64,000 bases of DNA from Pseudobdellovibrionaceae bacterium (lineage in GTDB: Bacteria > Bdellovibrionota > Bdellovibrionia > Bdellovibrionales > Bdellovibrionaceae). The stretch is from NCBI GenBank assembly GCA_044359815.1, contig JBIKLL010000005.1, forward strand, positions 18,840 through 82,839, given 5' to 3'. Within the stretch, counting starts at the first letter, position 1; each line of letters begins with the position of its first letter. A program made the position numbers and the translations under genes. Shown here piece after piece: positions 1-64,000 of the stretch. The notes beneath the pieces are model-generated. The model made no database searches and was not told the DNA's origin. It saw nothing but the letters and a program-made list of their open reading frames with translations.

Positions 1-366
1 AACGCCATCACGGACGACATCCCTAGGGACATAGGATTCAAAACAAGGGCTGTAGCTTTGGCCCAATGTGACTTTGGCGCTCAGGAAAATTGCAAAAAAC
101 AAAGCGCTGATTGCCAACCCACAATACAAAGTTAAATCTGAAACAGGGTAGATTTTTAAAAACGCCGCATGATCAGACCAAAACGAACCAATCGTAAAAA
201 TCACGCACGCTAGCTGTAAATATCTATACACTAACGCAAAAGAAGCAGGGGACTTAATTCTGACTGACTTACCTTGACGGAATTTTCCATCGGCATGTTT
301 GTAAAAATAAGCAGAAGTAAACAAAATGGTGAGCACACTGATTGTTGCAATAATTTGATCGATCAT
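1..366 (-). CDS. ICMT/PEMT-family integral membrane methyltransferase (runs off window edge)
   Basis: Not in the ORF track. Manual translation from ATG 366 stays open to base 1: MIDQIIATISVLTILFTSAYFY...ALFFAIFLSAKVTLGQSYSPCFESYVPRDVVRDGV. Three hydrophobic segments, then the LG-x-x-(Y/W)S...lv-x-x-G motif that precedes RHPxY in this family; the RHP itself would lie outside the window. Confidence 0.7.
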   Translation of the reverse strand, partial: MIDQIIATISVLTILFTSAYFYKHADGKFRQGKSVRIKSPASFALVYRYLQLACVIFTIGSFWSDHAAFLKIYPVSDLTLYCGLAISALFFAIFLSAKVTLGQSYSPCFESYVPRDVVRDGV

Positions 367-423
367 AAATACATTCCCTGTCTGAAACTGAAGGTTAAGT
401 GTAATTGGCTGCAAAGAATATTT

Positions 424-990
424 TTAATCATTGGAAGTGTTCCCAATTATAAAAAATGGTAACTCTCCTTTGATTTTAATGATTCCTTCATTGTCAGACT
501 TAATATCCATAACATATGCATTTTCGTGGCGTTCGCGAATATCCGAAAACCACACTTTTTGAATCAGCCCTTTGTTTTTACGGATCAGCTGATCCATCTC
601 AATTTCGATTTTTGTTGGCCAAAATTTCGCTTGTTCAATCCCGTTTGGATCATATTTAAGACCAAATCTATGGCAAATATAAACATAAGCCATTTTTTGA
701 ATATGAATCAATGCTGTTACAAAAATCAAATGATCTGGACTGCGTTTCATTGCACTAACATATTCTCGATCATAAAGTGCCTCCATATAATTGCCCATGA
801 TTCGATATTCTTTTATAAACAAAGTCTCTTGCACAGGTTTTCCCGGAAGCACATTAAAAATAAGCTTAGACTCAGAAGCTTCAGGAATAATTATGGGATG
901 GGTGTCCAGTCCTGTGTTGGTCAGGATTGGTTTGAGGCTATTGGGTTTTTGATTGATCCCAGCAGAGTTTTTTGTTTCTTGTAATGACAT
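424..990 (-). CDS. Hypothetical protein, possible hotdog fold (AfsA/FabZ-like)
   Basis: Track ORF 424..1119. Start moved to ATG 990 because a GGAG RBS precedes it and it lies downstream of the sigma54 motif. SPDHLIFVTALIHIQKMAYVYICHRFG...KFWPTKIEIEM resembles the DH-helix-H-x-x-G...strand pattern of AfsA-type hotdog domains (by eye only). Confidence 0.5.
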   Translation of the reverse strand: MSLQETKNSAGINQKPNSLKPILTNTGLDTHPIIIPEASESKLIFNVLPGKPVQETLFIKEYRIMGNYMEALYDREYVSAMKRSPDHLIFVTALIHIQKMAYVYICHRFGLKYDPNGIEQAKFWPTKIEIEMDQLIRKNKGLIQKVWFSDIRERHENAYVMDIKSDNEGIIKIKGELPFFIIGNTSND

Positions 991-1102
991 TTTCGAGCTC
1001 CGATTTATAGCAATGTTAGTTTTAAAAACCTCTGTCCGTTTTAGCTTTGGCACTAAAAAAATCCAAAACAAAACAGCCGATTCAGGTTTTGAAGTCAGAT
1101 TT

Positions 1103-1118
1103 TGCAACTGAAGTGCCA
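1103..1118 (-). promoter_or_regulatory. sigma54 (-24/-12) promoter motif
   Basis: Minus strand reads TGGCAC-TTCAG-TTGCA, an exact match to TGGCAC-N5-TTGCW, about 110 nt upstream of ATG 990. Confidence 0.75.
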
Positions 1119-1505
1119 ATTTACCTATAGTATTTTCAGGTAGTTCTGCCTCAGGAAAGGGCTTTAGACAAAAAAGGACAGTCCGGTGATCAAGACATTT
1201 TCACTGTCTGGGGTGTGATCCCAATTTCGAATCTTTGCATATTGAAAGGGTCTTTTTTTGATGGCCATTAATGGCCAAGATTCATTGTTAAAAGCCCAGA
1301 AACGTTCAGATTTTGTTAATTTCAAATTGAGACAGCTATCTATAAAATAACTAGAAGCTTCAAAAGTATGACAACTGTCTAATGTTTTTGGATGCAATGA
1401 ATTTTGAGATGAGCTCATCGAGGCCTTGCTATTGCAAAAGAATAAACCGTGTCCATCGACCATCAGGTTTCTGGAACACTGGGTTTCAAATTGGGGAAAG
1501 TCTGA

Positions 1506-2813
1506 ATGAATCTGTTTTTTGCCAAAAAAGCTAGGCACAAGATCAAAAGCTTGTATGCGAGCTGGCAGGATTCAAATATCTCGGCTCATACAAAATATCT
1601 GACCCTTATTCATATTTGTGTAATGGCACTCATGGTCCCTTTTGATTTTATTTTGTTTGGTCTAAATGCTCCGTACCCAAAGTTCAGAATTCTATCGATT
1701 GCTTTCTTTGCGTTAAATCTATTGGCACTACAGTACGTATCAAGAATGCGAAAACCAACAGCTGATCGAAAGGCTTCGGCGTTATTACTGTTTCCAAATC
1801 TTTATTGGAATATTTTGTACCATTATTTTATGTGCACAGCTTCCCCAGAAAACATTCAAATAGTATTGATAGGTAATCTTCTGGTTTCATTTTTTACTAC
1901 CTTTTTAACGTTAAGGTTCTGGCGAGAGCAGTACCTGCTGAATCTAGTTAGCATTTTATCACTTTCCGTGTTTGCTATTGGTTATCCTAGTGTGGGAAGA
2001 GAGCTTGCCCTGATAATAATTTGTCATTTGTTGTCGTTTATGTTGGCTTTCATTTTACGTAGAGAGTTTGCAGGAGCAATGTACGAAAGATATTATCACA
2101 TGATGACCTTTATACCTAAACAGGTAGCTCATTCGATTCTAACTTCTTCGGGTACATTGAAAATTTCTGAAGTGTTTAAGACAGAAAATCGTTTCACAGT
2201 TTGTTTGGTATCAGACCTAAGAAATTATCAGGAGCTGTGTAAACGCGAGACCCCCGAATACGTCAGTCGATTGTTGGAAAAATTTTATGATATTATTTTT
2301 GAATGTCTGGATCAGGTGGTTCCCGAGGGAAATTATTTTGCCAATTGGACTGCTGATGAATTGTTTGTGGTATTTTATAGTGAAGACAATGATGAGGAAA
2401 AGGTCATGAACGAAGCCCTCAGTTTTTCAAAATTGTTGGCGACCACCCTGCACCAAAGAGCTCTGCGTGAATTGGAAAGTCCCCTGATGTGGGATATTGG
2501 TTTGGCCTCGGGTGTTGGATTGTTAGGTGTTCAAGGGCCCGAAAGACTTAAAAAAACTACGATCACAGGTGAATCACCAGGATTGGCAAAGCGCTTAGAA
2601 TCCGAAGCCAAACGACAGCGATTGCCTGAAAGCTCTATCCATGAACTGCCGATTTTAGTAATGGATCGAAGGCTCAAGGATTTTGGAATCCGCTATAGAC
2701 ATTTTGAATCTGACAGTCTGCAAGAATTTGTTGCAACCGAAAAAAATATCTCTGGTGAAAAGTATTTTAGGCTAAAGTCGTCGATCCCACTTTTTATTGC
2801 CAAAAGCAGCTAG
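1506..2813 (+). CDS. Multi-TM class III adenylate/guanylate cyclase-like protein
   Basis: About 6 N-terminal hydrophobic helices; cyclase motifs VSDLRNY, TADE, IGLASG and GESPGLAKRLE. Confidence 0.85.
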   Translation: MNLFFAKKARHKIKSLYASWQDSNISAHTKYLTLIHICVMALMVPFDFILFGLNAPYPKFRILSIAFFALNLLALQYVSRMRKPTADRKASALLLFPNLYWNILYHYFMCTASPENIQIVLIGNLLVSFFTTFLTLRFWREQYLLNLVSILSLSVFAIGYPSVGRELALIIICHLLSFMLAFILRREFAGAMYERYYHMMTFIPKQVAHSILTSSGTLKISEVFKTENRFTVCLVSDLRNYQELCKRETPEYVSRLLEKFYDIIFECLDQVVPEGNYFANWTADELFVVFYSEDNDEEKVMNEALSFSKLLATTLHQRALRELESPLMWDIGLASGVGLLGVQGPERLKKTTITGESPGLAKRLESEAKRQRLPESSIHELPILVMDRRLKDFGIRYRHFESDSLQEFVATEKNISGEKYFRLKSSIPLFIAKSS

Positions 2814-2834
2814 TCCCATCTATCGTTAGAATCT

Positions 2835-3887
2835 ATGTACAAATATTTAATTATGTTTTTGCTACTGGCGGGATGTTGCTCGGCCAATGTAAAGGGCTCT
2901 ATGTCAGATCATTTTGATGGGAAAAAGTTTTTTAATCCAGGGAACGAAAGCCGCAAAAGTTTTTATGATTTTTTAAAATGGCGGTTCACCAGTGATTCAA
3001 TTGCGTGGCCTGACTGGGTTGATGATGTGAAACAAACTGTACCGAAAACAAAAATCACATCGGATGTTGAAATCACATTTATCAATCATGCAACAGCATT
3101 GATTCAAACAGAATCCGCAAATATTTTGACTGACCCGCAGTTTTCGGATCGTACCAGTCCCGTCAGTTTTGCTGGCCCCAAGCGGGTCCGGGTGCCTGGA
3201 GTGGATATTAAAAATTTGCCCCGCATTGATGTGGTGTTGATCAGTCATAATCACTATGATCATTTGGACATTGGATCGCTTAAACTGTTGGATCAAATGT
3301 TTTCTCCTGTTTTTTTAGTGCCATTAGGGGATAAAAAATTATTGGAATCTGAGGGGATTAAAAAAGTCGTCGCTATGGATTGGGGAGAACGCTTTGAGTT
3401 TCCGGCAACTGAAGGCGCAAAGACCGATGATGCCAAGAAAACAGAACAGTTGCAGATATTTTTTGAACCCAGCTTTCATTGGTCGGGCCGTGGGATGTTT
3501 GACCGCAATATGTCGTTGTGGGGCAGTTTTGTGATCAAACACAAAGGCAAAAACATTTATTTTGCTGGCGACACTGGGTATTCAGAACACTTTAAACAGA
3601 TTTTTCAAAAGCATGGTGTGATGAAAGTTTCGTTGTTACCCATCGGTGCCTATGAGCCCCGATGGTTTATGAAAGGCAGTCATGTTAATCCAGAAGAGGC
3701 CGTGAAAGCCCATCAGGATTTGCAGTCAGAAAATTCAATTGGGATACATTTTGGAACTTGGAAACTGACCGATGAGGGCATTGACGATCCGATCACCCAT
3801 TTGCAGCAAGCACTGACCGCCGAAAGCATTGCCCCCAATAAATTTGTCGCCCCCAAAAACGGACAGGTCTTTAGTTTTTCTTGGTAG
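2835..3887 (+). CDS. MBL-fold metallo-hydrolase (NAPE-PLD/RomA-like), probable lipoprotein
   Basis: HNHYDHLD, HWSGR, FAGDTGY, PIGAYEPRWF and IHFGT motifs; LAGC lipobox. Confidence 0.9.
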   Translation: MYKYLIMFLLLAGCCSANVKGSMSDHFDGKKFFNPGNESRKSFYDFLKWRFTSDSIAWPDWVDDVKQTVPKTKITSDVEITFINHATALIQTESANILTDPQFSDRTSPVSFAGPKRVRVPGVDIKNLPRIDVVLISHNHYDHLDIGSLKLLDQMFSPVFLVPLGDKKLLESEGIKKVVAMDWGERFEFPATEGAKTDDAKKTEQLQIFFEPSFHWSGRGMFDRNMSLWGSFVIKHKGKNIYFAGDTGYSEHFKQIFQKHGVMKVSLLPIGAYEPRWFMKGSHVNPEEAVKAHQDLQSENSIGIHFGTWKLTDEGIDDPITHLQQALTAESIAPNKFVAPKNGQVFSFSW

Positions 3888-3978
3888 CTTTAGTCGTTCA
3901 GGATTAGCACTAGTTTTGATTATTTATATTTGAGACCACCGGGTGGAACTATAAGTGGCGCAAAATTATTGCTTTTTA

Positions 3979-4003
3979 TTATATAGTGTGTAACACTATA
4001 TAA
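3979..4003. promoter_or_regulatory. Perfect 11-bp inverted repeat, probable toxin-antitoxin operator
   Basis: TTATATAGTGT-gta-ACACTATATAA ends 3 nt before the toxin ATG, with TTGCTT (-35-like) just upstream. Confidence 0.65.
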
Positions 4004-4006
4004 AGA

Positions 4007-4345
4007 ATGGCCCGTTTTGAGTTTGTCGCATGGTTGGTAAAATGGATTTTAGAGCAAGAGAGCTTTGATTTCGATTGGGATCAGGGCAATTCCGCCAAAA
4101 ACATGCAGAAGCACAAGATTAGCTCAATCAGTGCAGAGCAGGCGTTTTTGAACAGGGACTTTTTGGTTCCTTTGGGTATTCAAGTTGCTCCTGTTACCAA
4201 CGAACCTCGCTTTGGAGCGTAAGGAACAGATTTCTCAGGCAGATTGATCTCGCTATGCTTTACGATACGTGAAGGTCGTATTCGAATCATTTCTGCGCGA
4301 CCAATGAGTAGAGCTGAAAGGAAAAACTATGAGTCGATTCGTTAA
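4007..4345 (+). pseudogene. brnT: BrnT-family toxin interrupted by an in-frame TAA (4220-4222)
   Basis: FDWDQGNSAKNMQKHKI...EPRFGA* then continues in the same frame as GTDFSGRLISLCFTIREGRIRIISARPMSRAERKNYESIR*, the typical BrnT RIISAR...ER..Y C-terminus. Confidence 0.85.
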
Positions 4346-4583
4346 AAACGAAAAAGGTTATGAAAAATCATTTGAGGCTGATTGGAAAGCCGTAAAAAAA
4401 GGCCTTAAGAAGGTTCGGGCTGAGGTAGGTGAGCCTAAGAAAGTTCCCACATCGATTGCCCTTGATCCTCGTTTTGTATCGGAATTAAAGAAGGAAGCTC
4501 GATCTCGTGGTATTCCATATCAGATACTTATGAGAATGTTTATTGTTGAGGGCTTTCAGCGATTGAAAAAGCAAACTGCCTAA
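4329..4583 (+). CDS. BrnA/CopG-type antitoxin
   Basis: TSIALD...LKKEARSRGIPYQILMR ribbon-helix-helix motif; overlaps the end of the toxin frame. Confidence 0.8.
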   Translation: MSRFVKNEKGYEKSFEADWKAVKKGLKKVRAEVGEPKKVPTSIALDPRFVSELKKEARSRGIPYQILMRMFIVEGFQRLKKQTA

Positions 4584-4626
4584 GAGTAGTTTAAAGGATT
4601 TTCATTAGTGCCTATTCGGTTCAGCG

Positions 4627-5337
4627 CTAAGGCTCAATCCCCAAATAATGAAATGTAAATGTTGGTTTGATACCTGCCAGACGGGGAGCTCTGGGTATAA
4701 TCACCAGATCATCACCAGCTTGCACATCCATCGTGGTTGAAACTGCTGCTGTTTCCTTTTCGTTGTTTTGATCACAGCCTTGTGTTGAGCCAGATATTTT
4801 TTTATAGGAAAAGGCATAGCGTTTTTGCCCGTTGACGCCTTGATAGCAATAATGATGTCGTTCGGTGCTGTCGGATTTTTCGATGATAAAATCAACCCAT
4901 CCGCCGTTTTCGTTATTGGTCAGCAACAAAACATCAATCACCGAAGGTATGGTCAACACACCTGTGTGGGTGATATCGATACGGTTGTCTGACCAAGTAA
5001 TGCCTCGATCCACAACAATTGTCAGGCTGGCCAGGACAACATTTTTACCGTCTTTGCCATCCACACCGTTAGTGCCATTGATTCCATTTGTGCCGTCCAC
5101 ACCATTTGTGCCATTGATTCCGTTTGTTCCGTCGACACCGTTAGTACCATTGATGCCGTCTTTGCCATCCACACCGTTAGTGCCATTGATTCCATTTGTG
5201 CCGTCTTTACCTGCGGTTACTGATTCGACTGTGCTATCGGGTGGGACGGTTTCCGAGGAGGCGGATTCTGATTTTTTATCACAGGCTGCCAACAGACCCA
5301 TCAGACTAAAAATTATAAACAGTTTTTTTGTATCCAT
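4627..5337 (-). CDS. Collagen-like lipoprotein
   Basis: Start MDTKK with GGGGA RBS; LLAAC lipobox; 19 consecutive Gly-X-Y triplets. Confidence 0.8.
   Translation of the reverse strand: MDTKKLFIIFSLMGLLAACDKKSESASSETVPPDSTVESVTAGKDGTNGINGTNGVDGKDGINGTNGVDGTNGINGTNGVDGTNGINGTNGVDGKDGKNVVLASLTIVVDRGITWSDNRIDITHTGVLTIPSVIDVLLLTNNENGGWVDFIIEKSDSTERHHYCYQGVNGQKRYAFSYKKISGSTQGCDQNNEKETAAVSTTMDVQAGDDLVIIPRAPRLAGIKPTFTFHYLGIEP
5041..5211 (-). repeat. Coding tandem repeat (about 36-bp unit, GINGTNGVDGxx, about 4 copies)
   Basis: Visible in both DNA (GTGCCATTGATTCC recurs) and protein. Confidence 0.85.
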
Positions 5338-5525
5338 CAGGTCCCCCAATAAATGGCACTTAAGCATACCTAAGAAACCAAAGGCAGTTCATTCGCTGCC
5401 CATTGGACAACAGAATGCCTGCAATCTGGTTAAAAGATCGCCATTTTCCCCTTAATTACAGTCTACTGTGTTTAATTGGTTTCCCAAACAGCTATAGAGG
5501 ATTTGATTCATATTGAGACTTTAAT

Positions 5526-6227
5526 GTGATCTTTCTGATTCAGGTCACAGTTATCGGCGGTGGCGGTGGTGCCAGCTCACGAGATTATTCCAGTTGGTCA
5601 GGGGCACATGGAGCCGGTGGCGGAGCTGCGATTAAAAATTCAAGTGTAGCGTCTGGAACAAAATTTGTTTTTACAGTGGGTAAGGGTGGCATTGGCAGAC
5701 TGGTCGGCGACGGAGCAGCATTGCAATGGGGTAAGGACGGGACCGCCGGAACTGACAGTGTTTTTGAATTTGATGGGATTAAATTAGTTGGACAGGGTGG
5801 TGGCATTGCTGCTTTTAAATCATCTGGTGGTAAGGGTGGAAAAGCATTAATCAACAATGCTATCGGTGGTTCGGGTGTGGGTGGTGATGTAAATTGCAAA
5901 GGCGGCGACGGAGGTTTTTGCAGTAATGGGTATTTTTATTGTGCTGCTCAGAGTGCGCCCGTGTGTGATGGTAAACAAAGCGGTCAAAGCAGAATGCTGT
6001 CAACATTTTCAGCCTATGGATCAAAGGGCGGTGGTGGCGGTGGCGGTGGAGCCAGCCAGTATGGTGGTAACGGAGTTTCTGTACCGAGTGATCGTCAAGG
6101 TTGCGGCGGTGGCGGTGGTGATTTCATGGACGGCAAGCTGGTCAGAAAACTGCAACTTAATCATCCAGATTACACAAACGATTATTCTAACCGCGGTTCC
6201 CACGGCTGCGTTATCGTGACCTGGTAA
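5526..6227 (+). CDS. Glycine-rich domain protein, probably 5'-truncated
   Basis: Begins abruptly at VTVIGGGGG and ends with G-x-x-G-x-VIVTW, typical of Gly-rich adhesin/tail-fibre modules. In-frame TGA at 5514; no RBS or signal peptide. Confidence 0.6.
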   Translation: MIFLIQVTVIGGGGGASSRDYSSWSGAHGAGGGAAIKNSSVASGTKFVFTVGKGGIGRLVGDGAALQWGKDGTAGTDSVFEFDGIKLVGQGGGIAAFKSSGGKGGKALINNAIGGSGVGGDVNCKGGDGGFCSNGYFYCAAQSAPVCDGKQSGQSRMLSTFSAYGSKGGGGGGGGASQYGGNGVSVPSDRQGCGGGGGDFMDGKLVRKLQLNHPDYTNDYSNRGSHGCVIVTW

Positions 6228-6229
6228 CT

Positions 6230-6395
6230 AAAAGAGACCGTACGACTTTTTCTGTCTACAGCGCGAAAACCAATGACTGAACCTAAATGGACAGACATCC
6301 TGATCTTGTATTTTGCATTGTAGTCAAAAAAAAGGACGGTTATTTTTCCGGTCACTTATCGCAGTGTAGACAGAAAAAGTCGTACGGTCTCTTTT
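6230..6395. mobile_element. Non-autonomous fold-back element, 30-bp TIR family, copy 1 (166 bp)
   Basis: AAAAGAGACCGTACGACTTTTTCTGTCTAC at 6230; exact reverse complement ends at 6395. Confidence 0.8.
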
Positions 6396-6413
6396 GGATT
6401 TCACGGAGGATTT

Positions 6414-7661
6414 ATGAGGGGATTTGTTTTTTTAGCGGTTATTTGGATTTCAGTAATTGCTCAAGCCCAACCCGCCAGAATCAAATTGTCAGATCGGGTT
6501 AATGTCAGAGGCGAAAGCGCGACGCCAGGCTCTGTTGAAAAATCAGCTGTCGGAAATAATAAATCAGCGCCATTACAGATTCTGGGTCAGTTACCACCTG
6601 GTACAGAAATCGAGGTCGATCCCAACGAATATCAAAATGCCGAAAAGCGAGAATACATCGACAGCAATGGGGCAAAGCAAATTTCTAAAAACGGATTTGT
6701 GCGCAGGTTTAGGGTCATCAGCATTCCTGGCCAAGACAAAGATCCCAAGCTTAGGGATTTGCAATGGATGCTTAACGAATACCGAGATGACGTTTATATT
6801 TCAAAAAATTATTTGAATATGCTTGAAGGCCCTGGCGTAAAACCAAACCCATCGGGTGGTCAATCAACGGGTGTCAGTGGTGGAATCACCCCAGATTCAG
6901 TTGCCGAGGTCACGGGTACCGAAGCTCAGTCAGTTTATGGATTGCCAGGCTACAAACCGATTTCGCCAGAGGCAGAATATCAGGAAGATTTGGCCAGACA
7001 ACGATCCAAAGAAGCTGCTGATAAATTAGATCGTGTTAGGGATCCCCGTAAGGATTGCGAAATCACCAGCGACGAAGCTGGATTTTTTGAAAGCCCCGAG
7101 GCTTTATCAAAAGTTTTGAATTTTGAAACCGACGATGCTTCAGGCAACCAAAGTAAAATACCAAAAATAGCTCTTAAAAAAGCTCTGGGGTATTTTGCTA
7201 AAAACGGTAATCAGTTTCCCAACAAAGATTACATCACAATTATCGATTACACTCAGGGGCGGTCACAGGACAGAATGTTTTTAATTCATAAATCTGGCCG
7301 TGTCGAAAGATTCAGGGTCGCTCATGGTAAAAACACTGGCGACGGCAGAGCTTTGGATTTTTCAAACCAACCTGAGTCCAAAAAAACTCCTGCAGGATTT
7401 TTTAAAACTGGTGAAAACATTGGTACCTGTGGCAGCGGGCGCAGTCCCAAAAAAGGTTGCATGTGGCTTGATGGTTTAGAATCCAGAAATGATAATTCAC
7501 GCCGACGGGAAGTTATCTTTCACGGTGCATGGTATGTGAATGATCAACGGGTGGGACGCAGTTGGGGCTGTCCAGCCGTCAGCAACCAGCAGGCCGAATA
7601 CATCAACGGCAAAACCCGCAACGGCAGTCTGTGGTACCATTTTACCGCCGCTGATTTGTGA
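6414..7661 (+). CDS. Secreted murein L,D-transpeptidase (YkuD_2-type)
   Basis: Signal peptide; IIDY, VAHGKN, FSN, LDGLE and FHGA...GRSWGCPAV catalytic motifs. Confidence 0.9.
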   Translation: MRGFVFLAVIWISVIAQAQPARIKLSDRVNVRGESATPGSVEKSAVGNNKSAPLQILGQLPPGTEIEVDPNEYQNAEKREYIDSNGAKQISKNGFVRRFRVISIPGQDKDPKLRDLQWMLNEYRDDVYISKNYLNMLEGPGVKPNPSGGQSTGVSGGITPDSVAEVTGTEAQSVYGLPGYKPISPEAEYQEDLARQRSKEAADKLDRVRDPRKDCEITSDEAGFFESPEALSKVLNFETDDASGNQSKIPKIALKKALGYFAKNGNQFPNKDYITIIDYTQGRSQDRMFLIHKSGRVERFRVAHGKNTGDGRALDFSNQPESKKTPAGFFKTGENIGTCGSGRSPKKGCMWLDGLESRNDNSRRREVIFHGAWYVNDQRVGRSWGCPAVSNQQAEYINGKTRNGSLWYHFTAADL

Positions 7662-7671
7662 AAAGAGACTG

Positions 7672-7788
7672 AAAAGAGACCGTACGACTTTTTCTGTCTA
7701 CGCCGCAAAAAAACAAATAGAAACTTATCGCAATCAACTGTATTCCATTTTCTGCGGTGTAGACAGAAAAAGTCGTACGGTCTCTTTT
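7672..7788. mobile_element. 30-bp TIR family, copy 2 (117 bp)
   Basis: Same exact TIR pair, preceded by an 11-bp tandem duplication of TGAAAAGAGAC (7659-7680). Confidence 0.8.
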
Positions 7789-10040
7789 CAGGGGCTGGCG
7801 ATGCCGGTGGCTTTATTGACTGTGCCTAGGCCATGATAAGCCTTGGTTCCAAATCCCATGAGATCGCCACCCACTACAACTTGGGTGGATGTAAATCCTA
7901 AATCAAAAGCTTCAAAAGTTCCGGAGCGGGAAGTGTCTGGCAACCAGGATGGATCAAAAGCCAAAGTGGTTTCATTGTATCTGCGCACATCATTGTCAGT
8001 GCCTACATAAATCCATCCGTTATCGATTCCGACGGCTTGTGCGGCTGTATTGGGAAAGGTTGGAGTGACATAAGTAACTGCAGCTGGGTTAGTAAAATCA
8101 ATCGCACTAAATCTGCGAAAGGCATTAGCACCCATATTGTTAAATTCACCGACTGCAATTAATTTATTTGTAGCAGTTGAGTGTTCGATATTCTGAACCA
8201 CGCCGTCGGGATTGGGTAACCAAGCTAAATCAATGGCAGCAGTTGTGGGGTGAACCCTGGCCAATCGACGAACGCTGGTATTACCGCTTAATCGTGTGAA
8301 CGCTCCAGCTACATAAATCTGTCCACCGATATGTTTGACCTGATTGATTTGATTATTTGCGTTCGGATTCCAAGGCAGCAATACAAACGATGGAAAACTG
8401 GTTAAATCCAATGCTGCCAAACGATTGCGAGCTGTTGAATTAACCAAACCAAAATCACCACCGACGTAAACTGTGTTTCCCACAATCTCGGTACTGTAAA
8501 CCGGATTATCAATATCTGTATTAAATCCTGCGATAATCGCCCCAGTGTTTTCGTTAACTGCAAACAGTCCATCGAGCCCCGATACCGGAGTGTGCCCAAT
8601 TAATAAACTGGTGCTAAATTTATTAATTGAAAAAACTGAGTGGTTTGTACCCGTAATCGGCGAAGTGAATGCCGGATCAACCAATCCTGTGGCTAGATTT
8701 ATTTTTGCCAGTCCTCGACGTAAAAATGGATTTTTAACTCCCAAAGTCCCAGCAAAATAGACCTCAGTCGCATTTGCAGCCATACTGAATGTTGTGCCAG
8801 CAAAATTTCCTGCTGAATCCTGTAACACTGTTTTCCAGCCAGTATCAATAACTCCAGTCAGCTTATTGGCCTTGCGTCCGTTAGCACTGATGATGTCTGA
8901 GCCCACAATCACAAAATCCAACTGCATTGAGTTGCCAAAATTTGTTTGAACGGCTGCGGTAGTTGGGTGCAGTCGCAATAATGTAGCAGTTGTTGGTGCA
9001 AAAGATGGATGAGCAATCGCTCCAGCTAATACGTAAGTGCTGATTCCATCGTACTCAATATTGTAGAAGTAGGTACTGAGTGTTCCTATATCAAAAGTCG
9101 CTACTTGGTTGACACGATTTGCATGCACCATTGCAAAATCAATTCTTGAATTGCCACCGACTGTTTCAAACTCGCCACCTATGTATAAACTGGGATCACC
9201 ACTGGGTGAAAGTGTCGGACCGATCTCAATTTCATTTACAAAAGTCTGCGTGGTGGTGTGGGTAAAGCTTAGGCTAAGGCTTGGAACCAAAACATTTGTG
9301 TTTAGATTTACTGCAGCCACATGTTGTCGCGCAGAATTGGATCCACCAATGTTGATGTTATTAAAATACCCGCCCAAATACATAATGTCCGTGACCAGAT
9401 CTATTTCAAAATCTGAAATTGAAGCGTCAGCCCTAACATTAAATGCTGTATTCACTGAACCAGTCAGCAAATCAATTTTGGCCATGCTGTGGGAGCCAAA
9501 GCCGTCACTGTACAATGTTCCACCACCTAAATATAAAAATCCTTCGTGAACCTTCATCTGATTGACAGCTAAACCGTCCATTGGAATACTAGTGTTCCAC
9601 GTCAGATCCAAGGTTCCATCGGCATTAATTTTTGAAAGTCCTTCATGCAAAAATCCACCGACGTATTTGTAAGCGCCGCTTACAATCCAACCGCCCGATG
9701 GGTGAGCTACAACTGCTGTGGTGTATCCATCAATCAAATGATAGTTGGGAGCCAGTGATGAAATATTTCCATTTGAAACATTAATTGGAACCCCAGATCC
9801 TGAGCACTCTCCAGCGTACACAAAATTACCTGCCAAATACATACTGGTGTTTTCAACAAAAACATCATTGACGGTCGCATTATTGCCACCATTCCTATCA
9901 CCAAAAACGCAAACACCGGTACCCATCAAAGAAAGGACCCCGTTGTTTTTGTTTTTCCAAAATGAATTTTGGTGAAAAATTGCTTCAGTTGAAAACGAAA
10001 AAAGGTATGAAAACAAAAATAGAAAAATAAATGTTTTCAA
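7788..10040 (-). CDS. Secreted beta-propeller/delta-60-like repeat protein
   Basis: TTG start with GGTGGGG RBS; signal peptide; repeated YVGGxF, RxxLAx and DxxW-x-P-x-x-(D/N) blades. Confidence 0.8.
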   Translation of the reverse strand: MKTFIFLFLFSYLFSFSTEAIFHQNSFWKNKNNGVLSLMGTGVCVFGDRNGGNNATVNDVFVENTSMYLAGNFVYAGECSGSGVPINVSNGNISSLAPNYHLIDGYTTAVVAHPSGGWIVSGAYKYVGGFLHEGLSKINADGTLDLTWNTSIPMDGLAVNQMKVHEGFLYLGGGTLYSDGFGSHSMAKIDLLTGSVNTAFNVRADASISDFEIDLVTDIMYLGGYFNNINIGGSNSARQHVAAVNLNTNVLVPSLSLSFTHTTTQTFVNEIEIGPTLSPSGDPSLYIGGEFETVGGNSRIDFAMVHANRVNQVATFDIGTLSTYFYNIEYDGISTYVLAGAIAHPSFAPTTATLLRLHPTTAAVQTNFGNSMQLDFVIVGSDIISANGRKANKLTGVIDTGWKTVLQDSAGNFAGTTFSMAANATEVYFAGTLGVKNPFLRRGLAKINLATGLVDPAFTSPITGTNHSVFSINKFSTSLLIGHTPVSGLDGLFAVNENTGAIIAGFNTDIDNPVYSTEIVGNTVYVGGDFGLVNSTARNRLAALDLTSFPSFVLLPWNPNANNQINQVKHIGGQIYVAGAFTRLSGNTSVRRLARVHPTTAAIDLAWLPNPDGVVQNIEHSTATNKLIAVGEFNNMGANAFRRFSAIDFTNPAAVTYVTPTFPNTAAQAVGIDNGWIYVGTDNDVRRYNETTLAFDPSWLPDTSRSGTFEAFDLGFTSTQVVVGGDLMGFGTKAYHGLGTVNKATGIASP

Positions 10041-10398
10041 AAGTTCCCCACCTGAAATGTGCAGTTTAGAACTTATTTAATCGAAAGTCTAAACCACAGC
10101 TATATTAAGGATACCTTAAAAAAATATTGGGACAAAAAGGTAATTGGTATATTAATTGTTAAGATTCTCAAAATGATACAAAAATTCTAATTTGTTTTGG
10201 TCGATCTTAAATTCGTAATAGGTTATATCGAACAGTTTCATCGCATCACAAAATATGCATCAAATTGTTAAATTCAAAAAATAAATCAGAGAAATTCAGA
10301 TCGGTGTTCGCCCACCAGAGGGAAACTCAGCCTTTGTATCATATTGTGTTGATCAGCATATCAATCTAAGACGTTGCTTGAATAAGCGGGTAAAACGT

Positions 10399-10425
10399 TC
10401 AAGATTTTTACAGGACTTCCGATCA
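10399..10425 (+). promoter_or_regulatory. sigma28 (FliA)-type promoter
   Basis: TCAA-N15-TCCGATCA, ending 10 nt before ATG 10436. Confidence 0.6.
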
Positions 10426-10435
10426 GTTAACTAGG

Positions 10436-12772
10436 ATGGCAGGACGTACGCGCAGTTTAAATCAATCAGGTTCGGTGTTAATTCTGACAATGGTGATTGC
10501 AGGGTTGATGTCCTTTATTGTATTTTCGATGCTGAATGTGCGTAATCATCATTTAAAACAAATGAGCTCGATCAAACAAAAGCTGGCGGCGCACTTGATT
10601 ATGGAAGCCGTTGGTCAGCGAATGAAATCAGCTTACGATATGTATTTGCCCTATGAAGACGGCACGACTCCACCAGCTGATGCTTGTTATGGTGGTGAAT
10701 GGCATAATATCACCTTTTTCAAAAGCGATGTCACAGCCGTGCAAGAATCTGCGTATTTTTGCTTTCCTAAAAACGGCGAAATCTGCGTGCAAAATCCTTT
10801 TAATCAAAATGACACTGAAGCTTGTTTCAGTTTACAGAATTTTCAAAACAGTGGTGTGGCCCAGGTTGAAGGCTTAAGCGAAAATCAAATCGCAAAAACT
10901 AATTTGCTAAGGCCAAACATTGATGTGGCAAAATCTTGGAACATCAGTTCTGAACAATTACAAAAATGGCAGACAGCAAAGCTTCCCGTATTTTTGCAAA
11001 TGGGTGCTGGCAATAAAGCTCATGCCGACATTGGCGGGATGTTTTCATTAGGTGATATTAATTTCTCTAATATTGTGTCTTCAATCTTTGGTAATTCTAG
11101 CAATCAATCAAATAATCAGTCAGATGATCAAAATAATTCTGGCCAAAACGAACCAGCCAGTGCCAATGGTGTGGCGAACACCAGCGCTATGGCTGATAAA
11201 GTTATAGGTAGCGGCCGAGCAGATGATGGATCCACTGGTATAGGAATGGCCGGTGCTGGTGGAGTAGGAATCAGTGCAACCAGAGCAGATGCCAACCTGG
11301 GCAGTAGAAACAAACATATAGAAGGCGACGGCGCAGTAGTAATCAATCCTAATAATGGAGCAAATTCTATTGGTGGGATCAATCCCGGCGGTACAGTTAC
11401 TGGTGCTGGTCAAAATAATTCCGGACTGTTGGGGTCAGGAACTGGATCGCAAACAGGTTTTGGCAATGGAGTTGGCAACGGCTCACATACAGGAATCGGC
11501 AGTGGATCGCAGAGTGGTATTGGGGCTGGGGCAATCAACGGTTCGGGTGTCGGAGTTGGTACCGGATCGACAATTGGATCAGTGATCAAGATTAAAAATA
11601 AAAATAAAAACCCTGGCATTGACACTCCACAACCTTGGTTGGCGACGCCCACTAACGCGCCAGAAATTGCAAACACGGCGGAAGTTTCGAAAGAAAACAT
11701 CGACATGACTTGCGATGGGATGAATAAATGTGTCAAGTTCACAGCGTGTTTATCGAAAAACTGTGACAATGCAAAACAGGTATCACAATTATTTGCATTC
11801 AAATCACCCAGATCCAAAACTGTTTTTCCAACAGCGAAAAGCACTCTGACCAAATCCGTTGATCCAACCGATGAATTGTGTTGGTCGGCTCCTGAATCAG
11901 AACAGTTAGGCGTAAAGTGCACTTTAACTGGTCCTTGCACAACCGAAGGTGCTGAAGGCGGCGAATGCACAGGCGGCATCTATACGGAATTTAGAGATAT
12001 AGAAACTCATAGGATGAACGCAAGGGATATTCGGGGAGCAGATAGAGGTGGCCAACCGCCAACTCAGAATCATATTCAAAGAATTGTTGTTCTTGAAAAG
12101 ACAGGCAGTTTCAGTTTAGGCAAAGCCCAATGTGTGCGAAAAGCAGTTGGTTCCTGCAGTGGCGAAGTATTGAGTTGCGAGGACAAAGTCATCACGGCAG
12201 CAATTCCTGGGAAAAGCTGCCATGCAACCCGCACGAACGAGCCCTGCAGCGTTGATGTTGATTTGGCAACATTGAAAGAGTTTGAAGGATTGGATTTTAG
12301 CCATGAAAAAGAAATCATCGTAAACGCAAAGACCTACATTAACCGTGTAACCACACCTGCTTGTGCGATAGACCGATCTTTGACAATAGACTACGGAAAA
12401 GAAAGTGCAAATATATCTGAAGGTGGCAAGAAATCTCTAAATACCGAAGCAACAATTAAAGGTACAAAATTAACAGTCCGAGATTACCCCATGGGTTGGG
12501 GTGGGGCTCGAGGCCGTGGATGCGTCAACAGCCTAAAGGTCACTGTAAAACTCAGAAACAATTCGGCAAACTGTGTAGCTAAACGTGAAGAGCAAGAAGC
12601 CAAAATCGCTGAAAAAGCTTTAGCCAGTGAAGGTTGTTTAGCAGACGGTTCCGGTAAACCTTTCCAGGGCAGATTAACTGCATCGCAAAGAATGGTTTTA
12701 TTTAAAGGGAGTGCTTTTGGAAATGCAAATTTAGGAACTTCTGTCGGAAATACCGGTACTTTGTGCCACTAA
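10436..12772 (+). CDS. Large pilin-like (PilX-type N-terminus) protein with Gly/Ser/Asn linker and Cys-rich C-terminus
   Basis: NQSG|SVLILTMVIAGLMSFIVF resembles a prepilin-like leader plus TM helix; low-complexity centre; many cysteines in the last 360 aa. Confidence 0.7.
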   Translation: MAGRTRSLNQSGSVLILTMVIAGLMSFIVFSMLNVRNHHLKQMSSIKQKLAAHLIMEAVGQRMKSAYDMYLPYEDGTTPPADACYGGEWHNITFFKSDVTAVQESAYFCFPKNGEICVQNPFNQNDTEACFSLQNFQNSGVAQVEGLSENQIAKTNLLRPNIDVAKSWNISSEQLQKWQTAKLPVFLQMGAGNKAHADIGGMFSLGDINFSNIVSSIFGNSSNQSNNQSDDQNNSGQNEPASANGVANTSAMADKVIGSGRADDGSTGIGMAGAGGVGISATRADANLGSRNKHIEGDGAVVINPNNGANSIGGINPGGTVTGAGQNNSGLLGSGTGSQTGFGNGVGNGSHTGIGSGSQSGIGAGAINGSGVGVGTGSTIGSVIKIKNKNKNPGIDTPQPWLATPTNAPEIANTAEVSKENIDMTCDGMNKCVKFTACLSKNCDNAKQVSQLFAFKSPRSKTVFPTAKSTLTKSVDPTDELCWSAPESEQLGVKCTLTGPCTTEGAEGGECTGGIYTEFRDIETHRMNARDIRGADRGGQPPTQNHIQRIVVLEKTGSFSLGKAQCVRKAVGSCSGEVLSCEDKVITAAIPGKSCHATRTNEPCSVDVDLATLKEFEGLDFSHEKEIIVNAKTYINRVTTPACAIDRSLTIDYGKESANISEGGKKSLNTEATIKGTKLTVRDYPMGWGGARGRGCVNSLKVTVKLRNNSANCVAKREEQEAKIAEKALASEGCLADGSGKPFQGRLTASQRMVLFKGSAFGNANLGTSVGNTGTLCH

Positions 12773-12862
12773 CCAAATTCGTACAGTCATCTTATATCAT
12801 GCGTGCGACTTGAACTAGCTACAACCCAAAATAAAAATTAATAAACACTAATTTGACCGAGC

Positions 12863-12984
12863 TGCTTTTCTAAAAAATTTTAAATTTACAGAATTAAAAA
12901 CAATTTCGGACGTTAAGCTGCGAGGATGAATTACATTATTCAATTACATCCTTCAGGCGCAGCTTAGCGCCCGCTGTTCGAGTT
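12863..12984 (+). repeat. Solo, right-truncated copy of the C/D bulged hairpin module
   Basis: TTCGGACGTTAAGCTGCG...CGCAGCTTAGCGCCCGCTGTTCGAGTT matches the cores at about 17776 and 18716; a decayed left AT-rich arm is present. Confidence 0.75.
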
Positions 12985-13880
12985 CAGATTTGACCTTTCA
13001 GTCTGGCAATTCTCACATCCAAATCGGGGTGGGTTGAAAACAGCTGCAAAAATTTGTTAGGCTTGCCAGAAATTTTTAATGATGCAATCGCTGGTTGATC
13101 ATCCTGAACCGCCATCGCTGGATGGTAATTCAGTTTCAGTTTTTCCAGTGCCGCAATCATTGCTGGTTTGCCTGCCAAATCTGCTCCGCCTTGGTCAGCC
13201 CGAAATTCGCGTCTGCGCGAAAATCCCGCAACCACTATCATACCCAAAATTCCTAAAACAATTTCCAGTCCAATCACGACTGCAAACTGCACCATGGGAC
13301 GCTTTTGTTCATCAACCAATTGGCTGACAAAAAATCCAGCCACTCTGGCTAAAAACATCACAAAGGCATTCACAATCCCTTGAACCAAAGTCATCGTTAC
13401 CATGTCACCGTTTGCAATGTGGGCAACTTCGTGGGCCAACACGCCTTCGACTTCGGCATGGTTCATCCGCTCTAGCAATCCAGTTGATACTGCAACCAAT
13501 GATCTGTTTTTGGTAGGCCCTGTGGCAAATGCATTGATGTCTGGGCTTTCATATATACCGACTTCGGGCATGACCGTTAATCCAGCTTTTTGCGACAACT
13601 GATACACTCGACGAACCAGCTCAGCATGACGTGACGAATGGTCGTCAGGCGAAATTATTTTTACGCCCATCATCCATTTTGCCATGACCTTGGATAAAGC
13701 CAGCGAAATAAAGGCTCCACCAAAACCCCACAGCAAACAGAACACCATCAGTGATTGGTAATTTAAACCCTGCGCGTTCAGGTAGGGTTGAATCCCCAAC
13801 ACCGACATCACGATGGTCATTGTGGCCACAATCAAAATATTGACGGCCATGAACAAGAAAACTCTTTTTGCTATTTTCAT
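12984..13880 (-). CDS. htpX: Membrane zinc metalloprotease HtpX
   Basis: NAFATG, HEVAHIANGDMVTMTL, FSRRREFRAD and FSTHP motifs. Confidence 0.95.
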   Translation of the reverse strand: MKIAKRVFLFMAVNILIVATMTIVMSVLGIQPYLNAQGLNYQSLMVFCLLWGFGGAFISLALSKVMAKWMMGVKIISPDDHSSRHAELVRRVYQLSQKAGLTVMPEVGIYESPDINAFATGPTKNRSLVAVSTGLLERMNHAEVEGVLAHEVAHIANGDMVTMTLVQGIVNAFVMFLARVAGFFVSQLVDEQKRPMVQFAVVIGLEIVLGILGMIVVAGFSRRREFRADQGGADLAGKPAMIAALEKLKLNYHPAMAVQDDQPAIASLKISGKPNKFLQLFSTHPDLDVRIARLKGQI

Positions 13881-14944
13881 GTTAATTCTCCTTTTTTATC
13901 TGTTTTTATTCCATTTGGACTTTGACCAGTGGCTGCTTTGGTTTTTCTGTAATCCCTGATCAGCGAAGCCACAACGCTGCTGCCAATAAAGAACGTGATG
14001 ATTGTCAGTGACCATCCAATCGGAAATTTGCCACCGAACAGTTCATTCAGGTAAGTCATTTTTAATCCCACAAATATCAACACAAATGCCAAACCATATT
14101 TGATGTAAATAAATTTATCCATCACCCCTGCCAACATAAAATACATGCTTCGCAGACCCAGGATGGCAAAGATATTTGAGGTAAACACAATCAATGGCTC
14201 CTTGGTCAGCGCAAAAATGGCCGGCACAGAATCTACCGCAAAGATAATGTCGGTGAATTCCATAAACACTAAAGCCACAAATAGTGGAGTTGCAACCAGG
14301 GCGCCGTTTTTGCGTGTAAAAAACTTTTGCCCATCCAGCTTGTCACTGACAGGAATGAATTTTTTAATAAATTTCAGTAAAGCATTTTGATCTAAGCTTT
14401 TTTGTTCGGTGCCAGCAAAAAACATTTTTACACCAGTCAGGATCAACAGACCGCCAAAAAACACCACGACCCATTTGTATTCCATCAACACTGAACCCAG
14501 GGCGATAAAAATCCCTCTAAAAACCAGGGCTCCTAAAATACCCCAGAATAAAATCCTGTGTTGGTACATTTTTGGTATAGCAAAATACGAAAACACAACG
14601 GCAAAAACAAAAATGTTATCCACCGCCAATGATTTTTCGATCACATATCCAGTTAAAAATTCTAGGGCTGTGGATCTGGCCTGGTGAGCAGGGTCAAAAC
14701 CAGGGATGGATGTGTATGTAGGATCTGTCGCAAATTTCCAACTGGAATAATAATACAGAAAAATATTAAAAACCGCTGCCAAGCCAATCCATACTGTGGT
14801 CCAAATCGAAGCTTCTTTGAAAGAAACCTCGTGAGCTTTTTTGTGAAACACACCTAAATCCAACAGCAACAGCAATAGGACTAGTCCCAAAAAGCCTGCA
14901 TAAAACCACCAGTAATCAGCGAACGGAAACAGCAACATCTTCAA
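13877..14944 (-). CDS. TerC/Alx-family membrane protein
   Basis: EKSLAVDNIFVF, DIIFAVDSVPA and SNIFAILGLRSMYF motifs; 4-nt overlap with htpX. Confidence 0.95.
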   Translation of the reverse strand: MKMLLFPFADYWWFYAGFLGLVLLLLLLDLGVFHKKAHEVSFKEASIWTTVWIGLAAVFNIFLYYYSSWKFATDPTYTSIPGFDPAHQARSTALEFLTGYVIEKSLAVDNIFVFAVVFSYFAIPKMYQHRILFWGILGALVFRGIFIALGSVLMEYKWVVVFFGGLLILTGVKMFFAGTEQKSLDQNALLKFIKKFIPVSDKLDGQKFFTRKNGALVATPLFVALVFMEFTDIIFAVDSVPAIFALTKEPLIVFTSNIFAILGLRSMYFMLAGVMDKFIYIKYGLAFVLIFVGLKMTYLNELFGGKFPIGWSLTIITFFIGSSVVASLIRDYRKTKAATGQSPNGIKTDKKGELT

Positions 14945-15006
14945 CTCCAGTCATGTGTTAGTAATATTTAAACCTTGTCATGCGACTATTATCGGTGATT
15001 TAATTG

Positions 15007-15023
15007 TATCGCACAAATCGATA
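15007..15023. promoter_or_regulatory. Candidate LysR box
   Basis: TATCG-N7-CGATA dyad containing T-N11-A, in the divergent terC/lysR intergenic region. Confidence 0.5.
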
Positions 15024-15139
15024 AAAATATTGTTTTGTATATCTTAATACAATACATTAAATCGATTGCAGTCTGCATAACTTAGTTCTGGTTAATATAT
15101 GCGCTTTAAGACGAAAAACGAACAAAAAAAGGATGAAAA

Positions 15140-16069
15140 ATGAACCAAGTTAAAAACCAAACTCAAGCAAACCAATCAGTGCCATTGGGTAAATGGATCA
15201 ATTATCATCATCTGTATTATTTTAAAATCATCGCTGAGGAAGGCACAGTGTCCAAGGCTGCCGAAAGACTTCGCATTGGACAGCCTACATTGAGTGCACA
15301 ATTGATGCAGTTTGAGGATTCTTTGGACGTAAAGCTATTTGAGAGGCAGCACAAAAAATTGATTTTGACCGAGCAGGGTAAAATTGCTTTGGATTACGCC
15401 AAAAATATTTTTCGCATGGGCTCGGAAATGTACGAGGTTTTACACGACAGGTTAAAGCCGCTCAAACCAACACTGCATATGGGAGCATTGGACAGTGTGC
15501 CCAAACAAGTGGTTTTACAAATGGCAAAGGCCGCTTTAAAAATTTCGCCCTGCCAAATCACTTTGCTTGAGGGGCGCCCTGATGAACTGCTTCGAGAACT
15601 TTCGGCGCATAGAATAGATTTAGTGTTAACTAATTTTCTGCCAACAGGTCCTGACGCAAAAGGGATTTATTCAAAGCTGATCAGCAAAAGCAATATTGGT
15701 TTTTACGGTGCTACTAAATATAAATATCTGCGCAAGGATTTTCCGAAATCAATTTCTGCTCAACCCATAGTTACTCCGACCTATGACAGTAAACTGCGAT
15801 ACGATCTGGATCATTGGGCCAAGGTCCATGAAATCGAACTAAACATTGTTATTGAAAGCCAAGACATCGCTGTCAAAAAATTAGTCGCAGTAAACGAAAT
15901 AGCTTTGATACCAACGGCCAGTCATTCAATCACCCACCAAGTATTAAATGGTGAATTGTGTGAAATCGGAATCCTTAAAGGTGTTTACGAAGAACTGCAC
16001 CTGTTGAGTGCCAATCGTAAAATCCCAAATCCGATCGCTCAAAAAATCTTCGACAGTTTTTCAATATAG
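15140..16069 (+). CDS. LysR-family regulator (NhaR-like)
   Basis: NYHHLYYF...AAERL...QPTLSAQ HTH; DSVPK and HRIDLVL substrate-binding motifs. Confidence 0.9.
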   Translation: MNQVKNQTQANQSVPLGKWINYHHLYYFKIIAEEGTVSKAAERLRIGQPTLSAQLMQFEDSLDVKLFERQHKKLILTEQGKIALDYAKNIFRMGSEMYEVLHDRLKPLKPTLHMGALDSVPKQVVLQMAKAALKISPCQITLLEGRPDELLRELSAHRIDLVLTNFLPTGPDAKGIYSKLISKSNIGFYGATKYKYLRKDFPKSISAQPIVTPTYDSKLRYDLDHWAKVHEIELNIVIESQDIAVKKLVAVNEIALIPTASHSITHQVLNGELCEIGILKGVYEELHLLSANRKIPNPIAQKIFDSFSI

Positions 16070-16167
16070 GTTTAAACAATACATATATATTTATTTATCT
16101 ATTTTATAAATCCAAGGTAAAGCCGTAATCTATCTTTGAGAGCAACAAACAAACCCGGGAGGCGACT

Positions 16168-17220
16168 GTGTTGAGTTCAAAGAGATTATCCCTGAAATCT
16201 ATCATCAGTTCAGAAGACGGCGTTCACCTGACTGTCTATATCAAAAAAAATGAAAATCTGAAGGACTGCCGTAGGCAATTTAAAGACGCTATCGAGATGG
16301 CCACCGAATACCTGATGCCCGTTATGTCCCCAGAAGACAGACATAAATTTTTAGCTCCATTGGTAAAGCTGTCCAAAGACAATCAGTTGCTGGCCAAATT
16401 TAGTGGTAACGTCGGGATTTTCAGGACACAAGAATCATTTAGAGTCTTGAATTTACCAGTCGAGCTGGAGTCCATGTGCACCGTCGCGACCAGCTTTCAT
16501 GTAAAACCATTACTGAAATGGCTTCAGACAGACCGAGAATATTTGCTCTTGGGTGTAGAAGACAAACTGATCACGCTTTACCATGGCACGCTTCAGTCGC
16601 TAGAGCTTGTTGATTCGCTTTTTACAGACAAGGTTGAGCATTTAAATGAATGGCTCAAGGATCTGACAAAATCCAATAAACCCAGACTGTACATTGCTGG
16701 AGATCCTCAACTGGTAAAACCCCTTTTGAAAGGGATGAAGTATTCAAATCTGGAAAGAACTTCGGTACGAGATTATTTCAATCGGGAAACAGTTGGACTT
16801 ATCACAACAGAAATCAAAGAGGACATTCGCAAAGATGCCCGCGATCATCTGGAGCGCTCAATCATGGAATTTTATTGGGCCGAGGATTTGAATTTAGCCA
16901 AAAAAAATATTTTTCAGATTGGCAAAGCCGCTATCAAAGGCACCATCAAAAAACTGATTGTGGCAGAAGGCATAAATATTTTTGGCAAGCTGGATAAAAA
17001 AACAGGTGGGATGAGCATCCATCCTGTCGACATGGATCACGAGGACGACGATCTGTTGGATGATTTGGCACAAGCCGTGATTGCTCAAGGTGGCGAAGTC
17101 ATCGTAGCGCCTCGCGAACAAATACCCAAAGGCAGACCTTTGTTGGCGATATTGAAAGATGATCAAGAAGACAGTCTTGAGGCCTACAGCAACGCATTTG
17201 AAATGACCAAAATTGTATAA
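16168..17220 (+). CDS. Bacterial archaeo-eukaryotic release factor-like protein (baeRF3-like)
   Basis: HLTVY at the N-terminus, VATSFHVKPLL, and C-terminal DDLLDDLAQAVIAQGGEV...LAIL L7Ae-like segment; GGAGG RBS. Confidence 0.75.
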   Translation: MLSSKRLSLKSIISSEDGVHLTVYIKKNENLKDCRRQFKDAIEMATEYLMPVMSPEDRHKFLAPLVKLSKDNQLLAKFSGNVGIFRTQESFRVLNLPVELESMCTVATSFHVKPLLKWLQTDREYLLLGVEDKLITLYHGTLQSLELVDSLFTDKVEHLNEWLKDLTKSNKPRLYIAGDPQLVKPLLKGMKYSNLERTSVRDYFNRETVGLITTEIKEDIRKDARDHLERSIMEFYWAEDLNLAKKNIFQIGKAAIKGTIKKLIVAEGINIFGKLDKKTGGMSIHPVDMDHEDDDLLDDLAQAVIAQGGEVIVAPREQIPKGRPLLAILKDDQEDSLEAYSNAFEMTKIV

Positions 17221-17232
17221 GGAGATTACAAT

Positions 17233-17598
17233 ATGAAAATCAGATTCAAAAATTTGCATAGATCAGAACTGGCAAAGGACGTTGTGACCGAGCGGATGTC
17301 GCTGGTGTTTTTAAGATTTCCTGAACTGCTACCTGAAAGCACCTCGGTGACATTAAGCATGGAGAATTCACCGGTAAAGGCTGGGCCAGATTTATTTACG
17401 GTCAAGTTTTTATGTATGGGCGGTAAATACAAAGGCGTCATCATGAACAAATCGGCGCCGACTTTGTATCAGGCTCTGGCGGATTTGGTTGAACATTTAC
17501 TGGAAAGATTAAATCGCTTTGGGGATAAAAAGCGGATTAAAAATCTGCGCGAGGCTCGACGCCCCAAATTTAAGCTGGAACCTGCAAACCCTGATTAG
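17233..17598 (+). CDS. HPF/RaiA-family ribosome-associated protein
   Basis: MKIRFKNL...LYQALADLVEHLLERLNR...KKR pattern matching the HPF fold; GGAG RBS. Confidence 0.7.
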   Translation: MKIRFKNLHRSELAKDVVTERMSLVFLRFPELLPESTSVTLSMENSPVKAGPDLFTVKFLCMGGKYKGVIMNKSAPTLYQALADLVEHLLERLNRFGDKKRIKNLREARRPKFKLEPANPD

Positions 17599-17625
17599 CA
17601 AAAACCAGAATCCAAAATAAAAACA

Positions 17626-17652
17626 GCGCCCAGCTTCCCTGGCTGGCGCTTT
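17626..17652 (+). terminator. Probable intrinsic terminator
   Basis: AGCGC(C)CAGC-loop-GCTGGCGCT hairpin followed by a short T run, after the HPF gene. Confidence 0.5.
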
Positions 17653-17666
17653 AAAAAGAGACCGTT

Positions 17667-17962
17667 AAAAGAGACCGTACGACTTTTTCTGTCTACAGCG
17701 CATGACAAACGGTTATTAAAATTTAAATGCCATAGTGCTTTTTATAAAAAAATCTAAATTGGTAATTTTAAAAACGAGTTCGGACGGGAAGCTGCGCGGA
17801 TGATTTAAATGCATTCAGTACTTAAATGCGCGCAGCTTTGCGCCCGCTGTTTGAGTTTTTGAAACTGCCAATTTAGATTTTTTTATAAAAAGCATTATGG
17901 CATTTCTAGAATGTTGCTTTTCACATTGCGGTGTAGACAGAAAAAGTCGTACGGTCTCTTTT
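17667..17962. mobile_element. 30-bp TIR family, copy 3 (296 bp), containing a nested C/D hairpin
   Basis: Exact TIR pair; internal fold-back at about 17725-17905; partial TIR duplicate at 17654-17665. Confidence 0.8.
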
Positions 17963-17967
17963 AAACG

Positions 17968-18045
17968 ATTTAGATTTTTCATATAAAAAGCATTATGGCG
18001 CTTCTGGATTGTTGCTTTTCACATTGCGCTATAGATAGAAAAAGT
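17968..18045 (+). repeat. Degenerate tandem copy of the right half of element 3
   Basis: ATTTAGATTTTTCATATAAAAAGCATTATGGCG...TTGCGCTATAGATAGAAAAAGT aligns to 17871-17947. Confidence 0.8.
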
Positions 18046-18111
18046 TTCTTTTTCGTTGAGTCCTTGTCTAAAGGGTTATCATGCACTAAGGTTACATTTT
18101 TGGAGGTAAAT

Positions 18112-18567
18112 ATGAGATTAAGTTTATTGTTGGCTTCGGTAACTTTGATGCTTGCTGCTTTGAATGTGCAGGCTGCTAATTCGGTCAGTTATAACAGCTA
18201 TGAAGAGGTAGAAAAGGCTTTTGATTCTATTCACCCACTTGATGTGGTCAAACTCACTGATAGAACTTTTCTAAAGGGTAATTGCTATTGGTCTGAAGAT
18301 CCATCAGCTAAAATTCCTGCGGGCTTAGGTTTTTTTGAACTTAAAATTGCATTGGTCAAGCAACTTTCTGCAGATATAAATAGCTTCGTTGGATTTTACG
18401 ACAGACATTCAAACAGGTTTATAGAATTGTCCCGCAATCCATTATCTGGAGATTTGAACGCAGACTATGTAACTGAAATCTATTCAATCCGGCAAAGGGG
18501 TCAAACTGTTTTTGCTTATAGCAGCGTAGACCGTAGTGCCGGATCCTTTTTATGTGTGTACCAATAA
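18112..18567 (+). CDS. Secreted hypothetical protein
   Basis: GGAGG RBS before ATG 18112 and a signal peptide ending in VQA; the longer track ORF starts inside repeat DNA. Confidence 0.75.
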   Translation: MRLSLLLASVTLMLAALNVQAANSVSYNSYEEVEKAFDSIHPLDVVKLTDRTFLKGNCYWSEDPSAKIPAGLGFFELKIALVKQLSADINSFVGFYDRHSNRFIELSRNPLSGDLNADYVTEIYSIRQRGQTVFAYSSVDRSAGSFLCVYQ

Positions 18568-18940
18568 AAAGAGACCGTACGACTTTTTCTGTCTACAGCG
18601 CAGGATAAAAAATGAAACCGACTTGGATGTCTACAGCGGACGGTGAAAGTGCACCGTCAAACAGCAAGACCCTATAGCCATTTATAAAAAAATCCAAATC
18701 CATGTTTTTAAAAACGAGTTCGGACGTGAAGCTGCGCGGATGATTTAAATGCATTCAGTACTTAAATGCGCGCAGCTTTGCGCCCGCTGTTTGAGTTTTT
18801 AAGAATACGGATTTGGATTTTTTTATAAATGGCTATAGGTATGGCCGGGGCTTTAGAACTTTACAAAACTCAGAAAAAAGAGAGGCAAGCCTCTCTTTTT
18901 ATCATGCGGTGTAGACAGAAAAAGTCGTACGGTCTCTTTT
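18567..18940. mobile_element. 30-bp TIR family, copy 4 (374 bp), containing a nested C/D hairpin and a terminator
   Basis: Exact TIR pair; internal fold-back at 18671-18839; extra hairpin GACGGTG/CACCGTC at 18639-18658. Confidence 0.8.
18875..18900. terminator. Bidirectional intrinsic terminator
   Basis: AAAAAGAGAGGC-AA-GCCTCTCTTTTT, between convergent genes. Confidence 0.8.
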
Positions 18941-19401
18941 TACTTTAGTAGTTCTTTGGCTTCTGATTGAAGGCCGCGGATCCAAGCTAATGCCACAGTG
19001 GATTTTGAAAGATCTTTTTTAGCCCAAGCGATTTCTCGGATTTTGACAGCAAAATCTAACTTTTCGCCCAGTGCGCTCATTACTGAAACTCTGTCGCCAG
19101 TGCTGGATTCGGAATTAGGATTCAGCATAGAAGCTTCAACCTGTAAATTGTCGATAGTTTTAATAGCTTGATCCATTTCTTGAATCTGCATCATAAAGAT
19201 TTGCTTAATGTCAGATGGCTTCAGCTGATTTGCAGCCTGTGAGGCACTGTGGTTGCTGGTTGTGATGATATCGTACCTTTCAATGGACTGGGTGATCAGT
19301 TGATCGCGCACTTGATCGGCATTGGCGTAGGTCACAGCGATTGTGATTACAGTAAACAGTGTCCAGAACAGTTGTTTTTGCTTCCAGTAGCTCATGGTCA
19401 T
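18940..19401 (-). CDS. Secreted helical hypothetical protein
   Basis: Signal peptide ending in ANA; AAGGA RBS. Confidence 0.7.
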   Translation of the reverse strand: MTMSYWKQKQLFWTLFTVITIAVTYANADQVRDQLITQSIERYDIITTSNHSASQAANQLKPSDIKQIFMMQIQEMDQAIKTIDNLQVEASMLNPNSESSTGDRVSVMSALGEKLDFAVKIREIAWAKKDLSKSTVALAWIRGLQSEAKELLK

Positions 19402-19628
19402 CCTTTGGTTAAAAGTATCTATACATTTGGGTATTACAAAAACTCTGCCAATGCCGGTGACATGGTTTTTGTATTAATGCGATCTAGGAACAATATTTTT
19501 TGATAGGACGCCGTTAAAACCGAGCTTAGACCTGATAGGGACGCAAATTGTAAGCCCCTGTCACGGGTCTAGACAAAATTGAAAGTAATCCCTGTACAGA
19601 AAACTGACAGGGGCAGAAGTTCTCGGGT

Positions 19629-21110
19629 TTGTGTTACTTTAGCGGCAGATTATCAGTAAGGATGGGATGTATGGCAGTTTTTAACATTAAGGTATTATTG
19701 AAAGTGGCTCCGATTGTTGCCATTAATATGATGCTGACAAGCCAGGGCTTAGCGCTAATGCTGGATAAAAAGAGCGTGATTCAGGCTAACCTGAATAATC
19801 GCCAAATCGACAGCAAAAACGAAGAAGTCAATGTAAGGGTTAAAGACCTTATATATGCTGCCTGCGGAGTCTATACAAAAAAATCATTTGAAATCAGCAA
19901 GATTGATCTGGAAGTAGCAAACTTTGCTGAAGGCACAATGGTAAGGCTTTTTACCAATGCGGCTTTATCTGAAATCACCAGAGGTTATTCTGGCGCCGTT
20001 AGAAACGGATTTATCACACTGGAAGATTCAGCAATCAAAAGCCAAGATGATAACATGGTTGGTGTTACAGGCACATTGACGATCAAGCGTGCTTTGCTGA
20101 CAACGAATCTGGATAATGGTTGTGATAGTCTGACTGAAGGTGCAAAGCCTGCTGACAAGATCCCACCAGGCATCGTTAGACCTATTGATGAAATTGAAAA
20201 ACCAGGCAATGCTAAACCACAGGAAAAGCCGCAGGAAAGACCACAGGCAAAACCTCAAGGTCAAACTTTACCTAAGCCTCAAGTTCGCCCACAAGGCACG
20301 CCCAGCAGACCTCCAACACAGATTTTGCCTCAGACTCAACCGTCAAGACCACAGGTTTCAAGGCCACCAATGGTTGAACAAAACAATCGACCGAATATGG
20401 CCGAAACTAAAAATGACATTTCGATTGATTTTTATCCAGGAGAAATGACTGCAGTTTATGTTAACGGCAGATATCATTTAGCCGAAGTCGAAAGCTTTGA
20501 TCCAGGTTGCGGAGTGATCATCAGAGATGGCAGATGTTATGGACCTGGTTATGCATTAAAATTAGTGCGAACTTATCAGGACTTTTCTGCTGGTCAATCA
20601 GTACAGATTGAAATTGGCGGATACAAAGCCGTTCGACGAATCATTGCCATTGCGATTGAAAATCCAAACGTAGATGCTGAAAAAGCATTTATATTTACTG
20701 GCAACTCAGAATACTACAACACCTATGATGTTGTTCCTGCGGGCTACATTAATGGTGGCGCCCCTGAAGCTGTGACACCACAGTTTGTTGACGGCGATGT
20801 GCAGTTGCAAGAAACAGTTTATTATATTGCTTCAAATGGCAGGCGTTCACAAACAACAGTCGTTGGCGTTAGTGATGGATTGTATCAGTTAGCCAATGGC
20901 AGATCTGTGCCCAGAAATCGCATTGTTAAAATGGTTTCGGAATTAGTCAGTGATGATGATGTCAGATTTTATATTGGCAAAACGGTCAGACAAGGAATCT
21001 TTGGATTGGGTTCAAAATTACGAGTTGTTGCTCTGACCGAAGACGGTTGGGCGATGTTGAGCAACCGTGAAGGCGAAACCAGCTGGGATGAAATTGACGA
21101 TTTGGATTAG
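19629..21110 (+). CDS. Secreted hypothetical protein with Pro/Gln-rich linker and small beta domains (true start probably about 19670)
   Basis: Long ORF, signal-like segment ending in GLA, PQ-rich linker. Confidence 0.75.
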   Translation: MCYFSGRLSVRMGCMAVFNIKVLLKVAPIVAINMMLTSQGLALMLDKKSVIQANLNNRQIDSKNEEVNVRVKDLIYAACGVYTKKSFEISKIDLEVANFAEGTMVRLFTNAALSEITRGYSGAVRNGFITLEDSAIKSQDDNMVGVTGTLTIKRALLTTNLDNGCDSLTEGAKPADKIPPGIVRPIDEIEKPGNAKPQEKPQERPQAKPQGQTLPKPQVRPQGTPSRPPTQILPQTQPSRPQVSRPPMVEQNNRPNMAETKNDISIDFYPGEMTAVYVNGRYHLAEVESFDPGCGVIIRDGRCYGPGYALKLVRTYQDFSAGQSVQIEIGGYKAVRRIIAIAIENPNVDAEKAFIFTGNSEYYNTYDVVPAGYINGGAPEAVTPQFVDGDVQLQETVYYIASNGRRSQTTVVGVSDGLYQLANGRSVPRNRIVKMVSELVSDDDVRFYIGKTVRQGIFGLGSKLRVVALTEDGWAMLSNREGETSWDEIDDLD

Positions 21111-21163
21111 GCATTGATGGACTGATGGATTTTCTGTCGGTCCAAAGTTTGAAAGAGGCATGA

Positions 21164-23008
21164 ATGTTTCAAAAAATATTTTTTACCATTGTGACTGTCA
21201 TGTCCCTGCATTTTACCGTGCGGGCAGATCTGCCATCTGAAATTCAAGCTGCACTGACAAATGGTTCAGTTCCTGTGGATCCCAAAAGACGGGATGATTT
21301 GCAGGGGCTTTACAAGGCCAATGGTTTCAGTCCGTTCTTTTTCAAAAATGGTGGCAATTCAAGCGTTGATCAAAACTCATTCACAGTTTTGAGAAATTTA
21401 GCTACGGCACATGGACTGACTTATGAAAACTATTTTTTACCTCAGTATAACAATTGTCAGAGCAAGCAAAGCTGGATTTTTTGTGAGATTAAATTTACTG
21501 AAGGGATTTTGCGATTGGCTGTGCATATGTTTCGTGGCCAGGTATTGCCATCATCAGTAGATCTGACTGAAAAGAAAGAAAAAATCAAAATCAAATCTAA
21601 GAGCTTTTTGAAAGACGTAAATGGTAAAGTCACCGACAGATACAGTCAGTTGGTCACAGCATTAAGTGCTGGAATGGATTCGACAGCTCAATATATAGAG
21701 TCTTTGGCGCCGACTTCATTGTATTACCGACAGGCCAAGGATGCGTTCACACGTCTGTATGGTCAATTGGTCAGTGGCCAGGATTTTATTGCAATTGCTA
21801 ATCCTGGAATGGATTTGTCATTGGGAATACGTCATCCAACTGTTTTACAAATCAAAAACACGCTCAGGATCATGGGCTACAGAATCACAAGCCTGGATGA
21901 TTTGTATGATGAAGAGCTTCAAAAATACATTAAGGAAATTCAGCTGGCGACGCTGATGATGCCTACAGGTAAAATCGAAACCAAACGTGTTGAGCCAAAA
22001 AATCCAGACGACAAGCAAGCCGCGCGCAGCTTGTGGACACACTTTTTTAATTTCAGCTTGCGTGAGCGGGTTGATCAGGTGCGCGCCGATATGGAAAAAC
22101 TGCGATGGTTGCCGCAGACAATGGAATCGAAATATATTTTTGTTAATTTGGCTAATCAAACACTGACGCTGAATGAAAATGGCCGAGTCACCAGAAAATA
22201 TTTAACAGTTAATGGTCGTACAGATTTGAACAAAGAAGACCAATCAACACTGGATGACAGGCAAACTCCTATGATGAGAAATTTTATTTCATCAATGGAC
22301 ATGAATCCTTATTGGACAGTGCCCATGGGGATTTTTGGCAGGGACAAGCTTCCAAGGTTGCGATCGATTGAAAATAAATTTTCCCAGGATCGTGAGGCCA
22401 GGGACGCTGCTGTGATCAAATGGTTTAACAACAATCATTTTGATTTAGTTCGTGATAATGGTGGTAATTCAGGTCAGTGGGAAGTTCTGTCTCCGTTGGA
22501 TGTGGCTGATTGGACTCAGGTCACAGCAGGACAGCTAATAGGGCAGGGTATTTACCTGCGCCAAAAACAGGGATTGAACAATGCCTTGGGAACTGTTCGA
22601 TTTAATCTGAATGGTGATTCATCAATTTATCTGCACGACACTAATGAGCGTGAGATGTTTGATAGCCCATACAGACTCAGAAGTTCTGGCTGTGTGCGAG
22701 TGCAATTTGCTACAGAGCTGGCTTCAACATTGGCTCAGGATTCTGATTTGTGTGACACACAATATTGCCGTGAAAGCAGCAATCCTCAGCAGGAAATCAA
22801 AAAAATGATTCCGCCTTATTTGCAAAATGATGAGCTTAAGCTGACAAATGTGCGTTTGAGCAAACAGGTGTTTGTTTACTTGGTGTTTTTGACGACGACT
22901 CAGGAAAGATATTTTTCCAGCTCACCTCGTGGTGGAGTGCAATTTCATTTTGATTTCTATGGACAAAACAAAATGATTTTTGAAGCCATTGCCCGCGGTC
23001 TTGATTAA
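21164..23008 (+). CDS. L,D-transpeptidase, YcbB/LdtD-like
   Basis: MEKLRWLP, NPYWTVP, NNALG and IYLHDT...SSGCVRV motifs; PG-binding-like segment. Confidence 0.9.
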   Translation: MFQKIFFTIVTVMSLHFTVRADLPSEIQAALTNGSVPVDPKRRDDLQGLYKANGFSPFFFKNGGNSSVDQNSFTVLRNLATAHGLTYENYFLPQYNNCQSKQSWIFCEIKFTEGILRLAVHMFRGQVLPSSVDLTEKKEKIKIKSKSFLKDVNGKVTDRYSQLVTALSAGMDSTAQYIESLAPTSLYYRQAKDAFTRLYGQLVSGQDFIAIANPGMDLSLGIRHPTVLQIKNTLRIMGYRITSLDDLYDEELQKYIKEIQLATLMMPTGKIETKRVEPKNPDDKQAARSLWTHFFNFSLRERVDQVRADMEKLRWLPQTMESKYIFVNLANQTLTLNENGRVTRKYLTVNGRTDLNKEDQSTLDDRQTPMMRNFISSMDMNPYWTVPMGIFGRDKLPRLRSIENKFSQDREARDAAVIKWFNNNHFDLVRDNGGNSGQWEVLSPLDVADWTQVTAGQLIGQGIYLRQKQGLNNALGTVRFNLNGDSSIYLHDTNEREMFDSPYRLRSSGCVRVQFATELASTLAQDSDLCDTQYCRESSNPQQEIKKMIPPYLQNDELKLTNVRLSKQVFVYLVFLTTTQERYFSSSPRGGVQFHFDFYGQNKMIFEAIARGLD

Positions 23009-23033
23009 AGTCTTTTGCAGATTTGTCCGAAAA
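23006..23033 (+). promoter_or_regulatory. sigma28-type promoter
   Basis: TAAAG-N15-TCCGAAAA, 9 nt before ATG 23043. Confidence 0.5.
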
Positions 23034-23042
23034 GATGAGTGC

Positions 23043-23423
23043 ATGGATATAAAAAGTGCTCTCAATCAAATTATACCGATTCAAACTAGAGCAAAGTCTA
23101 ATGTTGAAAAGCCATTGAAGATGGACGGTGCTACCGAGCGAGATGGCAACGGACAACAAGCTTATCAAAATCCAAATCAGAATAAGCAACCAATGTCAGA
23201 TCAGGAATTTGATTATTCAGTGAAGCTGCTGGAAACCTTTCCAGCAATTTTGGACCATAGTCTGATTTTGGAAGTCGTAAAGCAAGAAAATCGCAGATTT
23301 GTTCTGATCAAAGAGCCCAACGGCACGGTTTTAAGAAGAGTCACCGAGGACGAGCTGGCCAGTTTGTTAGAAAGCCAAGACACTGATCCTAAAAAAGGTC
23401 AGTTGATTTCAAAATCAGCGTAA
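23043..23423 (+). CDS. FlaG-like hypothetical protein
   Basis: Lies before fliD; C-terminal 'VLIKEPNGTVLRRVTEDEL' resembles the FlaG v.v.d...GevirqiP.ee motif. Confidence 0.5.
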   Translation: MDIKSALNQIIPIQTRAKSNVEKPLKMDGATERDGNGQQAYQNPNQNKQPMSDQEFDYSVKLLETFPAILDHSLILEVVKQENRRFVLIKEPNGTVLRRVTEDELASLLESQDTDPKKGQLISKSA

Positions 23424-23577
23424 AATGATTTTTTCAGACAGTCAGAAACACAGCCTTTGACCTGTCAAAAAGACAGAAAATCCCTACTCAAGTACTAGGT
23501 TTTTTTGAATCACAAAAGACAACTTATTGACTCACGGTTTTCGCCTCAATCTGAGATACTGATTGCAGGAGGATTCT

Positions 23578-24951
23578 TTGGCGGGGGTCAGAATCACAGG
23601 GATGGCAAGCGGATTGCCACCAAACATAGTCGAACAAATCATGGAGGCAGAACGCATTCCTGTAAAGACTATGGAAAAAAATAAAGTCAAAGAAGACGAC
23701 AAACTAAAACTGGTGTCTGAATTTGAAACCAGAGTTCGTGACATTCAAAAAAATCTGGAAGAACTGGTTGGTACCAAAGGATTTGCTAACAATAAATTTA
23801 TTTCTGGTGACCCATCCATTGTTGATGGTTCGATTGATTCTGATAAAATTGTCAACGGCCAGTGGCAGATCGAGGTTGTGCAACTTGCTCAAAAGCCTGG
23901 TGCCGTTTCGAACGGCTTTCCTGACAAAGACAAAACTGAAATTGGCGTTGGGTATATCAAGTTTAAAACACCCGAAGGTGTGAAGGAAGTGTATGTCCCT
24001 GGTGGACAAAGCACTCTGCAAGGAGTGTCTGATGCTATCAATGCTGCTGGGATCGGGATGCGTGCCACTGTGTTGAATGACCGCAAGGAAAAAGACTCTC
24101 CTTTTAAGTTATTAGTAACGGGGCTTTCAACAGGTGACGACAATCAGGTTGATTTCCCTGTTGTATACATGCTGGATGGTGATCAGGATTTTTATTTTGA
24201 TAATGCCAAAAAAGCACAGAATGCAATCGTCAAAGTAGACGGCTTTGAAATGGAGATTCCTGATAACGTATCAGCCGAAATTATTCCAGGCGTGACTTTG
24301 GATTTTAAACAGACGGCTCCGGGGCGCGAAATCAGAGTTGCAGTCAAAGAAGACACAGATGCCATCAGTGGAAAAATCAAAAATTTCGTCGATGCTTACA
24401 ATAAGGCTCTGCAGTTTATTCAGGATCAACACAAACTGCAAAAGGGATCTGATGGCAAAGAACGGTTGGGGCCACTGGGTGGTGATTCATTAGTCAGAGG
24501 CGCTGAAGGTGCCTTGAGGCGACTGATCCAAGCGCCACAGTATGGGGTTGATTCAGACATTAAGATGATGAATCAATTGGGTGTTGAGTTTAACCGAAGC
24601 GGTACTTTGAATTTCAACCAAGAGAAATTCAATGCCGTCCTTAAGGCCAAGGCGGGTCACATCGCAAAGTTTTTCAGAGGAGACGGCTTTAAATTGGGAT
24701 TTATCCCGGGCGTAAAGCGTGAGGTCGATGGATTGACTAATCCAACCTATGGTCCAATATCCAATCGTAAAAGAGCGATTCAGCAAAAAATAAATCAGAT
24801 TAATGATCGTATTGAACGTAAGGAAAAACAGCTCGAGAAAAAGGAAGAGAGTTTGCGCAGGCAGTTTGGTGAGCTGGAAACAAAAATGTCCAGGTTGCAG
24901 GGCCAAGGGGCAGCGATCACTGGCATGGGAATGCCGAAACCGCCGGGCTAG
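23578..24951 (+). CDS. fliD: Flagellar filament capping protein FliD
   Basis: ITGMASGL start, VVQLAQ, AQNA.VKVDG, IKNFVDAYN and C-terminal coiled coil; TTG start after AGGAGG. Confidence 0.95.
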   Translation: MAGVRITGMASGLPPNIVEQIMEAERIPVKTMEKNKVKEDDKLKLVSEFETRVRDIQKNLEELVGTKGFANNKFISGDPSIVDGSIDSDKIVNGQWQIEVVQLAQKPGAVSNGFPDKDKTEIGVGYIKFKTPEGVKEVYVPGGQSTLQGVSDAINAAGIGMRATVLNDRKEKDSPFKLLVTGLSTGDDNQVDFPVVYMLDGDQDFYFDNAKKAQNAIVKVDGFEMEIPDNVSAEIIPGVTLDFKQTAPGREIRVAVKEDTDAISGKIKNFVDAYNKALQFIQDQHKLQKGSDGKERLGPLGGDSLVRGAEGALRRLIQAPQYGVDSDIKMMNQLGVEFNRSGTLNFNQEKFNAVLKAKAGHIAKFFRGDGFKLGFIPGVKREVDGLTNPTYGPISNRKRAIQQKINQINDRIERKEKQLEKKEESLRRQFGELETKMSRLQGQGAAITGMGMPKPPG

Positions 24952-24954
24952 ACT

Positions 24955-24981
24955 TAAAAGAGGATTAAATACAACCGATTA
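24955..24981 (+). promoter_or_regulatory. sigma28-type promoter for fliS
   Basis: TAAA-N15-ACCGATTA. Confidence 0.65.
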
Positions 24982-25011
24982 TTTATTAAGGAAATTTTTA
25001 AAAAGGGTTGA

Positions 25012-25401
25012 ATGAAAAACGCATATCAGAAATATAAAAGCACTCAAGTGATCAGCGCCAGTAAAGAAAAATTGTTGTTGATGATGTATGAAGGAGCAAT
25101 AAAGTTTACGAAATTGGCAATTAAAGCTGCTGATGAGAAAAACGTTCCTGAGCGATGCACGAACATCGGCAGAGCTTTTGATATAGTGCTAGAACTTAAC
25201 AATACATTGGATCACAAAGTCGGTGGCAAGATTGCAATGGATCTGGAGCAGCTTTATATGTTCATCACTGATCAGTATACAAAAGCTAATATGAGCGGTG
25301 ATTCAAAGCCTTTAAACGAAGCCTTAAAAATTCTGGAGACACTTTACGATGGATGGAAAGTGGCTGTAGAGAAATTGAAATCAGAAAAACCAGCAGAATG
25401 A
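25012..25401 (+). CDS. fliS: Flagellin export chaperone FliS
   Basis: AYQKY, LLLMMYEGAIKF, LEQLYMF and LYDGW motifs. Confidence 0.95.
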   Translation: MKNAYQKYKSTQVISASKEKLLLMMYEGAIKFTKLAIKAADEKNVPERCTNIGRAFDIVLELNNTLDHKVGGKIAMDLEQLYMFITDQYTKANMSGDSKPLNEALKILETLYDGWKVAVEKLKSEKPAE

Positions 25402-25421
25402 TTAACAAACCCAAGGAGGGG

Positions 25422-25841
25422 ATGATGGACAGAATTATTTCATTGCTAGAACAGAAAAATCATTACTTAGAAAAGTTCTACTCCACCAATGAAACGGCTC
25501 TAGAGCAATTTCAAGTGGGAATTTTTGACTCGCTTGAAAGCTTTTATCAAACACGAGAGAAAATTCTGGAAATCGTTCGATATATCGACAGCGAAATTGC
25601 CGCTGAAAATTCAGAGGCCATGACTGAAGAAGCCAGAAAAGCTATTTCTGATAATATGAAAATCAAAGATCAATATGTGGAAAAGATTCTGACACAGGAC
25701 CTTGAAATTTTAGCTTGTATCGATTCCGCCAAGTCCAGTATCATTCGGGAATTACAAGAGGTAAAAAAAGCAAGGAAGGCCGTCAGTGGATATAAAAGTC
25801 ACAGAAGAAACCCGAATCAAAGATTGGACGAAGAAGCTTAG
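25422..25841 (+). CDS. FlgN/FliT-like helical chaperone (putative)
   Basis: AAGGAGG RBS; helical; C-terminal ARKAVSGY; follows fliS. Confidence 0.55.
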   Translation: MMDRIISLLEQKNHYLEKFYSTNETALEQFQVGIFDSLESFYQTREKILEIVRYIDSEIAAENSEAMTEEARKAISDNMKIKDQYVEKILTQDLEILACIDSAKSSIIRELQEVKKARKAVSGYKSHRRNPNQRLDEEA

Positions 25842-27111
25842 GATCTTTAACAAATTACACTGTTACACAAACAGTTACATAATATGTGCACCAGATTTAG
25901 CAGCTGATAAAAAAGCTTTTAACATAAAATGGGCGTGCTTCTTAACTGCCGCCTTGATGGCAACAGCGTGCACTCACAAAACCCCTCAGGTAGCTGCCAA
26001 CACCAACACAAAAAATAACGGCAATGAGCCCAAAGCTTGGTCTGCATCGATGCAGGATTTAAAGACCTCTATTTCAAATTTGCTGCCGATAGCTGCTAGT
26101 CATGAAAGCTTTGAGAACCCGAAAAATCATCAGATGATTGAAGAGCAGCTAAGTGTATTATCCAAAGAGGCCAGTACAATTGGCAAACACGCAACCATGG
26201 CTGGGCGTGATCCCAGCGTCAGGTATTTGTCTAATGCATTTACCGAAGACGTCAAAAGGATTGAAACCAGTTTCAAGGTCGGCAAAAAAGAATTTGCCAG
26301 ATATCACGTCGTCAATCTGACTTCTTATTGCATCGAATGCCATACCAGAGATTCAACAGGCCCTAATTTTGGTTCCGAAAAATTAACCAGTGCTTTGCAA
26401 AAACTTAAGCCAATGGAACGTGCTGAATACGAACTGGCAACCAGACAATATGATTTGGCTTTGGAAGAACTAAAAAAAATTATCTCTTCAAATTTAGACG
26501 ACAAGGGTAATTTATTTTTAGTGGATAAATCCATGAAGCTGGCTCTGGCTGTCACGGTGAAATACCAACAAAGCCCCGACAAAGCTTTGGAAGTGGTTTC
26601 AATCTTGGAAAAATCTAAAAACACTCCGTATTTTTTAAAGCAAAACGCTGTCGCTTGGCGCGCCAGTTTGGAAAGCTGGAAGAAAGAAAAAGTAAATACC
26701 AAAGATTCAGTGGCAGCAAAGCTTTCGCGCATTGAAGCCAAGCTGGCAAAGGCGTCACAGATGGATTCATTAACCACAGACCGCAGTGGCGATATCACTT
26801 ATCTGCGAAGCCTGGCTGAGCTTCATACGTTGTTGGGTGGAAATCTTAAAAAAGAGGAAGTCGGCAGAACCATGTATCTGATCGGAGTTTCCTATGAAGC
26901 GATTCGTGAACTTGAGTTTTTGAATTTGAGCGAAAATTATTTTGAGGGTTGCATCCGAACATTGCCGCGCACGGATTGGTCATCAAAATGTTTCAAAAAA
27001 TATGAAGAATCTATTTATTTTGGATATTCTGGCAGTAGTGGAGTGCAAATCCCAATCGATGAGCAACTAAAGCTCAAAGAATTACAATCACTGGCATTAC
27101 CAGTTCAATAG
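25786..27111 (+). CDS. Helical putative lipoprotein with one CxxCH heme-c motif (start uncertain)
   Basis: LMATAC lipobox-like segment; YCIECHT motif; TPR-like C-terminal half. Confidence 0.7.
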   Translation: MDIKVTEETRIKDWTKKLRIFNKLHCYTNSYIICAPDLAADKKAFNIKWACFLTAALMATACTHKTPQVAANTNTKNNGNEPKAWSASMQDLKTSISNLLPIAASHESFENPKNHQMIEEQLSVLSKEASTIGKHATMAGRDPSVRYLSNAFTEDVKRIETSFKVGKKEFARYHVVNLTSYCIECHTRDSTGPNFGSEKLTSALQKLKPMERAEYELATRQYDLALEELKKIISSNLDDKGNLFLVDKSMKLALAVTVKYQQSPDKALEVVSILEKSKNTPYFLKQNAVAWRASLESWKKEKVNTKDSVAAKLSRIEAKLAKASQMDSLTTDRSGDITYLRSLAELHTLLGGNLKKEEVGRTMYLIGVSYEAIRELEFLNLSENYFEGCIRTLPRTDWSSKCFKKYEESIYFGYSGSSGVQIPIDEQLKLKELQSLALPVQ

Positions 27112-27236
27112 TTTTCAAACATTTCAGGGCTGGACCTTGGTTGGATCCAGTCAGAATCTCGTCGTTTGACATAGTCTTCCAAGTCAATTCTATGTCAGCC
27201 GCAGACATCAACTGCTGTTAAATTTCCGATAGTCAG

Positions 27237-27252
27237 TGGCATCAAGGTTGCT
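27237..27252 (+). promoter_or_regulatory. sigma54 promoter motif
   Basis: TGGCAT-CAAGG-TTGCT directly upstream of the TPR gene. Confidence 0.7.
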
Positions 27253-27268
27253 TTTGTAAATTGCAGAG

Positions 27269-28231
27269 GTGACTTCTATGGAACTGTTACATTCAATACC
27301 AACAACACAAAACAATCTGAATAAATCAAATAAGCCATCGCAGGCTCAGCAAAAAGGTCCTGACGTTTCGTCATTGACGGCCAATGCACTGACACTGATG
27401 AAGCACGGCGAACACAAGCTAGCCGCCAATTTATTTAGACAGGTTTTAAATGTAGATCCGTTCAATAAGGTTGCGCTGAAGGAATTAGCCGTGTGCTTTC
27501 GTAAAATGAAGCGTACCGAAGAAGCCATTAAGGTTTTGACTATTCTGAGTGAATCAGAGCCTACGTTTCACAACTTTAAATGTTTGGGTGATGTGGCATT
27601 CGAGGCCGAAATACTGGAACTGGCCAAAGACAACTACCTGATGGCATTGCGATCGCTTTATTACGAGCCCTCAGAATTATTTGAGGTCTATAAAAATTTA
27701 GGAAATGTGTTTTTAAAGCTGGCTGATGTTGAATCTGCTGAAGATTTTTATAACAAGGCATTCACCATCAATCCCAAGGACGAAAATCTGTTGGTTAATC
27801 TGGCCAGTCTTGAAATTTACAAAGATCAAATAGACGAGGCGCAAACCAGATTTCAACAAATCCTGGCTGCAAACAGTGGTAATGAAAAAGCATGGATTGG
27901 TCTTGCCTTAGTTCATCTGAAGAAAAACGATATTGAATTGGCTGTCGGTAATTTGAAATATGCCTTGGACATCAATCCATTGAACCGAACAGCATTGCAG
28001 GTGTTTTGCAAAACAGCCATTCAAGAACGTATGTTTATAGAAGCTACCCAGTACCTGCAGGATTATCTGTCCACCGTTGAATCAGACGAGGAAATGTCAC
28101 TGGTATTGGTTCATTTGTTTTGTTTATTGGGCCAGTCTGATTTTGCGAAATTTGAACTCGAACGTGCCTTGTTGTGGAATCCCACCAGTCCAGCTCTGTT
28201 AGCGGTTGAAAAGGAGCTAACGGGTGCATGA
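27269..28231 (+). CDS. Tetratricopeptide repeat protein
   Basis: Multiple TPR motifs (YKNLGNVF...A...Y.KA..INP; AWIGLA...AL.INP). Confidence 0.9.
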   Translation: MTSMELLHSIPTTQNNLNKSNKPSQAQQKGPDVSSLTANALTLMKHGEHKLAANLFRQVLNVDPFNKVALKELAVCFRKMKRTEEAIKVLTILSESEPTFHNFKCLGDVAFEAEILELAKDNYLMALRSLYYEPSELFEVYKNLGNVFLKLADVESAEDFYNKAFTINPKDENLLVNLASLEIYKDQIDEAQTRFQQILAANSGNEKAWIGLALVHLKKNDIELAVGNLKYALDINPLNRTALQVFCKTAIQERMFIEATQYLQDYLSTVESDEEMSLVLVHLFCLLGQSDFAKFELERALLWNPTSPALLAVEKELTGA

Positions 28232-28700
28232 TTTTGTAACCCGTAATACTTATAGATTGTGTTCATTTAAAAATCCTGCGGCCGAAGCTGCAAGTTGGCT
28301 GCAGGGGTTAACATTACCAGAGAATCCAAAGTCTATTTTGATTTTTGGTTTGGGGTGTGGGTTTCATGTTTTGGAGTTTGCAAAAAAATACCCTGATATA
28401 AAAGTTTCTGTCTATGACATAGATTTTATAGGATTAGAATTTTTTAAATCCTTGGCCACTGAGGTCTTAAATGACAATAGCAAAATCACTTTCATCCAAA
28501 AATCACAGTTAGCCAATATAATGCCCCAGTGTGAAATGATTATTCCATTTTTGCCAGCCTGGCAGGGGGCGCTAGGGGAATTTCAGTCGGACTTTGAATC
28601 GGCAATTGGTTTTTCTAACGAAAATCTGCAATCACAATTGCATTGGCCTGACCAAAAAACTGAAGCTTTGGCAGAGATTCTGTCGGAGCTGGTTCGATGA
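28224..28700 (+). CDS. Small Rossmann-like protein resembling the N-terminal domain of Maf flagellin glycosyltransferases
   Basis: NPAAEA..W...ILIFGLGCGFH...VYD motif. Confidence 0.5.
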   Translation: MHDFVTRNTYRLCSFKNPAAEAASWLQGLTLPENPKSILIFGLGCGFHVLEFAKKYPDIKVSVYDIDFIGLEFFKSLATEVLNDNSKITFIQKSQLANIMPQCEMIIPFLPAWQGALGEFQSDFESAIGFSNENLQSQLHWPDQKTEALAEILSELVR

Positions 28701-30271
28701 AAAAGCTTTTTGTTTCCATGCAAAGATTTGGTGATTTGTTCACCCATTTTCAGATCATCAATCAGGAATTGGCATCCAATCCTAATGATGAAATCCATGT
28801 GCTGACAAATTTTGAAAACAGACCTGCCATCAAAATATTAAGTCCCAGAATCAAATGGCATTTTTTTAAACACAAAGATTGGGGATCTGCTTGGGCCAAT
28901 CCCATGATTCCACGAGCAAATGTGTTATCCCAGTTGAATGATTTATTGAAAGACCTCAATGTCATCAGATTTGACAGTGTCTATAATCTGACTCACACAC
29001 AATTGGCTGCAAAAATCTGCGGTCAAATCAAAGCTCAATCTAAGTTTGGAATCAGTGTTGAACATGGCCTGGCCATATACAGTCATCCGGCTTGGGGCCG
29101 ATTTGCCAACACCCAATTGTCCAGAAATCAAAAAATTCCATTTCACAGTTTGGAAATTCTGGCAAAGGCTAACGGCCTGCCAGTTCCTAAGCCACCCATA
29201 GCAAAGGTCAACGATGCGAACACCATAGTTCTGCAAGTGACTTCCAGCGAAGCCAAAAAAACAGTTGATTTTGAAATATGGCAATCGGTGATTCAGAACC
29301 TGAAATCGCAGGGGTACAAGGTTCAAGTTTTATCCACAGACACCGAGAGCACCACGCTGGCCCCTGTGTTTGGTTCTGATTTATTGATCGGTGAATTTTC
29401 TGATTTTGCGGAAGCCATTAAAGGCGCGAAGATTCTGGTTTCTGTCGATACGGCGTTGTTGCATTTAAGCGCTTTGCTGGCAGTTCCTTCAGTCGCGATT
29501 TATCTGGGCAGCGGAAATGCTTATACAAATTTTCCCTACATCGCAGGTGCCAGGGTTTTGGTTCCTACCAGTGAATGCTATCCCTGCAGTCATTCGGTGG
29601 CCTGCCCCTATCAAATCAGAAAATGCGCGGAAACCTTGAACATCGAAAATTTGGCTCAGTTTATTGTCGATACTGGAGCAAGGGTTTCTGCGATGAACAG
29701 ATTTTTTACCCAAATTATAAATTCAGAACTTAATATTTTGTCGATGGAGGATTCGATGAACACTGTACAGATTGAACGCAGTATCAGTCGCGCGGTTTGG
29801 GATATGTTTTTAAACAAAAGCTACCAGGAAGAGGTCGCTCCCTATGGCAGCTTTGCCAACCGAATCGCTGATGATGTGATTGACAGACATTTTATCCTAA
29901 GGACCATGCTGAACAGAAGCTCTGATGCTTTAAAATGGATTGAGGAATTTCAGCAGCAGATTAAAACCTTGCACAGTTTTATTTTAAATCCACAGGCTAA
30001 TTCCTTTGATCAGTTTGAATCTCAGAGGGATTCATTGACAGCAAAATTTGAAGTGTTTGAAAAATCTTTTCCTGAGTTTCAAGATGAATCAGCCAATCTG
30101 AAATTTACTATGACTAAAAAACATGATTCGGCTTTTGCCTTTTATCGCAATGCCAAAGATTCTTGCAGCGAGCTCGAAACCCTGCTGTCAATCCGAGTGA
30201 CCTTGTTATCCAAAGCGATAATGGCAGTGAATGAAAAAATGGAGGCCAAGAATTTATGTCTAAAGAACTAA
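28697..30271 (+). CDS. Glycosyltransferase family 9 with CxxC...C...C cluster and helical tail
   Basis: RFGD, VDTALLHLSA and CYPCSHSVACPYQIRKC motifs. Confidence 0.85.
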   Translation: MKKLFVSMQRFGDLFTHFQIINQELASNPNDEIHVLTNFENRPAIKILSPRIKWHFFKHKDWGSAWANPMIPRANVLSQLNDLLKDLNVIRFDSVYNLTHTQLAAKICGQIKAQSKFGISVEHGLAIYSHPAWGRFANTQLSRNQKIPFHSLEILAKANGLPVPKPPIAKVNDANTIVLQVTSSEAKKTVDFEIWQSVIQNLKSQGYKVQVLSTDTESTTLAPVFGSDLLIGEFSDFAEAIKGAKILVSVDTALLHLSALLAVPSVAIYLGSGNAYTNFPYIAGARVLVPTSECYPCSHSVACPYQIRKCAETLNIENLAQFIVDTGARVSAMNRFFTQIINSELNILSMEDSMNTVQIERSISRAVWDMFLNKSYQEEVAPYGSFANRIADDVIDRHFILRTMLNRSSDALKWIEEFQQQIKTLHSFILNPQANSFDQFESQRDSLTAKFEVFEKSFPEFQDESANLKFTMTKKHDSAFAFYRNAKDSCSELETLLSIRVTLLSKAIMAVNEKMEAKNLCLKN

Positions 30272-30420
30272 AAAATTATTTAACGACAGCCTTGGCAAAA
30301 CTGGAATCAGAGTTTCGATCTGACTGTGCTTCTAAGGGTTATACAGAGGACGCTGAGCAAATCAGAATTTTGATTGAAATGATAAAGGAACAAATCGGTT
30401 ATGAAGATTCTAATTCTTAA
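30256..30420 (+). CDS. Small 54-aa hypothetical protein (below track cut-off)
   Basis: GGAGG at 30241; MSKELKNYLTTALAKLESEF...IGYEDSNS*; overlaps both neighbouring GT9 genes. Confidence 0.6.
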   Translation: MSKELKNYLTTALAKLESEFRSDCASKGYTEDAEQIRILIEMIKEQIGYEDSNS

Positions 30421-31855
30421 TCTGGCCAGGCTTGGGGATATTTACCTGTCATGGCCAGCTATCAGAGCTTTCAGAAGGTTGCATCCTGATGCACAAATTG
30501 ACATTCTGACTCGCCGACGATTTTCCGGCGCATTGGATGGTTTAACAGCTATCAACAACCGAATTATTTTGCCCACCGAGGACGTTATGGCCTGTTTGTT
30601 GGACACACAGGTTGATATTCCAGAAAGCAAACGCAGACTAAAGCGATTTACAAATTCGATCCGATCGCAAAATTACACGCATATTTTTAATCTGTCTTTT
30701 TCACCGCTTTCCAGCTTTTTGATGCATTCCTTGGCTGGACCAGAAACTGTGATTTCCGGTTACACTCGAACCAGCGATGGGTTTTTAGCAATACCTGATG
30801 ATATTAGCGCATATTTTTATGCACAAGTTGGTATCGGTAGACCTAATCGTTATCATTTGGCTGAAATCTTTGCGACCCAATTAAAAGTTGATTTGATTCC
30901 TGAGGACTGGTCACAGCCTGATCTTGGAGGCGTCGGTTTTGCCGACAAGCCTGCCGATGTGCTGATCCATGTTGGTGCCAGCGAAGCTAAAAAACAAGTC
31001 AGTCCACAGAAAATCAGTTCGATACTGGCGTATTTAGTCAGAAACTCGCAGCTGAGTTTTGGTTTGATTGGTGCCGCCAACGAGGTTGAAGTCAGCAAAT
31101 CTATTTTGTCATCAGTGGCCAGCGATCGTATTTCAAATTGGGTAGGTAAAACCAATCTACAAGAGTTATTTTATTTGATTCAAAACGCAAAGATGCTGGT
31201 TGGGGCAGACAGCAGTCCTCAGCATATGGCCAGCTTAACGGGGACTCCTTGTTTCAATTTCAGTTACCCTTCAGTGAATTTCTGGGAAACTGGTCCACGG
31301 GCAAAAGGCTCGGCGATTTATTTGGTTCCAGATTCAGAGCAGATTAACACTCAGTCGGCAGCCCAGATGATTCTCGAATGTTCAGAAAAGAAATATTCCA
31401 ACGAATTAATAACAGTCAGGGAAGGATCGCCTGCTTATTTGGCTGAGGGCGATGCTGTTTCAGAATTTGAATGGCATTTTACCCAGGCTATCTATATGTC
31501 AGAAAATTTTCCGATCTTGGAAGATCCCAAATTTTTGTTAGGAATTAACAAGTTTTCTGAAATCAACAAACTGGTGATCGAACAACTGCAGGCAGTCAAA
31601 AATGGTGTGGCGATTTCAAAACTAACCGAGATTTTCAATCGTGCCGAGGAAATCATTCATTCCATTGCGATTCTGGAACCCAGCTTGGCAGTCCTGGTTC
31701 GGTGGTACCAAACCGAAAAGGTTCGCATAGGACCTGGACCTCAGTCCGAAGTGCTGACTAAAAGTCTGGAAATACATGAAATGCTTCAGAGTGTGTTGGA
31801 TCTTTATTTAAACTATGAAGAGGCAAGAAATCCCGTCAAAAAGGAAATATCATGA
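30401..31855 (+). CDS. Glycosyltransferase family 9
   Basis: ARLGDI, HVGAS..KK, VGKTNLQEL and DSSPQHMA motifs. Confidence 0.9.
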   Translation: MKILILNLARLGDIYLSWPAIRAFRRLHPDAQIDILTRRRFSGALDGLTAINNRIILPTEDVMACLLDTQVDIPESKRRLKRFTNSIRSQNYTHIFNLSFSPLSSFLMHSLAGPETVISGYTRTSDGFLAIPDDISAYFYAQVGIGRPNRYHLAEIFATQLKVDLIPEDWSQPDLGGVGFADKPADVLIHVGASEAKKQVSPQKISSILAYLVRNSQLSFGLIGAANEVEVSKSILSSVASDRISNWVGKTNLQELFYLIQNAKMLVGADSSPQHMASLTGTPCFNFSYPSVNFWETGPRAKGSAIYLVPDSEQINTQSAAQMILECSEKKYSNELITVREGSPAYLAEGDAVSEFEWHFTQAIYMSENFPILEDPKFLLGINKFSEINKLVIEQLQAVKNGVAISKLTEIFNRAEEIIHSIAILEPSLAVLVRWYQTEKVRIGPGPQSEVLTKSLEIHEMLQSVLDLYLNYEEARNPVKKEIS

Positions 31856-32499
31856 AGAAGATCAAATTTTCCGGACAAACTTTGGTAGAGAAATTTCCCC
31901 AGGCAAAAACTTTTGCAGAAGTCATCAATGGACTGGAGTCAGAGTTTTACAAACAGGGTGAGGTCGTCTGCCGTTTGATCGTCGATGGTCATGACGTCGA
32001 GGAAGCTTCTGAATCCAGATTGGGCACATTGCAAACAGATCAGATTCAGACATTGGAAGTGCAGTTGCAGACTCCTGAAAAACTGATTTTTCTGGTTATC
32101 AATAATTGGATCGAAAAATTTCCAAATCTGATAAATTCTACTGAAGCTTTATCAAAACAAATAAGATTGACGGGAACTGAGGGCAATCTGCAAAACTTTG
32201 TGGATCTGATCGATAACTGTCAGCTGTTAGTGGAAAGTCTGATTTCAATCAGCACCATACTAAATGAACAGCCTAATCTGTTTGGTGACAAATGGGCGCA
32301 GAACGAAAAGAAAATGGCCCTTGCGATTGGTGAAGCTCTGCAGGGATTCGAGAAAAAAGATTTCGTGCAATTGGCGGATGTTTTAGAATACGATATTGCT
32401 GATTCATTGCAGACGTGGAATGACCTGTTGAAAATGCTTTCAGAAAGTTTAGGACGTGCCGATGCAAAATCAAAGTCTGATATCGAAAGCGAGCTTTGA
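31852..32499 (+). CDS. Hypothetical helical protein
   Basis: Translationally coupled ORF; D.VQLADVLEY motif reminiscent of flagellar glycosylation-locus proteins. Confidence 0.7.
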   Translation: MKKIKFSGQTLVEKFPQAKTFAEVINGLESEFYKQGEVVCRLIVDGHDVEEASESRLGTLQTDQIQTLEVQLQTPEKLIFLVINNWIEKFPNLINSTEALSKQIRLTGTEGNLQNFVDLIDNCQLLVESLISISTILNEQPNLFGDKWAQNEKKMALAIGEALQGFEKKDFVQLADVLEYDIADSLQTWNDLLKMLSESLGRADAKSKSDIESEL

Positions 32500-34450
32500 T
32501 TCCAGAGCTTTTGTTCATCACATTGATCACCTGATTAAAAATTTAAATATCAATGGCGTTGATCTGGTATCAATCGATCATATCGAGCCAGGAGTCAGTA
32601 GCGTTGTCGTTACAGGAAATCTGCAGAAAACAATAGCGGTTCTGGAGCGCAAGGGTGTAACCAAGGATTCAGTATTTATTATTTATCTGACTGAAAGACC
32701 CAATCACCAATCGCTCACAGAAGCTTTTGGCAAAAATTCTATTTTCAGAATTATCGAGGCCAGTCGGCTTCAAAATTATTTGGTGCCCGCGATCATTGAA
32801 GCCCTGAATGAATCAAGTCGAAAAAATAATTTTAACAAACTGATCAAAGAATCTCGGGCACAAAAAGAACAGCTGGAAACCCTAAACAACAGTCTTGAAA
32901 TCATCGTAAAAGACAGAACTCAAAACATTGATAAATCCCGCAAAGAAGAGGAAGAAAAGCTTTCCAGATTGCGAACTGTAACCCGTTTTATTAAAGATCT
33001 TTCCACCTTTGAGAGCCTAGAGGAAACATTTTTATACATCAGAAAGGACATCAGAAAAATCATTGGACCCTGTGAGCCTTTGCTGTTGTTTTCAGTTTCA
33101 AATCATAATTTCACATTGTTAAGTTTTGATTCCAGTTTGATCAGACAGAAAGAATTATCAGGCCGTCTGCCAGAAATTGAGTTTAAGGGATGGGCCAATG
33201 ACAAACTGACCATGATGATTGCCAAAACTTTAGGCCGACCTGTGTTGAAGCCGTTTATTGTTAATTTAGAAATCCCATCTGTTTTGCAATTAGGAAATCC
33301 CGGTGCCAAGGCCTATCTGCTGTTGGAATGTGGACAGCTGACCCAGGATAACAAAAACACCACCATGGCCATAGAAAACTACATCAACGAAATTCATGAA
33401 CCTTTGTCGATGATATTTGACAGACTGTTGCTAGAGTCTGAAATCGTAAAATCCAGTTTCAGGTGGGAGCAAACTTTTGATAATTTAAAAGATCCCATTG
33501 CCATAGTCGATATAGAACACAACGTGATCAGATCTAACAGAATGTTCTCGACTGCAGAAACGGGCGGAAAATGCTTTAATGTTTTTTTTGATCGCAACAG
33601 TCCCTGCGATAATTGTCCCATATCTCAGTCACAGGGTTTATCATTAGCAAAAATTGAAAATAACGAGAAAACCTACCAGTTGCGGTCTTATCCCATTGTC
33701 CTGAGTCCCACTGAAAGGCCGACTAATTTTGTGCATCAGTATATCGATGAAACTAAATCCAGAGAGCTTTATTTGAAGCTGGTTCAAAATGAAAAACTAG
33801 GTGCCATCGGATTGTTGGCGGGAAATCTGGCCCACGAACTGAACAATCCTTTGACCGGAATTTATTCGCTGGCGCAAATTTTGAAGTCCGAAGCCAATGA
33901 TGAAACTTTGAAAAAAGATCTGCAGGACATTCAAAACGCCACGCGCAGATCGCAGTTAATCATTCAAAATTTGCTGGAATTTTCGACCCACGATACCAGT
34001 CGTATTTCATCAATCACTGTGGATGATGTTGTGAATAAAACAGTGGTGTTTTTAAAAATGGCATTGCGCCAACACAATTATCGATTGGATCTTAATAATA
34101 CAAAATTAAAAATCAAAGTCGACCCATTGATGTTCAGTCAGGTTGTTTTTAATTTGATCAACAATGCTTGCCAAGCCATGAAATCCAAGGGCGATTTGGT
34201 GATCAGAACTTATGAACAAAATCAAAAAGTGTTTTTTGAGGTTCAAGACAGCGGCGAGGGGATTCCCGAGCAGAACTTGAGCAAAATATTTGAACCCTTT
34301 TTCACCACCAAAAAAGAAGGCGCTGGCACAGGATTGGGTCTGTCATTATCCAAAAAAGTCATCGAGGAATTTGGCGGCAAAATTTATGTTGAGTCTATTT
34401 TGTCACAAGGCTCCAAGTTCACTGTGGAAATGGATGGCACTGATGATTAA
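32456..34450 (+). CDS. Cytoplasmic PAS-containing sensor histidine kinase
   Basis: AHELNNPL H-box, NLINNA, DSGEGI and FFTTK..GTGLGL motifs. Confidence 0.95.
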   Translation: MPMQNQSLISKASFDSRAFVHHIDHLIKNLNINGVDLVSIDHIEPGVSSVVVTGNLQKTIAVLERKGVTKDSVFIIYLTERPNHQSLTEAFGKNSIFRIIEASRLQNYLVPAIIEALNESSRKNNFNKLIKESRAQKEQLETLNNSLEIIVKDRTQNIDKSRKEEEEKLSRLRTVTRFIKDLSTFESLEETFLYIRKDIRKIIGPCEPLLLFSVSNHNFTLLSFDSSLIRQKELSGRLPEIEFKGWANDKLTMMIAKTLGRPVLKPFIVNLEIPSVLQLGNPGAKAYLLLECGQLTQDNKNTTMAIENYINEIHEPLSMIFDRLLLESEIVKSSFRWEQTFDNLKDPIAIVDIEHNVIRSNRMFSTAETGGKCFNVFFDRNSPCDNCPISQSQGLSLAKIENNEKTYQLRSYPIVLSPTERPTNFVHQYIDETKSRELYLKLVQNEKLGAIGLLAGNLAHELNNPLTGIYSLAQILKSEANDETLKKDLQDIQNATRRSQLIIQNLLEFSTHDTSRISSITVDDVVNKTVVFLKMALRQHNYRLDLNNTKLKIKVDPLMFSQVVFNLINNACQAMKSKGDLVIRTYEQNQKVFFEVQDSGEGIPEQNLSKIFEPFFTTKKEGAGTGLGLSLSKKVIEEFGGKIYVESILSQGSKFTVEMDGTDD

Positions 34451-34820
34451 AAAGGTTTTGATTGTTGATGATGAGCCCTTGATCAGACGCAGTTTAATCA
34501 GAGCTGGAAAAGGCAAAAACATTCATTTTATAGAAGCTGAAGATGGCTCCAAAGGCTTAGAGCTTTGGATAGAACAAAATCCAGATTTAGTGATTGTTGA
34601 TGTTTTAATGCCAGGTCTTAGCGGACCCGAATTGTTAAGGACCATTGATCCCGAAGTTAAAAAGAAATCCAAAATAGCATTGATGTCGGCCTACACTGGG
34701 GATTTTAATGAGGACTTTGTTAAAACACTAGGGGCTGATATGTTTATCGCAAAACCCTTTGAGGATATTTTTAAAACTCTTGATAGTGTCCTCCAGCTGA
34801 TCGGGGAATCCTCCACCTGA
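34443..34820 (+). CDS. Single-domain response regulator
   Basis: VLIVDD, DVLMPGLSG and KPF motifs. Confidence 0.9.
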   Translation: MIKKVLIVDDEPLIRRSLIRAGKGKNIHFIEAEDGSKGLELWIEQNPDLVIVDVLMPGLSGPELLRTIDPEVKKKSKIALMSAYTGDFNEDFVKTLGADMFIAKPFEDIFKTLDSVLQLIGESST

Positions 34821-35508
34821 TCCTGGCTGAAAGCTTGATCATTCCCCACAGCATTTTAATCCCGTCTTTTACAACTCGTACATTACTGGGGCCAATTTCC
34901 TCGTGCAGGATAACGGGAACTTCCACATACCTGCCGCCGGATTTCATGTGGTGGGTTACTAGCTCCAGTGAAATCAAATAGTCATCATGATTGCAGTCGG
35001 TGGCCAGTGTCTGAGCCAGGTCTGTTTTGATAATCAGTGTTCCCTGCGAATCACCAGGAAACTTGAAGCCCAATATTATTTTACGTAGCAGCTTAAAAAT
35101 GGTTGTGGCCATTAAGCGGTTTTTAGGTCTGTCCATGGCTTTTGATAGGGGATGGGCTTTTGATCCTAGAACAAATGTTGGAGAGTCCTTGATCTTCAAA
35201 AAATTTTCGACGTCTGACCACCCAAAAGGTATGTCGCTGTGTGAAAGCACCACATATTGTTGGGTGGCATTTTTAATGCCCAGTTTATACCCAGCACCCA
35301 AGCCCTTTGAATCCGTATGCAGTAATTTTGCTTTATTTAGATTCCATCTTTCCAGTGCCAGTTTTATTTCATCGGTCATGGGCGGACCGTTATGGCAAAG
35401 CAGAATTTCGCTGACGGGCAAATGCTCGCTGCTGTACTGGATGAACGAAAGGGTCCAGCGCAGCCTTTGGTAGTCGCCATTGTGAAAGGGTATTAATAGG
35501 GTAAACAC
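34771..35508 (-). CDS. Glycosyltransferase family 2 (DPM/DPG synthase-like)
   Basis: LIPFHN, KGLGAGYK.G, HSD and DSQG motifs. Confidence 0.8.
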   Translation of the reverse strand: MFTLLIPFHNGDYQRLRWTLSFIQYSSEHLPVSEILLCHNGPPMTDEIKLALERWNLNKAKLLHTDSKGLGAGYKLGIKNATQQYVVLSHSDIPFGWSDVENFLKIKDSPTFVLGSKAHPLSKAMDRPKNRLMATTIFKLLRKIILGFKFPGDSQGTLIIKTDLAQTLATDCNHDDYLISLELVTHHMKSGGRYVEVPVILHEEIGPSNVRVVKDGIKMLWGMIKLSARIRWRIPRSAGGHYQEF

Positions 35509-35577
35509 TAAAATTAACTTTATCAGTTATAAAATCCAGAGACAAATTCTATTGATTGTGATTAAAATGATAGTCAG

Positions 35578-36069
35578 ATGACTGGACAGAAGCCTAATAA
35601 ACCTGCAGCTAAATCAGTAGCTAATACTTCAGCGGACAAAAGCAGTTCTGCAAACAAAGTTCATCACGTCGAGGAACGCATCGTTCGCAGCAAAGATGGA
35701 ACTGTGATTAAAGAAGTCATAAAAAAGATTTCGCCCTATCCAATTCCCGTAAATATAACCATGGATAACCATCCTGTTTTTGCAGCTAATATTGTTCGTT
35801 TAGAACCCATTGGATTTATCATGAGATTCGAAGCCCCGCATTTTTTTAAAGTTGGGGAATTTGGTGATGTGATTTTTAATTTACCAGTGGTGCAAAGGGG
35901 AGTGACTTCCAGGGCTCGAGTGATTAAAACCTATGACGGAATGGAAATCATGGTGGCTGGTAAACTGACTAAGACCTACACCGTAGAAATTCATTTTGTC
36001 GATTTAGGCCGTGATGAGCGCACTATAATTAATAAATTTCTTGAAAAAATCGGGCAGAAATTACCTTGA
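35578..36069 (+). CDS. PilZ-like domain protein (degenerate)
   Basis: Beta-barrel pattern ending in EIHFVDL...ER..INKFL; no clear RxxxR motif. Confidence 0.5.
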   Translation: MTGQKPNKPAAKSVANTSADKSSSANKVHHVEERIVRSKDGTVIKEVIKKISPYPIPVNITMDNHPVFAANIVRLEPIGFIMRFEAPHFFKVGEFGDVIFNLPVVQRGVTSRARVIKTYDGMEIMVAGKLTKTYTVEIHFVDLGRDERTIINKFLEKIGQKLP

Positions 36070-36617
36070 GAATAATTGCTGGTAAATACGGGGGGCTGCA
36101 TTTGTTGTCTTTTGATAACAAGCACATCAGGCCAACCACTGACCGTGAAAAAGAAAGCATTTTTAATATTTTGCAAAACCACATAGATTCAGCCCGTGTA
36201 TTAGATTTGTTTTCTGGCACTGGAAGCCTGGGATTAGAGGCCCTGTCACGGGGGGCCGCCTTTGTTCAGTTTGTGGACTTTCATGTGCAATCAATAAAGC
36301 TCATTAAGGACAATATTAAAAAACTCAAAATATCTGAGGATCATCAGGTCCTAAAAGCTGATGTGATCAAATTTCTAAAAGCTTACGAGGGGCCAGCTTT
36401 TGAAATAATCCTGATCGATCCACCCTTTACGAAAACCATGGCTCAGGAAGTCATGATGGGATTAAAAGATTCAAAAGTTCACACCGAGGGAACCCTGGTG
36501 TGTATCGAGACTGGAAAAAGCGAAAAACTTGATTCTGAATATGGCTTTTTAAAGACCAAAAGTGTAAAAACCTTTAAGGACAAGCATCTGTATATTTTTG
36601 TTCACCAAAACGTGTGA
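36066..36617 (+). CDS. rsmD: 16S rRNA m2G966 methyltransferase
   Basis: RIIAGK, RPTTD, DLFSGTGSLGLEALSRGA and DPPF motifs. Confidence 0.95.
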   Translation: MRIIAGKYGGLHLLSFDNKHIRPTTDREKESIFNILQNHIDSARVLDLFSGTGSLGLEALSRGAAFVQFVDFHVQSIKLIKDNIKKLKISEDHQVLKADVIKFLKAYEGPAFEIILIDPPFTKTMAQEVMMGLKDSKVHTEGTLVCIETGKSEKLDSEYGFLKTKSVKTFKDKHLYIFVHQNV

Positions 36618-36675
36618 ACAAAAGCTGAGTCTGCTCTGGGATGCACAGGCAACAATTGAATTGGGAATCTAAATC

Positions 36676-37170
36676 ATGAAACACAAAATCGCTGTTTATC
36701 CTGGAAGTTTTGATCCACTTCACAATGGACATTTGGACGTTATCAAAAGAGCCAGTGTGATTTTTGATAAAGTTGTGGTTTTAGTTTCGATGAATCCAGA
36801 CAAAAAATATTTTTTTAGTGCAGCCGATAGAAAAAAACTGATCGAAGAGTCCTTGGGTTCTGTGAAAAATGTTGAGGTTCAAACTTTCAATGGATTGACA
36901 GTCAATTATCTGAAATCCATTGGATCCAAAATCATCGTGCGTGGGCTTCGGGCTATGGCTGATTTTGAGTTTGAAATGTCGATGGCACATCTGAACAAAA
37001 AACTAGATGCAGATGTGGAAACCTTATTAATTTTTTCAGATCCAGAGCATTATTTTATTTCTTCCAGAGGGGTCAGGGAAATCGCCCAGCATAACGGAGA
37101 TCTGACCGAATTAGTGCCCAAAAATGTTGCCACTGCATTTAAGAAATCTAAAAAACGAGGTTCAAAATGA
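36676..37170 (+). CDS. coaD: Pantetheine-phosphate adenylyltransferase
   Basis: YPGSFDP..NGH, RGLR..ADFE and ISS motifs. Confidence 0.97.
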   Translation: MKHKIAVYPGSFDPLHNGHLDVIKRASVIFDKVVVLVSMNPDKKYFFSAADRKKLIEESLGSVKNVEVQTFNGLTVNYLKSIGSKIIVRGLRAMADFEFEMSMAHLNKKLDADVETLLIFSDPEHYFISSRGVREIAQHNGDLTELVPKNVATAFKKSKKRGSK

Positions 37171-38366
37171 AATTTTCAAAACGCACTCAGTTGTTAAAAC
37201 CTTCGCCGACTTTGGCTTTAGCTAATTTAGCCAGAGAGCTGGCAGCTAAAGGCAACGATGTTGTTTCATTGACCGTCGGTGAACCTGATTGGGCGACTTT
37301 TCCAGCCATAAAATCCGCAGCTATCGAGGCCATTCAAAAAGATTTTACTAAATACACTGCCAGCAATGGGATCATCGAACTGCGTGAAGCCATCGCAAAC
37401 AATCTGAGCAAAGAAATTGGGATTACCTATAAACCAAATCAAATCGCAGTGGGCACCGGGGCAAAGTACATTATCTATGCTTTACTGCAGTTGCTGATTG
37501 ATGATGGAGATGAAGTTTTAATCCCTGCTCCTTATTGGGTAAGCTATCCAACAATGGTTGAGCTAGCGGGCGGAGTTCCCAAGATTATTGAATGTGGTGA
37601 GGTCGAAAATTTCAAACTGACTGCGGCTAAATTAAAGTCAGCGATTAGTTCAAAAACCAAGGCCTTGATTTTATGCAGTCCCAGCAATCCGACGGGGCTT
37701 AGTTACACCAAACAAGAACTGACTGAATTAGTCTCAATTTTTAAAGAGAATCCTAATTTGATTGTGTTGTCAGATGACATTTACAACAGATTGGTGTTTT
37801 CGACTGAATTTGTAGCGCCTCATATTTTGCAAATCGCTCCTGAATTGCAGGGGCAAGTGATTCCGATTAACGGAGCTTCAAAATCCATGTCCATGACTGG
37901 CTGGAGGGTAGGTTGGGCGGCGGGTCCTGCTGATCTGATGCAATTGATGAATGATTTTTTAAGTCAATCGACCTCAAATTTATCCAGCATTTCACAAAAA
38001 GCCACTTTGGCGGGATTGCAAAAATGCGAACCCGACATGAAGTTGGCCCGTGAAAAGCTGATTGAGCGAAAAACATTAGGAATGAATTCTTTTGAAAAGC
38101 TAAAATATTTTAAAGCCTACGAACCACAAGGTGCTTTTTATTTTTGGGTGAACGTAAAGGGAACCTTTGGTAAATCATTTAAGGGCGAAAACATTCAGTC
38201 CTCGTCCCAGGTTGCAAAAATGCTGCTGAATCATTTTTTTGTAGCAACAGTCCCTGGAGAAGAGTTCGGAAGCCCTGGACATCTGCGAATGAGTTTTGCC
38301 ACATCAGACGCCAACATGAAAAAGGCCTTTGATCGATTCAAAGATTTCGAAACTCAACTGACATAA
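37167..38366 (+). CDS. aspC: Class I PLP-dependent (aspartate) aminotransferase
   Basis: GEPD, SPSNPTG, DDIY and SKSMSMTGWRVG motifs. Confidence 0.9.
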   Translation: MKFSKRTQLLKPSPTLALANLARELAAKGNDVVSLTVGEPDWATFPAIKSAAIEAIQKDFTKYTASNGIIELREAIANNLSKEIGITYKPNQIAVGTGAKYIIYALLQLLIDDGDEVLIPAPYWVSYPTMVELAGGVPKIIECGEVENFKLTAAKLKSAISSKTKALILCSPSNPTGLSYTKQELTELVSIFKENPNLIVLSDDIYNRLVFSTEFVAPHILQIAPELQGQVIPINGASKSMSMTGWRVGWAAGPADLMQLMNDFLSQSTSNLSSISQKATLAGLQKCEPDMKLAREKLIERKTLGMNSFEKLKYFKAYEPQGAFYFWVNVKGTFGKSFKGENIQSSSQVAKMLLNHFFVATVPGEEFGSPGHLRMSFATSDANMKKAFDRFKDFETQLT

Positions 38367-38369
38367 AAA

Positions 38370-38859
38370 TAAGCCTGACCCATTATTTGTATTTTTAAAA
38401 TACTTCGATGATTTTACACCTTGAGAATACATTTGCGAGCGCGACGGTTAATTTACCGCCGCATATCTGGTGTTGTGTCATAATGTGAAAGCGCAATTTT
38501 TATTGAATCTGAATTAGTTTTCTGAAACCAGATTTTGCATTTTCAAATTTTTCTTTATTTTATACCTTTTGAATACTTGCTAACGGCCGCAAGCTCATCT
38601 CTCGTATTGTGTCATGCCGCCATTGCTGCATGACACAACACCAGATATGCCATGCGCGCTCGCAAATGTATTCAAAAGGTATAAAATAAAGAAAAATTTG
38701 AAAATACAAAATCTGGTTTCAGAAAACTAACCTTAGATTGATTAACTGCTTTTAAGTTTATGACTCAATACGAGAGATGAGCTTGCGGCCGTTAGCAAGT
38801 ATTCACAAGGTGTAAAATCATCGAAGTATTTTTAAAATACAAATAATGGGTCTAGCTTA
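38370..38859. repeat. Nested A/B fold-back element, locus 1 (490 bp; order A, B, A', B')
   Basis: Outer IR 38370-38430 / 38799-38859; inner 63-bp IR 38514-38576 / 38668-38730 with one mismatch. Confidence 0.9.
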
Positions 38860-38967
38860 AAAATTTTTCAGCAGTTTTCGAATCTTTACTCATACCAAAG
38901 TCCAAAGAGTCTCGGTTGGCGATCTGAATTATTGTGATGTCCAGTGCCCATTAGATAGAATGTCAGT

Positions 38968-39789
38968 ATGACGGCATGGATACTGTTTCAGATTTTATTG
39001 AACTTGATGGTTTTAACTTTTGTTTCTGTCCTGTGGTTCAGATCGCTGCGACCTAGCAAGGACGATCCCCGTATGAGTCGGGGACTGCAATTGTTGCAAT
39101 CAAAAATTGCTGTGCTGGAGGATCTGATTGATCGCACAGACAATCAGGGTCAGACATTGTTATCCATGATGGAAACAAAAACTGCCGAGCTGAAAATCAG
39201 AATCAAAGAAGCCGAAGAAGAATTGAAAAACATCGAAGAATCTCGTAAAAAAAGCTTGGAAGTCGCCAAAATATTTCAGGACAAAGTTCCTCACGATGAT
39301 ATTTTGCAGATGCAGAAGTCACAAAAATACGTCAAGGCCGCCAAAATGGCTAATGCCGGAATCGATATAAAAGAAATCGCAAGACAGGTTGATTTATCAT
39401 TGGGCGAGCTGGAATTTATTTCCAAGGTTAATCAGGATGAATTGCAGTTTTCAGATCAAGATTTACCAGGCTGGATTGAAGATTCAGCTGTTGTTAAAAC
39501 TAATGAAATTCAAAACTCCACGCCGGCTGTTAATAGATCTGTGCACAAAACTGATTCGCAAAAACTGGAGGATTTGGGAAACAAATTCAGACAGGTTATG
39601 GCATCAGGAAATACAGCGATAATGGGTGCATCTAGTAGTGTTTCACCAGTTCCTAATACCGGAATGGGATCTGCGACTGTTGTAAAAAGTAATTTTGGTA
39701 ATCCGTCCGCAGCTGTTAAGCAACCTGTTAATGAACCTGGCCAGATCAAACGGGTGGTCTTTCCAAAAATCCAATCAGGGTCTTTTTAG
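38968..39789 (+). CDS. Membrane-anchored coiled-coil protein with DUF2802-like HTH
   Basis: N-terminal TM, coiled coil, AAKMA..G..I.EIA..VDLSLGELE. Confidence 0.7.
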   Translation: MTAWILFQILLNLMVLTFVSVLWFRSLRPSKDDPRMSRGLQLLQSKIAVLEDLIDRTDNQGQTLLSMMETKTAELKIRIKEAEEELKNIEESRKKSLEVAKIFQDKVPHDDILQMQKSQKYVKAAKMANAGIDIKEIARQVDLSLGELEFISKVNQDELQFSDQDLPGWIEDSAVVKTNEIQNSTPAVNRSVHKTDSQKLEDLGNKFRQVMASGNTAIMGASSSVSPVPNTGMGSATVVKSNFGNPSAAVKQPVNEPGQIKRVVFPKIQSGSF

Positions 39790-39791
39790 TC

Positions 39792-40028
39792 ATGAAGAAC
39801 TTAGCTTTAGAAAAGGGACAAACAGTCTTGGCAAAGGTCATCGAAAAAGTTTCTGATGGCGTTTTGATTGTCAGCATTTACGGAAATCTGATCAGGGTCG
39901 TTAATGAATCTAATAATCCGATTCAGATCAATCAGGTCATTCAGTTAACAGTGACTCACCAAGATCCGTTGCAATTTAAAATCGAAAATTTCAGTAAATC
40001 AACCAGATCCAGTGACTTGTATATCTAG
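39792..40028 (+). CDS. Small OB-fold-like hypothetical protein
   Basis: ORF closely coupled to the upstream gene; beta-rich. Confidence 0.6.
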   Translation: MKNLALEKGQTVLAKVIEKVSDGVLIVSIYGNLIRVVNESNNPIQINQVIQLTVTHQDPLQFKIENFSKSTRSSDLYI

Positions 40029-40945
40029 ACAGGCCCTATTTTTGTTTCCTTGATGGCGTCGTCTTCAGTCGACAAACGGTTTTTTAATTTAGCGCCCAGG
40101 TCCTCTAGCTCTTTGAATTCATCCTTTGTGCGCAGCCTGAATTCGCGAACTTTGCCATCCAACAAATCATTTGTAAATTTCTGAAACGAATATATTGGCC
40201 CGGCAATATTGTGCGAAATAATTTTTCCAGCCGTAAATAAAATCGCGCAACATCCAATGACCACCAATGAAAAGGTCATCACAAAGGGCAGTAGAAATCG
40301 ATCCAGAATCACCGTGTTGTTACCAACAATTTCCAGGATCGTGACCCGCAAGTAGGTGTAAAAGAAAACCAAGCTGACTAAGCCAATACCCAGCCCCACA
40401 CTTAGCAACAGCATGCAGTATTTCAATTGAAACTTCATATTGATCCAATACTGTTTGCGGGCATTATTTTCGGGCCACAGAATGTCGCCGTCACGAATGA
40501 TAGAATAAACAATCATGCCGTATCCAATCCATTGAATGGCATCTGCCAGATTGAAAGCAGGACTAGTGATGTTCACAGTGCCAACAACAATAAAATCAAT
40601 CACGTGACCATAAATGATTCTGTCGGTGACGTTGCCTAAAATCCCACCTAATAAAACCGACAGACCTGTTCTTAGAACCAAAGATCTGATTGGTAGCAAA
40701 TATTGAATCAGGGCGTAGGTGCAAACCAAGAAAGCTCCACCGGTCGACAACGATACGACCCGCAGTACGGGTGGCAGATCTGCAAACAATCCCAACATTG
40801 CGCCTGGATTGTGATGTAATACGAATCCAAAAAAACCATATGATTTGATTCCTACCAGGCTGTCAGCCCATTCTTTGGTAATGCGGTCAATAAACCAAGT
40901 CAGAAACAAGGGTACAAACACTATGAACCATTCTCTGTTCTTCAT
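40025..40945 (-). CDS. lspA: Lipoprotein signal peptidase II with C-terminal 2TM + HAMP-like extension
   Basis: DRITK, NPGA, GNVTDR, VIDF and FNLAD motifs; C-terminal SHNIAGPI...LRTKDEFKEL. Confidence 0.85.
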   Translation of the reverse strand: MKNREWFIVFVPLFLTWFIDRITKEWADSLVGIKSYGFFGFVLHHNPGAMLGLFADLPPVLRVVSLSTGGAFLVCTYALIQYLLPIRSLVLRTGLSVLLGGILGNVTDRIIYGHVIDFIVVGTVNITSPAFNLADAIQWIGYGMIVYSIIRDGDILWPENNARKQYWINMKFQLKYCMLLLSVGLGIGLVSLVFFYTYLRVTILEIVGNNTVILDRFLLPFVMTFSLVVIGCCAILFTAGKIISHNIAGPIYSFQKFTNDLLDGKVREFRLRTKDEFKELEDLGAKLKNRLSTEDDAIKETKIGPV

Positions 40946-41875
40946 TTAGTTCCTTCCTGCGGTGACGATTTTGTTTCGTCCCATTTCCTTAGCTCTGTAA
41001 AGCGCTTGATCAGCGCCTTCAATAATTGCTTTATAGGTTTTTCCCATCAAAGGAAAATTGCTTATACCCAGACTGATTGTGATGGGCTTTTTGTCTTTTG
41101 AAAACTCTTTTTCAACGGCTGACCGTAATCTTTCAGCCACAAGCTCAGAAGACTTCAAATCAGTGTCTGGTAAAATAACAGAGAACTCTTCACCACCATA
41201 ACGACAGACAACATCAAAGTTCCTTAGGTGCTTTTCAAATAATCTGGAAATTTTAAACAAAATTGAATTTCCTTGTGGATGCCCTTCGCTGTCATTGTAT
41301 TCTTTAAAGTGATCGATATCTATCATCAGCAGACCCAGTGGTCTGTTATGGCGTTTTGCGCGCTCCAGCTCTGTTCCCAGGCAGGATTCAAAGTACCTGA
41401 AATTTTTTAAATTAGTAATGGGATCTGTGATCGCCTGTTGTTGTAATTCTGCTTTCTCTAAAAATATGCGAGCCAATTGTGATGCCTGCAGCATTTGCAG
41501 TCTGAAAGTCTCATTGTCCCAAGGCTTCAGGTAACATGAATGAATCCAATTATTATCAAACGCAGGTTGGATCAGTTTCCAGTCAACATGACCTGATACC
41601 AAGATTCTAACTGTGGCTGGCGAAATTTTGCCGATCGATTTCAATAGCTCCAGACCGTTTTGACCTGGCAACAAATAATCAGCAATGATGATATCAGGAT
41701 TATGACTTAAAAACTTACCAGAACCTTCATCAAAACTGGAAGCTGTTTCGACTTTAAAATCCTTGGACAAAAGTTTTGCCAGATTATTGCGAATGATTTC
41801 TTCATCATCAACAATCAGAAGCTTCAGTTTCTGATCAGGAGATTCTGTTAAATGCATATCGCTGTGTTCGCTCAT
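40946..41875 (-). CDS. Response-regulator diguanylate cyclase (REC-GGDEF)
   Basis: LIVDD, DYLLP, DIDHFKEYND, RNFD I-site and GGEEF motifs. Confidence 0.95.
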   Translation of the reverse strand: MSEHSDMHLTESPDQKLKLLIVDDEEIIRNNLAKLLSKDFKVETASSFDEGSGKFLSHNPDIIIADYLLPGQNGLELLKSIGKISPATVRILVSGHVDWKLIQPAFDNNWIHSCYLKPWDNETFRLQMLQASQLARIFLEKAELQQQAITDPITNLKNFRYFESCLGTELERAKRHNRPLGLLMIDIDHFKEYNDSEGHPQGNSILFKISRLFEKHLRNFDVVCRYGGEEFSVILPDTDLKSSELVAERLRSAVEKEFSKDKKPITISLGISNFPLMGKTYKAIIEGADQALYRAKEMGRNKIVTAGRN

Positions 41876-41965
41876 GGTTGTGGTGATCCTGTTTGTTGGT
41901 GCTAACACTTGATGTTCAATAACCTTTCGGTTGAATCACTTAATTTCTGCAGATAAGATTTTGAT

Positions 41966-43393
41966 ATGACTCAAATATTTTATTTTTTAATGTGTCTATG
42001 CCTGCCCCTTTTCGCTAACTCACAATCCGCCCGTCTGGTCGAGTCTTTAAAATCCAAGCTTCAAGCTGAGATTTCAAAAGCTAAAATCCCAACCAAGGAC
42101 CTGGGGCTTATTGCTACGATTCATTCTGATGCGTCAGTGCAAGAAATTTTTGAACTGAATTCTGATAAACAATTCACCCCGGCTTCTATCACCAAGCTGA
42201 TAACAGCAGCAGCAGTGTTGAATCAAATTCCGCCGGGAACTCGGTTTAAAACATTTTTGTATTTTAGAGGGAAGCCTGAGGGCGAAACCTTGAAAGGTTC
42301 TGTTGTCTTGGCTGGCAGCGGAGATCCTTCATTTGTGTCGGAAAACATGTGGTTTTTGGTAAACGCTTTTACGCGAACCGGAGTGCGAAACATTCAGGGC
42401 GACATTATTATTGATAGTACGATTTTTGATTCGGTAAAATTTGATGAAAGCCGCGAAAAAGACCGCGTTGATCGAGCCTATGATGCCCCGACCAGTGGAG
42501 CTTCTTTTAATTGGAATTCTGTAAATATTTTTGTCAGACCGTCCAAATCAGGGCAGCCCGCCAGTGTATTTTTAGATCCTGAAAATCAATTCACTCATTT
42601 GGTTAACAAGGTTAAAACTGTGGCTGCCGGCAAAAAGACCGAAGTGTTTTCAGACAGACTGGATTCTAATGATGGTAAAAACACTATTAAAGTTTACGGT
42701 CAGATCGCAGAAAATGATAAAGAAGTCACAATTTTTAAAAACATCACTCAACCTGATCTGTGGATCGGTAACCAGCTTGTTTCATTTTTAAAACAAAGAG
42801 GCGTGACAGTTAGTGGTAAAGTCATTGTGGGAAAATCTAATGCCAGTGATGTGGTGGCAGCTGTTTCTGAATCCAAACCTATCGAACACATGCTGTCTGA
42901 TATGAATAAATTTTCGAACAACTATGTGGCAGAAATGTTGACAAAACAATTAGGATCTTTGTCCAGTACACCCGGGACAATTGAAAATGGTGTTCAGAAA
43001 ATGCGAATCTATCTTAAGGATATAGGGATCCCTGAAAAAGAATATGTTTTACTGAGCCCTTCGGGATTAAATCGCGATAATCAATTTACGGCTAAGCATT
43101 TTTTAACTGTTCTTACTGCAGTTCAAAAACAATTAAAACTGTACCCCGAATTTCTGTCGTCGCTGCCCATTGCCGGTGTTGATGGGACTCTGAAAAATCG
43201 AATGAAGGGGACTCCGGCTGAAAGGTGGGTCAGAGCCAAGACTGGATATTTGAATTCTGTTATCAGCCTGGCTGGTTTTGCAGGACGTAAGGATGGAACT
43301 GTTGTTCCCTTTGTTTTCATTTTTAATGGTTCAGCCGATGAAGCAAAAGTGAGATCATTATTTGATCGCTTGAGCACAATATTGGTGGAGTAA
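41966..43393 (+). CDS. dacB: D-Ala-D-Ala carboxy/endopeptidase PBP4
   Basis: PASITKL (SxxK), SNN and AKTG motifs; GDP motif. Confidence 0.95.
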   Translation: MTQIFYFLMCLCLPLFANSQSARLVESLKSKLQAEISKAKIPTKDLGLIATIHSDASVQEIFELNSDKQFTPASITKLITAAAVLNQIPPGTRFKTFLYFRGKPEGETLKGSVVLAGSGDPSFVSENMWFLVNAFTRTGVRNIQGDIIIDSTIFDSVKFDESREKDRVDRAYDAPTSGASFNWNSVNIFVRPSKSGQPASVFLDPENQFTHLVNKVKTVAAGKKTEVFSDRLDSNDGKNTIKVYGQIAENDKEVTIFKNITQPDLWIGNQLVSFLKQRGVTVSGKVIVGKSNASDVVAAVSESKPIEHMLSDMNKFSNNYVAEMLTKQLGSLSSTPGTIENGVQKMRIYLKDIGIPEKEYVLLSPSGLNRDNQFTAKHFLTVLTAVQKQLKLYPEFLSSLPIAGVDGTLKNRMKGTPAERWVRAKTGYLNSVISLAGFAGRKDGTVVPFVFIFNGSADEAKVRSLFDRLSTILVE

Positions 43394-43394
43394 C

Positions 43395-44822
43395 GTGAAC
43401 AAGATTTTAAAGTTTATACTGATAGTTGGAGTTATGGATGGTTTTATTGCCTGTTCACATGCGCAATCAACCGCACCAGAACCTTCAGCGGTGGATGCAG
43501 CAGATACCAGATATCCAGCAGTCAGTGATGAGGAAGTCCCCGACGACACACCTGTACAGTTTGAGGAAATTGCTGGTAATCAGTCATTAACTGGTAAAAG
43601 ACCTTGGCGTCCACCCAATTATGCCAGTCAAGAAAACAGCATGGGTTACAGTAAAGAGGTTTTTGATATCCCTAAGGGCTTAGAAACTAACGTAAAATTT
43701 TGGACAGATATTTACACCAAGTACACGACAGACCAAGGGGTCTTGCATGATTCTGAACACATTGATCTGATTTATAAAGAAATCGACTTCAGATCCATTT
43801 CTTCCAGAGGTGATTTAGACATTTATCAAAAAGAAAGAGCCAAAATAAAAATTCTGAAGGAAGCTAAAAAACAAATTATTTCGATGTTGAAAAAGCTGGA
43901 AGAGATCAAAGACCCCAGTGAACTGAACGAGGAAGAAAAGCGTATCTGGGAAGCTTTTAAAAACGAAGAAACTCCTAAAAAATTCAAAGTGGCTCAAGGT
44001 AAAAACAGATTGCGATTTCAGTTGGGCCAACGTGACCGAGTGATCCAGGGGATCTTTTTTTCGGGCAGGTATCTGGAAGAATTTGAAACTATATTTCGCG
44101 AACAAGGAATCCCGATTGAACTGACGCGAATTGCATTTGTTGAAAGCTCTTTTAACGTCATGGCTCGCAGTAAAGTTGGTGCCAGCGGTATTTGGCAAAT
44201 CATGCCCTACACTGCAAAAGGATTTATGAAAAAAGATCCGGCTTTTGATTTGAGAAATCATCCGATTGAAGCCACTAAATTAGCCGCCAAATTGTTTCGC
44301 AATAACTATAATATGCTAAAGGCTTGGCCGTTAGCTGTGACTGGTTACAATCATGGACCTGCAGGCGTGCTCAGATTAACCAAAAGATATAAAACCAGAG
44401 AGCTTGGGGAATTAGTTGAAAATGTCAGTTCCAGTAAATCATTTGGCTTTGCCTCTAGAAACTTTTACGCCAGTTTTTTAGCAATTTTAAAAATTGAAGC
44501 TGAAGCACCAAAATATTTTGGTCAGGTTCAATGGTCAGAACTATTAAATCAAGTGAATCTGAAAACCGAATTTCCTATCAAATACGCTGATCTGTTAAGA
44601 TGGTTTGATGGCAGTGATGAAAAACTGCAGATCTATAATCCTCACATCAATAAAATTGCCAGAACAGGCAAAAAAGACATTCCAGCAGGAGTGGTTGTAT
44701 CGGTGATGAAGGACAAAGAAGAAATCGTCAAAGCAGAACTGACTGATGCCCAGAAAATCAAAGAGGCCAGAAACCAACAGGTTTCGGCCCCCTCAATCAA
44801 TCGAACCGCTAACTCTTACTAA
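43395..44822 (+). CDS. Lytic transglycosylase (MltD-like SLT domain)
   Basis: VESSF, GASGIWQIM and YNHG motifs. Confidence 0.9.
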   Translation: MNKILKFILIVGVMDGFIACSHAQSTAPEPSAVDAADTRYPAVSDEEVPDDTPVQFEEIAGNQSLTGKRPWRPPNYASQENSMGYSKEVFDIPKGLETNVKFWTDIYTKYTTDQGVLHDSEHIDLIYKEIDFRSISSRGDLDIYQKERAKIKILKEAKKQIISMLKKLEEIKDPSELNEEEKRIWEAFKNEETPKKFKVAQGKNRLRFQLGQRDRVIQGIFFSGRYLEEFETIFREQGIPIELTRIAFVESSFNVMARSKVGASGIWQIMPYTAKGFMKKDPAFDLRNHPIEATKLAAKLFRNNYNMLKAWPLAVTGYNHGPAGVLRLTKRYKTRELGELVENVSSSKSFGFASRNFYASFLAILKIEAEAPKYFGQVQWSELLNQVNLKTEFPIKYADLLRWFDGSDEKLQIYNPHINKIARTGKKDIPAGVVVSVMKDKEEIVKAELTDAQKIKEARNQQVSAPSINRTANSY

Positions 44823-44829
44823 TTCCAGT

Positions 44830-45235
44830 TGCCCTGGTAGTTTTGAATTTTAGAAAATATTTCTATGATTTTACATCTTGAGAATACTTGCTAACGGCCG
44901 CAAGCTCATCTCTCGTATTGCTTGCATGCAAAGGTAATTTGTTTTTACTGTTTTTAGACACATGCAGCGAGCGCGCGGGGCATATCTGGTGTTGAGTCAT
45001 TTAGATTAATCAGTTTTATGATAATTTTTTAATCGTAAAACTGATTAATCTAAATGACTCAATACGAGAGATGAGCCCGCGGCCGTTAGCGAGTGTCTAA
45101 AAATAGTGAAAAAAATTAACTTTGCATTTATGCAACACCAGATATGCGGCGGTAAATTAAACGTCGCGCTCGCAAATGTATTCTCAAGGTGTAAAATCAT
45201 AGAAATATTTTTTAAAATTCAAAATTACCGGGGCA
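44830..45235. repeat. Nested A/B fold-back element, locus 2 (406 bp; order B, A, B', A', i.e. locus 1 reversed)
   Basis: Outer IR 44830-44887 / 45178-45235; central IR 44995-45022 / 45032-45059; same A and B modules as locus 1. Confidence 0.9.
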
Positions 45236-45291
45236 GATATTTACTGGTACTTTGCTTATTTCTCAGTGCTCAATCTGCCCGGTGGTTTAAT

Positions 45292-46536
45292 TTAAAATCC
45301 TAAATCAGAATTAAAGCCAGTTTCGGTGGCGCGGTAAGGGTTGTCAGCCAACTGGATTAAATAGATTGCAGGGTTCAGATTTTTTCTGAAAACCTCTTGG
45401 ATGATTTCATCACCTGGATAAAATCCGCCTGGGTTAAATCCCGAATTTGCAGGATCCAGCTCAAAGGTAAATGAAAAAATCTTGTGAGTTCCGTAGGACC
45501 AATCAGTGGTGTCACCGCTTGCAATGTACAATTCAGAACTCTGTTGCGGAGTGTATCCATTCCATTCGGCCATTTTTTCAGCCATAGTTTTCAAAGTCTG
45601 ATAATCCTTGGCCTCTGAAATACTTTGGTGAGTGTGTCCCCACGGATACAAAATCAACTGAGAAAAAGTGTGAAACGATAGCAAAATATTAATGTTGTCG
45701 CGTGAATCCACGTATTTTTTTATAGCCTGAGTTTCGGGTTCGCTGAAAGGTGTTGGTCCCATGTAAATGTCACTATAAGGACTGTTCGAGCTGCCCCCAG
45801 TGCCCCACTTAAAGCCATAATTTCTGTTCAGGTCGACGCCGAATGATCCGTTTGAATTAGCTCTTCGGTTTTTACGCCAAAATTTGTAGCTTCCGGTAGC
45901 AACATCAAACTCTAAACCGTCAGGATTAACCGCAGGCAAAATTGTTACCAATCTTGAATTCAGTAAACTCTGAATAGCAGCGTTGCCTTTAGTGTATTCA
46001 TTGACCAGGTGCTCAGCCAACAGCAAAGGAACTTCGACACTTAAATGTTCCCTGGCGTGATGTCCACCCATAAAAAACACTGCAGGTAAATTAGATGTGT
46101 CCTCAAGCTTTCCTGAAATTTCCAAAGCCCAAAGGTCTCGACCTTCAATTGATTTTCCCAAAGAAATTTTTCTGACAATTTTGCTGTTAGAGCCTGCAAT
46201 TTTGTCTAACTTGGCTGTCAGCTCAGCATAATTATGATATTTTTCATCTTCAACGGGGAAATCCATTTCGTCGGTGATGGCATGGTAGCTTTCAAGCCAA
46301 CCCAATTTTTTAAGTTTTTGCAATTCCTCAAAACCCGCAAAACCATAGGCATAGCCATCACGCACGCCTTCAATTGATGTGCCTGTGTTTACGATAATAG
46401 TTCGTTCAAATGAACTGGCGGCTCGCAATTTAACCCAGTACATTGTTTGCTCTGATGTCAGAGCTTGGTTAGCCGGCAGTAATGAAATTAATATTCCAAA
46501 GGCCATAGCAGATAATTTCAAAATCCTTTTTGTCAT
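45292..46536 (-). CDS. Secreted M14 zinc carboxypeptidase (carboxypeptidase T-like)
   Basis: HHAREH, WRKNR, GVDLNRNY, FSEPET, FHTF and FTFEL motifs. Confidence 0.95.
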   Translation of the reverse strand: MTKRILKLSAMAFGILISLLPANQALTSEQTMYWVKLRAASSFERTIIVNTGTSIEGVRDGYAYGFAGFEELQKLKKLGWLESYHAITDEMDFPVEDEKYHNYAELTAKLDKIAGSNSKIVRKISLGKSIEGRDLWALEISGKLEDTSNLPAVFFMGGHHAREHLSVEVPLLLAEHLVNEYTKGNAAIQSLLNSRLVTILPAVNPDGLEFDVATGSYKFWRKNRRANSNGSFGVDLNRNYGFKWGTGGSSNSPYSDIYMGPTPFSEPETQAIKKYVDSRDNINILLSFHTFSQLILYPWGHTHQSISEAKDYQTLKTMAEKMAEWNGYTPQQSSELYIASGDTTDWSYGTHKIFSFTFELDPANSGFNPGGFYPGDEIIQEVFRKNLNPAIYLIQLADNPYRATETGFNSDLGF

Positions 46537-46691
46537 GATCCCTCCATTTTTTGGATCTGTTTTTTTGTCCCTTTAACGATACGAAATTTTCCAGGAATTC
46601 CAACAAATTTTTGTGTGTGGCAGAATCAATAAATCTGATTGCAGTAATAAGCCGTTGGATGGTTCACATTTAGATTTTCGATGTCAGTCGA

Positions 46692-47219
46692 TTATTGAAA
46701 GTCTTGGACTTGGGCAATGTAGGGCAGATTTCTGTACTGACCCTGGTAATCCAACCCGTAACCCACTACAAAGTCATTTGGAATTTTAAAACCCACATAA
46801 TCAATTTTGCAGGGGACTTTTAGGGCTTCAGGTTTTTCCAGTAATGAAACTGTGGTTAAGCTTTTGGGTTTTCGGCTTTCCATGGCAGTTTTTAAATAAT
46901 TCATTGTTAAGCCAGTATCTACGATGTCTTCAACCAACAAAACGTGTTTGCCTTCAACAGGGGTTGATAAATCCAAAGTCACCTTCACTTCGCCCGAAGA
47001 AGTGGTGCCGTGGTAGCTGGATACACCAAAAAATTCGCAGCTCAAATCAGTTTCAATGTTTCTGATTAAATCCGAAAAAAACATAAACGAACCTTTTAAA
47101 ACACAAACAGCCACCAGATCCTTGTCCTTGAATTTGTCGGTCAAAGTCTTTCCCAGTTCCAGCACTCGGGCCTGGATTTTTTCTTCAGAAATATAGGATG
47201 ACAGTTTTAAATTATTCAT
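46692..47219 (-). CDS. hpt: Hypoxanthine phosphoribosyltransferase
   Basis: VLKGS, VEDIVDTGLT and FVVGYGLDY motifs. Confidence 0.97.
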   Translation of the reverse strand: MNNLKLSSYISEEKIQARVLELGKTLTDKFKDKDLVAVCVLKGSFMFFSDLIRNIETDLSCEFFGVSSYHGTTSSGEVKVTLDLSTPVEGKHVLLVEDIVDTGLTMNYLKTAMESRKPKSLTTVSLLEKPEALKVPCKIDYVGFKIPNDFVVGYGLDYQGQYRNLPYIAQVQDFQ

Positions 47220-47310
47220 AGGGGCTCCCTGTTGATAAATCCCTCAAAGGTTGCCCGACAACAGGGAACAGCGTCAAGTTTTAAGCCATTTAAACGTCAC
47301 GCCAAGATTT

Positions 47311-48321
47311 TTATTTACCCAAAAATATCAGCAAGGTTAATTCAGACTGTCCCGAGGTAAAGGATTTGGATTTGAGGATTTGATAAACCGGATCGGCCTT
47401 GGATTCATTGTCGGAGCCCTTGTCTTCGGTGTTTTTTGCCAGAAAGCCGGTCAGATAAAACACCTGCCCCTGTTGCAGGGTAAAGTTCGAATTATACGAG
47501 CGGCGATTGACAGTGGGTCCTTCCTTTAGATTTTTCATAACCTCCAGATCAAACCGAATTCCCTGATCGCTAAATTCTGAAGTCATCACATCTAAAAACA
47601 ATCCCAGTTCACCTGATTGATCGTCGCCACTGCTGAGCGAGCTTATCAGTTGTGCCTGTGAAGCCGTTAGGGATAATTGCTTTTCAGTTTCAGTCAGTTG
47701 CCTGTAACCTTTTAATTGCTTCACCGAATTTATCCCAGCACCGACAATCCCCCACTGAACGTTTTCTTCAAATTTAGACACGGTGCCGTTATTTGTTTCA
47801 ATCCACTTCTTAAGCTCTTCTTTGTCAGTTTCAGCAAATACAAATCGGCTGACTCCTGGGCGTTCGCCCTCTGGGGATTTTTGAGATTCTGAAACATCGC
47901 GCTTAGAAACCGACTTCAGATCGTCAGTGATTTGTTCGTCGGCTGCACGCGAAATCGCACTGGCAGATACGTTACCCTCGATAGTGGCATTTAGTTTTTC
48001 ATCAAAGTCTTGGGCGGGATCGGCCTGCGCATCTGATGGCAGGTTTTCTGAATCCTTTCGTTTTTCAACGATGACGGGTGAGCTTTCCCCCTGCAGGTAT
48101 TCCATCCGGCTTTCCAGTTCTGAGTTTCTACTTTCTCTTATGTAAAAAATAGCGCTAATGGCGATGCCAGAAACTAAAACAACATGTAAATACGGACTCA
48201 GCAAAAAGGACTTTATTAGTGGTTGCTTTTTTGGAGTATAAACAGTCATATTCACGCCACATTGTGCGCAAAACTGATCATTGGGCTGAGAAAAACCGCA
48301 TTTAGGACAAGACACCAACAT
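47311..48321 (-). CDS. Zinc-ribbon + TM hypothetical protein
   Basis: CPKCG...CAQCG followed by a single TM helix. Confidence 0.75.
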   Translation of the reverse strand: MLVSCPKCGFSQPNDQFCAQCGVNMTVYTPKKQPLIKSFLLSPYLHVVLVSGIAISAIFYIRESRNSELESRMEYLQGESSPVIVEKRKDSENLPSDAQADPAQDFDEKLNATIEGNVSASAISRAADEQITDDLKSVSKRDVSESQKSPEGERPGVSRFVFAETDKEELKKWIETNNGTVSKFEENVQWGIVGAGINSVKQLKGYRQLTETEKQLSLTASQAQLISSLSSGDDQSGELGLFLDVMTSEFSDQGIRFDLEVMKNLKEGPTVNRRSYNSNFTLQQGQVFYLTGFLAKNTEDKGSDNESKADPVYQILKSKSFTSGQSELTLLIFLGK

Positions 48322-48480
48322 TCAGTCAGTCTAGCGCAAGACCCCGTCTGACAAAAGACTTCTTTTGATGTTTCTTGGGACTAAGGTCATGGTTTTACAC
48401 AGGCTTAACTGCATTTGTACTGGTTGAAACTTTGATGCAGTTGAAATTTAATTTTTAGGTAACAGGTTTTAAGAATTTGT

Positions 48481-49422
48481 ATGGCAGAGCAGAATAAACA
48501 CATTCCCGTTATGTTGAATCAGGTTTGCGAAATGCTAAAGCCTGCTTTGCAGATCGATGGTCAACCCATTTATTACGATGGAACATTTGGCAGAGGGGGG
48601 CATTTTAAGGCGTTGATGGAACAGCACCCGCAAATGATCGCCTACGTGACTGACAAGGATTTGCAGGCGGTTGAGTTTGCTCAGAAAGAATTTGCTGATT
48701 TGATTGCAAGAAATAGTTTTTTTATTTTCCATCAGTCTTTTTATCAGTATCTTGAATCAACAAAACAACAGCACGATGCAATCCTGCTGGACTTGGGGGT
48801 CAGTTCTCCGCAACTGGACAGCGCCGAAAGAGGATTTTCCTTTTACCACGATGGCCCCATGGATATGAGAATGGATCAATCACGTGGACTTACGGCTGAA
48901 TTAATTTTGCACAGTTACAGTCATGAAGATTTGCTCAGAATTTTTCAGGACTATGGTGAGATCCGCAGGCCCTTAAAAGTAGTCAAAGCCATTATAAACG
49001 ACAGAAACACTAAAAAATTTAGTTCGACTAAAGACTTTGCTGAAATGATTGCCAGAATTGATGGGTGGAAACGCAAAGGGTTTCATCCAGCGACTTTGTA
49101 TTTTCAGGCACTCAGGATTGAAGTCAATCAAGAGCTTAATCTATTGGCCGATTCATTGGCATTGGCCATCGACAGACTAAAGCCTAATGGTCGTCTAGCA
49201 GTGCTGACCTTTCATTCTCTAGAGGATAGAATAGCTAAAAACACTCTAAAGGGAGCAGTGGATAAAGGTTTTATGGTCAATAAAAAAGTCATCATAGCAA
49301 GCGATGATGAAACCAAAACCAACCCACGATCCCGAAGTGCGAAATTGCGAGTGTTTCAAAAAGCAGGGGAAGATGGGTCGTACAATGAAGATTATCAAAA
49401 ATCGAAAAGAAAATTTATCTGA
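48481..49422 (+). CDS. rsmH: 16S rRNA m4C1402 methyltransferase
   Basis: HIPV, DGTFGRGGH, DLGVSSPQLD, FHSLEDR and NPRSRSAKLR motifs. Confidence 0.97.
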   Translation: MAEQNKHIPVMLNQVCEMLKPALQIDGQPIYYDGTFGRGGHFKALMEQHPQMIAYVTDKDLQAVEFAQKEFADLIARNSFFIFHQSFYQYLESTKQQHDAILLDLGVSSPQLDSAERGFSFYHDGPMDMRMDQSRGLTAELILHSYSHEDLLRIFQDYGEIRRPLKVVKAIINDRNTKKFSSTKDFAEMIARIDGWKRKGFHPATLYFQALRIEVNQELNLLADSLALAIDRLKPNGRLAVLTFHSLEDRIAKNTLKGAVDKGFMVNKKVIIASDDETKTNPRSRSAKLRVFQKAGEDGSYNEDYQKSKRKFI

Positions 49423-49714
49423 AGACTGGGGCGAGGTAAAACCCATAATCAGTATCGTCATGGTTGTTGCCAGTTTAATGGTTTTGGTTATGCTAAAAAT
49501 CGAAGAACGACGGATGGGCTACGAGATGTTAAAGCTCAGCCGACAGCAACGGATTCTGGTTGAAGAAAAACGAATCAAAACCATCAAGATTGCAAAGCTG
49601 CTAAAGCCTCAGCAAATCGAAAAAATGGCTCATTCCAGACTGACCATGAAGCGCATCGAACAAAATCAAATCATTCATTTAAATGACAATTTTTCGAACA
49701 GAGAGGTTAATTGA
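49373..49714 (+). CDS. ftsL: FtsL-like cell division protein
   Basis: TM + coiled coil between rsmH and ftsI; start approximate. Confidence 0.7.
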   Translation: MGRTMKIIKNRKENLSEDWGEVKPIISIVMVVASLMVLVMLKIEERRMGYEMLKLSRQQRILVEEKRIKTIKIAKLLKPQQIEKMAHSRLTMKRIEQNQIIHLNDNFSNREVN

Positions 49715-51705
49715 CTTCCAGGATTGTTATTATTTTTATTGTGATGCTGGGATTTTGGAGTTTGTTGCTGTTGCGAGCTATAGCGCTGCAGGTTTTTCCC
49801 AATGACAAACTGGAAGCCTTAAAATCCCGACAGTTTCAAACAGTCATTAATCTGCAAAGCCGCAGGGGAGCCATTACTGACAGAAACGGCAGAGAACTTG
49901 CGATTTCAGTTAAGGCATCATCGATTTATGCTGATCCCGGGATTATTGAAAACCGCTCTGAGGTTTCCAGAAAGCTTGCGACCTTGTTGGGTTATAAAAC
50001 AAAAGATTTGTTTTTAAAAATTAAAGACTACAAAAAACGTTTTGTGTGGCTACGCCGATTCTTGGAACCAGAAATTGGTGAAGCTATTAAAAAAATGAAC
50101 ATCCGTGGAATTCAAGTTGTGGATGAATACAGGCGAGTTTATCCTAATGAAGACCTGATGGGTTCAGCCTTGGGTTTTGTGGGAACCGAAGGCCGTGGGC
50201 TAGAGGGCATTGAGTTTCAATTAAATGAAATGTTGTCTGGAAGCCGCAAAAAAGTTGTGGTTTTGAAAGACGCCAGGGGACGCCCTTTAGTTAATGAAGG
50301 CATGATGTTTACAGAAAATCCTGAAGGGGTCGAAGTCAAACTGACAGTCGATGCGGATTTGCAATATCAGTTAGAAAAAGAACTCAAAGAAGCTATTAGA
50401 CATCACGAGGCCTCGGCTGCTTATGGTGTGATACTGGATGCAAACACTTCAGCAATTTTAGCCATGGCTAATTTACCAGGATTTAATCCCAATTCTGCAT
50501 CCCACTATCCAGAATCTGTTCGCAGAAACAGAACCGTCACTGATGCTTTTGAACCTGGCAGCACTCTGAAGACCTTTGTTGTAGGAGCTGCATTAAAAGC
50601 TGGAATTTTGGCCCCTAATACCAAATACAATACCGAAAACGGAAAACTTAAGATTGGCGATCGCGTAATCAAGGAAGCCGATCAAATGCATAAATGGAAA
50701 AATCTAACAGTCAGTGAAATATTGGCTTTTTCTTCAAACATTGGGACCACAAAAATTGCTTTTGATCTGGGGCCAGAAGTCCTCAGAACTGAGCTTGCAC
50801 AATTTGGTTTTGGCAGCAAGCTGGACACAAAAATGCCTGGCGAAGCCGCGGGCTCGTTGCAGCCATTGCCTTGGAATTTGCATTTACTGAGTAACGTCAG
50901 TTTCGGTCACGGAATTTCAGCTTCGCCTCTGCAAATTGCCAATGCCTATGCCAGCATTGCCAATGGTGGAACTTTGAACACTCCCTATATCGCGCAAGCA
51001 TTCAGGGATGTCGAAACTGGTAAATTTATTGAAACAAAGCCCAAAAAAATCCGCACAGTTTTAGAGCCTTCGGTGGCAAACAGTTTGAAAATGATTTTAG
51101 CCGGAGTGACTGCACCAGGGGGAACTGGTGTGAATGCCAAGGTGGATGGTTATTTGGTAGCTGGCAAAACAGGGACAGCTCAAAAAGTCGATATGAAAAA
51201 TGGTGGTTATTTGAAGGACACTTATATATCCAGTTTCGTTGGATTTATCCCAGCCAATGAGCCACGATTTGTGATTTACATTGCTGTCGATGAGCCATCT
51301 AAGCATTCTTACTATGGCTCACAAGTGGCAGCTCCTGTGTTTTCAAAAGTCGCAGGCTATGCAGTCCGAAAGGAAGGGTTAGCCCCTGTCGTTGTCACGG
51401 ACAAAACAGTGCTGGCCAAGGTGGAAGCGCGCATCCAAGAAAAACAAATCCCCTGGAAATCAGCACAGAACAAAGCTTTGGCAGGGCTATCCAAAACTCA
51501 GTTTAAATTTGTGCCGGATTTACAGGTCACTACCAATCATTTTGTGCCCGATCTGGAAAATCTAACCGCCCGAGAAGTTTTGCAAAAGCTATCAGGACAA
51601 TCAGTTGAAGTCAGATTCCGAGGAACGGGCTTAGTTTCTGAAACCATTCCAATAGCAGGTCAACAATGGAACAACAGTAAAGTTCTTACTGTTATTTTGA
51701 GGTGA
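49711..51705 (+). CDS. ftsI: PBP3/FtsI transpeptidase with PASTA domain
   Basis: RRGAITDRNG, EPGSTLK, SSN and GKTGTAQ motifs; C-terminal VPDL PASTA. Confidence 0.95.
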   Translation: MTSRIVIIFIVMLGFWSLLLLRAIALQVFPNDKLEALKSRQFQTVINLQSRRGAITDRNGRELAISVKASSIYADPGIIENRSEVSRKLATLLGYKTKDLFLKIKDYKKRFVWLRRFLEPEIGEAIKKMNIRGIQVVDEYRRVYPNEDLMGSALGFVGTEGRGLEGIEFQLNEMLSGSRKKVVVLKDARGRPLVNEGMMFTENPEGVEVKLTVDADLQYQLEKELKEAIRHHEASAAYGVILDANTSAILAMANLPGFNPNSASHYPESVRRNRTVTDAFEPGSTLKTFVVGAALKAGILAPNTKYNTENGKLKIGDRVIKEADQMHKWKNLTVSEILAFSSNIGTTKIAFDLGPEVLRTELAQFGFGSKLDTKMPGEAAGSLQPLPWNLHLLSNVSFGHGISASPLQIANAYASIANGGTLNTPYIAQAFRDVETGKFIETKPKKIRTVLEPSVANSLKMILAGVTAPGGTGVNAKVDGYLVAGKTGTAQKVDMKNGGYLKDTYISSFVGFIPANEPRFVIYIAVDEPSKHSYYGSQVAAPVFSKVAGYAVRKEGLAPVVVTDKTVLAKVEARIQEKQIPWKSAQNKALAGLSKTQFKFVPDLQVTTNHFVPDLENLTAREVLQKLSGQSVEVRFRGTGLVSETIPIAGQQWNNSKVLTVILR

Positions 51706-52064
51706 TTATGGCAACAATGATTGCAGTCCTTTTCGCATTGACCCTTTCAGCAAATGAAATCAGATACAATTCCCAGAACGTCAGTGATCGCATTGCGAAA
51801 AAAATGGATGTCATACAGCTTTGTTTTGAAACCGCTCACGAAAAAAAGCCTGGTCTGAAGGGCAAAATGGTTTTTGTTTGGAGCATTGACGACAAAGGTA
51901 AGCCCCAAAAAATAAAATTAAAGTCTTCCGAAATTTCCAGCGTCGAATTGTTTAAGTGTATTGAAAAGGAAATCAAGTCCATCACTTTTGACAAAGCTCC
52001 TCAAGGTGCCAACGTCAATGCGATGAAAGCTTTTATATTTTCCTCAGCAGCCACTCCCCAGTAA
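51702..52064 (+). CDS. AgmX/PglI C-terminal (TonB-C-like) domain protein
   Basis: IQLCFE...PGLKGKM...ID..G...C...I..ITF..P pattern; signal peptide. Confidence 0.75.
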   Translation: MIMATMIAVLFALTLSANEIRYNSQNVSDRIAKKMDVIQLCFETAHEKKPGLKGKMVFVWSIDDKGKPQKIKLKSSEISSVELFKCIEKEIKSITFDKAPQGANVNAMKAFIFSSAATPQ

Positions 52065-52745
52065 AAATTCAGAGGCTTTGGTTAAAACTGCTGGCGGGAT
52101 TTCGTGGGTTCCAGAAAATGAATGCAATTTTCCCTTAAGTCCATTTTGCTGCAAAAAGCCTTCAAGCTTTTGAGCGCCCTTTATGCCCAGAACTGCATCC
52201 TGAGTGCCGTGGCTTTGAAAAAAGGGGATTCCCTTTTTTCCAGAGACTTTATCTTGCCATTCAGCTTTGTTAATTAAATTGCCAGAAAATAAAACCATGG
52301 CCTTGATATTTTGATCCATACTTAAGCACAAATCCGTTGCCAACATCGCACCTTGTGAAAATCCAGATAAAATCAAAGTGCTGGGCTCAATTTTCATTTT
52401 CTTGATAAAATCTAACATGTTTTTTCTGGCCGTATCCAATCCCTCGGGGGCTTGATCGCTTAAATCCATATCACCACTCAGACGTATGCGTTCCTCCCAT
52501 TTTGCCAGGTCAATATTCCACCAGGCCCTGCCGGTCCAACCGGGGCCAATGGGCACGGACAAAAATCCTTGGGGGAAGATCCAGCGCGTAGGCAGTTTAG
52601 TTTTGATGTAATCATTTAGCGGAGCTAAATCATACATATCAGCACCATAGCCGTGCATCATAATCACGGTCTGTTGGTAGTCCGTGTCCTGCGGAAAGGT
52701 TTCAATGTATTTAATGTTTCCTACGGTGTGAATTTTGTCTGACAT
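52044..52745 (-). CDS. Phospholipase/carboxylesterase alpha/beta hydrolase
   Basis: HGYG, GFSQG, HGTQD and HEI motifs. Confidence 0.9.
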   Translation of the reverse strand: MSDKIHTVGNIKYIETFPQDTDYQQTVIMMHGYGADMYDLAPLNDYIKTKLPTRWIFPQGFLSVPIGPGWTGRAWWNIDLAKWEERIRLSGDMDLSDQAPEGLDTARKNMLDFIKKMKIEPSTLILSGFSQGAMLATDLCLSMDQNIKAMVLFSGNLINKAEWQDKVSGKKGIPFFQSHGTQDAVLGIKGAQKLEGFLQQNGLKGKLHSFSGTHEIPPAVLTKASEFLLGSGC

Positions 52746-52812
52746 GTTTTGCCTTTCATTCAGCCATTTATTGCCATTAAAATACAATAGCAACAACAAC
52801 AAAGGAATCAAT

Positions 52813-54330
52813 GTGCCCAGTCATACACAAAAATTAAATCTACCTTTGATCCTTAAAGATTTATTGCTGACGGGCACGGTGGCTTCATCAGACTTGCAGA
52901 ATCTGGCCATCACTGGATTATCCAAGGATTCAAAGGCCATTCAAAAAAATAATTTGTTTGTGGCAATCAAAGGCCAAAAGCACGATGGCCATGATCATAT
53001 TTCTGCGGCCATTCAGGCCGGTGCGAATCTTTGCATCGCTGAACGTGTTCCTGATAACACTGATCCACAAAAGATTCTTTTGGTTAAAAATTCCAGAAAG
53101 GCGTGGGGGATTTTAAATCATGCTTATTTTGGGTTTCCATCTTCTAAACTAAAATGTTTTGGAGTTACTGGAACCAATGGCAAAACTTCATCAGCCTATA
53201 TAATTGAGTTTTTGTTAAACCATTTAGGGGTTGAAACAGCTGTTCTGGGCACAGTCGATCATCATTTCAAAAACAAGATTTGGCCAACCCAATTGACGAC
53301 ACCTGATTCAGCAGAGCTTTATCAACGTCTTGCTGAAATGTCGGCACTTGGAGCGCAAAGCGTGGCCATGGAAATTTCTAGCCATTCCATTGATCAGGGC
53401 CGTTGTGCAGCGTTGGAATTAGATTGTGCGGTTTTTACTAATTTAACCCGCGACCATTTGGATTACCATTTAACAATTGAAGATTATTTTCAGGCAAAAC
53501 TAAAACTGTTTACTGAAATTTTGCACAACAGCTCAAAGCCCAACAGGGTTGCGGCTATAAATATGGATGATGATTTTGGCAAAAGGATTTTAACTGCGAC
53601 ATTGCCAGCAATTAAAATCATTGGATTTGGTAAATCACCTTCGGCAGAATTTAAATTTCAGCTGACTGAATCTAGTCTGTCAGGTCAGCGGTTCACCATA
53701 AATTATAAAAACCAGCAGTATTTGTTTTTCATACCTTTGGTTGGCGAACACAATGTGTACAATGTTGTGGGTTGCCTGGCAGCATTAATGGCCCAGGGAT
53801 ATGATTTGGAAAAAATGATTCAGATTGTTTCAAATTTTCCAGGAGTCCCTGGTCGCTTGCAGCCAGTGCATAGCAACCTTTCAAAGGGTCCTTTTGTTTT
53901 TGTGGACTATGCTCATTCACCCGATGCTCTGGAAAAAGTTTTGAAAGCTCTCAAGCAGATTCAGGGACTGGGAAAATTAAAAGTTTTATTTGGTTGTGGT
54001 GGCGACCGTGATAAGGGCAAAAGACCCATGATGGCCCAAATCAGCGAAAGCTTGGCTGATGAAATTGTGGTGACTTCGGATAATCCCCGCACCGAAGATC
54101 CAGAAAAAATAATTGATGACATCATGAAAGGATTTAAAAATCCTCAGGTGATTCACAGGCAATCCGATCGCAAAAAAGCTTTGCAGCATATTGTGCAAAA
54201 CGCAGGTCAAGGTGATGCTGTATTGATTGCTGGCAAAGGGCATGAAGACTACCAAATCATTGGTGATAAAAAATATCCTTTTTCTGACGTGGCAGAATGC
54301 AGAAATTTTCTGAACGCTAAGGGCAAATAG
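52813..54330 (+). CDS. murE: MurE ligase (meso-DAP type)
   Basis: GVTGTNGKTS, DHLDYH, DYAHSPD, DNPR and GKGHE motifs. Confidence 0.97.
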   Translation: MPSHTQKLNLPLILKDLLLTGTVASSDLQNLAITGLSKDSKAIQKNNLFVAIKGQKHDGHDHISAAIQAGANLCIAERVPDNTDPQKILLVKNSRKAWGILNHAYFGFPSSKLKCFGVTGTNGKTSSAYIIEFLLNHLGVETAVLGTVDHHFKNKIWPTQLTTPDSAELYQRLAEMSALGAQSVAMEISSHSIDQGRCAALELDCAVFTNLTRDHLDYHLTIEDYFQAKLKLFTEILHNSSKPNRVAAINMDDDFGKRILTATLPAIKIIGFGKSPSAEFKFQLTESSLSGQRFTINYKNQQYLFFIPLVGEHNVYNVVGCLAALMAQGYDLEKMIQIVSNFPGVPGRLQPVHSNLSKGPFVFVDYAHSPDALEKVLKALKQIQGLGKLKVLFGCGGDRDKGKRPMMAQISESLADEIVVTSDNPRTEDPEKIIDDIMKGFKNPQVIHRQSDRKKALQHIVQNAGQGDAVLIAGKGHEDYQIIGDKKYPFSDVAECRNFLNAKGK

Positions 54331-54343
54331 CCTTAATCAGTCG

Positions 54344-54762
54344 TTACAGATACTGATCAGTGATCCAGTTCATAAAGTCTTTAATTGAAATCACTCCGCG
54401 GGCTTTGAGGTAATCGTCAACTACCATCAGATGTCTGAATTTTCCTAATCTCATGGCCGCAGAGACCTTGTTCAACGTAGTCGATGTTTTAACACAAACG
54501 GGGTTTTTGGTCATTACGTCTTCAATAAAAGTATGGGATGGGCTCAGATTTTTACTGACTACACGTTTTAACAAATCCCTTTCGGTAAAAATCCCAGTAG
54601 GGATGTGATTTTCTGTGATGACAATGCAGCCAATGTTTTTTTCGCTCATCAGACTGACTACAGCTTCAACGGTTACGCCCATGCTGACTGAAATGACTTC
54701 TCATCGGAAATCATCAGTTCGGAGACCAGATGTTCCTCAAGACTTTTGTTGTTAATAGCCAT
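54344..54762 (-). pseudogene. CBS-pair protein with apparent frameshift near 54700
   Basis: ATG 54762 gives MAINNKSLEEHLVSELMISD in one frame; the CBS continuation EVISVSMGVTVEAVV...GIFTERD is in another frame (track ORF 54344..54682). Confidence 0.65.
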
Positions 54763-54844
54763 TTAAAAATTCTAGCAAAAACATGCGGCTATGCAAGATG
54801 CTTTTGAATCAGAATCATTCAATACTTTTGAATCGGAGGTTGTT

Positions 54845-56272
54845 TTGCGCAGAATTAAAAAATCAGACTTGTTAAAAGCACTTAATCCACAGGATTTAGG
54901 TCATTCGGTTTCTGAGTTTGCATTTATAAACACCGATTCCCGAAAAAATTCAAAAGACTCTTTATTCATTCCTCTTAAGGGGGATAATTTCGATGCCCAT
55001 GATTTTGTTCAGCAGGCCTGTGCTAATGGTGCCACTGGTGTTTTAATTTCTGAATGGCGTTCCGAATGGGAAGTGCTTAAAAAATCAGTTAATTTTTTTC
55101 AAGTTTCTGATTGTTTGTTGGCATTGCAAAATCTGTCGAATTATTTTCGCAAACAATCGGCTGCAAAAATCATTGGTATCACTGGATCCAATGGCAAAAC
55201 CACCAGCAAAGAATTTTCGGCAACCGTGTTGGGCCAACAGTTTCAGGTTCACTACAGTAAGGGAAGTTTTAATAATCATTGGGGGGTTCCGTTTAGCTTG
55301 CTGGCCCAGCCCGATAACGCCACCGTTTCAGTGATTGAAATGGGTATGAATCATGCGGGCGAAATCACAAAGCTCTGTGAAATTGCCAAGCCCGATGTGG
55401 TGGTTTGTTCGATGGTGGGTCAGGCTCACATCGAACATTTTGGTACTATCGAAAACATTGCTAATGCCAAAGAAGAAATTTATTTGCACGCACCTGACAC
55501 AGCCATCAGAATTTTTAATCTGGACAATTTTTATACCAACATGATGTTTCAAAAGGCTCAGTCAAAACAAAATTGGAAAAAGCCTTTTATTACTTTTTCA
55601 TCAAAGGATTCTTCAGCCAATGTGTTTTTAAAAATCACTGAACAGGCTGCAGATCACATAACGGTCAAGGGAACTATTGGTGGTCAAGCTTCGGTGCAGA
55701 CGATCCCTGTTTTTGGTCAGCATAATTTAACCAATCTGATGGTGGCAGCGTCGGTGGGGCTATCTTGCAATATGGATACTGCAAAAATTTGGAGTGGGCT
55801 TGGGCTTTGCAAATCAACCTGGGGACGTAATCAAATTATTAAAACCCAACTGGGAGCGGATATTTTGTTTGATGGTTACAACGCCAATCCTGATTCTATG
55901 AAAGCACTTTTAGAAAACGTGGCACTGATAAAAAATGCTGGCAAAAAATGGGCGGTGTTTGCCGAAATGCTAGAACTTGGTGAGCTCAGTTCCAGTTTGC
56001 ATTTTGAATTGGGAAAGCTTGCGGGACAGAATCAGTTTGATGGGATTTGGTTTTATGGGCCTCATGCTCAGGATTTTGAAGCCGGATTAAAGAAATCTGG
56101 ATTTAACAAAAAGTCAGTGATTGCAAGTACTTATGAAGATTATCTTGCTTCTCAGGTAGCAAGTATGCTAAACCCACAAGACATTCTTTTTGTTAAAGGA
56201 TCTCGGGGGATGAAACTGGAACGCATTGTTCAAGCCTGTCAACCCATTGGGTTTTCATTAACAAAAGAATAA
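54845..56272 (+). CDS. murF: MurF ligase
   Basis: DSR, GITGSNGKTT, NNHWGVP, EMGM, YNANP and KGSRG motifs; TTG start after GGAGG. Confidence 0.97.
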   Translation: MRRIKKSDLLKALNPQDLGHSVSEFAFINTDSRKNSKDSLFIPLKGDNFDAHDFVQQACANGATGVLISEWRSEWEVLKKSVNFFQVSDCLLALQNLSNYFRKQSAAKIIGITGSNGKTTSKEFSATVLGQQFQVHYSKGSFNNHWGVPFSLLAQPDNATVSVIEMGMNHAGEITKLCEIAKPDVVVCSMVGQAHIEHFGTIENIANAKEEIYLHAPDTAIRIFNLDNFYTNMMFQKAQSKQNWKKPFITFSSKDSSANVFLKITEQAADHITVKGTIGGQASVQTIPVFGQHNLTNLMVAASVGLSCNMDTAKIWSGLGLCKSTWGRNQIIKTQLGADILFDGYNANPDSMKALLENVALIKNAGKKWAVFAEMLELGELSSSLHFELGKLAGQNQFDGIWFYGPHAQDFEAGLKKSGFNKKSVIASTYEDYLASQVASMLNPQDILFVKGSRGMKLERIVQACQPIGFSLTKE

Positions 56273-56317
56273 AAGCAAAAAATAAATCGTAGTTTTACGA
56301 CAACAAAAGCGAGAGCA

Positions 56318-57394
56318 ATGTTATATCAACTTTTATATTCCTACGCCGATCAGTATTCTGTTTTCAACGTTTTTAGATACATCACAGTCAGAACATTTAT
56401 TTCGTTCTTCACTGCGTTTTTGCTGTGTTGGATTTGGGGACCTTATTTTATCCGCAGGCTTAAGGACTATCAGATCGGTCAGAGCATTCGTGATGACGGT
56501 CCTCAGTCACATAAAAAGAAAGCGGGAACTCCAACCATGGGTGGTGGATTGATTCTGCTGTCCACTTTGATTCCCTGTTTATTGTGGGTTGATATTTTAA
56601 ATCCTTTAGTGTTGGCCGTGATTGCTGTGACTTGGGGATTTGGTGCCATTGGGTATTTGGATGATTGGTTGAAAGTTTCCAAAAAAAACACCAAGGGCCT
56701 ATCGGGTAAACTCAGATTGCTGGCTGAATTTTCGATCGCCGGTCTGACTCTTTGGTATCTGGTTTATTTTCATGGGTTTTCAACAGTTGTGTTTTTACCG
56801 TTTCTAAAGAATGTGTTTTTTGATTTAGGATCTTTCTACATAATTTTTGGTGCCTTTGTGATTGTGGGAACAGCCAATGCCGTCAATTTAACAGACGGTT
56901 TGGATGGATTAGCTATTGTTCCAGTGATTATTTCGGCATCAACCTTGGGTTTGTTTTCGTATATCGCGGGCCATTCAGCCATTGCTGGTTATTTGCAAAT
57001 CCCACACATCGCAGGCGCTGGCGAGCTGACTGCCGTCGCTGCGACCATTGTCGCCGCAGGTTTGGGATTTTTGTGGTTTAACACTTACCCTGCCCAGGTA
57101 TTTATGGGCGATGTGGGAAGCCTTAGCTTGGGTGGTTTTTTGGGTTCGATGGCTGTTCTGACTAAGAATGAATTTTTAATGGTGATTTTAGGTGGGGTGT
57201 TTGTGATCGAAGCCCTCAGTGTCATCGGCCAAGTGATTTCATTTAAATTTACCGGCAAAAGAATTTTCAAGATGGCTCCCATTCACCATCACTTTGAGTT
57301 AAAGGGATTAACTGAAACTAAAATCATTGTTCGTTTTTGGATTATATCTATTTTATTAGCGGTCTTGAGCTTAAGCACATTGAAATTGAGGTAA
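56318..57394 (+). CDS. mraY: Phospho-MurNAc-pentapeptide transferase
   Basis: [20 protein letters not shown] and PIHHHFE motifs. Confidence 0.98.
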
Positions 57395-57397
57395 GAA

Positions 57398-58777
57398 ATG
57401 GAATTAGCAGAGTTAAAAGATAAAAAAATCTTAGTCGTGGGTCTTGGTAAAACAGGGGTTTCATTGGCAAGATTTTTACACCAACAGGGCGCAGATGTGA
57501 CTGTAACAGATCACAAATCACGACCAGAGCTTTCAGTTCAGTTGGAACAATTAGGTGATTTGCCAGTGAAATTGGATTTGGGTGGCCACAGTCCGAAAAC
57601 ATTTTTAACACAAGATTTGGTTATTTTGAGTCCCGGCATTCCATCTAATCTTAAAATATTTGATTATGCTCGCAGCCAGGGAATAAAAATCACCGGTGAA
57701 TTTGAGTTTGCCGCTCAGTTTGTCAAAGAACCCATGATTGCGATCACGGGAACAAACGGCAAAACCACAACCCTAAAATTGATTGAAGCTTTTTTGCAGG
57801 AATCAGGGATCAAAACTTGGTCTGGTGGTGCGAATGGTTTGCCATTAACAGAATATCTCAGATCGGGTGAAAAGGCTCAGGTCGTGGTCACAGAGCTATC
57901 CAGCTATATGTTGGAAAGTTGTGAAACCTTTAATCCGCAAAACATAGTGTTTATGAATTTGGCTGAAGGTCATTTAGAACGCTATCGCATGATGGAAGAT
58001 TATGTGAATGCGAAACGAAAGATATTTAAAAATACCAATCAGGGAACAACTTCAATTTTAAATGCTGATGACAATGCCGTGGTTGAATTGGCCCGCGACC
58101 CAGCTGTGCAAAGAGGAAGGATATTTTATTTTTCCAGAAAGCCTCAGTTGGAACCACAGATTATGAACATCGGTGGAGCTATCAATATCGGCAAGGAAGT
58201 CAAAGTTCGAACCGGCCCAGATATTGAGACCTATGATATTTCAAATTTGAAAATGCGCGGTCGTCATTCGATCGAAAATGTTATGGCAGCGATTCTGGCA
58301 GCCAGGGAGCATGGAGCCAAGAAAGAAGCTATTCAAAAAGTCATGGGCGAATTCCGGGGACTGCCACATAGATTGGAATACGTTCGTAAAGCGGGTGGCG
58401 TGCAGTTTTTTAATGATTCAAAGGCGACCAATGTTCACGCTGTTCTAAGAGCACTGGATTCGTTTGAAGAAAACGTGATTTTGATCGCTGGTGGTAAAAA
58501 CACAAATTTAAATTATGAGCCTTTACGGACTGCTGTGAAACGCAAAGTTAAGACTTTGATCTTGGTTGGTGAAGCCAAAGAAAAAATAAACCGCGACCTG
58601 GGGGATTTTTCTGAAACCTTCTTGATCGGTACCTTTGAGGAAGCTGTGTTGATTGCTTACCAAAAGTCTAGGATTGGTGACATAGTATTATTGTCACCTG
58701 GCTGTGCCAGCTTTGATATGTTTGACTCTTTCGAAGAGCGCGGCGACTATTTTAAAGAGATAGTTAGAAAATTCTAA
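57398..58777 (+). CDS. murD: MurD ligase
   Basis: GLGKTG, SPGI, GTNGKTTT, NDSKATN and LSPGCASFDMF motifs. Confidence 0.96.
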   Translation: MELAELKDKKILVVGLGKTGVSLARFLHQQGADVTVTDHKSRPELSVQLEQLGDLPVKLDLGGHSPKTFLTQDLVILSPGIPSNLKIFDYARSQGIKITGEFEFAAQFVKEPMIAITGTNGKTTTLKLIEAFLQESGIKTWSGGANGLPLTEYLRSGEKAQVVVTELSSYMLESCETFNPQNIVFMNLAEGHLERYRMMEDYVNAKRKIFKNTNQGTTSILNADDNAVVELARDPAVQRGRIFYFSRKPQLEPQIMNIGGAINIGKEVKVRTGPDIETYDISNLKMRGRHSIENVMAAILAAREHGAKKEAIQKVMGEFRGLPHRLEYVRKAGGVQFFNDSKATNVHAVLRALDSFEENVILIAGGKNTNLNYEPLRTAVKRKVKTLILVGEAKEKINRDLGDFSETFLIGTFEEAVLIAYQKSRIGDIVLLSPGCASFDMFDSFEERGDYFKEIVRKF

Positions 58778-58805
58778 TTGTACAGTCGCTTAAGGAGGAG
58801 CTTGT

Positions 58806-59198
58806 ATGATTTTTAGATCATTAGTGTTGGTTGTTATTGGTTCACTCTTTTTTGCTGGGTGTGCATCCTCAAAATTCAAACAACGTAAAGAACAACGGGA
58901 TGCTTTGGTGAAAAACCAAGGAATCTATTGTGACATGGTTAACGGCGATGTTTATCCAGATGTTGAAATCCAAACAAATATCGAAATGGCAAAACGCTGT
59001 GATGCCAATAAAAGTTTTTCAGTCACCAATTACCGTGCGCCGACTTCGGACACAGTGGGATTGATTTACTGTTGTGCTCTGTCAGCCGCAGGCAAAGATG
59101 ATTTAGAGATCAAGCCGCCAGCAAAAGCTGCTAAGGAAAAAGAACCTAAAGAAGAGAAAAAAGCAGAAAAGCCCAGCGAGACTCCTGCAACAAATTAA
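58806..59198 (+). CDS. Cys-containing lipoprotein of unknown function inside the dcw cluster
   Basis: AGGAGG RBS; FAGC lipobox; stop overlaps the ftsW start. Confidence 0.8.
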   Translation: MIFRSLVLVVIGSLFFAGCASSKFKQRKEQRDALVKNQGIYCDMVNGDVYPDVEIQTNIEMAKRCDANKSFSVTNYRAPTSDTVGLIYCCALSAAGKDDLEIKPPAKAAKEKEPKEEKKAEKPSETPATN

Positions 59199-60325
59199 TG
59201 CAATCCAGATTTGTTAGCCCTTTATTGTTGGCAGTACTGGCATTAATGGGCTTTGGATTGGTTCAAGTTTATTCTTCCAGTTATTTTTTTGCGTCTGAGA
59301 TGTTTTCAGAAAATCTGTATTTTTTTAAACGCCAATTGCTGTTTGTGGGATTGGGTTTGTGTTGTTTGATTTTTTTTGCTGTGATCCCTTTGGTTTGGAT
59401 CAAAAAAACTGGTTGGTTGATTTGGGTTGCAGCTTCAGTAGGTGTGATCTTAACTTTTGTGCCAGGGCTTGCAAGCCGTGCCGGAGGGGCTGCCAGGTGG
59501 TTAAAGCTGCCCATGGATTTCAGATTTGAACCGTCAGAATTGCTCAAGTTTTCATTTGCATTGTTGGTAGCGACCTTGTTCATCCGCAGCGAAAGTTATT
59601 TAAAAAAAATCCCCTTGAAAATTTTGATTCCAATGGTGTTTGTGCCGGTTTTTTTGCTGCTGAAGCAACCTGATTTTGGAAGCTTTGCAATTATCGTTTT
59701 GGTCGGATTTTCCATATTGTTTGCCTTCGGCTTAAAATGGCGTTGGATTGCACTGGCGGCGGGAACCATCGCGCCTGCGTTTTATTTTTTGGTGATGAAT
59801 GTTGATTACAGAAGGGCCAGGATTTTGTCTTTTTTGGATCCTTGGGCAGACCCGGCATCCAGGGGATTTCAAGTGATTCAGTCAATGCTCAGTTTCCATT
59901 CAGGTGGGATCACTGGTGTGGGATTGGGACAAAGTCAGGGAAAATTATTTTTTCTGCCCGAAGCTCACACGGATTTCACTGTGGCTATTTTAGGCGAAGA
60001 GCTGGGGTTTTTAGGATTCACGGCGATTTTGTTGATCTATGGATTTATAATTTTTCGGGGCATCCAGTTGTCGATTAAATCCGAAGACGTTTTCAGCAAA
60101 ACGGCTGCATTGGGGATAACAATGACCTTTGCATTTAGCGTTTTTATAAATGTTGGAGTGGCTTTAGGAATGTTGCCGACCAAAGGTTTGACCCTGCCAT
60201 TTTTAAGTTACGGGGGCAGTTCATTGGTTGTGCTCAGTCTTATGTTTGGTATCTTGATTAACATCGAACGCAATATTCATAATTGGTCGACAAAATCACG
60301 CGGACATAATATTTCAAGAATATGA
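59198..60325 (+). CDS. ftsW: SEDS glycosyltransferase FtsW
   Basis: EPSE, QPDFG, LPEAHTDF, PTKG and SYGGSS motifs. Confidence 0.96.
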   Translation: MQSRFVSPLLLAVLALMGFGLVQVYSSSYFFASEMFSENLYFFKRQLLFVGLGLCCLIFFAVIPLVWIKKTGWLIWVAASVGVILTFVPGLASRAGGAARWLKLPMDFRFEPSELLKFSFALLVATLFIRSESYLKKIPLKILIPMVFVPVFLLLKQPDFGSFAIIVLVGFSILFAFGLKWRWIALAAGTIAPAFYFLVMNVDYRRARILSFLDPWADPASRGFQVIQSMLSFHSGGITGVGLGQSQGKLFFLPEAHTDFTVAILGEELGFLGFTAILLIYGFIIFRGIQLSIKSEDVFSKTAALGITMTFAFSVFINVGVALGMLPTKGLTLPFLSYGGSSLVVLSLMFGILINIERNIHNWSTKSRGHNISRI

Positions 60326-61398
60326 AATTAATTTTTATTGCCGGAGGCGGCACTGCTGGTCACATAAATCCTGGCATTTCGGTGGCTCAAGCCATTCATA
60401 AACAAAACTCAAATATTAATGTTGAATTTGTCGGAACCAAATTGGGCATGGAGGGAACTCTGGTTCCTGAAAAAGGTTTTGGTATTCGGTTTATTTCTTC
60501 AGCCAAGATGAATCACAGCGGTGTATTGTCTAAAATTTTTGGACTGTTTTATCTGGCAATGGGATTTTTTCAAAGCCTGGCGATGATCAGAAAACATAAG
60601 CCTGATTATGTCCTGGGCGTAGGGGGCTATGCTTCGGTTCCCATGGTGTTAGCCTCTGCATTGACGGGAACCCCAACTGCCATTTGGGAACCTAATGCCT
60701 ATCCTGGTTTGGCCAATGTGTTTTTATCTTATTTTGTCAGAACAGTTTTTTTGGTTTTTGAGTCCGCTAAAAGGAAGCTCAAATCACAAAAGTTTTTTGT
60801 TTATGGCATGCCAATCCGCAAAGAGCTGGAAGACGCCCAGTATATTTTTAATCCTCAACAGAAATTAAAGGTCCTACACTATGGCGGATCACAGGGTGCC
60901 AGATCTATTGGGCGTGCATTGTGTGATTTACTGAAAACCAAACAGAGTTGGCTTAGCCAATGTGAATTTGTGCATCAAACTGGCAAAGTAGACTTTGAAA
61001 AATTTAAATCCGAATATGATCAAGCTCAAGTCAGGGTAGAGGTTTATCCGTACATCCAAGATATGGTTAAATTCTATCAATGGGCTGATGTGGTTATTGC
61101 CAGAGCCGGAGCCAGTACAATCGCTGAACTGGCCAAGGCTGGTAAGCCATCTATTTTGATTCCGTTGCAAATTGCTGATGGTCATCAAATAGAAAACGCA
61201 AAAAGTCTGGCGCACAAACAATCAGCAATCATGATTTTGCAAAAAGATTTGTCACCGCAATCTTTAGGTGATGCACTAAAACAGATGCTGGAAAATCAAA
61301 ACATCAGACGCGAGCTTCATGATAATATTCAAAAGTTTTATGCGCCCAATGCAGCTGATAAAATTGCAAACGAAATTCTGTCAGCGAGGCCCTCATGA
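60322..61398 (+). CDS. murG: MurG glycosyltransferase
   Basis: GGGTAGH, GGY, GGSQGA and RAGAST motifs. Confidence 0.97.
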   Translation: MKLIFIAGGGTAGHINPGISVAQAIHKQNSNINVEFVGTKLGMEGTLVPEKGFGIRFISSAKMNHSGVLSKIFGLFYLAMGFFQSLAMIRKHKPDYVLGVGGYASVPMVLASALTGTPTAIWEPNAYPGLANVFLSYFVRTVFLVFESAKRKLKSQKFFVYGMPIRKELEDAQYIFNPQQKLKVLHYGGSQGARSIGRALCDLLKTKQSWLSQCEFVHQTGKVDFEKFKSEYDQAQVRVEVYPYIQDMVKFYQWADVVIARAGASTIAELAKAGKPSILIPLQIADGHQIENAKSLAHKQSAIMILQKDLSPQSLGDALKQMLENQNIRRELHDNIQKFYAPNAADKIANEILSARPS

Positions 61399-62750
61399 GT
61401 CTTAAGAGTTCACATTTTCATTTTATCGGTGTGGGTGGCATTGGGATGTGTGGCTTGGCTGAGTTGTTGCATAATATAGGTGCCAAAGTTTCTGGTAGTG
61501 ATCAGCAAGTCAATGCCAATACCGAAAGACTATCAAAATTAGGGGTTCAAATTTTTAAGGGCCATCAGGCCATGCAGATTGGTGAAGCTGATGTGGTTGT
61601 TTATTCAAGTGCAGTACCAGTTAATAACCCAGAATTCATCGCAGCCAAAGCCAAAAAAGTTCCGTTAATTCCCAGGGCAGAAGCCTTGGCAGAAATTATG
61701 AGGCTTAAAAAAGGCATAGCAATAGCTGGAACCCATGGAAAGACTACGACGACTTCTCTGATTGCCTCAATTCTGCTGCATGCTAAAAAGGACCCAACCA
61801 TTGTTGTGGGCGGTAGGTTAGACGTTATTAAATCCACAGCTTTGCTGGGGAAGGGTGATTGGCTTGTGGCCGAAGCGGATGAAAGCGATGGAAGCTTTCA
61901 GAAGCTGAATCCGGAAATTTCAGTGATCACAAATATTGATAACGATCATCTGGATTTTTACAAATCTTTCGAAAACATTAAAAAAGCATTTTTTGATTTT
62001 GGCAATCGAGTTCCGTTTTACGGAAAATTGATTGTTTGTGGTGATGATCAGAATATTCGTGAAGTATTTAAAAATTTTAACAAGAAAATTTATTACTATG
62101 GTTTTGATAAATCCAATGATTTTGTGATTTCAGCAGTCAGTGGAAAGCCCATTGGGAATTACGAGTTGAGCCAACACAATCAAAAACTAGGACAGTTTCA
62201 ATTAGGACTCAGTGGCAGGCACAATGCTTTGAATGCTTCCGCCGCCATCATCGTGGGCATGGGTTGCGGATTGTTTTTTGAAGAATGCGCAGCTGGTATC
62301 AGTCATTTTCAGGGCGTCGACAGACGTATGCAGTTCAAGGGTAAATTTGGAAGCATTCAGGTGTTTGATGATTATGGTCATCATCCGACCGAAATACGAG
62401 CAACCCTTCAGGGTGTTCGCGAAAAATTTCCTGATTCAGAAATCGTAGTGTTGTTTCAGCCGCACAGATATTCCAGAACTCAATCCTGTTGGCAGGATTT
62501 CACGGAATGTTTTTCCGACGCCAATCAGGTTATGATCACTGAAATCTATGCAGCGGGCGAGCAGCCATTAGAGGGAATCACTTCAGAGCTTTTGGCAAAA
62601 GCCGTGAAAGCCAAAAATTGCCAGTTTGTACAAAAAGCTGATTTGATAAAACAAATTAGAAGCAAGAAATTTTCCGACAAGACTGTGATTATCACTTTGG
62701 GCGCTGGCGATATTTGGAAAATCGGTGAGGCCTTAATAAATGGAACTTAG
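61395..62750 (+). CDS. murC: MurC ligase
   Basis: GVGGIGM, GTHGKTTT, EADESD, DDYGHHP and FQPHRYSR motifs. Confidence 0.97.
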   Translation: MSLKSSHFHFIGVGGIGMCGLAELLHNIGAKVSGSDQQVNANTERLSKLGVQIFKGHQAMQIGEADVVVYSSAVPVNNPEFIAAKAKKVPLIPRAEALAEIMRLKKGIAIAGTHGKTTTTSLIASILLHAKKDPTIVVGGRLDVIKSTALLGKGDWLVAEADESDGSFQKLNPEISVITNIDNDHLDFYKSFENIKKAFFDFGNRVPFYGKLIVCGDDQNIREVFKNFNKKIYYYGFDKSNDFVISAVSGKPIGNYELSQHNQKLGQFQLGLSGRHNALNASAAIIVGMGCGLFFEECAAGISHFQGVDRRMQFKGKFGSIQVFDDYGHHPTEIRATLQGVREKFPDSEIVVLFQPHRYSRTQSCWQDFTECFSDANQVMITEIYAAGEQPLEGITSELLAKAVKAKNCQFVQKADLIKQIRSKKFSDKTVIITLGAGDIWKIGEALINGT

Positions 62751-63630
62751 TATTCAAGAAAAAGTTTTGTTAAAACCTTATACAACCTGGCAGGTCGGCG
62801 GACCTGCGGAATATTTTTGTCTGCCAAAAACAATTGCTGATATTAAATTTGCCTGCAAGTGGGCTCAGGAAAAAAACTTGGCTGTGACTGTTCTGGCGGG
62901 TGGCAGTAATGTTTTAGTTTCTGATCAAGGCGTTGATGGTTTGGTGATTTGTCTAAAATATTTTAATTATTTGAAAACTGGTTCCGAGGGTGGGGTTTTC
63001 AGAATTTCTTGTGATTCTGGAGTCGCGAAATCTGAATTGCTGAAAACTTATTTAAAAAATAAATTAGCACCCGCAGTTTTTCTGGCGGGGATTCCTGGCG
63101 ATGTGGGCGGCGGAGTTGTGATGAATGCGGGAATTGCCGAGAGCATTAAGCCACGAGAATTTGTCGAGATTGTCGAAAGCATAGAAGTTCTGAAGCCTGA
63201 TTTGTCAGTCAAAAAATATATGAATGCGGATTTAAATTGGAGTTATCGTCACTGTAATGGCTGGCAGCCAGGAATCATCGTGGGTGTGACACTGGCTTGG
63301 CCTGAAAAACCTGATGACCAGGTGTTGGACAAAGTCAGGAGTGCGAACAAAACCCGTCTGAGCAAGCAGCCATTGGATATGCCTAGTTGTGGTTCTGTGT
63401 TTGTAAACCCACCTGGACACAAGGCGGCCCAGTTGATTGAAACCTGTGACCTGAAGGGATTTCAGATTGGGCAGGCTCAAGTTTCCAAGAAGCACGCAAA
63501 TTTTATTGTCAATCTGGGAGGCTGCTCATCAAGTGATCTGCTAAGGGTGATTGAGCATGTGAAATCTAAAGTAAAAGCTCAAACAAATGTGTCGCTGCAG
63601 ACTGAAGTTATCAAAATTGGCAGATGGTAA
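62740..63630 (+). CDS. murB: MurB reductase
   Basis: GGPA, GGSN, IPG.VGG...MNAG, GSVF.NP and HANF motifs. Confidence 0.97.
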   Translation: MELSIQEKVLLKPYTTWQVGGPAEYFCLPKTIADIKFACKWAQEKNLAVTVLAGGSNVLVSDQGVDGLVICLKYFNYLKTGSEGGVFRISCDSGVAKSELLKTYLKNKLAPAVFLAGIPGDVGGGVVMNAGIAESIKPREFVEIVESIEVLKPDLSVKKYMNADLNWSYRHCNGWQPGIIVGVTLAWPEKPDDQVLDKVRSANKTRLSKQPLDMPSCGSVFVNPPGHKAAQLIETCDLKGFQIGQAQVSKKHANFIVNLGGCSSSDLLRVIEHVKSKVKAQTNVSLQTEVIKIGRW

Positions 63631-63778
63631 TTTAAATTTAAGATTCTGAATTTTCACAAAAAATTAATTTCAAAGACTTAAGTCCTTTTAAAATTACATA
63701 AAATTCAGACCGTCACAAATGTCCATATTATCACCTGTCTAGCTTGTGATTCCAAAAATAGTTTCCGAGACTGTTAGT

Positions 63779-64000
63779 ATGGAAAAACAAATCAAAATTA
63801 TTTTATTGTTAAGTTTAGGTTTTTTATTTGCGGGTTGCGGACCTGGTGCTGCAGTGGGATTACTGAGCCAGTTTCAGCAACACCCTGATGAGGCCCAACA
63901 GCCTGATGGTAGCAACGACTCACAGGAGGATCCTGATGTCGGTCGGGGTTTGCCAATCGATGAATACAGCAAGGTTATATTGTCAGCTGAAATGAATATT
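63779..64000 (+). CDS. Lipoprotein, partial (runs off window)
   Basis: MEKQIKIILLLSLGFLFAGCGPG; open to the window end. Confidence 0.65.
   Translation, partial: MEKQIKIILLLSLGFLFAGCGPGAAVGLLSQFQQHPDEAQQPDGSNDSQEDPDVGRGLPIDEYSKVILSAEMNI

Follow-up and report, generated by a model that had tools for sequence, protein, structure and literature searches.

Nested fold-back repeats with a conserved internal core in a Pseudobdellovibrionaceae genome

Two intergenic segments of a Pseudobdellovibrionaceae bacterium fold back on themselves into long rods that carry two kinds of module, A and B. They lie in a window of 64,000 nucleotides, which is the whole stretch of DNA that was analysed. How are these rods built and are they genuine? 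Do they belong to a larger family? Is the conserved part read as DNA or as RNA, and what might read it? The parts of the two loci are as follows.

Locus 1 (38370-38859)
38370..38430, + strand: outer left arm, AT-rich, 93% complementary to 38799-38859
38431..38475, + strand: module A of the outer unit, a variant with a small hairpin insert
38476..38513, + strand: probable left half of the remnant of the host unit's tip hairpin, assigned from the fold and from likeness to 44-nt tip hairpins
38514..38576, + strand: arm of the inserted inner unit, 98% complementary to 38668-38730
38577..38609, - strand: module B of the inner unit, whose core folds on the - strand
38610..38635, no strand: tip hairpin of the inner unit
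38636..38667, - strand: module A of the inner unit
38668..38765, + strand: right arm of the inner unit with the right remnant of the host tip
38766..38798, + strand: module B (reverse complement) of the outer unit
38799..38859, + strand: outer right arm, 93% complementary to 38370-38430

Locus 2 (44830-45235)
44830..44887, + strand: outer arm, starting 7 nt past the stop codon of a lytic transglycosylase gene
44888..44920, - strand: module B of the outer unit, whose core folds on the - strand
44921..44961, + strand: middle stem of the dominant 43/60 dimer type, pairing with 45093-45132
44962..44994, + strand: module A of the inner unit, whose core folds on the + strand
44995..45059, no strand: AT-rich tip hairpin of the 66-nt type
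45060..45092, + strand: module B (reverse complement, CCCG variant) of the inner unit
45133..45177, - strand: module A of the outer unit
45178..45235, + strand: outer arm, facing the stop codon of an M14 peptidase gene; the two genes are convergent

The module coordinates of an earlier note on this DNA all agree with the sequence, as does its description of A lying opposite B at both junctions with the inner junction inverted. The two rods are genuine. In DNA folding locus 1 reaches -160.8 kcal (z -23.6) and locus 2 -134.6 kcal (z -20.1), and none of 100 shuffles of either was as stable. At locus 1 the outer left arm starts 3 nt past the stop codon of an aminotransferase gene. The core of the outer unit, formed by 38431-38475 and 38766-38798, folds on the + strand, and 38476-38513 pairs only loosely with 38731-38765. 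Promoters and terminators are not in excess at this locus. The outer arms of locus 2 (44830-44887 and 45178-45235) are 93% complementary. This locus had been described as locus 1 reversed, which is correct for the order of the modules but not for the middle stem, which is of another sequence type with spacers of 43/60 nt as opposed to 104/116 nt. Since the middle stems differ in this way the two loci derive from separate nesting events, and nesting arose at least twice.

Both loci belong to a repeat family of 127 A modules and 133 B modules in 91 intergenic clusters of this genome, and the idea of a non-coding, multi-copy, structured element is borne out. In the basic unit, inverted arms of 50-60 bp enclose a lopsided A/B core with a hairpin at the tip. 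Every four-module cluster (35 of 35) is a pair of such units nested in inverted orientation, one inside the tip of the other as had been proposed. These inverted dimers account for 35 of the 47 complete copies; in the 30 that are of one type, identity between loci is 0.97/0.93 for the middle stem and 0.77 for the arms. The 'bidirectional' design previously suggested is not essential, as relatives carry single-junction units only. The repeat family is so far without a published description in the literature covered, in which subscription journals are sparsely represented.

Copies are located directly after stop codons. Of 45 complete copies, 29 lie in gaps between convergent genes, a class that makes up 143 of all 651 gaps (p 6e-9, based on our own crude gene calls). 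The genes at locus 1 (aspC-DUF2802) are adjacent in six of 13 relatives and those at locus 2 (SLT-M14) in two of 13. The rod is present in none of these, which are of other genera, and relative to such empty sites both loci hold an insertion. All eight sites that could be compared with a close relative are occupied in both genomes; two retain the arms with a different type of interior and three appear flipped. No recent jump was seen at these eight, which were picked because the relative holds the element there.

The arms are specific to each copy. All 44 left arms are distinct, with identity of 0.964 within a copy compared to 0.782 between copies, and copy-specific complementarity extends 33-93 nt from the core, mostly 47-76 nt. 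An outer end motif is shared by 45 of 142 arms as opposed to 56 of 2669 control windows, and the 11 copies with the motif at both sides have no target-site duplication evident by eye. Homology between the arms of family 1 and family 3 was considered and rejected, being not above AT-rich controls. The stem covariation reported before is present but is weaker evidence than was held, because template switching, which according to PMC8604942 homogenises inverted arms and inverts spacers, can create it. The core carries the stronger signal.

In this genome 92.8% of cells in the core pair, both partners vary in 18 of 37 pairs and none of 500 shuffles is as high. The A-to-B strand folds better in all 20 aligned units, which supports the strand-specific folding proposed earlier. 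An exact search with module B gave no match in genome_contigs or in viral_contigs, BLAST gave marginal matches only, in three of 60 relatives, and in 181 family genomes a degenerate core pattern was no more frequent than in controls. A viral match to the core was a chance match within an HNH gene, and plasmid matches were 28-bp AT-rich noise. The failed exact-sequence searches suggested that the family is lineage-specific, but this was overturned by an order-wide covariance model search, which placed the core, always un-nested, in 14 of 150 genomes, with some of the single units in closed genomes. The model found no core in 149 genomes of the bacterium's own family, and none outside the order in a sample of the phylum. 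Across four families the core of approximately 60 nt is nearly fixed while the arms are rewritten; these hold no common sequence across genomes and the conserved part is internal. An A.G mismatch and an unpaired G are conserved in 100% of the 65 analysed copies of relatives. At several core pairs G.T, G-C and A-T alternate, and the wobble favours one strand.

By GC skew 53 of these 65 copies have a C-rich folding strand, and 52 of 65 do with the element masked; genome G241 contributes 21 of the 65. The majority is C-rich in 13 of 14 genomes with one tie, and in G055 all 12 copies occupy the same strand within each contig. On the assumption, for the relatives, that the C-rich strand is the leading-strand template, the folding strand would lie mostly on that template. 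This is the orientation described for attC sites of sedentary integrons in PMC5371416. The bias is absent in the present genome (monomers 7:5, F1b 3:7).

What might move or read the core? A check for HUH/Y1, reverse transcriptase or recombinase genes flanked by A/B revealed no mover. Across this genome Y1, HNH and Xer genes are not systematically neighbours of a core, and the candidates considered as movers, ten Y1 proteins of 211-238 aa, about ten HNH proteins and two Xer-like recombinases (the latter below the IntI cut-off), are not adjacent to one. A single GIY-YIG match, in a 650-aa frame, is probably UvrC. IS110 was not found in this genome, reverse transcriptase was found neither here nor in three of five core-bearing relatives, and no integron integrase reached the cut-off here or in any of five relatives. 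In three near-closed relatives all eight Y1 genes lie further than 1.5 kb from any core. A search for Y1_Tnp came back empty in four of 10 genomes that carry the core (one of the four is closed), and the core-rich G053 and G055 gave no Y1 match.

The genome does contain a RAYT-like gene, with the HUH motif NHFH and with YxxxNP, which scores 72.5 bits where the cut-off is 80; relatives of it occur in 121 of 182 family genomes. The nearest copy of our family is 4 kb away. The gene is flanked by a different repeat of 54 copies, and a sister core is found inside doublets of that repeat at 13 of 19 loci. Module A may resemble, over a short stretch, the inner end of the RAYT-flanking repeats. In 10 other genomes the RAYT-linked repeats that were inspected occur as short singlets or doublets and lack the rod anatomy. 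With the GTAG guide absent, no core adjoining a Y1 gene and core-bearing genomes that lack a Y1 match, the proposal of a RAYT/HUH substrate is so far unsupported. Self-cleavage fares no better, with no match to an Rfam family: none reached gathering score in the window, and eight loci gave only sub-threshold matches to generic hairpins.

As described in PMC3116915, PMC3333891 and PMC8266576, the REP, BIME and REPIN repeats of RAYT (TnpA-REP) enzymes are likewise high-copy, extragenic, inverted and hairpin-forming. BIMEs oppose unlike modules, y and z there as A and B here, and have an active REP in either strand, a property that the dimer here would share; REPs also share a conserved stem mismatch or bulge and strand-specific folding. 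However no short palindrome with a GTAG/GTGG guide on its 5′ side is seen at the core. GTGG is confined to the outer end motif, where it lies 3′, is present in about one arm in three and is not followed by a palindrome. The conserved duplex forms between halves, in the middle of a 200-bp rod rather than as the two terminal REPs of a REPIN, and the family flanks no RAYT gene, with some hosts giving no Y1 match. The TIR/TIRtron elements of TIRYT enzymes (RAYT group 1, subclass 2.1), as treated in PMC3733652 and PMC6006769, are pertinent in that such enzymes occur in this order, the sister core lies within their terminal-repeat doublets here and the short end motif is faintly like GGGGWSAS. Nevertheless our family does not flank the gene for this enzyme here and its arms are unconserved.

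Integron attC sites, as described in PMC5371416, resemble the core in variable sequence, conserved unpaired features, one-strand folding and a variable terminal stem, and module B carries GTT/AAC. Module A differs, with AGC or GTC where attC has AAC. Here the core is flanked by long perfect arms, copies are scattered one by one behind housekeeping genes instead of forming cassette arrays, and no integron integrase reaches the cut-off. ERIC, Correia and bcr1 MITE-like palindromes are also intergenic fold-backs of 100-300 bp after genes, and PMC3184786 describes bcr1 structure as maintained by compensatory change. The present element has terminal inverted repeats also, but they are copy-specific, the ends are ragged and unconserved, the 11 two-ended copies show no target duplication by eye, and it is the core that is conserved instead.

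The best explanation, for and against which we lean about equally, is a non-autonomous mobile DNA that would be read as folded ssDNA through the internal core by a putative enzyme, in REPIN- or attC-like fashion. A structured RNA kept by the host is a less probable though serious alternative. Transcripts that continue beyond a stop codon would form a perfect stem of 50 bp, a substrate of the RNase III type, with a conserved protein-binding or catalytic tip; this would set mRNA 3′ ends or be released as a small RNA, and the dimer would serve both convergent genes. The positions directly after stop codons and between convergent genes are as expected of such an RNA, and no mover was found. The core has wobble pairs and an invariant tandem U-A/A.G step, features typical of RNA motifs, and its folding polarity suits RNA as well as ssDNA. 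In addition, two species share one single-match site at which their cores are identical, their arms wholly rewritten and their flanking proteins 77-82% identical; host selection would explain this better than selfish spread. The difficulty is that at tandem gene pairs in relatives the mRNA mostly has the non-folding polarity (26 versus 6), and that the strand bias of G241 persists at convergent and divergent sites (21/21), where transcription predicts none. The patchy distribution of the core, absent from all 149 own-family genomes, the lack of an Rfam match and outer-arm mismatches without G.T preference (21 versus 16) also argue against RNA.

It is improbable that the family is an ordinary REPIN or TIR-type MITE, recognised at the outer ends by the RAYT/TIRYT enzymes common in the order, with the core as cargo. 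The sister core within RAYT-flanking doublets, the frequency of RAYT relatives and the shared end motif favour this, and a short repeat-flanked mover gene could be unassembled since the assembly is 91% complete. Yet conservation is internal, with no arm sequence shared across genomes, GGGGWSAS is barely enriched (nine of 142 arms against 65 of 2669 controls, up to one mismatch allowed), G053 and G055 are core-rich with no Y1 match, and the RAYT-linked repeats of the 10 other genomes lack this anatomy. A functionless relic, with palindromes built and maintained by template switching and gene conversion alone, is very unlikely. Homogenised arms and inverted spacers (PMC8604942), the three flipped sites and the absence of visible recent insertions would suit it, but template switching should remove the core mismatches, which instead are invariant across four families with neighbouring pairs that covary, and conversion cannot easily keep an identical core at the single-match site. 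Cross-family conservation of the core largely refutes the relic. That the palindromes are assembly artefacts is scarcely credible. The k=31 contigs cannot phase interiors and a collapsed copy at C110 is unbridged among the pieces listed (32 of 153), which means that artefacts may account for some of the collapsed or flipped forms; the lake-run contigs listed for locus 2 end inside the arms and its interior orientation comes from this assembly alone. Nevertheless, on both sides of locus 1, independent contigs in three of four lake runs connect the flank to the junction: on the left they extend from unique sequence across the arm and reach the first bases of A (to 38437), and on the right they leave B at 38792 and continue outward. 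A relative, assembled independently, has dimers of the same design, and single units are present in closed genomes.

For the mobile ssDNA element that we prefer, units would enter after stop codons and at hairpin tips, their own tips included. A folding strand on the lagging-strand template would be exposed as ssDNA and lost faster, which would leave the old single units of relatives mostly on the leading-strand template. An inverted dimer would show one core per strand and be active whichever way it faces, and this would explain its dominance here. Template switching may keep the arms of each copy matched and could flip the interior, and gene conversion via the A and B modules may spread one dimer interior over older loci, in keeping with the near-uniform middle stems of the 30 dimers and the two orthologous sites that differ in interior type.

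How REP-type repeats spread and persist is unsettled and the substrates of group-1 RAYTs are barely studied. We tentatively suggest, as a possibility with more doubt than confidence behind it, a hitherto undescribed class of small mobile ssDNA elements distributed over one order, defined by an internal lopsided duplex and not by the ends. Such elements would use a host or other putative enzyme that is neither RAYT nor IntI, would be fork-polarised and able to target hairpin tips, and the back-to-front dimer would be an evolved form active in either orientation. We caution that covarying stems of palindromic repeats can arise without selection; the invariant mismatches hold the real signal. On sequence evidence the core, conserved across several bacterial families, is likely a ssDNA signal read by a putative enzyme. 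Its presence in genomes without a detectable Y1 enzyme offers a short, defined substrate with which to find a new ssDNA- or RNA-reading protein.

Modules A and B lie at both loci where the earlier note had placed them, and its proposed rods hold: locus 1 (window 38370-38859) and locus 2 (44830-45235) fold with z values of -23.6 and -20.1, far beyond shuffled sequences. An aminotransferase gene precedes locus 1 and a DUF2802 gene follows; locus 2 sits where a lytic transglycosylase (SLT) gene and an M14 peptidase gene converge. Empty orthologous sites occur in other genera, aspC and DUF2802 being adjacent in 6 and SLT and M14 in 2 of 13 relatives, each with a rod-free gap. The host, whose gene content appears Bdellovibrio-like, is found in lake-water metagenomes. 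That the palindromes are assembly artefacts is made less likely at locus 1, where independent contigs join flank, arm and junction in three of four runs; at locus 2 such contigs end inside the arms. A contig in three runs joins 38482 to 38759, passing over 276 nt and carrying 33 letters on its short side; the assembly lacks this form, which represents either a deletion variant of locus 1 or a different locus. An array of 18-nt tandem repeats at window 5040-5219 is probably a collagen-like coding repeat.

A module search of the genome, an assembly of 2.95 Mb in 125 contigs that is 91% complete, reveals many more than two copies of this repeat, family 1: it counts 127 copies of A and 133 of B, grouped into 91 clusters, of which 37 lie at contig ends. 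Complete forms comprise 35 four-module dimers and also 12 single units, ordered arm-A-tip hairpin-B-arm, so the basic unit is the single form. The inner unit is inverted relative to the outer, as the note had it, in all 35 dimers. The dimers fall into two types, and at least two nesting events are therefore required. The dominant type, with 43/60-nt spacers, includes locus 2; the second, with 104-120-nt spacers, includes locus 1, in which an entire unit, complete with 63-nt arms of its own, lies inside the tip of a host hairpin. By crude ORF calls, the 45 copies with genes on both sides occupy 29 convergent, 15 tandem and one divergent gaps, compared with 143, 327 and 181 of 651 gaps genome-wide. 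No published description of the family was found in the literature searched.

The core was aligned from 10 single units of a diverged subfamily and 10 units of the main family. Paired cells make up 92.8% and two-sided change occurs at 18 of 37 pairs, a level reached by 0 of 500 shuffles, although kinship among the sequences inflates this statistic. Wobble pairs are located on the A-to-B strand, the better folder in 20/20 units. The covariance model that the note had called for gets no hit in 149 further genomes from the host's taxonomic family and matches 14 of 150 genomes in the order, from three families (6/26, 5/32 and 3/3), with up to 21 matches per genome among 24 scored candidates. In the 65 analysed of 100 matches, an A.G mismatch and one unpaired G are invariant and the flanking helices covary, while the arms (median 50 nt) have no common sequence; neither nested units nor neighbouring gene families recurring beyond shared sites were seen. 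A core between rsmD and aspC in two genera (L245 in G212, L285 in G241) suggests very old shared sites. Two relatives' cores (G055, G044), by inspection, combine motifs of family 1 and its sister family 3, linking the two.

We give roughly even chances to family 1 being a folded single-stranded DNA element read through its internal core. A serious but less probable rival is a structured RNA kept by the host, which would suit a single-match site in two species, where the core is identical and both arms are rewritten. The polarity data count against such an RNA. In relatives the folding (A-to-B) strand is the C-rich one by GC skew in 53/65 copies (52/65 with the element masked, 50/65 by third-codon skew, 32/44 without G241) and by majority in 13 of 14 genomes, and at tandem gene pairs the mRNA is mostly of the non-folding polarity (26 vs 6). 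The G-rich strand is taken as leading, and in the window's genome the gene-strand fraction rises with skew. Since it is C-rich, the folding strand in relatives would then be the leading-strand template; in the window's genome no strand bias of the core was seen. The relatives' orientation resembles that of attC sites of sedentary integrons, stable with the folding strand on that template (PMC5371416), and is opposite to the preference of IS608 (PMC6006769).

The folded-DNA reading has partial parallels. Family 1 works like REPIN and BIME elements (PMC3116915, PMC8266576, PMC3333891), a likeness the note had drawn, but has no GTAG guide, and the RAYT-like gene is flanked by a different repeat, which also separates family 1 from TIR/TIRYT (PMC3733652, PMC6006769). 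It works like attC (PMC5371416) but without paired R boxes or an integrase, and, by eye in 11 copies with the end motif on both sides, shows no target duplication like that of MITE-like palindromes (PMC3184786).

No mover was found among Y1, HNH, Xer, reverse transcriptase, IS110 and integron-integrase candidates. The HUH/Y1 transposase, reverse transcriptase or recombinase gene flanked by A and B that the note had proposed to look for did not appear; in this genome the core shows no regular proximity to a Y1, HNH or Xer gene. Three near-closed relatives carry 8 Y1 genes, none of them close to a core, and Y1 searches drew no match in 4 of 10 core-bearing genomes. Reverse transcriptase was not found here or in 3/5 core-bearing relatives, nor IS110 here, and no recombinase in this genome and five relatives reached the integron-integrase cut-off. 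The single RAYT-like gene (C8:9501-10160; 72.5 bits, cut-off 80) would, by its motifs, belong to subclass 2.1 (PMC6006769). Its flanking repeat is present in 54 copies, and family 3 cores lie within doublets of it at 13/19 loci. The features are:

Window 6230-6395 and 7669-7791: doublets of the RAYT-flanking repeat
Window 17664-17962 and 18565-18942: such doublets, each around a lopsided family 3 core with long AT-rich arms
Window 12867-12984: family 3 core without RAYT-linked ends
Contigs C23, C47, C48, C49, C56, C100, C125, C8:23373, C116, C123: Y1/HUH genes
Contigs C107, C17, C34, C35, C19, C28, C48, C8, C50, C120: HNH genes

The core at 12867-12984 recurs at C88:8751-8977, where its flanks carry instead a distinct palindrome of 18 bp, also present in the vicinity of HNH genes. 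Eight Y1/HUH genes are near-identical (211 aa) and two are of a second type; several adjoin long simple-sequence repeats. Upstream of one 211-aa gene (by about 350 nt), at C56:2300-2620, is a tandemly triplicated, decayed family 1 half-element, the sole such case. Several of the roughly 10 HNH genes carry a short GC-rich palindrome within the coding region and again upstream, with microsatellites nearby. Relatives' RAYT-like genes (L040-L067) include several with sigma-54-like boxes upstream, by eye, together with short terminal repeats that finish in a mini-hairpin of the form GC-NNN-GC. A fourth hairpin family (62 sites, e.g. C104:16895-17064, C101:4426) has a GC-rich tip that branches into GGA-loop mini-hairpins and is set on long AT-rich arms, 13/117 of which share the family 1 outer end motif; exact patterns did not find it in 250 genomes of the order or in genome_contigs.

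The left arms of family 1 are all distinct (44/44, one broken copy dropped) and 40/44 match their own partner best, with identity of 0.964 within and 0.782 between copies; outer-arm mismatches have no strand preference (G.T 21, A.C 16). The compensatory stem changes reported earlier are weak evidence of selection, because template switching is known to make inverted arms alike and to reverse the spacers between them (PMC8604942). In a relative at 88-96% identity, 8/9 loci are comparable and all eight hold an element or remnant at the same place, three apparently flipped and two with a different interior type. Flipped and collapsed forms may partly be assembly errors; for the collapsed C110 copy no bridge occurs among the 32 of 153 pieces listed. 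Among 30 main-type dimers, identity between loci is 0.97/0.93 in the middle stem, 0.77 in the arms and 0.80 in the 66-nt tips, a contrast of stem and arms that would be expected if gene conversion had carried interiors into older loci.

If family 1 is a folded-DNA element, new units would be gained downstream of stop codons and in the tips of hairpins, and their arms and interiors would be remodelled by template switching and conversion. Exposure on the lagging-strand template would lead to the loss of a copy. The inverted dimer would work in either orientation, which may be why it has spread in this genome.
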